Shown here piece by piece: positions 1 to 6,256 of a stretch of DNA of 6,256 nucleotides. The notes below the pieces were generated by a model. It was not told where the DNA came from, did no database searches, and saw only the letters and a program-made list of their open reading frames with translations. Every line of letters starts with the position of its first letter. Positions within the stretch are counted from its first letter, which is position 1. Location of the stretch: assembly GCF_003334385.1 (NCBI RefSeq), contig NZ_QOWN01000077.1; one strand, given 5' to 3'. The stretch is from Escherichia coli (lineage in GTDB: Bacteria > Pseudomonadota > Gammaproteobacteria > Enterobacterales > Enterobacteriaceae). The translations under genes and the position numbers were made by a program.

Positions 1-20
1 TTATCGTGAGAGTAATTCAT
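1..20 (-). CDS. insL: IS186 transposase, first 6 codons only (MNYSHD); remainder lies outside the window
   Basis: Minus-strand ATG AAT TAC TCT CAC GAT beginning at position 20, 55 bp inside the putative IS terminus at 75. Six codons alone are weak evidence; the call depends on the adjacent inverted-repeat match. Confidence 0.45.
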
Positions 21-75
21 CGGCACGTTAAATCATATCAGGCGTAATACCACAACCCTTAAGTTAGCGCTTATG
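1..75 (-). mobile_element. IS186 (IS4 family) terminal segment; element continues beyond the window start
   Basis: Plus-strand 53-75 caacccttaagttagcgcttatg is the reverse complement of CATAAGCGCTAACTTAAGGGTTG, which I recall as the 23-bp terminal inverted repeat of IS186. On the minus strand an ATG at 20..18 opens MNYSHD, matching the recalled N-terminus of the IS186 transposase InsL. All three plus-strand frames are closed by stops within 1-67, so the flanking cynR frame cannot extend upstream. Identification is from memory, not a database search. Confidence 0.6.
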
Positions 76-341
76 GGCTACATCCACAGGTGGTCATTGA
101 GGCGAACTCAATTAGCGCGGTTCTGGAGCTGATTCGCCGCACTTCCCTTTCCACATTGTTACCAGCAGCGATTGCCACACAACATGACGGGCTTAAAGCT
201 ATTTCTCTTGCCCCGCCACTACTGGAGAGAACGGCGGTTTTGTTGCGGCGGAAAAATAGCTGGCAGACAGCCGCCGCGAAGGCATTTTTGCACATGGCGT
301 TGGATAAATGCGCGGTTGTTGGCGGAAATGAATCACGGTAG
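76..341 (+). pseudogene. cynR: 3' fragment of cynR (LysR-family regulator of the cyanate operon), truncated at the IS186 junction
   Basis: The frame translates ..[86 protein letters not shown] and ends at TAG 339-341, which matches the CynR C-terminus as I recall it. An in-frame TAA at 60-62 lies inside the putative IS inverted repeat, so only about 88 C-terminal codons of a ~299-aa protein remain here. Convergent orientation with codA matches the K-12 codA/cynR arrangement. Confidence 0.75.
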
Positions 342-369
342 CCGCTGACACAGGTCTGCGGCTGGAATT

Positions 370-449
370 GCCTGATGCGCTACGCTTATCAGGCCTACGA
401 GTTCAGTGCTCTACGTAGGCCGGATAAGGCGTTCACGCCGCATCCGGCA
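370..449. repeat. REP pair (BIME-like): gcctgatgcgctacgcttatcaggcctac (370-398) and inverted gtaggccggataaggcgttcacgccgcatccggca (416-449)
   Basis: Classic enterobacterial REP palindromes (GCCTGATGCG...TTATCAGGCCTAC and GCCGGATGCGGCGTGAACGCCTTATCCGGCCTAC families), in inverted orientation. Confidence 0.8.
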
Positions 450-569
450 TAAACTACAGCTGGCAGACAGCCGCTGCGAAGGCATTTTTGCACATGGCGT
501 TGGAGGAATGCGCGGTTGTTGGCGGGAATGAATCACGGTAGCCGCTGACACAGATCAGCGGCTGGAATT

Positions 570-649
570 GCCTGATGCGCTACGCTTATCAGGCCTACGA
601 GTTCAGTGCTCTACGTAGGCCGGATAAGGCGTTCACGCCGCATCCGGCA
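570..649. repeat. Second copy of the REP pair, within tandem-duplication copy 2
   Basis: Same sequences as 370-449 shifted by 200 bp; lies just 3' of the codA stop (678-680) and so is placed to act as the codBA 3' stem-loop or terminator. Confidence 0.8.
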
Positions 650-677
650 TAAACTAAGCTCGCTGTAACCCAGTCGT

Positions 678-1961
678 TCAACGTTTGTAATCGATGGCTT
701 CTGGCTGCTCCAGATATACGGTGGTTTGTGCCGGTTGTGTGCTGGCAATCACCTTGCCGCCACGTACCGAATAACGTACCGGAACCTGACGGCGCAGCGC
801 ATCAAACCCATTTTCAGCCGGCAGGATAATCAGGTTGGCGCTGTTTCCGGCGGCAATGCCGTAATCCTGCAAATTCAACGTCCTTGCGCTGTGGTGGGTG
901 ATTAAATTCAGGCCATCGTTAATCTGCCCGTAGCCCATCAACTGGCAAACATGCAGCCCCATATGCAGCACTTGCAGCATATTCGCCGTTCCCAGCGGAT
1001 ACCACGGATCGAAGACATCATCGTGACCAAAGCAGACGTTAATGCCGGACTCCAGCATCTCTTTAACGCGCGTGATGCCGCGACGTTTTGGATACGTATC
1101 GAAACGTCCTTGCAGATGAATATTGACCAGCGGGTTGGCGACAAAGTTAATACCGGACATTTTCAGCAAGCGGAACAGGCGTGAGGTATACGCCCCGTTA
1201 TAGGAGTGCATTGCCGTGGTGTGGCTGGCGGTGACTCGCGCGCCCATGCCTTCATGGTGCGCCAGGGCAGCAACGGTTTCGACAAAGCGCGACTGCTCGT
1301 CATCGATCTCATCACAGTGAACGTCGATGAGACGGTCGTATTTTTGCGCCAGGGCGAAGGTTTTATGCAGCGACTCCACGCCGTATTCACGGGTAAATTC
1401 AAAATGCGGAATCGCCCCCACTACATCTGCCCCTAAGCGTAACGCCTCTTCCAGCAACGCTTCACCGTTGGGATACGACAAAATCCCTTCCTGAGGGAAG
1501 GCGACGATTTGCAGATCAATCCACGGCGCGACTTCCTGCTTCACTTCCAGCATTGCTTTCAGCGCAGTTAGCGTTGCATCCGAAACATCGACATGGGTAC
1601 GCACATGCTGAATGCCGTTGGCAATCTGCCATTTCAGCGTTTGCCATGCGCGTTGTTTCACATCGTCATGGGTTAATAACGCTTTGCGCTCGGCCCAGCG
1701 TTCAATGCCTTCAAACAGCGTGCCGGACTGATTCCAGTTCGGTTGTCCGGCGGTTTGCGTGGTGTCCAGGTGAATATGTGGCTCCACAAACGGCGGTATA
1801 ACTAAACCTTGTTCGGCATCCAGGCTGTTTTCAGTTATGGGCATCACGCCGGATTGCGCATCAATGGCGCTGATTTTTCCGTCCTGCAGATGAATCTGCC
1901 ACAGCCCCTCTTCGCCTGGTAACCGGGCGTTAATAATTGTTTGTAAAGCGTTATTCGACAC
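678..1961 (-). CDS. codA: Cytosine deaminase (amidohydrolase superfamily), 427 aa, GTG start
   Basis: Translation [38 protein letters not shown]...[10 protein letters not shown] matches E. coli CodA as recalled, with the metal-binding motifs PHIHLD, VHCDE and CFGHDD. The ORF track starts at ATG 1976, but the known protein begins 5 codons later at GTG 1961..1959, preceded by GGAGG (minus-strand ATGTGGAGGCTAACAGTG). Stop TGA at 680..678. Confidence 0.95.
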
Positions 1962-3210
1962 TGTTAGCCTCCACATGCGTCATTGCTGCTGTCGTTTTAC
2001 GATTCAAAATCGGGTTAAGGATCAGATAGCTCAGCGCGCCACCTAATACCGCGTTGACCGGAACAATTCCCGGTAACCAGTGGCCTGCAGCAATCCCCAA
2101 GGCGACCGCCAGAATCGCCACCCAATTGACACTCATCATACGCGTGGTCGCAAAGTGCTCATAGCGGCGACGGTTCATCAGATAGTCGGCGATGATCACG
2201 CCACCCACTGGAGGAATAGCTGCCGAAAGGAAGGTCAACCAGCCGACAAAATTGTTATACAGCCATAATGCGCAGACCGTACCGATAATACCGTTGATTA
2301 CCGAAAGGGTTTTGCTCGACATCCCGGTAATGTTGGCGAAACCTAAACCCGACGCATAGAGTGCGTTATCGTTGGTGGTCCAGATATTCAGCCCCAGCAC
2401 CACAATCGCAGGCAGCAGCAGGCCCTGAGCAATCATCACATCAGAGATATCCGCCATGCCCAGTGCCGCAGCGCCCGCTGCACCGAAAATAAACATCAAC
2501 GAGTTGCCGAGGAAAAAGGCCACCATCGCCACCAGCACCGCCAGTTTGGCATTGCGACCAAACCGGACAAAGTCAGCGGTGAGCGTACCCGCACTGATAA
2601 ATGACCCCACAACCAGCGCCAGCGCGACATTGAAATCTAACGGTTGTGCGGGAACGACCGCTTTTAATGCGTCCAGGCCGCCCATGCCGTTAACAGCCAG
2701 CCACACGGAATAACCGCCCAGGCAGGCGATAGCCGGAACCGCAATCACCGAAAGAACCGTCAGCGCCGAAATGCCAAAAAAGACGGTGACGGTCATCAGT
2801 AAACCGGAAACGGCAATCAGCAAATTAATATCCAGCCCGGTTGCCTTACCCACCGGAATGGCAAACATCGCCACACCGACGCCAAACCAGCCAACCTGAG
2901 TTCCGCCCAGTAGCAGTGAAGGCAGCCATGAGCCTTTAACACCAAACGAGAAGCGAGCAAGAAGATGAGTGGTCAGGCCGGTTTTTGCGCCAATGTAACC
3001 GAGAAATGAAGTGTAAATACCGAGGAGAAGATTACCGATGAGAACTGCGAGGAAGAAATCATGATAGCTAAGACCGGTTCCGAGAGTGCCGCCGGTCCAC
3101 ATACTGGCGGAAAAGAAGGTTAATCCCAGCATGACGAACGTCAATGCCAATACCCCTTTCCGCGCCGACTGCGGGACTGGCCCCTGGCTAAAGTTGTTAT
3201 CTTGCGACAC
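1951..3210 (-). CDS. codB: Cytosine permease (NCS1 family transporter), 419 aa, GTG start
   Basis: Translation [33 protein letters not shown]...THVEANSVE matches E. coli CodB as recalled and is a hydrophobic multi-helix membrane protein. GTG start at 3210..3208 with AAGGGGGA Shine-Dalgarno upstream; stop TAA at 1953..1951 overlaps the codA start by 11 bp. Confidence 0.95.
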
Positions 3211-3276
3211 GAAATTCCCCCTTTTTGCTGTTTGAAACCCAAAAAATCCGCCGCATTCTATTCATCTGAAGATAAA

Positions 3277-3292
3277 AAGCAATCGTTTTCGT
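3277..3292 (-). promoter_or_regulatory. Putative PurR operator (PUR box) of the codBA promoter
   Basis: Minus-strand ACGAAAACGATTGCTT matches the PurR consensus ACGCAAACGTTTGCGT at 13 of 16 positions. It lies about 70-85 bp upstream of the codB GTG, consistent with known purine repression of codBA. Confidence 0.5.
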
Positions 3293-3297
3293 GGGGA

Positions 3298-3325
3298 AAT
3301 ATATTTTTTATATGAATGAGTGCAA
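3298..3325 (-). promoter_or_regulatory. Candidate sigma70 promoter for codBA: -35 TTGCAC (3325..3320), 16-bp spacer, -10 TATATT (3303..3298)
   Basis: Read from the minus strand: TTGCAC TCATTCATATAAAAAA TATATT, placing the transcription start near the PUR box. Motif-level prediction only. Confidence 0.3.
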
Positions 3326-3362
3326 AAAGGTGGGGGAAAAATTATCGGTGTAAAAACAGTGG

Positions 3363-3543
3363 GTAGGCCTGATAAGACGCGTCAGCGTCGCATCAGGCAT
3401 CTGAGCATGGTGTCGGATGCGACGCGAGCGCCTTATCCGACCTACGGTTCAGGTCCGTAGGCATGATAAAACGCGTCAGCGTCGCATCAGGCATCGGCAC
3501 ACAGTGCCGGATGCACCGCGCGACGCATCCGACAATAACCTAC
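3363..3543. repeat. BIME cluster of four REP elements in alternating orientation (3363-3399, 3411-3445, 3458-3494, 3506-3543)
   Basis: gtaggcctgataagacgcgtcagcgtcgcatcaggca, tgtcggatgcgacgcgagcgccttatccgacctac, gtaggcatgataaaacgcgtcagcgtcgcatcaggca and gccggatgcaccgcgcgacgcatccgacaataacctac form two ~95-bp units. The last REP overlaps the stop codon of the upstream ORF (TAG at 3542..3540). Confidence 0.8.
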
Positions 3544-3812
3544 TCTTCCATCGCCTGGCGGATCTGATCCAACGACGCAGGATCATCAATGGTCGTCAGA
3601 TCTCCAGGATCGCGTCCTTCGCAAATCGCCTGGATCGTGCGGCGCAGCATTTTTCCGGATCGCGTTTTTGGCAATTGCGAGACAAACCAGACGTGCGCCG
3701 GGCGGCCAAAGTTGCCAATCTGGCTGTCCACCAGCGCCATAATCGCCTTCTCTTGCGAGTGCGCCACATCACGATCTTCCAGACTGTCGCTCTCTTTCGG
3801 AATGACAAACGC
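3540..3812 (-). pseudogene. prpE: 3' remnant of prpE (last ~89-92 codons plus native stop), fused to yahJ
   Basis: Acyl-CoA synthetase C-terminal signature LPKTRSGKMLRR, and a position immediately upstream of codB separated only by the REP cluster, as for prpE-codB in K-12. The junction is inferred near 3805-3830 (protein ..DASCSAEAVA / FVIPKESD..). Confidence 0.75.
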
Positions 3813-5126
3813 CACCGCCTCGGCGGAACAGGAGGCGTCCACCAGCACAAAGCTGGCGTCATCCTGCGCTTTTGGCCATACACGCTCGCCTTTTTCATTC
3901 AGCGGCAATACATCGCCAGTGGCTAAAAACAGCGAGCGGGAGAGGTTCTGTTCGTTAGGACGAATATAGAGCTGCGCGTACAGATTGGCTTTTTCCAGCA
4001 TGTCGCCCAGACCATAAGGCGACCAGTGGTCGATAACGCTGTCAGTGCCAGTCATCACTTTTACGCCTTTGTCGTGCAACTGTTTGAGCGGCATATGCAG
4101 CGTGCCAATCGGCACCGTCGAGGCGATAGAAATTTGTTGCACCACCATCCGGTTCGCCAGTTCATCTACCTGTTGCTCGTTGAGCGTTGCCAGCGCAAAG
4201 GCGTGACTGATGGTCAGCTTGCCCTTCAGCTGTGGCGTTTTCTCTACCGTTTCAACCATATAATTGATGGCTGCCACGCCTGCCGGAGTGGTTTCGTGCA
4301 GGTGAATATCGACGCCTTTGTCGTAGTCCAGCGCAATCTGGAACATGGTGTCGAGGGATTTTTCCATCGCGCCATCAACACTGGTCGGGTCCAGGCCGCC
4401 GACGTAATGCGCCCCCGCCTGCATCGCTTCACGCATTAAAGGTTCAGATTTCGACAGCAGCAAACCGTGCTGCGGGAAGGCGACGATTTCACACTCAAAG
4501 CCCGCCTGACGTCGCGCCAGCACCGCCTGCAAATTTTGCAGATTTTTCAGGCCGGAAACCGGTTCGATATTGCAGTGGCTGCGGGCAATGGTGGTGCCTT
4601 TCGACTGCAATAAATCAATCAGTTTTTCTGCCCGCTCCTGAGTGTACGGTTGCAGTTCCGGCAGCATTTTCTGCTCGAGTTTGATCATGTCCTGGATGGT
4701 GGTGCCTGCCGGACGATTGAGCGAGCGCCACGGCCCGCCGTAAAAGGTTTTGTCGAGATGAATATGCATGTCGCGGGTGGTGGGCAGCATCAGCTTACCG
4801 CCAGCGTCATAGTGCGGCAGCGTGGCGTCCGGATGCAGCTTGTTCTCGCGCAGGGCGACAATTTTGCCGTCCTGAATCTCCACGGTCTGGCGCGCCGTGC
4901 GGGTCTGCACCGCCACGCCATTTTCGTAGTCAAAACCGGTTTCCAGCAGCACGTTATCGAGATAGTAATGCGGGTCAGTGATTTTCATGGTGTTGTTCGC
5001 TTCGCAGTTTAGGGTGCCAGCTACCGCCGCATGGGCGAGCGGCACAGAGGTACCAAACAGCGCGGCGGCGGTGACCATCTTACCGCTCTGGCTCAGAAAT
5101 TCACGGCGGCTATTGCTTTCTTTCAT
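3540..5126 (-). CDS. yahJ: Chimeric ORF, 528 aa: Tat-signal amidohydrolase (YahJ-like putative deaminase, ~439 aa) fused in frame to the C-terminal 89 aa of propionyl-CoA synthetase PrpE
   Basis: N-terminus MKESNSRREFLSQSGKMVTAAALFGTSVPLAHA carries a twin-arginine motif (SRREFL). The body has amidohydrolase motifs DMHIHLD, DIHLHET and GTDSVIDHW. The C-terminus FVIPKESDSLEDRDVAHSQEKAIMALVDSQIGNFGRPAHVWFVSQLPKTRSGKMLRRTIQAICEGRDPGDLTTIDDPASLDQIRQAMEE contains the acyl-CoA synthetase PKTRSGK motif and matches the PrpE C-terminus as recalled. ATG at 5126..5124 with AAGGA upstream. Confidence 0.8.
   Translation of the reverse strand: MKESNSRREFLSQSGKMVTAAALFGTSVPLAHAAVAGTLNCEANNTMKITDPHYYLDNVLLETGFDYENGVAVQTRTARQTVEIQDGKIVALRENKLHPDATLPHYDAGGKLMLPTTRDMHIHLDKTFYGGPWRSLNRPAGTTIQDMIKLEQKMLPELQPYTQERAEKLIDLLQSKGTTIARSHCNIEPVSGLKNLQNLQAVLARRQAGFECEIVAFPQHGLLLSKSEPLMREAMQAGAHYVGGLDPTSVDGAMEKSLDTMFQIALDYDKGVDIHLHETTPAGVAAINYMVETVEKTPQLKGKLTISHAFALATLNEQQVDELANRMVVQQISIASTVPIGTLHMPLKQLHDKGVKVMTGTDSVIDHWSPYGLGDMLEKANLYAQLYIRPNEQNLSRSLFLATGDVLPLNEKGERVWPKAQDDASFVLVDASCSAEAVAFVIPKESDSLEDRDVAHSQEKAIMALVDSQIGNFGRPAHVWFVSQLPKTRSGKMLRRTIQAICEGRDPGDLTTIDDPASLDQIRQAMEE
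5028..5126 (-). other. Predicted Tat (twin-arginine) signal peptide of the YahJ-like protein, ~33 aa, likely cleaved after AHA
   Basis: S-R-R-E-F-L motif followed by a hydrophobic stretch VTAAALFGTSVPL and an AxA site (AHA|AVAG). Confidence 0.55.
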
Positions 5127-5135
5127 CTTACGTCC

Positions 5136-6086
5136 TTACGTTTTAATAATATGAGTGCCCGTTTCGCCGCGCAGCGCCGCAGGCAGGCATTCCGGCGTGG
5201 TGATAATCACTTCTTTGCCGCCTTGTTCTAAAAATGTCAGGCTGGCGATGATTTTTGGCAACATGCTGCCGGGCGGGAAATGCCCTTCCTGCATATAGCG
5301 GGTCATGGTGGCAATATCCACCCGATCGAGCGCCTGCTGCTGCGGTTTGCCAAAGTGAATACACACTTTTTCGACGCCAGTGGTGATCACAAGAATGTCG
5401 GCGTGAATTTCACGGGCCAGCAGCGCGGTAGAGAGATCTTTGTCGATAACCGCGTCCACGCTTTGGTAATCTCCCGCGTCAGTACGCACTACCGGAATTC
5501 CACCGCCGCCCGCGCCAATTACGACAAAACCTTGTTGGATCAGCGCTTTAATGGCAGGTGCTTCGACAATACGTTTCGGTTCCGGCGAGGCGACCACGCG
5601 GCGATAGCCCCGCCCGGCATCTTCAACAAAACACCAGTCAGGGTTTGCCTTTTGTAATTCGTCACGCTGGCTGTCACTAAAGAATGCGCCGATGGGCTTG
5701 GTGGGATGGGCAAAACCTGGATCGTTTTTATCCACTTCCACCTGAGTCACCACGGTGACGGCTTTCTTCTCGCCGTGACGCGCCAGCCGGTTATTCAGCG
5801 CCTGTTGGATCAGATAGCCGATGCCGCCCTGCGTATCTGCCACACAGTTCGCCAGCGGCGTTAAGGGCAGCCCTTCGCGCTTGTGGGCAATCTCCGCACG
5901 GCGTAAATCCAGCCCGACCTGCGGCCCGTTGCCGTGGGTCAGCACAATGTCGTAATCGGAAGCCAGCATTTCCAGCACCGTATCGGCGACGGCTTTCACC
6001 GCCTCCGCCTGATGCTCAATCGACTGGCTGGCGTTATCTTTGATAATGCTGTTGCCACCAATGGCAACGACCACAAGCTCTTTCAT
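5136..6086 (-). CDS. yahI: Carbamate kinase-like protein (amino acid kinase family), 316 aa
   Basis: Translation MKELVVVAIGGNSI...LTHGNGPQVG...VIGAGGGGIPV... carries carbamate kinase / amino-acid-kinase signatures and matches E. coli YahI as recalled. Stop TAA at 5138..5136 lies 9 bp upstream of the yahJ ATG, suggesting an operon. Confidence 0.9.
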   Translation of the reverse strand: MKELVVVAIGGNSIIKDNASQSIEHQAEAVKAVADTVLEMLASDYDIVLTHGNGPQVGLDLRRAEIAHKREGLPLTPLANCVADTQGGIGYLIQQALNNRLARHGEKKAVTVVTQVEVDKNDPGFAHPTKPIGAFFSDSQRDELQKANPDWCFVEDAGRGYRRVVASPEPKRIVEAPAIKALIQQGFVVIGAGGGGIPVVRTDAGDYQSVDAVIDKDLSTALLAREIHADILVITTGVEKVCIHFGKPQQQALDRVDIATMTRYMQEGHFPPGSMLPKIIASLTFLEQGGKEVIITTPECLPAALRGETGTHIIKT

Positions 6087-6136
6087 GTTGTTATGTCCGC
6101 TACAGAGGGTGATGGGGTTATGACCAACGCCAGACT

Positions 6137-6256
6137 GCCTGATGCGCTACGCTTATCAGGCCTACAATTCTCGCGCCACTCGTAGGCCGGATAAGGCGTT
6201 CACGCCGCATCCGGCAATGGTGACAAATGCCTGATGCGCTACGCTTATCAGGCCTA
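6137..6256. repeat. BIME/REP cluster of at least three REPs (6137-6165, 6182-6216, 6229-6256), running off the window end
   Basis: gcctgatgcgctacgcttatcaggcctac, inverted gtaggccggataaggcgttcacgccgcatccggca, then gcctgatgcgctacgcttatcaggccta; the same REP family as at 370-449. Confidence 0.8.

Follow-up and report, generated by a model that had tools for sequence, protein, structure and literature searches.

The regulator gene cynR at the start of the sequence analysed here is split by a copy of IS186, and the split very probably reflects a simple, ordinary insertion that inactivated the gene. The sequence, called the window below, is 6,256 nt long and is the whole of contig QOWN01000077.1 (assembly GCA_003334385.1) in reverse orientation. 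As proposed here, a complete 1,339-bp IS186 would have jumped into cynR within codons 212-215, duplicating the 10-bp target GGCTACATCC. Beyond the element would lie the 5' two-thirds of cynR and the second copy of this target. The insertion would split the effector-binding domain of CynR, and cyanate induction of cynTSX would be expected to be lost, given what is known of LysR-type activators and of the cyn operon. The same cynR allele is already known from public genomes, where it is annotated as a split pseudogene, and IS186 behaves in it as expected; nothing in the analysis conflicts with existing knowledge of this element. Two points are new, if only mildly so: cynR and cynT are recurrent natural hot spots for IS186, and the lineage of the window probably carries both insertions.

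The IS186 end and the cynR remnant

The reverse complement of bases 1-75 matches the K-12 MG1655 element IS186A exactly, from the first base of the element onward (position 191 of locus L018; NC_000913.3). IS186 belongs to the IS4 family, and its InsL protein is a cut-and-paste DDE transposase of 370 amino acids (PF01609). The initial annotation had read the terminal inverted repeat of IS186 at bases 53-75 and six transposase codons running outward on the minus strand, and both readings hold. The 23-nt repeat was found in none of 200 shuffled sequences with 3 mismatches allowed, and every IS186 copy examined is bounded on either side by the identical 23 nt. The insL start codon lies at position 56 of the element and is followed by AAT TAC TCT CAC GAT, the same offset as in K-12 insL1 (b0016, NC_000913.3). 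These codons are all of InsL that the window contains, the rest of the element being outside the contig, and complete genomes with this insertion carry insL in full (WP_001300563.1, PF01609). The copies of IS186 borne by cynR in E308, EC416, OkiPb01676 and STEC367 are each identical to IS186A at 1339/1339 positions.

Repeats lie at both ends of the contig, IS186 at one and REP-like tandem copies at the other. The first base of the window falls within IS186 because short-read assembly stopped at a multi-copy element. Thus the IS186 at the window start is cut by the assembly boundary and is not itself truncated. The contig end is an assembly break and hence gives no evidence that cyn or lac DNA has been lost.

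The cynR reading frame begins immediately after the element. Translation from base 76 ends in GGNESR followed by the stop codon and corresponds to CynR residues 212-299 of 299, so the frame starts in the middle of the gene, as had been claimed. Base 75 (G) matches cynR as well, by chance; the junction was placed between bases 75 and 76 because the symmetry of the inverted repeats assigns base 75 to IS186. The fragment is convergent with codA, and REP elements and codA follow it downstream as in K-12. Intact CynR is a LysR-type protein with HTH_1 and LysR_substrate domains (Pfam hits), and the break in the gene comes at codon 215 of 299, within the effector-binding domain (PDB 2HXR and 3HFU, residues 63-299). 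A complete cynR open reading frame, with the N-terminal HTH_1 and the whole substrate-binding domain, is absent from the window. Judged from its sequence, the stretch 76-341 is a pseudogene, left over from the gene for the LysR-type cynTSX activator, and could not encode a functional regulator; in this sense the cyanate regulator is disrupted, as first read. PGAP describes the equivalent piece in E308 as "incomplete; missing N-terminus", and the contig is appropriately annotated with cynR as a pseudogene split by IS186. The insertion leaves CynR residues 1-215 followed by 19 IS-encoded residues, plus a promoterless remnant of 88 codons. An outward promoter in the IS end driving an 83-aa GTG open reading frame at 90-341 was considered and rejected, as no promoter-like site was found in window positions 1-700.

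Table 1. Features of the window, with the cynT junction of related contigs in the last line
Feature	Position	Strand	Remarks
IS186 transposase-proximal (left) end, first 75 nt of the element	1-75	-	75/75 against K-12 IS186A
Terminal inverted repeat of 23 nt, CATAAGCGCTAACTTAAGGGTTG	53-75	-	single exact match within the window
First six codons of insL, MNYSHD	3-20 (ATG at 20-18)	-	reads out of the window
cynR 3' fragment, residues 212-299 and TAG at 339-341	76-341	+	100% identical to K-12 cynR
Copy of the 10-bp target-site duplication, GGCTACATCC	76-85	+	cynR codons 212-215
Tandem repeat, two copies of 199 nt	258-656 (258-456 and 458-656)	+	unrelated to the IS event
codA	678-1976 (ORF)	-	intact; ORF list and 100% K-12 identity
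codB	1951-3210	-	intact; ORF list and 100% K-12 identity
Deletion junction prpE'-yahJ'	3810-3819	.	single remaining copy of CGCCACCGCC
cynT IS186 junction	L023 1-17; L022 1-25; K-12 L003 3977-3987		1.28 kb from the cynR site

Outside the element the window closely follows K-12 MG1655. Bases 75-3819 are 100% identical to K-12 from the interior of cynR to the interior of prpE, and bases 3810-6256 run from K-12 yahJ to yahI, again at 100% identity. Between these two parts 11,881 bp are missing relative to K-12, and the missing segment lies between two 10-bp direct repeats, CGCCACCGCC. The deletion removes the 5' part of prpE, prpDCB, prpR, yahO-yahK and the final 21 codons of yahJ. What it leaves is an in-frame fusion ORF of 528 aa at 3540-5126 on the minus strand, in which YahJ residues 1-439 run into the C-terminal 92 residues of PrpE. 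Seven contigs in the public collection carry this fusion, and all 5,426 complete genomes lack it. The deletion named at the outset is therefore real, and codBA does lie between two independent rearrangements, IS186 in cynR on one side and the prpE'-yahJ' junction on the other. A literature search for the yahJ-prpE deletion turned up only an unrelated genome-reduced strain. In strain M23314 (NZ_CP133916.1, which matches window 395-6163), codB stands beside yahJ with IS621, of the IS110 family, at the join; from its sequence, the prp-yahK interval seems to have been lost there independently.

Several repeats were also seen in the window. Each of the two 199-nt tandem copies downstream of the cynR remnant consists of the last 84 nt of cynR, stop codon included, and a REP element; they differ from each other at 6 positions (97% identity). 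The arrangement is the same in K-12 (window 75-700 matches at 100%), where PGAP annotates the second copy as a partial "hypothetical protein". MDR_56, OkiPb01676 and STEC367 apparently have fewer 199-nt copies, with codA closer to cynR. REP/BIME-like repeats lie at 3363-3533 and 6136-6256. The latter, at the opposite contig end, matches three tandem copies from K-12 yahH-yahI with 96-98% identity.

Complete genomes and a sister assembly with the same junction

Junction searches were made in 5,426 complete E. coli genomes. IS186 sits at exactly the cynR position of the window in 14 of these, in the orientation of the window in 10 and in the opposite orientation in 4, and searches with the partner junctions returned the same 10 and the same 4 genomes. 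The distance from junction to junction is 1,338-1,339 nt in all 14, the length of one IS186, and all 14 carry a 10-bp duplication of the sequence from base 76 on the far side of the element. The duplicated sequence GGCTACATCC is found at the other IS end in E308, RM14721, STEC367 and the loci L008-L014, and a variant, GGCTGCATCC, is present on both sides of the IS in MDR_56 and OkiPb01676. An apparent IS length of 1,444 nt in L014 comes from a scaffold gap of 755 N and is without biological meaning. IS186-end matches numbered up to 24 per genome in these searches, with 23 in SCU-104.

Annotation was inspected in five of the 14 genomes (E308, RM14721, MDR_56, OkiPb01676 and STEC367). In all five the far side of the element carries the 5' part of cynR, intact cynT, cynS, cynX and lacY; lacA is annotated in four, STEC367 being the one without it. 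The read-through product predicted at the far junction, CynR residues 1-215 continued into the IS (234 aa), was found in 103 blocks of the public collection.

Both rearrangements of the window recur together in a draft assembly. GCA_002190145.1, the sister assembly, shares with the window the yahJ-prpE fusion as well as the junction between IS186 and the 3' part of cynR. Its contig LYBI01000036.1 ends at that junction, with GGATGTAGCC directly followed by CATAAGCGCTAACTTA and an overlap of 16 nt into the IS. Its far side was sought with the predicted cut CynR product, residues 1-215 plus ISANL (220 aa, derived from the 16-nt IS overlap). The same assembly encodes this product on contig LYBI01000234.1 (L023; 1,313 nt), which corresponds to positions 3976-5256 of the K-12 locus L003 and carries the 5' parts of cynT and cynR. 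At the cynR end it reads GCGGGGCTACATCC (in shorter form GGGGCTACATCC) followed by CATAAGCGCTAACTTA, and includes the partner copy of the duplication. The sister genome therefore retains the 5' part of cynR together with the partner duplication. For the genome of the window itself, the far side is predicted to be the same. A simple insertion would give it a cynR 5' junction in which GAGAAAGCGGGGCTACATCC meets CATAAGCGCTAAC, and the order on the far side would be GAGAAAGCGGGGCTACATCC, then CATAAGCGCTAACTTAAGGGTTGAACC. As short-read contigs, the sister contig and the window cannot tie the cynR 5' junction and the window junction to one and the same IS copy.

These observations bear on the choice that the initial annotation had left between an insertion of IS186 into cynR and an IS-associated deletion of the 5' part of cynR and perhaps of neighbouring cyn and lac DNA. 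Insertion is the favoured reading, since all 14 complete genomes with IS186 at the site are simple insertions and the sister genome keeps the 5' part of cynR with its partner duplication; deletion is kept as a minor rival. The duplication of about 10 bp starting at base 76, looked for on the far side of the element, is present in the 14 genomes and in the sister assembly alike.

The sister contig has a second IS186 junction at its other end. LYBI01000234.1 starts with TTAAGTTAGCGCTTATG followed by GGCGATCCGCCCC, an IS186 end against the interior of cynT, and the 1.3-kb cynT'-cynR' segment thus has IS186 ends on both sides. A Logan contig with a 25-nt overlap shows that the cynT junction is formed by the transposase-distal end of IS186. 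The window junction is transposase-proximal, and therefore the IS end beside the 5' part of cynR is the distal one. If the orientation in the sister is that of the Logan contig, the two copies are inverted around a 1.28-kb segment, cynT'-Pcyn-cynR'; the 17-nt IS overlap of the sister contig at cynT is too short to tell orientation. The lineage of the window probably carries the second junction too. Two IS186 copies would then bracket the cynT'-Pcyn-cynR' segment, and an interruption of cynT like that of the sister assembly would disable the operon a second time.

That IS186 does target cynT is borne out by other genomes. GCA_037022815.1 has a simple insertion there, with an 11-bp duplication, GGCGATCCGCC, followed by cynS and cynX. 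The collection lists the truncated CynT' product (179 aa) in 140 blocks, and in 100 of these the contigs are shorter than 2 kb. Among the 5,426 complete genomes, cynT::IS186 is present in one, SCU-104. The two insertions affect the same operon, and they differ in what is interrupted: a carbonic anhydrase gene at cynT and the regulator gene in the window.

Rearrangements beside IS186 and other possible origins of the junction

IS186 copies in the cyn operon can seed larger rearrangements, and two cases were found. In GCA_047262435.1 (L009 6645-7982) the junction between the 5' part of cynR and IS186 is the same as in the hot-spot insertions, and the other IS end lies against fdeC, an inverse autotransporter adhesin gene. 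Elsewhere fdeC is 36-43 kb away in the same orientation, which points to an IS186-adjacent deletion of 36-43 kb in L009; it removes the 3' part of cynR, codBA, prp, yah and bet. In SCU-104 (NZ_CP053284.1, L024 7688-9026) the far side of the IS186 in cynT is iap-cysDNC, and the element therefore marks a large chromosomal rearrangement.

A comparable event in the genome of the window, with IS186 at the cynR hot spot and the far side rearranged by an adjacent deletion towards cynTSX-lac or by recombination between two IS186 copies, is improbable. The L009 deletion at the same cynR 5' junction and the joining of cynT to iap-cysDNC in SCU-104 are precedents for it, and a pair of IS186 junctions separated by 1.28 kb, such as the sister assembly has, is a substrate for inversion. 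The window holds one junction only, its far side being outside the contig. However, all 14 complete genomes with IS186 at the site are simple insertions, and the sister assembly, which has the same rare deletion, keeps the 5' part of cynR and the matching duplication.

It is far less probable that bases 76-341 are an extra, duplicated copy lying beside the IS while an intact cynR stands elsewhere at the locus. The last 84 nt of cynR are indeed naturally duplicated in tandem, at 458-541, but K-12 has this tandem copy too, and the IS plays no part in it. Moreover, the complete genomes with the junction have no further cynR sequence apart from a 5' part that ends with the duplicated 10 bp, and the contig with the 5' part of cynR in the sister assembly likewise stops at the duplication. 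A chimeric IS186-cynR join made during draft assembly would suit a short-read contig with both ends in repeats, but it is scarcely credible given that the identical junction occurs in 10 complete genomes and in the independent draft L005, and that a proper target duplication accompanies the junction in those genomes.

The simple insertion was also compared with a known deletion that ends in cynR. In the laboratory strain ME8067 (NZ_CP028703.1) an IS1-bounded lac deletion leaves, as in the window, a truncated 3' part of cynR beside codA, abutting an insertion sequence. In ME8067 the element is IS1 instead of IS186, the breakpoint in cynR lies further upstream, yaiP is on the far side, and cynTSX, lac and more are missing. 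This deletion resembles the delta-lacX74 class and is of the kind that the initial annotation had weighed as its second alternative. On sequence comparison the window junction does not match a deletion of the ME8067 type.

An origin from a K-12 laboratory strain with a delta-lacX74-type deletion was likewise rejected. Over 11.3 kb just outside the extent of the window, a contig of the sister assembly has 9 mismatches to K-12. No genome among the 5,426 complete ones, laboratory strains included, combines the two rearrangements, IS186 in cynR and the yahJ-prpE deletion, and the ME8067 breakpoint is elsewhere in cynR. The source of the DNA is a close natural relative of K-12 and not K-12 as such.

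The cynR and cynT sites as targets of IS186

IS186 has hit both cynR and cynT repeatedly in nature, and each site is a hot spot. At cynR, both orientations occur at one base, and at least two events are therefore needed. In MDR_56 and OkiPb01676 the variant GGCTGCATCC stands on both sides of the IS, so a different cynR allele was duplicated in these genomes. Within 300 nt of the IS, on either side, their flanks differ both from K-12 and between the two genomes, and STEC367, with the opposite orientation, has yet another flanking haplotype. Together these data indicate at least three independent insertions at the cynR site, probably five, and with at least three the site qualifies as a hot spot. 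It provides a clean natural example of the site specificity of IS186, in which insertions of either orientation, and in more than one cynR allele, share a single nucleotide position.

The targets share a common shape. The cynR target, gcGGGGCTACATCCac, reads GGGG-CTACAT-CC, a G run, about 6 nt and a C run of two bases. The target of IS186A in K-12, GGGGATCACTCCCC, is GGGG-ATCACT-CCCC; that in cynT, GGGGCGGATCGCCC, is GGGG-CGGATCG-CCC, of the form GGGG-N7-CCC; and that in SCU-104, GGGGAACACCCC, is GGGG-AACA-CCCC. The consensus target of IS186 is reportedly (G)>=4 N3-6 (C)>=4. Set against this consensus, the G run and the spacing of the cynR target fit, and its C run is CC, not four or more C, a partial agreement. 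The other targets seen show the full pattern of G run, short spacer and C run.

The K-12 element IS186A (NC_000913.3 15387-16731) is the nearest reference copy, and the 75 nt of the window and the complete copy of E308 are identical to it. It has a 10-bp duplication, GGATCACTCC, in a GGGG-N6-CCCC target, and it sits between dnaJ and hokC/mokC, where no gene is interrupted, whereas the cynR copy interrupts a gene.

A close parallel is the lon promoter. An IS186 hot-spot insertion at that promoter has been described (PMC11251521, citing SaiSree et al. 2001), and the orientation of insL at the site has been tracked (PMC3045373, also citing SaiSree et al. 2001). The lon hot spot, reportedly seen in E. 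coli B and in many laboratory selections (SaiSree, Reddy and Gowrishankar 2001, as cited in PMC3045373 and PMC11251521), involves the same element and a recurrent, precise, G/C-rich target, and insertion there, like that in cynR, inactivates expression of the target gene. The two differ in setting: the lon case concerns a promoter and laboratory selection, whereas the cynR case concerns a coding region (codons 212-215), a weak C run and natural isolates. In the literature examined, no mention of cynR or cynT as a target of IS186 was found; one match to IS186 together with cynR, on CRISPR-associated transposases, was left unexamined.

Recurrent, convergent loss of cyanate detoxification is possible through these sites. 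A wider reading, that the hot spots recurrently, and perhaps adaptively, switch off the cyanate operon in unrelated commensal and livestock E. coli, sometimes as a composite-like bracket, is doubtful. Selection for cyn loss, and mobility of the bracketed cynT'-Pcyn-cynR' segment, are speculation.

Many unrelated IS186 junctions were also returned by the cynR query, at alkB, acrR, crr, mglA and on plasmids. The match at these runs 10-16 nt past the IS end into the cynR part of the query, from which it follows that the flanks of IS186 copies are alike, in keeping with a target recognised by its sequence. Several genomes share the site next to alkB.

Follow-up and report, generated by a model that had tools for sequence, protein, structure and literature searches.

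Between the convergent genes cynR and codA of Escherichia coli the same 200 bp occur twice in tandem. Two questions are raised by this locus: how the repeat arose and changed, and whether it takes part in ending the transcripts of its two neighbours. We analysed it in a stretch of 6,256 bp (contig NZ_QOWN01000077.1, assembly GCF_003334385.1); this whole stretch is called the window, and positions refer to it unless K-12 is named. A sequence-only reading of the window had proposed a duplication that is not recent and that probably acts as a bidirectional terminator or RNA-stabilising element.

In the window the end of an IS421 element (1–74) cuts cynR, which is present as a 3' fragment on the plus strand (75–341, stop codon TAG at 339–341, following the annotation of the 100% identical strain E308). 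This fragment corresponds to profile positions 219–298 of the NCBIfam CynR equivalog. The gene codA, coding for cytosine/isoguanine deaminase, lies on the minus strand (678–1976, stop codon 678–680), and the two convergent genes enclose an intergenic region of 336 bp. Positions 231–720 are base for base those of E. coli K-12 MG1655 (NC_000913.3, intergenic region 357455–357790); K-12 positions are obtained by subtracting the window position from 358132.

The repeat consists of two tandem 200-bp units on the plus strand, 258–457 and 458–657. A repeat search of the window gave a direct repeat of 258–456 and 458–656 with 97% identity and a spacing of 200, Tandem Repeats Finder reported 258–660 with a period of 200, 2.0 copies and a score of 755, and a pairwise alignment of the units agrees with both. 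The proposed tandem duplication of the cynR 3' end, a hairpin and a REP pair between convergent genes is thereby confirmed. Each unit starts at a cynR codon boundary and comprises the last 27 cynR codons with the TAG, a GC-rich stem–loop and a z1/y REP pair. In copy 1 the coding part is the real cynR 3' end, followed by stem–loop 1 and REP pair 1; in copy 2 it is a ghost of the cynR tail (458–541), followed by stem–loop 2 and REP pair 2. In the RefSeq annotation the ghost appears as a partial pseudogene without its N-terminus.

The units differ at 275/475 (C>T), 305/505 (T>G), 306/506 (A>G), 326/526 (A>G), 354/554 (G>A) and 357/557 (T>A). A seventh difference, C at 457 against A at 657, completes units of exactly 200 bp. 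Both copies read 27 residues and a TAG, with LEEC in copy 2 where copy 1 has LDKC, as had been noted; the coding changes amount to two nonsynonymous and two synonymous ones (GCC>GCT and GGA>GGG), not to a single synonymous change beside LDKC/LEEC. All six internal differences fall into the first 100 nt of the unit, and the REP half is identical over 99 nt (358–456 and 558–656). With a uniform spread of differences, the chance of all six being confined to the first 100 nt is 0.016.

That the second copy might be an artefact of assembly or sequencing, for which only the general risk that repeats trouble assemblers can be named, has practically no probability and is already refuted. The identical sequence stands in the K-12 MG1655 reference, the repeat junction is found in 1,517–1,541 complete genomes, which were produced in many laboratories and on many platforms, and seven fixed sites separate the copies. 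The comparison with a reference genome, which had been suggested as a check, thus finds the same two copies in K-12 MG1655, and among the alleles described below the single-copy form appears to be the older one. The duplication is an ordinary feature of the K-12 reference and has already been described: Ton-Hoang et al. (2012; PMC3333891) list the codA–cynR fragment as a gene fragment carried with a BIME.

The REP pairs occupy 369–449 and 569–649 and have identical sequences. In the first pair, which is REP28 of K-12 (357685–357763, window 447–369), an inverted z1 REP (370–398) is joined by a linker (399–414) to a y REP (415–449). The naming of the two REPs as z1 and y follows the consensus sequences of these types. 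The z1 REP ends in CTAC and the y REP starts with GTAG, and the motif GTAGGCCKGATAAG is found at 385–398 and 585–598 on the minus strand and at 415–428 and 615–628 on the plus strand, with a chance expectation of 0.04. The pair folds with −41.3 kcal/mol. Both elements belong to the REP sequences (palindromic units), which are characterised as imperfect palindromes of 30–40 nt with a conserved GTAG 5' of the foot of the stem.

BIME-1 elements combine z1 and y REPs with a long conserved L linker, frequently carry an IHF site and occur as single copies (PMC3333891). Identity with BIME-1 was considered and rejected, the linker being 16 nt long and the unit standing in tandem; the IHF consensus WATCAANNNNTTR had no match within 342–657 with one mismatch allowed. 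Because of the 16-nt linker without IHF consensus, the pair is by the definitions of PMC3333891 an atypical BIME and not a BIME-1: it unites z1 and y REPs across a short linker and occurs in zero to three copies among strains. It resembles other REP/BIME elements in the inverse orientation of its z1 and y units, in the GTAG at the foot of the stem, in its site between convergent genes and in its strain-variable presence and copy number; BIMEs are known to differ between strains in both respects (PMC3333891). Unlike a bare BIME of about 80–100 nt, the 200-bp unit takes in 81 coding nt as well as an unrelated stem–loop. Rfam matches of naRNA4 on the y REPs stayed below threshold (39 bits, where the gathering score is 59.5). 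The naRNA4 family is the RNA linked to REP325.

We then surveyed 5,426 complete E. coli genomes for the counts and read the allele structures from selected loci. The shortest allele has 39 bp between the genes (strain 120899), no REP pair and a perfect 10-bp hairpin, AGCCACTGAC-ACAG-GTCAGTGGCT; it is present in 1,706 of the 5,426 genomes (31%). One unit with the full hairpin makes an intergenic region of 146 bp (strain 0H25), and one unit from which the 14-nt right arm of the hairpin is deleted makes 132 bp (O157:H7, SWYHX138; 814 genomes, 15%). Two units give the 336 bp of K-12 and the window, or 345 bp with a 9-bp duplication in one linker (FG31-1). NCTC122 has two 186-bp units, both without the right arm, which corresponds to 308 bp as calculated from the unit lengths, and CRE78 has three units (536 bp). 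The remaining genomes lack cynR or show other forms; the cyn operon has been reported to be absent from phylogroup B2 (PMC2617782).

The repeat junction, and with it at least two copies, was found in 1,541 of the 5,426 genomes (about 28%; 1,517 at E ≤ 1e-60). Three copies, recognised by a copy 2-to-copy 2 junction, are present in 199 genomes (about 3.7%); this count relies on identity to that junction, since coverage of a three-copy query misleads, shorter alleles covering it as well. More than two junctions, that is four or more copies, occurred in none of the 5,426 complete genomes. Among strains the copy number varies from one to three. The view that the duplication is not recent is borne out by the junction, which stands on at least five different combinations of cynR and codA haplotypes and is carried by about 28% of the complete genomes. 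The divergence of about 3%, from which this age had been argued, does not serve as a measure of it: depending on the strain, the copies differ at two internal sites (three if unit position 200 is counted) to nine, with zero differences in the REP half.

To assign a direction to the copy differences, E. whittamii alone was used as outgroup, the sole close relative in a scan of species genomes by its cynR (97% identical); at the Pseudocitrobacter, Citrobacter, Pluralibacter and Klebsiella loci that were read, cynR is followed by unrelated sequence. In E. whittamii there is one unit, with its REP pair and a hairpin that carries the paired A, and the codons are GAT GAA (LDEC). The single-copy E. 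coli alleles that were read, collapsed ones aside, have GAG GAA (LEEC) and a G at the position of 326, and the A that closes the mismatch is also found in the 39-bp allele. From these alleles it follows that the lysine of copy 1, A326 and T357, which forms the U·U mismatch, are derived, T357 because neither E. whittamii nor the 39-bp allele has it. By the same comparison T475 and A554 of copy 2 are derived, and the polarity of D/E at 305 is ambiguous. The ghost in copy 2 thus keeps older states for the most part; if anything it is the more conservative copy, and copy 1 is the derived one. Two earlier statements have to be turned round. The pairing in copy 2 is not restored, the paired A being the state retained from the ancestor as in E. 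whittamii and the 39-bp allele; and a change from LDKC to LEEC has the wrong direction for the K/E pair, in which E is ancestral and K derived, D/E staying ambiguous.

The duplication junction, AAACTAC|AGCTGG at 457–458, is blunt. The same junction was found in all multi-copy alleles that were read (K-12 type, CRE78, FG31-1, C11, 1919D3 and NCTC122). In E. whittamii the right flank of the unit reads AAACTAC followed by GCTCGCT, and the last copy of C11 also ends in AAACTAC; because both show the ancestral flank GCTCGCT after AAACTAC, the unit is exactly 258–457. Judged by these flanks, A657 of the K-12-type genomes arose later. Since the bases beside the two breakpoints differ (T against C, A against G), there is no microhomology and the join cannot be slid. 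An AGCT microhomology or an AGC|T join was tried as an alternative and rejected: the right flank that it requires, AAACTACAGCTCGC, is found in 0 of the 5,426 genomes, the best match reaching 98.6%.

The order of events would then be as follows. At first only the GC-rich stem–loop may have abutted the cynR stop codon, as in the 39-bp state. The z1/y REP pair, the atypical BIME, would have arrived beside this stem–loop and given rise to the 146-bp allele, which is also the state of E. whittamii. A single nonhomologous join, AAACTAC|AGCTGG, would have doubled a segment that begins 81 nt inside cynR and ends 8 nt beyond the y REP, and this founding duplication would have left a promoterless and start-less ghost of the cynR tail.

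Two observations speak against this account. First, a blunt join free of microhomology has no obvious mechanism; second, the same junction is found on the NCTC122 units, with their 14-nt deletion and private changes in the REP pair, and on the distinct cynR haplotype of 1919D3. The junction shared by NCTC122 and 1919D3 could reflect a recurrent site-specific duplication instead of one origin with subsequent recombination and homogenisation, and the NCTC122-type array may have a second, independent origin.

An enzyme that could have made the duplication, possibly more than once, is the REP-associated tyrosine transposase TnpA_REP or RAYT (yafM in K-12; rayT at K-12 247637–248134 in a supplementary table of bioRxiv 10.64898/2026.03.23.713779). 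Acting at the REP pair, it would cut single-stranded DNA at a distance and rejoin it, so that the BIME is amplified and flanking cynR sequence with it. This mechanism was put forward for the present locus by Ton-Hoang et al. (2012; NAR 40:3596; PMC3333891), who name codA–cynR itself as a gene fragment sequestered by such amplification. In vitro, cleavage occurs more than 400 nt from a BIME. In agreement with this, every unit holds a complete REP pair, the right end of the unit falls on the tetranucleotide CTAC, 4 nt away from the y REP foot, and the identical junction stands on several haplotypes, including units with a common 14-nt deletion. However, the enzyme joins the 3'-OH of a C to a 5' T, C|T being required at both cleavage sites, and this C|T step is not seen at the junction, where the top strand reads C|A and the bottom strand T|G. 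The ancestral right flank in C11 and E. whittamii fixes the breakpoints, and the flank needed for an exact AGC|T join is the one absent from all 5,426 genomes. Moreover, homologous recombination predicts the third copy and the collapsed alleles just as they are found, which sets the later copy-number changes apart from amplification by TnpA_REP. A one-base change at the junction may have followed the founding event. Because the junction is without the required C|T step, we keep RAYT as a rival for the founding event only and regard its action as rather unlikely.

Once two copies existed, the array would grow and shrink between one, two and three copies by unequal homologous crossing-over, chiefly within the 99-nt REP half. 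The three-copy allele has the order copy 1–copy 2–copy 2, with the junction C at the end of the middle copy, and in CRE78 copy 3 equals copy 2 except for the last base. This order is what a crossover within the identical REP half should yield after copy 2 has mispaired with copy 1. The reciprocal kind of product is found as well: a synthetic query of copy 1 through the REP pair, joined to the K-12 right flank, has 100% matches in H10407 (ETEC), OV2 and others, and altogether 44 of the 5,426 genomes hold a one-copy allele that matches this predicted collapse of a K-12-type pair. The one-copy alleles of H10407 and OV2 are like copy 1 through position 357. The single copy of CT29 switches from copy 1 to copy 2 between 306 and 326; judged by its sites, it is an independent collapse with another crossover point. 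Hybrid copies of the kind that crossovers within a tandem repeat predict are thus present.

The collapsed allele of OV2 was also considered as an event on a laboratory time scale, a view that was rejected. Against K-12, OV2 shows 3 mismatches in about 27 kb of flanks and 14 in the 8 kb next to the locus; because of these 14 mismatches its one-copy allele may have been imported.

Within every multi-copy strain the REP halves of the copies are identical, even where they carry strain-private changes as in NCTC122, and the left halves differ at two to nine sites. The same unequal exchange would homogenise the REP half between copies, and the left half would stay divergent through the anchoring of copy 1 to the resident cynR allele of the strain. 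The products of copy-number change are observed; the mechanism looks like crossing-over. The locus shares with other VNTRs that evolve by unequal crossing-over the segregation of one, two and three copies in the species, extra and collapsed alleles that are crossover hybrids, and a REP half that evolves in concert while the gene-anchored half does not. It is unlike them in its long unit of 200 bp and its range of only one to three copies. We know of no typing scheme based on this 200-bp repeat.

We considered two alternatives for a role of the repeat in transcription. First, the stem–loops could form a bidirectional intrinsic terminator, with an adaptive change in copy 2 that strengthens the hairpin; second, they could protect or pause the ends of transcripts that are terminated by Rho.

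Both stem–loops, on the plus strand, begin inside a TAG, in copy 1 the cynR stop codon. Stem–loop 1 (339–364) has 7 bp, the U·U mismatch, 3 bp and a 4-nt loop (−15.9 kcal/mol, z = −4.6), and stem–loop 2 (539–564) has 10 unbroken bp and a 6-nt loop (−17.2 kcal/mol, z = −5.7). The proposed folding check thus returned stable structures for both copies, far more stable than shuffled controls, which suits a terminator. On the minus strand the values are −13.8 kcal/mol for copy 1 and −17.3 kcal/mol for copy 2. That the copy 2 hairpin is the stronger one therefore holds, and T357>A557 does close the mismatch; the advantage is modest, 1.3 kcal/mol on the cynR-sense strand and 3.5 kcal/mol on the codA-sense strand, because G354>A554 takes away the innermost C–G pair and shortens the stem. 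In every multi-copy allele read that keeps the right arm, copy 1 has the U·U mismatch and the later copies have an A–U pair in its place, a regularity that counts for the terminator view. It has to be set against the ancestral state of the paired A, by which nothing was restored in copy 2.

Across six hairpin alleles one stem pair switches between A–U and G–C, with two A·C intermediates, which likewise counts for this view. This covariation is nevertheless no better than that of shuffled alignments, 201 of 500 of which reach the observed score. The right arm of the hairpin is absent from the 814 genomes with the 14-nt deletion (15%), in which the hairpin is left with −2.6 kcal/mol. An Rfam search gave no match for the stem–loop. 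Across the alleles the stem–loop predates the REP pair and has mostly been retained.

An intrinsic terminator consists of a GC-rich stem–loop with a U-tract directly 3' of it. The GC-rich stem–loop is present; a U-tract or T-run was not found after either stem–loop or REP pair on either strand, and a terminator scan found no site at the hairpins or at the REP pairs. The stems are followed by GGAATTGC on the plus strand and by ACCGTGAT on the minus strand. A GC-rich hairpin between convergent genes is what the locus has in common with intrinsic bidirectional terminators, and REPs between convergent genes do overlap many predicted ones, but the lack of a U-tract on both strands sets it apart. 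Furthermore, a bicyclomycin-sensitive transcript of K-12 runs through the region. Taken together, a bidirectional intrinsic terminator with an adaptive copy 2 is very improbable. The earlier suggestion of a bidirectional terminator or RNA-stabilising element thus loses its first half, there being neither T-run nor terminator call, and its second half appears plausible in view of the behaviour of other REP elements.

A Rho-dependent terminator region is recognised by a C-rich, G-poor untranslated RNA (rut) and by its sensitivity to bicyclomycin. The evidence for Rho comes from published K-12 data in re-tabulated form. A table in the supplement to a 2026 preprint on the function of REP elements (bioRxiv 10.64898/2026.03.23.713779) places a Rho-binding (rut) peak at K-12 357791–357902, which is 230–341 of the window on the minus strand, in codA sense and antisense to the cynR 3' end. 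According to the same source, the peak overlaps a bicyclomycin-sensitive transcript (357599–358534) and lies 28 nt from REP28. In the window it overlaps the coding part of copy 1, and the bicyclomycin-sensitive transcript starts at 533, just past stem–loop 2 in the codA direction and at the edge of the ghost. The C/G ratio of the minus strand is 1.86 for 230–341, 1.71 for 258–341 and 2.0 for the ghost (458–541). The ghost is C-rich and G-poor like the rut region, and the reads or probes behind the published K-12 coordinates may cross-map between the two copies, which are 97% identical. A search for mapped 3' ends of codA or cynR found none, and supplements of Adams et al. 2021 mention neither gene.

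Dar and Sorek (2018; PMC6061677) reported REP elements and other stem–loops, as protective structures, at the 3' ends to which transcripts terminated by Rho are trimmed. The locus resembles these ends in its stable stem–loops without U-tract upstream of a C-rich, G-poor stretch; the rut peak and the bicyclomycin-sensitive transcript mapped here in K-12 may be a further likeness. In addition, REPs between convergent genes have been reported together with higher expression of both genes.

The REP pairs and stem–loops would act as barriers to 3' exonucleases and as pause sites for Rho-terminated transcripts, and read-through from codBA would be terminated by Rho on the C-rich antisense strand of the cynR tail or of its ghost. 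In the light of the K-12 data and of what other REP elements do, the repeat is most likely a barrier or pause module tied to Rho-dependent termination and not an intrinsic bidirectional terminator. The duplication of this module is probably close to neutral. Seen as a whole, we consider it likely that the repeat is an old 200-bp tandem duplication of one origin, remodelled since by unequal crossing-over, with a barrier role in Rho-dependent termination and little effect on fitness. A further reading, quite improbable in our estimate, takes the 200-bp unit as a self-contained insulator cassette in the codA direction, composed of REP pair, stem–loop and rut site. A REP-associated enzyme that creates the identical junction recurrently is a possibility related to it. 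If the insulator reading were true, the ghost would shift the place where Rho terminates transcripts reading through from codBA, so that it lies outside the real cynR, and the copy number (zero to three) would tune antisense transcription into cynR.

To the description already on record our analysis adds how frequent the copy numbers are among 5,426 complete genomes, which way the copy differences are polarised, and the finding that the junction has no C|T step, as the proposed mechanism by a transposase would lead one to expect. The locus may offer a small natural test case for the expansion of BIME arrays, in which recA can be set against rayT, and likewise a test case for whether extra REP/rut modules insulate convergent genes.

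The repeat junction, that is, the join between two units of the 200-bp repeat, was also found elsewhere. Among the plasmid records of the E. coli genome set it occurs at 7-14 places; the plasmids concerned are possibly F-primes that include the lac region. In NZ_CP130447.1 (2545629-2545859) two junctions are present with a spacing of 200 bp, and this sequence therefore contains three copies. The annotation beneath this match shows a DUF6531 (Rhs-type) protein in place of codA and cynR, which suggests a rearrangement at this site.

Further variants of the array are found in other strains. The array of NCTC122 consists of two copies with 186-bp units, and in both units the hairpin that starts in the cynR stop codon lacks its 14-nt right arm. 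The units also have two private changes of the y REP in common, whereas numerous differences separate the halves that derive from cynR. Such an array reflects either homogenisation of its two copies or an independent second origin that produced an identical junction. In FG31-1 a 9-bp tandem duplication, CTACGAGTT CTACGAGTT, is situated at the boundary of the z1 REP and the linker (positions 596-613 of locus L007); it affects copy 1 only and accounts for the length of the intergenic region of 345 bp in this strain. The allele of THO-010 is a single-copy allele in which the start of the y REP has been removed by a 16-nt deletion.

A weak terminator-like site, comprising a 5-bp stem followed by ATTTTT, was identified on the minus strand, i.e., in codA sense (window 275-252). 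It is located exactly where copy 1 begins on its left side and lies within the published rut peak, the Rho-binding peak of K-12; the count of terminator-like sites was not above that in shuffled sequences.

The first 74 positions of the window (1-74) are the end of an IS421 element of the IS4 family, which is inserted in cynR. Consequently, cynR of the source genome is reduced to a 3' fragment of 267 nt (75-341). Positions 1-3819 are matched at 100% in the strains E308, RM10410, EC416, and MEI4BO-21, and more than 80% of the window is covered in only one of the 5,426 complete E. coli genomes. On the minus strand an in-frame fusion ORF of 528 amino acids was found (3540-5126, junction at about 3820-3836). 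Its residues 49-447 match a YahJ-type amidohydrolase and its residues 431-528 the C-terminus of PrpE. The next gene is yahI (5136-6086), and this arrangement implies a deletion spanning roughly yahK to prpD.

Two other REP clusters are present in the window. The first is situated in the prpE-codB intergenic region (3363-3470). The second adjoins yahI (6137-6256) and is a z1/16-nt linker/y/z1 array, sharing its architecture with the REP pair of the 200-bp repeat. Between prpC and codA (8 kb) OV2 differs from MG1655 by 14 mismatches, compared with 3 in the surrounding 27 kb. The prpB-prpC intergenic region comprises 346 bp in OV2 compared with 439 bp in MG1655, and this difference may be another length polymorphism of a REP array.

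Follow-up and report, generated by a model that had tools for sequence, protein, structure and literature searches.

The window analyzed here, i.e. the whole stretch of 6,256 nucleotides under study, contains on its minus strand the junction between codB and codA, and we are all but certain that codA is translated from a GUG codon at position 1961, inside the end of codB. The junction is that of the native E. coli codBA operon itself, not that of a relative. Taken as a whole, the observations are best explained by this native junction, the GUG start and a partial, putative coupling of codA translation to that of codB, a composite account that we consider quite probable. Both the codBA overlap and the codA GTG start are already known from the reference annotation, published N-terminal proteomics and initiation profiling, and they are of little consequence beyond correct annotation. 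In practice the GTG start is relevant because constructs that employ codA for counter-selection with 5-fluorocytosine or as a suicide gene, both widespread uses, must supply an ATG. Whether the 11-nt overlap couples the synthesis of the deaminase to that of the permease is a small question, the answer to which would leave the understanding of the system unchanged.

The codB/codA junction and its surroundings

The window matches E. coli chromosomes. Its positions 132 to 3819 are 100% identical to E. coli K-12 MG1655 (NC_000913.3), in which RefSeq places codB at 354922-356181 and codA at 356171-357454, i.e. with an 11-nt overlap, and an identical codB/codA overlap is annotated by PGAP in other E. 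coli strains. In a phmmer search against PDB, CodA matches the cytosine deaminase entries 3o7u, 1k6w and 1r9x (E about 1e-294), which identifies it as the cytosine deaminase of the amidohydrolase fold. Counted on the long ORF the alignment starts with residue 7, i.e. Ser2 of CodA as read from the GTG; the solved chain of 1k6w likewise starts with this Ser2, and that of 3o7u one residue earlier, with residue 1.

On the minus strand codB ends in GTC GAA TAA, with the TAA at 1953-1951, and the codA frame reads ATG (1976-1974), TGG, AGG, CTA, ACA, GTG (1961-1959), TCG, AAT and AAC; counted from the first base of the GTG, the codB TAA follows after 8 nt, and the overlap amounts to 11 nt (Table 1). 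The original prediction, made from the letters of the window, had described an 11-nt overlap of the codB stop with the codA GTG at 1951-1961, which is correct by sequence and identical to the overlap in the RefSeq annotation of K-12. It had further placed a GGAGG just upstream of the GTG and inside the end of codB, and this motif is indeed located at 1972-1968, within the codB codons GTG-GAG-GCT (Val-Glu-Ala), with a 6-nt spacer to the codA GTG. Likewise present as described is an in-frame ATG at 1976 that would add the five residues M-W-R-L-T; counted from this ATG the codA ORF has 432 aa (678..1976). The start codon of codB is also a GTG (3208-3210, minus strand), so that both cistrons of the operon begin with a non-ATG codon. 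The GUG start of codA was reportedly deduced from N-terminal sequencing by Danielsen and colleagues in 1992.

Table 1. Positions of the features discussed in the text, in window coordinates.
Feature	Position	Strand	Evidence
codB, cytosine permease, 419 aa	1951..3210	minus	ORF list, translation, RefSeq (E308, K-12), 100% nucleotide identity to K-12
codA, cytosine/isoguanine deaminase, 427 aa, from GTG 1961	678..1961	minus	translation, RefSeq, PDB matches, N-terminal peptides (PMC13245402 Table S1)
codB/codA overlap, 11 nt, GTGTCGAATAA, two reading frames	1951..1961	minus	sequence; same K-12 annotation; 17/27 codB-linked loci
codA initiation codon GTG	1959..1961	minus	aligned start in 60/80 loci; Met-initial peptide; INRI-seq translation initiation site (TIS) peak 356171, 5/5 replicates
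Shine-Dalgarno (SD) GGAGG for codA	1968..1972	minus	sequence; 16S 3' end duplex -9.3 kcal/mol; relatives; E. coli variants
codB stop codon TAA	1951..1953	minus	sequence, translation
ATG upstream in the codA frame, extension MWRLT, not the codA start	1974..1976	minus	no SD; conservation; N-terminomics; INRI-seq Table S3
In-frame fusion ORF yahJ(1-439)-prpE(last 89 aa), 528 aa	3540-5126	minus	

A consensus scan of positions 500..3700 returned a single sigma-70-like site, TTTGCA-17-TATATT at 3298..3326 (minus strand), which is a pattern match and lies upstream of codB; by the same kind of pattern scan there is no promoter-like or terminator-like site at the codB/codA junction (near 1900-2050). 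The lone promoter-like site upstream of codB is consistent with a single codBA transcript.

The junction is found at 90% identity or more in 5225 of 5426 complete E. coli genomes. In five divergent E. coli junctions the ATG, the GGAGG, the GTG and their spacing are all unchanged, and as all three elements are invariant these alleles are uninformative with respect to the choice between ATG and GTG. One strain, E. coli Z1323HEC0067, carries a natural deletion of 6 nt, CGAATA, aligned to window positions 1950-1955, which removes the codB stop together with codons 2-3 of codA; here codB is annotated as 5 codons longer, the overlap is 26 nt, and PGAP still places the codA start at the same GTG. Another, E. 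coli AR_0067, has an intact codB together with a codA that carries an internal stop and is annotated as a pseudogene.

Several features of the sequence around the operon were also noted. A 10-bp segment common to both genes, CGCCACCGCC at 3810-3819, links the 3' end of prpE to an internal part of yahJ, and both arms of the join are 100% identical to K-12 (prpE up to 3819, yahJ from 3810). This join implies a deletion of 11,872 bp relative to K-12 (about 342442-354313), which would remove the 3' end of yahJ, yahK to yahO, prpR, prpBCD and most of prpE, and the two remnants form an in-frame fusion ORF (Table 1). None of the 5426 complete E. coli genomes contains this prpE-yahJ junction. At the other end of the window, positions 1-74 are the end of an IS4-family element (CATAAGCGCTAACTTAAGGG...; annotated as IS421 in strain E308) that interrupts cynR; the gene is intact in K-12, and the insertion is common to E308, RM10410 and others. 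The cynR-codA spacer contains a tandem duplication (258-660; 2.0 copies of a 200-bp unit, 96% identical); the final 84 nt of cynR and REP-like sequence form part of it, and K-12 has it as well. Related REP-like copies at 6136-6256 account for the thousands of short BLAST matches that the window gives per genome.

The start codon of codA

As a measure of the ribosome-binding potential of a candidate start we took the most stable duplex that the 16S 3' end can form with the 18 nt preceding it. By this measure GTG 1961 has an anti-SD duplex of -9.3 kcal/mol, a value that puts it in the top 0.65% when all 620 ATG/GTG/TTG triplets of the window, both strands included, are ranked, whereas ATG 1976, at +0.3 kcal/mol, has no SD. 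To compare the arrangement with that of relatives, we used a scan of one genome per species, which yielded 80 loci with relatives of CodA (76-98% identity) from Enterobacterales, Pasteurellaceae and Aeromonas, each anchored on its own tblastn alignment. In 60 of these 80 species-representative loci the start with the best SD occupies precisely the place of the E. coli GTG in the alignment, where the codon is usually ATG and sometimes GTG; this comparison of start-site conservation, which had been proposed as a check on the GTG, thus favors it. The gene codB is directly upstream of codA in 27 of the 80 loci, and these codB-linked relatives have a GGAG/GAGG-like motif at an equal distance from the start. 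The rank of the GTG duplex in the top 0.65%, together with the conservation of the arrangement across genera, places this arrangement beyond chance.

Start codons at the -5 position, equivalent to ATG 1976, are restricted among the 80 loci to E. coli, Hafnia paralvei and a Yersinia group unlinked to codB; among the codB-linked relatives Hafnia paralvei alone has the -5 ATG, through different codB codons. The Yersinia group comprises six loci in which codA is not preceded by codB and in which the aligned position 0 is TTA or GTA, not a start codon. Judging from these sequences, the start of codA in this group is likely to be an ATG five codons upstream with a GGAG of its own. A start five codons earlier in Yersinia would mean that lineages differ by a few residues at the N-terminus of CodA.

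The original prediction had named N-terminal proteomics or ribosome profiling as a means of checking the start, and published data of both kinds favor the GTG. In TRAINSPOTTER, a deformylation-assisted N-terminomics study of E. coli K-12 (PMC13245402), rows 70-71 of Table S1 give two N-terminal peptides of codA/b0337, covering residues 1-13, with Met retained, and residues 2-13; both are assigned to the database-annotated TIS (dbTIS) GTG at NC_000913:356171-356173. A Met at a GTG codon, which within a gene would encode Val, arises by initiation alone, and the former peptide therefore marks the GTG as the start. In INRI-seq (PMC9825163, Table S2) codA initiation at 356171 is identified (TRUE) by initiation-complex footprints, with ribosome-protected-fragment (RPF) values of 229.8, 160.4, 242.2, 226.1 and 164.7 in five replicates. 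The same study gives an in vivo Ribo-RET signal of 17.9 at codA, likewise flagged TRUE, and INRI-seq also detects the codB start, for which the Ribo-RET signal is strong (503.6). A literature search for statements on the codA GTG start returned nothing relevant. With published N-terminal data and initiation footprints both at the GTG, the start site of codA can be regarded as settled.

The competing possibility is that translation of codA really starts at ATG 1976, or does so to a significant extent in addition to the GTG, so that CodA would carry the extension MWRLT. This in-frame ATG is the earliest start codon of the codA ORF, it is kept in Hafnia paralvei despite the different codB codons that encode it there, and the apparent start of the Yersinia group five codons earlier suggests that the family tolerates short extensions at the N-terminus; by the same token, an MWRLT-like extension would be structurally tolerable. 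However, the ATG has no SD (+0.3 kcal/mol) and is absent from the codB-linked relatives other than Hafnia paralvei, and the N-terminal peptides begin at the GTG-encoded Met or at Ser2. Initiation at this ATG was what the original prediction had named as evidence against the GTG, and neither an MWRLT nor a WRLTVS peptide is found among the listed rows of the N-terminomics table (PMC13245402). Table S3 of the INRI-seq study (PMC9825163), which collects non-annotated initiation sites, has no codA entry either; the codA transcript used there is synthetic and begins 30 nt upstream of the GTG, which puts ATG 1976 only about 13 nt from its 5' end. On the strength of its SD, its conservation and the proteomics we reject ATG 1976 as the codA start, and consider a true or significant role for it exceedingly unlikely. 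A related version, in which AUG 1976 rarely serves as an additional start and gives rise to a minor form of CodA extended by MWRLT, e.g. through terminating codB ribosomes that slide back past the GUG, we likewise think hardly to be expected.

With the start at GUG 1961, the GGAGG at 1972-1968, which is part of the last codB codons, positions the ribosome on the codA GUG; the GUG is read as initiator fMet, which is removed in part to leave the Ser2 N-terminus, and the upstream AUG at 1976 has no detectable use.

Putative translational coupling of codB and codA

The original prediction had also proposed, from the overlap, that the permease and the deaminase are translationally coupled. Judged from the geometry of the junction, i.e. 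a start 8 nt before the stop, an SD inside codB and a conserved overlap, such coupling is plausible. The two genes overlap in 23 of the 27 loci in which codB is directly upstream of codA, and in 17 of the 27 the overlap is exactly 11 nt. The latter are spread over several families of Enterobacterales, with Escherichia, Hafnia, Budvicia, Citrobacter, Salmonella arizonae, Kluyvera, Proteus, Edwardsiella and Zophobihabitans as the taxa represented; the other 6 of the 23 overlaps measure 8, 14, 20 or 32 nt. As all these lengths are 2 mod 3, the relative frame of the two genes is kept. In Pasteurellaceae and Plesiomonas codB and codA are adjacent without overlap.

A separate observation concerns the affinities of the E. 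coli proteins: CodA and CodB share 90% and 94% amino acid identity, respectively, with those of Hafnia paralvei, which has the same GTG start and the same -5 ATG, and only about 82-83% with those of four loci from Citrobacter and Salmonella arizonae. This closeness to Hafnia paralvei suggests that the codBA cassette may have been exchanged horizontally between lineages.

In terms of mechanism, a ribosome that ends codB would cover the codA initiation region, since only 8 nt separate the first base of the GUG from the codB stop, and after its release the SD and the GUG would be within reach. Part of the in vivo translation of codA would then probably proceed through termination-reinitiation, or through unmasking of the site by codB translation, and such coupling would tie the output of the deaminase to that of the permease. 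In the mixed model that we favor, reinitiating and free ribosomes would both feed the same SD-GUG. Termination-reinitiation operates at short overlaps in E. coli (PMC6728339, PMC10666635, PMC12548453), and overlapping E. coli gene pairs are in general tightly coupled (PMC10666635); the range taken as predictive of reinitiation in the latter study is -8 to +10 nt, and the 11-nt overlap falls outside it. A literature search for translational coupling of codBA returned only an unrelated Pseudomonas preprint.

The initiation profiles bear on this question in two ways (PMC9825163). The INRI-seq transcript of codA has no translatable codB, and the mean signal at codA in vitro is about 205 as against about 235 at codB, i.e. 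near parity; the isolated codA site is thus competent for de novo initiation on an RNA fragment in vitro. As this site loads ribosomes without translation of codB, coupling is possible but not required for initiation. In vivo, in Ribo-RET, where retapamulin stops upstream translation, the codA signal is about 28-fold lower than that of codB (17.9 versus 503.6). We take this contrast between the in vivo and in vitro signals at codA as a weak hint of a contribution from codB; it could also come from the efficiency of the GUG in vivo, from mRNA polarity or decay after translation arrest, or from noise in the peaks.

These same data have to be weighed for the view that codA is translated essentially independently, by free 30S subunits that bind a strong SD-GUG, with the overlap a neutral by-product of compact operon evolution. 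The robust INRI-seq initiation at 356171 on a fragment without codB translation and the strength of the SD (-9.3 kcal/mol) accord with it, as do the variation in overlap length (8, 14, 20 and 32 nt, with none in Pasteurellaceae), the natural E. coli strain in which a 6-nt deletion extends the overlap to 26 nt, and a predicted RNA structure that leaves the site unmasked. It fits less readily with the retention of exactly 11 nt in 17 of the 27 linked loci, from several Enterobacterales families, with an in vivo Ribo-RET signal about 28-fold below that of codB despite near parity in vitro, and with the tight coupling of overlapping E. coli pairs in the general literature (PMC10666635). We regard essentially independent translation as possible though doubtful; that codB makes a substantial in vivo contribution to codA translation through putative coupling we judge to have about an even chance.

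A further form of coupling would be mediated by RNA structure, with the codA SD and GUG paired to codB sequence and opened by the ribosomes that translate codB. The predicted minimum-energy fold places the GUG within a short stem (GACGCA.UGU / ACAGUGUC) whose loop contains GGAGGCUA; this would accord with such masking of the start codon, but the same prediction leaves the SD unpaired in the loop. Moreover, the 100-nt junction fold has z = +0.39 relative to shuffled sequences, 121 of 200 of which fold as well, the codA initiation region ranks at the 40th percentile for accessibility along the operon mRNA, and the isolated fragment initiates well in vitro (PMC9825163). Neither the 100-nt fold nor the accessibility along the operon points to a stable structure that sequesters the codA SD or start. 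As both are ordinary, we reject masking of the site as the mechanism and consider it very unlikely. The reading that we prefer remains a native codBA junction with a GUG start at which coupling to codB would be partial.

Comparison with known systems

In relation to E. coli K-12 codBA (b0336-b0337; Danielsen et al. 1992, Mol Microbiol 6:1335), the junction, the CodB of 419 aa, the CodA of 427 aa, the GTG and the overlap are all identical. The junction is without differences, whereas the flanks differ by the IS end in cynR (1-74) and by an apparent 11.9-kb upstream deletion that joins prpE and yahJ. When set beside the verified GUG-initiated genes of E. coli, such as cra and near-cognate starts of the rpsT type in the listed rows of Table S1 of PMC13245402, codA likewise has a GUG read as fMet, and it also gives both a Met-initial peptide and a form without the initiator Met, with no difference of note.

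The third comparison is with overlapping coupled gene pairs of the ATGA/TGATG type (PMC6728339, PMC10666635, PMC12548453). Like these, codB and codA are co-directional, the SD of the downstream gene is in the upstream ORF, and the codA start is a few nucleotides before the codB stop; a pattern scan shows no promoter-like or terminator-like site between the two genes, which would accord with a common transcript. The codBA overlap of 11 nt (2 mod 3) differs from the dominant lengths of 4 or 1 nt, and rather than two subunits of a single complex the genes encode a transporter and a soluble enzyme. What defines the coupled class is that the downstream gene depends on the upstream one being translated, and for codBA this dependence, suggested by the arrangement of the sequence, is putative.

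Follow-up and report, generated by a model that had tools for sequence, protein, structure and literature searches.

The gene order in the window (the whole stretch of 6,256 nucleotides of Escherichia coli DNA that was analysed) is yahI (6086-5136), a 528-aa ORF (5126-3540), codB (3210-1951), and codA (1976-678), all on the minus strand. BLAST comparison with K-12 MG1655 divided the window into two blocks, each a perfect match. Window 75-3819 corresponded to K-12 354,313-358,057 at 100% identity, and window 3810-6256 corresponded to 339,995-342,441 as a perfect block. The two blocks share 10 bp, CGCCACCGCC, at 3810-3819. Relative to K-12, an 11.87-kb deletion (342,442-354,312) was found, joined across this 10-bp microhomology. 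The deletion takes the 3' end of yahJ, yahK, yahL, xtpA, yahM, yahN, yahO, prpR, prpBCD, and most of prpE. Its junction lies inside prpE, 270-280 nt upstream of the prpE stop codon, and the ORF at 3540-5126 is an in-frame fusion of YahJ(1-439) to the C-terminal 89 aa of PrpE. The junction was present in 0 of 5,426 complete E. coli genomes. Only one genome, M23314 (NZ_CP133916.1), covered more than 80% of the window, and it carries an IS621 rearrangement different from the 11.87-kb deletion. At 5546-10489 of M23314, codBA lies between two IS621 (IS110-family) copies and adjoins yahI, and the prp, cyn, and lac side is rearranged. This rearrangement likewise places yahI/yahJ beside codBA.

The outer parts of the window were also annotated. 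An IS186/IS421 (IS4-family) element has inserted in cynR. Its end makes up window 1-74, and the last ~89 codons of cynR (90-341) are all that remains of the gene. The same insertion, with 100% identical flanks, was found in E308, RM10410, EC416, and MEI4BO-21. A 200-bp tandem duplication (258-456 and 458-656, 97% identical) contains the cynR 3' end and a two-REP BIME. The duplication is also present in K-12, and in E308 the PGAP annotation gives a partial hypothetical protein for its second copy. At the other end, upstream of yahI, a cluster of at least three REPs (6133-6256) continues past the edge of the window. The K-12 counterpart of this array overlaps the doubtful ORF yahH.

The segment under study, 3211-3543, consists of the 329-bp prpE-codB intergenic region, the stop codon of the fusion ORF, and one extra base. 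All 329 bases of the intergenic region were identical to K-12 MG1655 by BLAST. A 471-bp query (3150-3620) returned ~1,000 records at 99% identity or higher, and the identical intergenic region is present in hundreds of other genomes. Inspection of the sequence confirmed the PUR box, the promoter, and the four-REP cluster proposed by a first-pass annotation, all for the minus strand. The same annotation described the codBA control region as retained intact despite the upstream deletion. The region is indeed intact, at 100% identity to K-12, but its retention is trivial because the deletion stops within prpE, 270-280 nt before the stop codon. The positions of the features are collected in Table 1.

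Table 1. Features of the prpE-codB region, with positions in the window.
Feature	Position	Strand	Remarks
Stop codon TAG of the yahJ'-'prpE fusion ORF (native prpE stop)	3540..3542	-	Identical to the K-12 prpE 3' end
REP4, degenerate y-like	3504..3543	-	27/35 to a y consensus; fold -18.5 kcal/mol
REP3, z1-like	3457..3493	+	34/37 to a z1 consensus; hairpin -16.2 kcal/mol on the transcript strand
BIME unit 2 (REP4 + REP3)	3460..3534	-	RF02564, 44.4 bits, E 1.6e-6, below threshold
REP2, y-like	3411..3445	-	30/35 to a y consensus
REP1, z1	3363..3399	+	36/37 to a z1 consensus; hairpin -21.4 kcal/mol
BIME unit 1 (REP2 + REP1)	3366..3442	-	naRNA4 RF02564, 71.6 bits, E 1.3e-12
Candidate Rho loading (rut) site	3285..3362	-	78 nt just beyond REP1, of which 23 are C and 4 are G
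NAC-type site, ATA-N9-TAT	3299..3313	-	Centre 3306, -59 from A3247
PUR box, ACGAAAACGATTGCTT	3277..3292	-	-45 to -30 from A3247
-35 element TTGCTT, within the PUR box	3277..3282	-	16-nt spacer to TAGAAT
-10 element TAGAAT	3255..3260	-	Unique in the window; last base 7 nt upstream of G3248
Transcription starts G3248 (productive) and A3247 (reiterative)	3247..3248	-	Cappable-seq and PMC7039003
T6 tract of GATTTTTTG	3241..3246	-	Unique match in the window; slippage-prone, UTP-dependent reiterative transcription
codB Shine-Dalgarno region, AAAGGGGG	3217..3224	-	6 nt ahead of the GTG
codB start codon GTG	3208..3210	-	ORF 1951-3210; the annotated K-12 codB start, 354,922

Four REP palindromes of 35-40 nt occupy 3363-3543 in the alternating orientation +,-,+,-, each with a GTAG foot. 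They were assigned to the z1 and y types by their match to a z1 and a y consensus (Table 1). Two of the GTAG tetranucleotides (3363 and 3457) are on the plus strand, the other two (3445-3442 and 3543-3540) on the minus strand. A REP has been defined as an imperfect palindrome of 30-40 nt with a GTAG tetranucleotide at its foot (PMC3333891), and all four palindromes fit this definition. As the first-pass annotation stated, the cluster overlaps the stop codon of the fusion ORF, since the TAG (3542-3540) is contained in the GTAG of REP4 (3543-3540). The RNA hairpin of REP4 (3534-3505) begins 6 nt past this stop codon. REP4 forms an inverted repeat with the head of REP2, and REP2 is 86% complementary to the REPs at 414-449, 614-649, and 6181-6216. 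REP1 has 14-nt exact matches to other REPs of the window, where further copies lie at 369-449, 569-649, and 6136-6256. The 471-bp query matched a median of 9 places per genome.

The array consists of two 94-bp BIME units in tandem. Within this direct repeat, 3363-3426 and 3457-3520 are 84% identical, and the linkers are 11 nt long. Single REP hairpins have folding energies of -16 to -21 kcal/mol on the transcript strand, and the array as a whole has one of -106.7 kcal/mol (z = -7.2 vs shuffles). The naRNA4 family of Rfam was built on a REP pair from REP325. In the Rfam search of 3000-3800, no family was found besides this REP-derived naRNA4. The gathering score of RF02564 is 59.5 bits, which BIME unit 1 reached and BIME unit 2 missed. 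Among the known BIME classes, BIME-1 is a single-copy combination of z1 and y with a long L linker carrying an IHF site, whereas the array here has 11-nt linkers and is tandem. BIME-2 combines z2 and y, whereas z1 and y are combined here. The array was classed as an atypical BIME because its 11-nt linkers and tandem unit set it apart from BIME-1 (PMC3333891). The copy number of tandem units is known to vary in BIME-2 and in atypical BIMEs (PMC3333891).

We compared the length of the prpE-codB spacer between strains. The spacer was 235 bp with 2 REPs in E. coli B, 324 bp in UTI89, 329 bp with 4 REPs in K-12 and the window, and 423-424 bp with 6 REPs in two other strains. In O157 ATCC 43889, it was 893 bp (1562-2454) with 16 REPs, a number that is an estimate, a simple head-motif scan having given 14 matches. 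The spacer lengths changed in steps of ~94 bp, and the flanking genes were constant. The end of the spacer beside the codB start codon was the same in 6 of 6 versions (the window and five strains). These results demonstrated that the REP array at prpE-codB varies widely in copy number among strains. Such a series, running from 2 to 4, 6, and an estimated 16 REPs between unchanged flanking genes, might be expected if the array were neutral selfish DNA, spread by REP-associated transposase or recombination and lacking a meaningful insulating or stabilising role here. The highly variable effects of REPs on expression (bioRxiv 10.64898/2026.03.23.713779) would also agree with this reading. We consider it possible but rather unlikely, since each of the six spacer versions carries at least two REPs and the hairpins of the array are stable on the transcript strand. 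In addition, characterised REPs stabilise upstream mRNA and attenuate read-through (PMC6061677; bioRxiv 10.64898/2026.03.23.713779).

A role of the array in transcript processing was considered together with the sequence that follows it. A scan of 3100-3700 found no minus-strand intrinsic terminator. Past REP1, a U5 run starts 10 nt beyond the stem, so that the hairpin is not immediately followed by a U tract. The first-pass annotation regarded the REP cluster as the only barrier between upstream transcription and codBA. This is probably not the case, as the REPs are followed by a C-rich, G-poor stretch that is a candidate for Rho loading. This stretch, 3362-3285, is unstructured and has the strongest bias of C over G anywhere on the minus strand, its C/G ratio being at the 99.9th percentile of all 78-nt windows there, and it extends 8 nt into the PUR box. 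Dar and Sorek reported that 3' exonucleases are blocked at REP hairpins, that the steady-state 3' ends of Rho-terminated transcripts lie at these hairpins, and that rut sites sit just downstream of them (PMC6061677). The position of 3362-3285, right after the REPs, is where Dar and Sorek place rut sites (PMC6061677), and its composition and position make it a candidate Rho loading site.

Previous reports also described what REPs can do to the genes around them. REP325 stabilises upstream mRNA and cuts read-through ~8-fold, partly via Rho, and its effects are context-dependent and vary widely (bioRxiv 10.64898/2026.03.23.713779). In the account of Liang et al. 2015 given in PMC12306157, REPs can reduce translation of the gene upstream when they lie less than 16 nt from its stop codon. 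By analogy with these systems, the transcribed prpE-codB array would form stable hairpins that shield the upstream mRNA from 3' exonucleases. It would also attenuate read-through in part, and Rho would probably load on the C-rich stretch downstream. As the first hairpin begins so close to the stop codon, translation of the upstream ORF may drop. The array is probably a partial attenuator and mRNA stabiliser, backed by the candidate Rho loading site.

If attenuation is only partial, transcription from yahI through yahJ'-'prpE could read through the REP cluster and make codBA depend on the upstream operon, as the first-pass annotation suggested for this strain. All genes of the window share one strand, the scan found no intrinsic terminator between the fusion ORF stop and codB, and even the ~8-fold reduction by REP325 is incomplete, as expected of partial attenuators (bioRxiv 10.64898/2026.03.23.713779). 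We nevertheless regard this dependence as improbable. An identical spacer lies between prpBCDE and codBA in wild-type K-12. Read-through coupling is therefore not special to the deletion strain, and only the promoter that feeds the spacer changes. Since prpR and the prp promoter are deleted, only yahI-side transcription would now enter the spacer. Among the Cappable-seq starts listed (one condition), there is no plus-strand start within the ~500 bp upstream of K-12 yahI, so that little transcription may arrive. The C-rich, G-poor stretch past the REPs could load Rho, and codBA owns a strong, regulated start.

The strain-variable REP number (2 to ~16) might also act as a tunable insulator, setting both the leak into codBA and the output of the upstream protein. 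The second effect is conceivable because the stop codon lies inside a REP. If this were true, codBA in the deletion strain would gain a new input independent of PurR and NAC. We consider such tuning very unlikely, and favour a partial attenuator and mRNA stabiliser in front of a codBA promoter that fires from its own start.

The position of this start was taken from published data. The supplement of the Cappable-seq study contains a plus-strand start at U00096.2 354,108 (PMC4782308). This was the sole plus-strand start between 347,727 and 355,079 among the Cappable-seq starts listed (one growth condition). It lies 44 nt past the first base of the PUR motif (354,064) and thus corresponds to G3248 of the window. 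The sequence ATTTTTTG is found at 3247-3240, directly after G3248, and the initially transcribed region of codBA has been given as 5'-ATTTTTTG (PMC7039003). The first-pass annotation proposed a plausible -35/-10 pair. A promoter is present, but no coordinates were given for the pair, and the sole match of the consensus scan differs from the documented pair, TTGCTT(3282-3277)-16-TAGAAT(3260-3255). That match, TTTGCA(3326-3321)-17-TATATT(3303-3298), agrees with the sigma-70 consensus at 9/12 positions, the only one to do so on the minus strand of 3100-3700. It was rejected as the codBA promoter for want of a matching published start, for its overlap with the NAC-type site, and for its lack of conservation. 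It is most unlikely to serve as an additional functional promoter of codBA, with a start near 3291 within the PUR box, since 0.6 such matches are expected by chance, no start near U00096.2 354,065 is found among the Cappable-seq starts listed (354,108 being the single start of the interval), the TATATT hexamer falls within the AT-rich NAC-type site, and the segment, unlike the TAGAAT promoter, is not conserved across species.

The first-pass annotation also missed the UTP-sensitive GATTTTTTG tract, the most distinctive element in the control of this promoter, and left the NAC site unplaced. Qi and Turnbough reportedly found that G starts lead to productive transcripts, whereas A starts cause stuttering within the T tract when UTP is high. 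Several papers, citing Qi and Turnbough 1995, describe codBA as controlled by UTP-sensitive start-site switching and non-productive reiterative transcription.

We then compared the PUR box with the PurR consensus and with published PurR data. The sequence ACGAAAACGATTGCTT occurs once in the window, at 3292-3277 on the minus strand. It is the only site of the window with at most 3 mismatches to the palindromic PurR consensus, matching 13 of 16 positions. Such sites are expected 0.07 times by chance, and at least one was found in 12 of 200 shuffles. The sequence is exactly that of the published codB-codA PurR ChIP-chip motif, listed in Table 1 of Cho et al. as ACGAAAACGATTGCTT at U00096.2 354,064-354,079 (PMC3159470). 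Cho et al. also reported that PurR motifs overlie -10 and -35 elements (PMC3159470), and the PUR box covering the codBA -35 agrees with this placement.

A NAC-type site was found upstream of the PUR box. The pattern ATA-N9-TAT has one match in the window, and as 0.65 matches are expected by chance, the pattern alone is not significant. Muse and co-workers are said to have placed the NAC footprint at -59 in 2003. The position of 3299-3313 is consistent with a NAC site there. The segment also fits the motif ATAagnaaaanttAT obtained by Nac ChIP-exo, a study in which Nac activates codB.

To follow the promoter elements across species, 80 codB loci, one per species, were taken from the genome collection and anchored on an A-T(5+) run at most 60 nt from the start codon. 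A PUR-like 16-mer was located exactly 45 nt upstream of the A of this run in 35 promoters (the window and 34 species). The species with the module belong to the Enterobacterales and Pasteurellaceae, in the genera Escherichia, Hafnia, Proteus, Citrobacter, Salmonella, Kluyvera, Edwardsiella, Morganella, Providencia, Budvicia, Pragia, Leminorella, Haemophilus, Aggregatibacter, and others. In the 35 promoters, the conserved columns read acG.AAaCGtTTGCtT, then tATa..At, and then GATTTTTT. Of the aligned promoters, at least 90% kept GATTTTTT and at least 90% kept the TTGC of the -35, the next two T of the -35 being less strict. The sequence upstream of the PUR box showed no conservation across the 35 promoters. 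The alignment thus demonstrates a fixed spacing of the PurR-box/-10/T-run module across Enterobacterales and Pasteurellaceae. Judged from these aligned sequences, the PUR box, -10, and T run form a unit of conservation, and selection acts on the TAGAAT promoter.

The codB promoters of Vibrio and Photobacterium, at the Vibrionaceae loci, are without the PUR-box/T6 module. Their leader, ~100 nt upstream of codB, carries the conserved sequence TTGACT-17-(C/G)ATAAT-ACGCGCCGTTT(G/A). The Vibrionaceae codB leader may be another nucleotide-sensitive start region.

We conclude with high confidence that 3211-3543 is an unaltered K-12-like prpE-codB region, in which an atypical BIME array is followed by a classical sigma-70 codBA promoter. 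At this promoter, PurR represses codBA through the PUR box over the -35, and NAC would activate it from the site centred at -59. Pyrimidine control is exerted by UTP-sensitive start-site switching together with non-productive reiterative transcription in the GATTTTTTG tract. For K-12, the feature has already been described in full detail. It has little meaning beyond correct annotation, being a textbook codBA promoter with a routine REP array. The useful outcome is that the real -35/-10 pair is corrected and that exact coordinates are available for every control element.

The codBA promoter of K-12 (Danielsen 1992, Qi and Turnbough 1995, Muse 2003, Cho 2011) is the same as that of the window base for base. 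Only the upstream gene differs, a yahJ'-'prpE fusion in the window and full-length prpE with the prp operon in K-12. The promoter resembles those of upp-uraA and pyrBI, in which a T run right after the start likewise leads to non-productive stuttering at high UTP. Unlike upp-uraA and pyrBI, codBA adds a PurR operator that covers the -35 and a putative activator site for NAC. The array resembles REP325/naRNA4 in its alternating y and z REPs, GTAG feet, short linkers, and tandem units of strain-variable number. REP325 has been tested at the bench, whereas the roles of the prpE-codB array are proposed by analogy with it, and REP4 is degenerate here.

Follow-up and report, generated by a model that had tools for sequence, protein, structure and literature searches.

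The window, by which we mean the whole 6,256-bp stretch of DNA that was analyzed (Escherichia coli contig QOWN01000077.1), carries between codB and yahI one continuous open reading frame that begins as yahJ and ends as prpE (Table 1). A sequence-only reading of the same DNA had proposed such a fusion: a 528-residue reading frame at 3540-5126 with a YahJ-like start and the last 89 residues of PrpE, in frame and terminated by the native prpE stop codon. The open reading frame listing, identity to K-12 and the composite set of Pfam and NCBIfam domains confirmed this description and placed the frame on the minus strand with an ATG start. Two blocks of the window are 100% identical to K-12 MG1655: positions 75..3819 correspond to cynR'-codA-codB and the 3' end of prpE, and positions 3810..6256 correspond to yahJ-yahI-REP. 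The REP/BIME stretch at 3363..3520 was recovered as repeat family D4 in the repeat scan of the window and includes a match to RF02564 (naRNA4) at 3366-3442 on the minus strand. In a comparison with a 38.6-kb contig, yahI and the operon context upstream of the fusion were found to be intact.

Table 1. Genes and sequence features of the 6,256-bp window
Feature	Positions	Strand	Description and basis
Chimeric ORF yahJ'-'prpE	3540..5126	minus	528 aa plus stop, ATG start; ORF listing, K-12 comparison, domain searches
yahJ-derived part	3820..5126	minus	Codons 1-436; 100% identical to K-12 yahJ
Tat signal peptide coding sequence	5028..5126	minus	MKESNSRREFLSQSGKMVTAAALFGTSVPLAHA; ortholog invariance, low pLDDT, PMC7549933
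Deletion junction	3810..3819		Lone copy of 10-bp direct repeat, CGCCACCGCC (+) / GGCGGTGGCG (-); Ala-Val-Ala
prpE-derived 3' end	3540..3809	minus	PrpE 540-628 plus native stop; includes PKTRSGK
REP/BIME elements	3363..3520		Natively 3' of prpE, here 3' of the fusion ORF; Rfam and repeat-family matches
codB	1951..3210	minus	Cytosine permease, intact; flanks the deletion on the right; ORF and K-12 comparison
codA	678..1961	minus	Cytosine deaminase, intact; ORF and K-12 comparison
yahI	5136..6086	minus	Carbamate kinase family, intact; 9 bp upstream of the fusion ORF start
IS4-family IS421/IS186 terminus	1..74		Inserted in cynR, contig end inside the element; sequence comparison

Deletion junction and reconstruction of the ancestral locus

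The two K-12-matching blocks overlap by 10 bp, reading CGCCACCGCC on the plus strand and GGCGGTGGCG on the coding strand. In intact strains, this 10-bp repeat is present once in yahJ and once in prpE, and the two copies are in direct orientation (at 16091 and 27972 of intact locus L001 and at 4723 and 16603 of intact locus L007); the window keeps a single copy. The sequence-only reading had placed the junction around 3805-3830 and suspected an Ala-Val-Ala microhomology there, and the repeat is exactly that. Direct reading of the junction, together with the repeat scan, revealed no mobile element or IS, REP, scar, filler or foreign DNA at this site. Since the junction has neither, a role of IS or REP elements in the deletion was rejected. 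A terminator-like hairpin there was not significant (5 sites versus 2.6 +/- 1.3 expected).

The gene order yahIJKLMNO-prpR-prpBCDE-codBA, on which the sequence-only reading relied, matches that of K-12, E308 and MEI4BO-21, intact relatives in which yahJ and prpE are separate genes. Compared with this order, the deletion removed 1,617 nt of prpE, the genes prpD, prpC, prpB, prpR, yahO, yahN, yahM, yahL and yahK, and 21 codons from the end of yahJ. The endpoints originally proposed (the 3' ends of yahJ and prpE) were correct, but the proposed size of ~10 kb was not: the interval is ~11.9 kb (11,881 bp versus K-12, 11,880 bp versus MEI4BO-21 and ~11,788 bp versus E308). Both flanks of the window are collinear with and 100% identical to K-12 and MEI4BO-21, and nothing else has changed. 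MEI4BO-21 carries the same IS421-in-cynR marker as the window, with the deleted interval intact at 3,630,732-3,642,611 of NZ_CM149565.1, and an in-silico deletion of the 11,880 bp between its repeat copies reproduced all 6256 bases of the window exactly. The prpR and prpBCDE genes, which lie between yahO and codB in the K-12 order, are absent from the window and from its 38.6-kb sister contig, LYBI01000036.1; the latter begins at betT and continues across the fusion as far as codBA, with no intact prpRBCDE adjoining the locus. Of the intact relatives, MEI4BO-21 has a prpR that is annotated as frameshifted, and in E308 yahI/yahG are decayed.

We infer that recombination took place between the two copies of the repeat near the 3' ends of yahJ and prpE and left one of them at the junction; replication slippage is a possible route, as is annealing or end-joining following a double-strand break. 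The product of such an event would be one in-frame chimera that runs from the Tat signal through YahJ 1-439 to PrpE 540-628. Both repeat copies are in the same codon phase, and the chimera is therefore in frame. The same phase is found in seven of the eight repeats of at least 10 bp shared by prpE and yahJ, so the in-frame outcome does not call for selection; it is to be expected and is no notable coincidence. The locus is also an example of why microhomology-mediated deletions between co-oriented genes tend toward in-frame products.

Composition of the chimeric protein

The fusion protein consists of YahJ residues 1-439 (of 460) in frame with PrpE residues 540-628; its last 92 residues match PrpE (628 aa), 89 of them being specific to PrpE, with Ala-Val-Ala common to YahJ and PrpE. 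Pfam searches identified Amidohydro_3/Amidohydro_1 and, at residues 437-492, AMP-binding_C. The NCBIfam amidohydrolase model PRK06846 scored 682.3 bits against a cut-off of 447, matching residues 49-447 with profile positions 2-398 of 412. The whole amidohydrolase barrel with its metal-binding and catalytic residues is kept in the fusion, identical to K-12 YahJ 1-439; the residues that are invariant in the homolog alignment (H121, H123, D125, H275, H277 and D362) all lie within this retained part, and the predicted YahJ fold matches AtzC and CodA. The N terminus also is that of YahJ: residues 6-33 (SRREFLS...AHA) comprise an S/T-R-R-x-F-L motif, then hydrophobic residues and lastly an A-x-A cleavage site, R7, R8 and F10 are invariant in YahJ orthologs, and YahJ residues 1-45 have low pLDDT in the predicted structure. 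The YahJ signal peptide has been catalogued as a Tat signal (PMC7549933).

The complete YahJ fold includes a conserved C-terminal beta-hairpin (444-456), which the fusion lacks, its identity to YahJ ending at residue 439. All 68 homologs, some as distant as 27% identity, have residues 440-454 of the lost tail, and 67 of them have G451; the AlphaFold model of YahJ shows the tail as two terminal strands (444-449 and 452-456; pLDDT 95-98). This model was obtained with a 68-sequence alignment from a 50%-identity representative search and has a pLDDT of 90.9; a model from 25 close orthologs (pLDDT 60.7, C terminus below 50) was discarded. The first residues after the junction, FVIPK, are similar to RISPR of native YahJ, and in PrpE-type enzymes a beta-strand begins with them; they may provide a partial structural substitution.

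The PrpE piece is a fragment: of the C-terminal subdomain of the acyl-CoA synthetase, it keeps the last two thirds. The N-terminal adenylation domain is absent, only model positions 29-76 of 76 of AMP-binding_C are matched, and the TIGR02316 (propion_prpE) model, matched only at profile positions 531-628, scored 147.5 bits, under its cut-off of 827.4. The PKTRSGK motif is kept, with the catalytic/regulatory lysine, Lys592 of PrpE, at position 492 of the fusion.

Because the conserved beta-hairpin of the amidohydrolase is lost and the acyl-CoA synthetase subdomain is only partial, the chimera is probably a non-functional by-product. The 2-methylcitrate cycle would be lost at this locus, and the strain is expected not to grow on propionate as a carbon source; yahK-yahO are likewise expected to be lost here with the deletion, and YahJ activity is probably lost as well.

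Carriers of the junction and alternative explanations

LYBI01000036.1 (38.6 kb), the window and a Logan contig of run ERR1948963 do not differ by a single base at the junction, and the exact fusion protein is found in the NCBI nr database under at least four accessions, among them HAH1515806.1, HAH9036240.1, HAM4715552.1 and RCQ56490.1. All of these carriers may belong to one clone, in which case the several assemblies argue against misassembly, not for recurrence. None of the 5,426 complete E. coli genomes has the junction, so there is no sign that this allele has spread; in 4,868 of these genomes 80% or more of the deleted interval lies at a single site, and 181 have no trace of it. The IS421 insertion in cynR, which is missing from K-12, is shared by isolates from chicken farm, crow, pig, panda, cattle, soil and human sources, and it serves as a lineage marker that is also present in relatives with the interval intact. 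Strain M23314 (83% of the window covered) was rejected as a second carrier: it has an unrelated IS621-associated rearrangement and an intact yahJ. No mention of the assembly and run accessions was found in the literature.

We consider it very likely that a genuine ~11.9-kb chromosomal deletion occurred via the 10-bp repeat in a wild K-12-like E. coli lineage and that the chimera is most likely its inert by-product. On the one hand, the window is a short complete contig whose ends are repeats, IS421 on one side and REP units on the other, as might be seen if yahJ had been misjoined to prpE across a short repeat and the interval were really intact. On the other hand, no assembler k-mer is as short as 10 bp, so a repeat of this length cannot bring about a collapse. 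In addition, the junction is the same base for base in the 38.6-kb contig of another NCBI assembly and in the Logan assembly of a separate run; with three separately produced contigs in agreement, and several accessions for the protein, the single-assembly artefact that the sequence-only reading had raised is therefore highly improbable. An equally small chance is given to a deletion made in the laboratory, such as by genome reduction or recombineering. The identity of the flanks to K-12 MG1655 would fit such an origin, and constructed strains without this region exist; however, the breakpoints fall within two open reading frames, on a 10-bp repeat native to both, and show neither scar nor marker nor designed homology, the IS421 insertion is not a K-12 feature and is common to animal, soil and human isolates, and three of the nr accessions come from public reads that third parties assembled. 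The sole paper found that names both yahJ and prpE concerns one such constructed strain, DGF-298, whose engineered 125-kb deletion has entirely different endpoints. It is hardly conceivable that the reading frame is a natural long YahJ isoform or an ancient fusion of an amidohydrolase with an ANL C-terminal domain, formed with no recent deletion. The frame is uninterrupted and its nr label is simply "amidohydrolase family protein"; yet the best 120 of 3,688 YahJ homologs are ~460 aa long, cover ~84% of the fusion and include none with AMP-binding_C (PF13193), and the question whether YahJ proteins natively end in PrpE sequence, also raised by the sequence-only reading, is thus answered in the negative. 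Furthermore, the tail matches the 3' end of prpE at 100% DNA identity, a match that extends to the REP region and codBA downstream, and the two genes are separate in intact relatives.

A real deletion could also have had a function, if the chimera were expressed, stable, Tat-exported and active or altered in activity, if the loss of the prp genes were selected (for example, by propionate stress), or both. We regard this as very unlikely, although somewhat less so than an artefact or a construct. The retention of the Tat signal, the invariant catalytic-site columns and the whole barrel is consistent with a functional product, as are the intact yahI and operon context upstream and the similarity of FVIPK to RISPR; the lineage has also persisted long enough to be sampled repeatedly, and the prpR frameshift in MEI4BO-21 and the yahI/yahG decay in E308 hint that selection in this clade has been relaxed or has changed. 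However, the two lost strands are conserved in the family and confidently modelled, the PrpE piece is an incomplete subdomain, the in-frame result is what would be expected by default, and the allele is absent from all of the complete genomes. If the chimera were stable and exported, a piece of an acyl-CoA synthetase, its C-terminal part with the regulatory lysine, would sit in the periplasm attached to an amidohydrolase barrel that is still active; selected loss of prpRBCDE could mean, for example, an escape from toxic 2-methylcitrate intermediates in a propionate-rich gut.

Relation to known deletions and parent proteins

The yahJ-prpE deletion is a fresh instance of a well-known mutational class, and it represents no new mechanism, system or protein family. 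Its value is that of a textbook-quality natural microhomology-mediated deletion whose ancestor was rebuilt to the base. The junction is a clean, PCR-testable marker of one E. coli sub-lineage, although its practical value is modest, and it predicts a simple phenotype, namely propionate-negative and without YahK-YahO. It also illustrates how automatic annotation hides such events, as the chimera is filed under the name of an amidohydrolase.

Compared with its parent proteins, the chimera is a composite of unequal parts. YahJ (PRK06846) is a predicted Tat substrate with an AtzC/cytosine-deaminase-type fold; residues 1-439 of the fusion are identical to it, twin-arginine signal and metal-binding residues included, whereas 89 unrelated residues stand in place of its last 21, a conserved beta-hairpin at the terminus. 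The last 89-92 residues of the fusion are identical to K-12 PrpE, a propionate--CoA ligase of the ANL superfamily (TIGR02316), but nothing of the adenylation domain is left, and the C-terminal subdomain lacks its first part.

Deletions between short direct repeats are well known in E. coli from the classical lacI deletions and from LigA-dependent alternative end-joining. The yahJ-prpE deletion shares with them collinear flanks, a single retained repeat copy and the lack of an insert, and its size is in the documented range. LigA-dependent end-joining deletions in E. coli reach 40 kb, and Cas9-induced deletions of 12.9-35 kb near lac were joined at micro-homologies (PMC4872102); both are documented in the same chromosomal neighborhood, the lac-cyn-cod-prp region. 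In contrast to laboratory short-repeat deletions, which were induced or selected, the yahJ-prpE allele is natural and fixed in a wild lineage. Absence or displacement of prp and yah genes is also seen in DGF-298, through the engineered deletion of 125,568 bp, in M23314, through an IS621-flanked codBA rearrangement, and in the 181 complete genomes without the interval. All of these differ in endpoints and mechanism, and none has the yahJ-prpE junction.

The yahJ-prpE fusion and its junction

The ORF listing returned the 528-aa fusion with the coordinates given in the sequence-only reading, and in a BLASTN comparison with the annotated E. coli K-12 MG1655 region (L001), the window fell into two blocks with 100% identity to K-12. 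The blocks overlap by 10 bp, inside the interval where the junction had been predicted. K-12 carries one copy of this 10-bp repeat in prpE and one in yahJ, in direct orientation, and the two copies begin 11,881 bp from each other; the deletion, first put at about 10 kb, measures 11.9 kb, the sole numerical correction. Residues 1-439 of the fusion protein are those of YahJ (460 aa), and its final 92 residues are those of PrpE (628 aa). Ala-Val-Ala, correctly proposed as microhomology in the sequence-only reading, is encoded by the repeat and common to both proteins, which leaves the 89 PrpE-only residues originally proposed and the native prpE stop.

Features of the window around the fusion and its flanks
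Feature	Position	Strand	Remarks
End of IS4-family IS421/IS186 element	1-74		Inserted in cynR; not collinear with K-12; contig stops inside element
Remaining cynR 3' fragment	75-341
K-12-identical block	75-3819		cynR 3' part, codA, codB, last 280 nt of prpE
Tandem duplication, 200 bp, 97% identical	258-456 and 458-656		Between cynR and codA; REP-type palindromic units; also in K-12
25-nt direct repeat, 88% identical	1486-1510 and 4465-4489		codA/yahJ paralogy
RF02564 (naRNA4/CssrE, REP-derived nucleoid-associated RNA)	3366-3442	-	Rfam, above gathering score; just downstream of fusion stop
Fusion ORF	3540-5126	-	528 aa
K-12-identical block	3810-6256		yahJ minus 3' end, yahI, REP array beyond yahI
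10-bp block overlap (repeat)	3810-3819		CGCCACCGCC plus strand; GGCGGTGGCG coding strand
Short G+C hairpin, CCGCC-GAG-GCGG	3812-3826	-	Overlaps repeat in yahJ
Weak terminator-like match	3812-3826		Not significant against shuffles
81-nt units	6136-6216		Related to cynR-codA duplication
RF02564 (naRNA4/CssrE)	6185-6254	+	Rfam, above gathering score

The hairpin at the breakpoint could have promoted slippage; in the fusion it is followed by a T-rich stretch of prpE, which produces the terminator-like match. The 25-nt repeat pairs two AtzC/cytosine-deaminase-type amidohydrolase genes, codA and yahJ, whose products share the motif VAFPQxG; after the deletion, these paralogs are separated only by codB.

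Such a junction might be an error of assembly. This is very unlikely, because the identical 528-aa protein turned up on at least seven contigs in an exact-sequence look-up, because four NCBI nr accessions exist for it (each titled only "amidohydrolase family protein"), and because a 10-bp repeat is generally too short to be collapsed by an assembler. The carriers include LYBI01000036.1 (38.6 kb, from a different NCBI assembly), QOWN01000077.1 (6,256 bp, the window itself), and a Logan assembly of run ERR1948963; across the junction, none of the three differs from the window at any base. On the 38.6-kb sister contig, the order betT-yahA...yahI-fusion-codB-codA-cynR' is uninterrupted; thus, the prp genes are not adjacent to the locus, and the concern that intact copies might adjoin it does not hold there. 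Another explanation, that YahJ natively ends in the PrpE sequence, was ruled out by a search of the fusion against 5.8 billion proteins: YahJ orthologs were recovered from Escherichia, Citrobacter, Klebsiella, Serratia, Xenorhabdus, Erwinia, and others, and the YahJ homologs (best 120 of 3,688) are approximately 460 aa long, cover approximately 84% of the query, and lack PF13193.

Ancestry and frequency of the deletion

The IS-cynR junction of the window is found in identical form in 10 complete E. coli genomes (from a chicken farm, crow, pig, giant panda, cattle, soil, and humans). This shared junction may have been inherited from a common ancestor or may mark an insertion hot spot of IS186. 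MEI4BO-21, the closest relative with an intact yahJ-prpE interval, which also has this marker, is 100% identical to the sister contig over the upstream 10 kb. In silico removal of the 11,880 bp between its repeat copies yields the window exactly (6256/6256 bases); sequence data alone could hardly show a simple deletion more directly. The 1-bp gap between the 11,880-bp and 11,881-bp sizes is the frameshift annotated in MEI4BO-21 prpR. Among 5,426 complete E. coli genomes, 4,868 retain at least 80% of the deleted interval at a single location, 181 lack it entirely, and none spans the junction; loss of the region is therefore uncommon but not unique, and the yahJ-prpE allele itself is rare.

Related strains show other changes in this region. 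In MEI4BO-21, prpR is annotated as frameshifted (L007, 10602-12187); if this is genuine rather than a sequencing error, the prp operon may have been silent in the clade before the deletion. E308, which also has the IS421-cynR marker, has lost the 5' end of yahI together with yahH in a deletion of its own, and its yahG contains an internal stop (L006, 32924-35421). In related strains, the yah cluster thus seems to be undergoing independent decay, and decay in relatives with the intact interval would fit weak selection on this region. In strain M23314 (L002, 5546-10489), codBA lies between two copies of IS621 (IS110 family); it is placed between yahI and mhpT, and yahJ-yahM are found on the other side. 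Here the region was rearranged independently, in association with IS elements.

Predicted fate of the chimeric protein

The product is a truncated YahJ bearing a PrpE fragment. Pfam Amidohydro_3/Amidohydro_1 matches extend over fusion residues 106-435, and NCBIfam PRK06846 matches the N-terminal part with 682 bits (cut-off, 447) over profile positions 2-398 of 412. In the tail, Pfam AMP-binding_C is matched at residues 437-492, only from model position 29 of 76, and NCBIfam propion_prpE only at positions 531-628, with 147.5 bits against a cut-off of 827.4; the fusion product does not qualify as PrpE. The PrpE piece keeps PKTRSGK (Lys592, now fusion Lys492). It lacks the adenylation domain and the first part of its own subdomain and therefore cannot be a ligase.

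The 21 lost YahJ residues include R440, S442, R444, F448, and G451, invariant in orthologs down to 70% identity; in an alignment that extends down to 27% identity, all 68 sequences have residues at positions 440-454, and 67 of them have G451. In the AtzC/cytosine deaminase fold, the N- and C-terminal strands jointly make the beta-sandwich that flanks the barrel. A shallow alignment gave no usable AlphaFold model of YahJ (pLDDT 60.7); the model built on the deep, 68-sequence alignment (pLDDT 90.9, pTM 0.87) has the fold of AtzC and of E. coli cytosine deaminase (6nbo, TM 0.88; 1k6w), and the PDB also gave hits at the sequence level. The model places a helix at 434-440, followed by terminal strands at 444-449 and 452-456 (pLDDT 95-98). 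Since the break after residue 439 takes away both terminal strands, we infer that the chimera would be misfolded or at least impaired, and Tat quality control may block its export. The chimera retains the complete twin-arginine signal (SRREFLS...AHA), whose key residues do not vary among orthologs. One study lists YahJ among Tat substrates of unknown function and reports a mild competitive defect (CI 0.70) for a yahJ deletion in an ExPEC strain (PMC7549933). It is highly improbable that the chimera is expressed and exported with an altered function or that loss of the prp locus was adaptive.

Predicted functional losses and the class of deletion

The locus lacks prpR, prpB, prpC, prpD, and a functional prpE, and with them the strain would lose the 2-methylcitrate cycle, through which prpBCDE serves propionate catabolism in enterobacteria (PMC5690661). 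Also missing from the locus are yahK (NADPH aldehyde reductase), yahL, yahM, yahN (LysE-family transporter), and yahO; codBA and its upstream region are untouched.

Neither the junction sequence nor a repeat scan revealed an IS, REP, scar, or filler at the junction. By our own arithmetic, a random join would overlap by at least 10 bases roughly once in 100,000 cases, so the repeat was used and is not incidental; the deletion would have proceeded through it by replication slippage or break repair. The junction repeat is not a special one: in K-12, the prpE-yahJ interval contains 176 direct-repeat pairs of at least 10 bp, and eight such pairs link the two genes. Codon phase is shared in seven of these eight exact prpE-yahJ pairs, presumably reflecting codon strings common to coding sequences with shared 10-mers. 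An in-frame chimera is thus to be expected by default and is no sign of selection. The seven in-phase pairs suggest that microhomology deletions between co-oriented genes have a general bias to in-frame fusions.

No publication on the yahJ-prpE allele was found in the literature, and its database annotations make no mention of the fusion; the allele is therefore a new case, so far unremarked, of a familiar type of event, one that would not surprise specialists and raises no question of long standing. Such deletions between short direct repeats form a well-known mutational class, and the event fits what is established for short-homology deletions in E. coli: Cas9 cuts in lacZ led to micro-homology-joined deletions of 12.9-35 kb, mapped in the same chromosomal neighbourhood, and a LigA-dependent end-joining pathway gives deletions of up to 40 kb (PMC4872102).

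Follow-up and report, generated by a model that had tools for sequence, protein, structure and literature searches.

Organisation of the locus

The stretch analysed here (the window) is 6,256 bp of Escherichia coli DNA and comprises the complete contig QOWN01000077.1, both ends of which lie in repeats. Aligned with K-12, it resolves into two arms, window 75–3819 and window 3810–6256, each 100% identical to that genome. Bases 1–74 have no match to K-12 cynR in this alignment and are the terminal 74 bp of an IS421 element (IS4-like) inserted in cynR, where the contig ends. The IS421–cynR junction is 100% identical in five complete genomes with an annotated IS421 transposase, and the IS421 copy of strain E308 is 1,338 bp long with an 11-bp target-site duplication, GGGCTACATCC. 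The genes codA, encoding cytosine/isoguanine deaminase (678–1961), and codB, encoding cytosine permease (1951–3210), lie on the minus strand, are annotated as such and are 100% identical to K-12. They are followed by the native prpE–codB intergenic region (3211–3539, minus strand, 100% identical to K-12), which holds REP elements and the codB upstream region; two REP-type palindromes are visible in its sequence, and Rfam family naRNA4, derived from REP elements, matches at 3366–3442. The remainder of the window holds a 528-aa ORF (3540–5126, minus strand, from the ORF list), yahI, and the first part of the REP array ('yahH') that separates yahI from yahG, assigned from the K-12 alignment and Rfam, which forms the other contig end (6087–6256). 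Within this array, 6136–6256 matches several tandem copies in K-12 and naRNA4 matches at 6185–6254.

The yahI gene (5136–6086, minus strand) encodes an intact carbamate kinase paralog of 316 aa by the ORF list and comparison with K-12, is identical to K-12 YahI at the protein level and is 38% identical to AllK/YbcF. Curated models assign YahI to the carbamate kinase family: it passes the NCBIfam subfamily model NF009007 (649 bits, cutoff 266) and scores slightly below the cutoff of the TIGR00746 arcC equivalog (346 against 358). The sequence-only reading took yahI and the following ORF to be co-transcribed across a 9-bp gap, and tight coupling is indeed what the sequence of the spacer (5127–5135, minus strand) indicates, the yahI stop codon TAA (5138–5136) and the next ATG (5126–5124) being 9 nt apart and a Shine-Dalgarno sequence AAGGA (5137–5133) overlapping the stop codon, 6 nt from the ATG. 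A promoter and terminator scan of 3150–6256 gave 2 hits where 1.8 were expected and 6 where 4.1 were expected, which is chance level; two 'terminators' at 3810–3826 were rejected as merely a GC-rich repeat at the junction described below, and plus-strand ORFs such as 3417–3926 and 4026–4439 were taken as antisense by-products of GC-rich coding sequence.

The yahJ–prpE fusion and the deletion behind it

The ORF at 3540–5126 is an in-frame fusion of YahJ residues 1–439 to the last 89 residues of the propionyl-CoA ligase PrpE. Its first part (3810–5126, minus strand) consists of yahJ codons 1–439, is 100% identical to K-12 yahJ and encodes an AtzC/CodA-class amidohydrolase by Pfam; the second part (3540–3809, minus strand) consists of the last 89 codons of prpE (PrpE 540–628) and the stop codon, read in the yahJ frame and 100% identical to K-12 prpE. 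Native K-12 YahJ has 460 aa, and the chimera equals it for residues 1–439 only; its last 92 residues match the PrpE C-terminus, three of them being common to YahJ through microhomology. Pfam detects Amidohydro_3 and Amidohydro_1 domains in the chimera, then AMP-binding_C at residues 437–492 (E = 1e-8), covering only model positions 29–76 of 76. Set against an intact YahJ ortholog, the 528-aa product has the signal peptide and catalytic core of K-12 YahJ, with H121, H123, K126, Q219, H275, H277, E278, H308, D362 and W368 kept, but lacks the conserved YahJ C-terminus; set against PrpE, a member of the ANL superfamily, it has no AMP-binding domain and an incomplete C-terminal subdomain. The sequence-only reading named the whole ORF YahJ, which is correct for residues 1–439 and wrong for the PrpE tail. 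Its wording ('YahJ portion', 'YahJ body', 'now sit') may betray a sense of the fusion, but this was never stated and position 3540 was taken as the end of yahJ. The GenBank name of the 528-aa protein, 'amidohydrolase family protein', also masks a truncated YahJ with a PrpE tail, which is a lesson for annotation.

The two K-12 alignment arms overlap by exactly 10 bases, 3810–3819, and these are the single remaining copy of a 10-bp direct repeat, CGCCACCGCC, at the deletion junction. In K-12 (locus L001) the repeat occurs at 5120–5129, within prpE, and at 17001–17010, within yahJ, 11,881 bp apart. K-12 yahJ and prpE share nine 10-mers, one 11-mer and zero 12-mers, and CGCCACCGCC is among the longest repeats available between the two genes. 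Relative to K-12, the window has lost 66 nt of yahJ, the genes yahK, yahL, yahM, yahN, yahO, prpR, prpB, prpC and prpD, and prpE codons 1–539. A short direct repeat of which one copy is kept is the usual signature of microhomology-mediated deletion by replication slippage or illegitimate recombination. The 11,881-bp deletion runs between the CGCCACCGCC copy near the 3' end of yahJ and the copy in prpE, and the join has fallen in frame by chance, giving a Tat signal followed by YahJ 34–439 and PrpE 540–628. The locus is a typical example of the microhomology-mediated deletion fusions of bacteria: a short direct repeat flanks the lost segment and survives as one copy, the junction bears no mobile element, and the hybrid ORF is in frame. 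The deletion lineage should be unable to catabolise propionate, and isolates with the chimera should be devoid of the methylcitrate pathway for this substrate.

The junction is found in none of 5,426 complete E. coli genomes, whereas the ancestral sequence is present across the yahJ breakpoint in 4,967 of them and across the prpE breakpoint in 5,223. It is rare, and at least three draft or run assemblies of E. coli, each independent of the others, carry it in identical form, namely GCA_002190145.1 (on a 38.6-kb contig), GCA_003334385.1 and run ERR1948963; loci L002, L003 and L004 all bear it, and the exact 528-aa chimera is held under four NCBI protein accessions. A false contig join across a short repeat would suit a 6,256-bp draft contig with repeats at both ends and a join that sits on a repeated 10-mer. 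However, the same junction lies within the longer contig of GCA_002190145.1 and in the separately assembled ERR1948963, with 100% identity over the whole overlap, the four protein accessions are separate, and a 10-bp repeat is below the word length that assemblers typically use. We give an assembly artefact next to no credence. A K-12 laboratory deletion construct, suspected from the complete identity of both arms to MG1655, was also ruled out, because the IS421-in-cynR junction is common to isolates from chicken, panda, pig, human and soil and the chimera is present in several field-isolate assemblies.

YahJ, its relatives and the probable fate of the chimera

A twin-arginine (Tat) signal peptide, recognised by motif and ortholog alignment, occupies yahJ codons 1–33 (5028–5126, minus strand). 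The N-terminus, MKESNSRREFLSQSGKMVTAAALFGTSVPLAHA, has the pattern S-R-R-x-F-L, a hydrophobic stretch and A-H-A, with SRREFL at residues 6–11, then MVTAAALFGTSVPL, and AHA at 31–33; R7, R8, F10 and L11 are invariant in 20 of 20 YahJ orthologs. Residues 1–48 are disordered in the structural model, in which the fold starts near residue 53, and tatA and tatC adjoin the gene of a 51%-identical YahJ homolog. The Tat motif to which the sequence-only reading drew attention is real, but it is not a novel observation, as YahJ is already in published lists of predicted Tat substrates (PMC7549933, PMC3027627) and the same peptide is given as a predicted Tat signal in one of them (PMC7549933). Our literature search for experimental Tat data on this signal returned prediction lists and one virulence competition assay only. 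YahJ is best described as a predicted Tat-exported protein.

YahJ and CodA align with 26% identity over 323 aa (E = 8e-22), DMHIHLD and GTDSVIDHW of YahJ being matched to EPHIHLD and GHDDVFDPW of CodA. The common metal-ligand pattern proposed from the sequence alone is confirmed by this significant alignment, in which all metal ligands are present. The two proteins have a common fold and metal centre, and their HxH, FPQxG, SH and D-x-V-x-D-x-W motifs align; YahJ H121, H123, H275, D362, H308 and Q219 fall on the single-metal site and catalytic His/Gln of CodA and are invariant or nearly so in a 67-sequence family alignment. However, the CodA-specific residues Thr66 and Asp314, given as active-site differences in a study of AtzC (PMC4577212), correspond to K126 and S363 in YahJ by the residue map of that study, and CodA has no N-terminal signal-peptide extension.

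AtzC, an N-isopropylammelide isopropylaminohydrolase and subtype III single-metal amidohydrolase, has the same metal ligands as YahJ. The best sequence and fold matches to YahJ in the PDB are of AtzC type (2qt3, 4cqb and the AtzC-annotated 6nbo; E = 2e-43), and the YahJ model gives TM-scores to the target of 0.84–0.89 for AtzC-type structures against 0.74–0.78 for CodA-type structures. The essential His249 of AtzC maps to YahJ H308 (PMC4577212), and Gln160, Lys65, His219 and Trp309 map to Q219, K126, H277 and W368, so that four of five contact residues are kept at 22–29% identity. YahJ differs from AtzC in this low overall identity, in having Ser363 for Asn304 and a Glu (E278) after the His, and in its signal peptide, which AtzC and most relatives of about 400 aa lack. 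By sequence comparison and by the model alike, YahJ is closer to the ring hydrolases of AtzC type, and cytosine deaminase is the more distant relative. YahJ also falls far short of each of the three NCBIfam models for cytosine deaminase (score against cutoff, in bits: NF005748, 101/438; NF006685, 81/483; NF005759, 67/403) and passes only its own subfamily model, NF005312 'amidohydrolase' (713 against a cutoff of 447).

The start of codA (1961) and the stop codon of the chimera (3540) are 1,578 bp apart, and the sequence-only reading had set the yah genes next to cytosine salvage genes, with two paralogs about 1.6 kb from each other. In K-12 and more than 90% of complete E. coli genomes, yahK–prpE lies between yahJ and codBA. 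Because it results from the rare 11.9-kb deletion, the closeness is a lineage-specific deletion scar and says nothing about function. The homology of YahJ and CodA, their shared metal-ligand pattern and the short distance in the window would suit an intact YahJ deaminase that evolved beside codBA as one of a functional pair of cytosine-deaminase-like enzymes in cytosine salvage, but the adjacency is purely a product of the deletion and absent from every complete genome, the ORF encodes a shortened YahJ that ends in PrpE sequence, YahJ scores below the cytosine deaminase cutoffs, and in Citrobacter, Serratia, Aeromonas, Raoultella and Pragia the 10 kb flanking yahJ on each side contain no called cod genes. 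We consider such a pairing highly improbable.

The consequences of the fusion for the protein were assessed on a model of native YahJ built from the 67-sequence alignment (mean pLDDT 92); an earlier model from 20 close orthologs was unusable, with a mean pLDDT of 58 and values below 50 over the C-terminal 100 residues. The break falls within an invariant block of the YahJ ortholog alignment, and the 21 residues lost include R440, I441, S442, P443, R444, F448 and G451, invariant in 20 orthologs; G451 is at least 90% conserved in the 67-sequence alignment, which includes CodA, and the PDB homolog 6nbo aligns as far as YahJ residue 454. Residues 444–449 and 452–456 are strands with pLDDT 95–98, and by this model the deletion removes two confidently predicted terminal β-strands of the YahJ fold. 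With these last two strands gone and an incomplete ANL C-terminal subdomain in their place, the chimera most likely misfolds and has no catalytic activity. Since export by Tat is restricted to folded proteins and Tat quality control rejects misfolded cargo, the chimera is probably degraded and not exported. Some residual activity may persist, since every catalytic and metal-binding residue is kept, but the protein is truncated, and it would be unsafe to take the enzyme as functional in this strain.

A chimera that is still a working exported enzyme, or that owes a new property to its PrpE tail, the deletion being neutral or beneficial for YahJ function, would be in keeping with the retained signal peptide and catalytic residues (H121, H123, Q219, H275, H308 and D362), with the persistence of the in-frame fusion in several isolates and with the β-strand-like AFVIPK that opens the PrpE piece. 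This piece is only the last part of a subdomain, however, and seven invariant residues and two core strands are gone from a family in which nearly all orthologs have 455–467 aa and the C-terminus ...AEAVARISPRxATFHxGxxVWG; such a protein would also have to pass Tat quality control. As one third of random joins are in frame, an intact frame does not by itself point to selection. We regard a functional chimera as unlikely, and with good confidence favour, as the best explanation of the locus as a whole, a deletion-made and probably inactive chimera beside an ancestral yah module.

The ancestral yah cluster

Only yahI of this module lies inside the window, yahE, yahF and yahG being directly upstream of it and outside the window. 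The window is 100% identical to K-12 yahI (b0323) and to codons 1–439 of yahJ (b0324), shares the 9-nt gap and the Tat signal with them, and differs from K-12 in the replacement of the last 21 yahJ codons by 89 prpE codons and the absence of yahK–prpD. Ribosome footprinting in EHEC has led to the proposal of a yahDEFGIJ operon (PMC4765031), and yahI and yahJ are still counted in the E. coli y-ome (PMC11551758). AllFGH is the oxamic transcarbamylase that, with AllK, forms the oxamate branch when E. coli catabolises allantoin anaerobically (PMC11326118). The Yah proteins are related to this set (YahE/AllH 25%, YahF/AllF 38%, YahG/AllG 45% and YahI/AllK 38% identity), and in both K-12 and the 38.6-kb contig of the deletion lineage Pfam finds AllH, HMA_AllF_N, AllG and then AA_kinase, so that AllF-, AllG- and AllH-like genes are linked to a kinase gene. 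The suggestion that the carbamate kinase belongs to a ureide- or oxamate-type module is supported for the ancestral locus, where YahE/F/G/I are paralogs of AllH/F/G/K. Our search of the literature found no published function for the yah cluster and no biochemical data on YahEFG, and the allFGH paper is silent on the yah genes (PMC11326118).

Both clusters tie a three-subunit enzyme to a carbamate kinase, but gene order is H-F-G-kinase in the yah cluster and F-G-H-kinase in the all cluster, the yah cluster is not adjacent to allantoin genes, and it has two further components, a predicted Tat-exported amidohydrolase and an ankyrin protein, joined in other genera by a membrane protein of 516 aa. 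This last protein is highly conserved in the yah cluster of those genera, and its gene is absent from E. coli; the protein has no NCBIfam match, no significant Pfam match and none among PDB sequences up to E = 1, and it resembles neither YbbY nor AllW nor the NCS2 permease at locus L014. The AllH-AllF-AllG-kinase-YahJ set is linked in Citrobacter, Serratia and one contig with a YahJ of only 35% identity. Aeromonas keeps the set, but no AllH gene is called there. Pragia, Shewanella and one low-GC genome have YahJ homologs without AllFGH-like and kinase genes; because of these three, YahJ may have a role of its own. At the ancestral locus, yahD-E-F-G-I-J and the 516-aa membrane-protein gene that is missing from E. 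coli make up a conserved cluster.

We tentatively propose, as a possibility to which we attach somewhat less than even probability, that these seven genes (the 516-aa membrane protein, ankyrin YahD, YahE/F/G, YahI and Tat-YahJ) form an undescribed pathway, in which a periplasmic AtzC-like hydrolase starts the breakdown of an exogenous amino-substituted N-heterocycle and a second three-subunit transcarbamylase of AllFGH type, acting on something other than oxalurate, supplies YahI with carbamoyl phosphate for ATP formation, the E. coli copy being a relic without permease. As the likely mechanism of the ancestral cluster, YahJ would bind metal and fold in the cytoplasm, be exported by Tat, and hydrolytically remove an amino or alkylamino group from an exogenous planar N-heterocycle in the periplasm; the product would enter the cell and become an N-carbamoyl compound, which AllFGH-like YahEFG would cleave with phosphate to carbamoyl phosphate, and YahI would turn this into ATP, ammonia and CO2. 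As the cluster contains no obvious ring-opening step to an N-carbamoyl compound, the link from periplasmic YahJ to cytoplasmic YahEFG and YahI is one of gene linkage only. Because the membrane-protein gene is missing, even the intact E. coli yah cluster may not be a working pathway, and a relic without permease would, if this is true, explain the failure to find a yah function in K-12. The yah cluster duplicates a set of oxamic transcarbamylase and carbamate kinase that was identified recently, which provides a testable frame for y-ome genes, and the presence elsewhere of the membrane-protein gene that E. coli lacks favours Citrobacter or Serratia over K-12 for its study.

The yahJ–prpE junction

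The window is E. coli DNA and corresponds, read in reverse, to the whole 6,256-bp contig QOWN01000077.1 of draft assembly GCA_003334385.1. It carries a cynR 3′ fragment on the plus strand together with codA (678-1961), codB (1951-3210), a 528-aa ORF (3540-5126) and yahI (5136-6086, protein identical to K-12 YahI) on the minus strand. The sequence-only reading had the ORF boundaries exactly right, and the 9-nt gap it described between yahI and the next ORF is present, with a Shine-Dalgarno AAGGA overlapping the yahI stop codon 6 nt ahead of the next ATG. However, the ORF that it took for yahJ encodes a YahJ truncated after residue 439 with a PrpE tail. Native YahJ has 460 aa, and a Pfam search of the 528-aa ORF returned amidohydrolase domains followed by AMP-binding_C at residues 437-492. 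The protein is a chimera, identical to YahJ over residues 1-439 and made up of PrpE residues 540-628 from there on.

Window positions 75-3819 and 3810-6256 each match K-12 MG1655 at 100% identity, the two matches overlapping by 10 bases in the window and lying 11,881 bp apart in K-12. These 10 bases, CGCCACCGCC, occur in K-12 in prpE and again near the 3′ end of yahJ, and the window retains a single copy. The junction thus shows a direct repeat at both ends, one copy kept and no mobile element, which is the normal signature of microhomology-mediated deletion. Between yahJ and prpE there are nine common 10-mers and a single common 11-mer but no common 12-mer, so the deletion repeat is among the longest available; the chance of an in-frame join is one in three. 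We conclude that an 11,881-bp deletion between direct repeats almost certainly fused yahJ to prpE, with loss of 66 nt of yahJ, of yahK, yahL, yahM, yahN, yahO, prpR, prpB, prpC and prpD, and of the first 539 codons of prpE. The PrpE tail (window 3540-3809, minus strand) retains a PKTRSGK motif, whose lysine we take to be the catalytic, acetylated residue of acyl-CoA synthetases; we see no functional meaning for it in this context.

The junction is rare. The stretch at window 3200-5200 is found in one piece in none of 5,426 complete E. coli genomes, whereas 4,967 genomes have the ancestral sequence running through the yahJ breakpoint and 5,223 have it through the prpE one. An assembly artefact is nevertheless very unlikely, because the same junction recurs in run ERR1948963 and, on a contig of 38.6 kb, in GCA_002190145.1, both matching the window at 100% identity wherever they overlap it, and because four NCBI accessions carry the 528-aa protein in exactly this form. 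Placement of the YahI-YahJ pair beside the cytosine salvage genes is therefore a product of this deletion: the chimera lies 1,578 bp from codA, whereas the two amidohydrolase genes are separated by about 13.7 kb in K-12, their closeness here being a deletion scar confined to one small lineage.

One end of the contig holds the terminal 74 bp of an IS421 (IS4-like) element inserted in cynR (window 1-74, junction 74/75). This IS421-cynR junction is 100% identical in five complete genomes (E308, AMSCJX03, EC416, 20AR0300 and MEI4BO-21), and the E308 element, 1,338 bp long, has a target-site duplication of 11 bp, GGGCTACATCC. E308 retains yahK-prpE, so the insertion is shared with genomes that do not have the deletion. 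Between cynR and codA, a 200-bp unit in two tandem copies (96% matches, window 258-660) contains a REP-like segment as well as the end of cynR, and K-12 has the same duplication. The mechanical codA ORF starts at an upstream in-frame ATG (window 1962-1976, minus strand; 432 aa, beginning MWRLTVSNN), and the 427-aa RefSeq protein starts five codons downstream. Two matches to Rfam naRNA4 (RF02564; gathering score 59.5) coincide with REP elements, one of 71.6 bits at 3366-3442 (minus) in the prpE-codB spacer and one of 78 bits at 6185-6254 (plus) in the 'yahH' array at the contig end.

Tat signal and fate of the chimera

The predicted Tat motif noted in YahJ is present: the N-terminus reads SRREFL, a hydrophobic stretch and AHA, with R7, R8, F10 and L11 invariant in orthologs, and in the structure model (67-member alignment, mean pLDDT 92, pTM 0.88) residues 1-48 are disordered, with folded structure from about residue 53. 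It is not new, as both signal and family membership were known before, and YahJ already appears in published Tat substrate lists with function unknown; its deletion in extraintestinal pathogenic E. coli caused a mild competitive defect in a mouse model (index 0.70, p = 0.02) (PMC7549933, PMC3027627). A Tat-type signal occurs in about 6 of 86 near-full-length family cluster representatives, most relatives being about 400 aa long with no such signal. In a low-GC genome (GCA_004348885.1, 37% GC; L014 7374-11438), a 51%-identical homolog with SRRRFI lies directly upstream of tatA and tatC, and on its other side stands a divergently oriented Xan_ur_permease (xanthine/uracil-family) gene. This adjacency supports, at the level of gene order, genuine Tat export of YahJ and a putative nucleobase-like substrate.

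The chimera keeps all metal and catalytic residues, and its break falls inside a block (VDASCSAEAVA/RISPR, break at the slash) invariant across 20 orthologs of 70-97% identity, from Escherichia to Aeromonas and Shewanella. Seven of the 21 lost residues are invariant in this set (R440, I441, S442, P443, R444, F448 and G451), and G451 is at least 90% conserved in the 67-member family alignment, which reaches to CodA. The model places beta-strands at 444-449 and 452-456 (pLDDT 95-98) right after a helix at 434-440, and in pairwise alignment the lost segment pairs with the CodA C-terminal strand region. In its place the chimera has just the closing stretch of the ANL C-terminal subdomain, corresponding to Pfam model positions 29-76 of 76. 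Judging from the model, misfolding through loss of conserved core strands would be the likeliest outcome. As folded cargo alone passes through the Tat pathway, both export and activity of the chimera are improbable.

YahJ family and active site

YahJ is homologous to CodA, with 26% identity over 323 aa (E = 8e-22), and the two motif pairs on which they had been compared do align with each other. Even so, YahJ has its nearest solved relatives among AtzC-type N-isopropylammelide hydrolases (E = 2e-43 for 6nbo and about 5e-30 for AtzC), cytosine deaminase matches being weaker (1e-16 to 1e-20), and a fold search gave TM-scores to target of 0.84-0.89 for AtzC-type against 0.74-0.78 for CodA-type structures. 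All three NCBIfam cytosine deaminase models score far under cutoff on YahJ, whose sole NCBIfam placement is its own 'amidohydrolase' subfamily (713 bits, cutoff 447).

Mapping AtzC active-site residues (PMC4577212) onto YahJ through sequence alignment gives H121, H123, H275 and D362 as metal ligands and H308 as the essential histidine. AtzC Gln160, His219 and Trp309 correspond to YahJ Q219, H277 and W368, and AtzC Lys65 to K126, where CodA has Thr; YahJ also carries Glu at 278, and its Ser363 occupies the position of AtzC Asn304 and CodA Asp314. This mapping suggests a pocket suited to a planar, carbonyl-bearing N-heterocycle, which would match exactly neither cytosine nor ammelide specificity.

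The yah cluster across genomes

The earlier observation is partly confirmed, its genes and motifs being real, and its interpretation partly supported; the value lies mainly in how the yah cluster compares across genomes, not in the window itself. The analogy drawn with the tail of ureide and oxamate catabolism is well founded, because AllH, AllF, AllG and AllK have paralogs in YahE, YahF, YahG and YahI (25%, 38%, 45% and 38% identity), and work from 2024 showed that AllFGH is an oxamic transcarbamylase (PMC11326118). The genes yahE, yahF and yahG are positioned upstream of the window, and for the ancestral locus the idea of a module holds up. The literature searched assigns no function to the yah cluster, and a 2024 listing still counts yahI and yahJ as uncharacterised.

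Citrobacter and Serratia share the order LysR, ankyrin-repeat YahD, AllH, AllF, AllG, a 516-aa membrane protein, carbamate kinase and YahJ, and Aeromonas has the same order minus a called AllH gene. A distant contig (L016) whose Tat-bearing YahJ is 35% identical has AllH, the membrane protein (70%), a YahD-like ankyrin protein (38%), AllF (59%), AllG (73%) and the kinase (41%), beside a PucR-type regulator. The multi-pass membrane protein (511-516 aa; genes at L009 7461-9011, L008 6942-8492, L006 7300-8847 and L016 1228-2763) occurs in these four hosts at 70-91% identity and has no significant match in Pfam, NCBIfam or PDB. No trace of its gene is found in the 35-kb K-12 locus, where the yahG-yahI interval holds only the REP-filled 'yahH', and Raoultella also lacks it.

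YahD stays with YahJ even in loci lacking the AllFGH-like and kinase genes, in Pragia (L011 9010-9615) and a soil metagenome contig (L013 2976-3611), YahJ there being accompanied by YahD and LysR only; Shewanella YahJ has no cluster partners. YahD, also found at L016 2783-4039 with about 220 additional residues at its C-terminus and in K-12 (L001 23557-24162), could be a partner or export chaperone of YahJ. Four database proteins are YahI-YahJ fusions (P0017, P0018 and P0019, 779-780 aa; P0022, 677 aa) with AA_kinase and amidohydrolase domains and 97-98% identity to YahJ, which presumably reflect either a lost yahI stop codon, joining the two genes over the 9-nt gap, or sequencing errors.

Decay of the cluster has arisen independently in three cases. 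Strain E308 (L005 35924-38400) has a yahI without its N-terminus and an internal stop in yahG, the Raoultella allG-like gene (L010 7511-8919) is frameshifted into two overlapping pieces in different frames, and strain E423 (hit H1, NZ_CM173464.1) has ISApl1 inserted inside yahJ.
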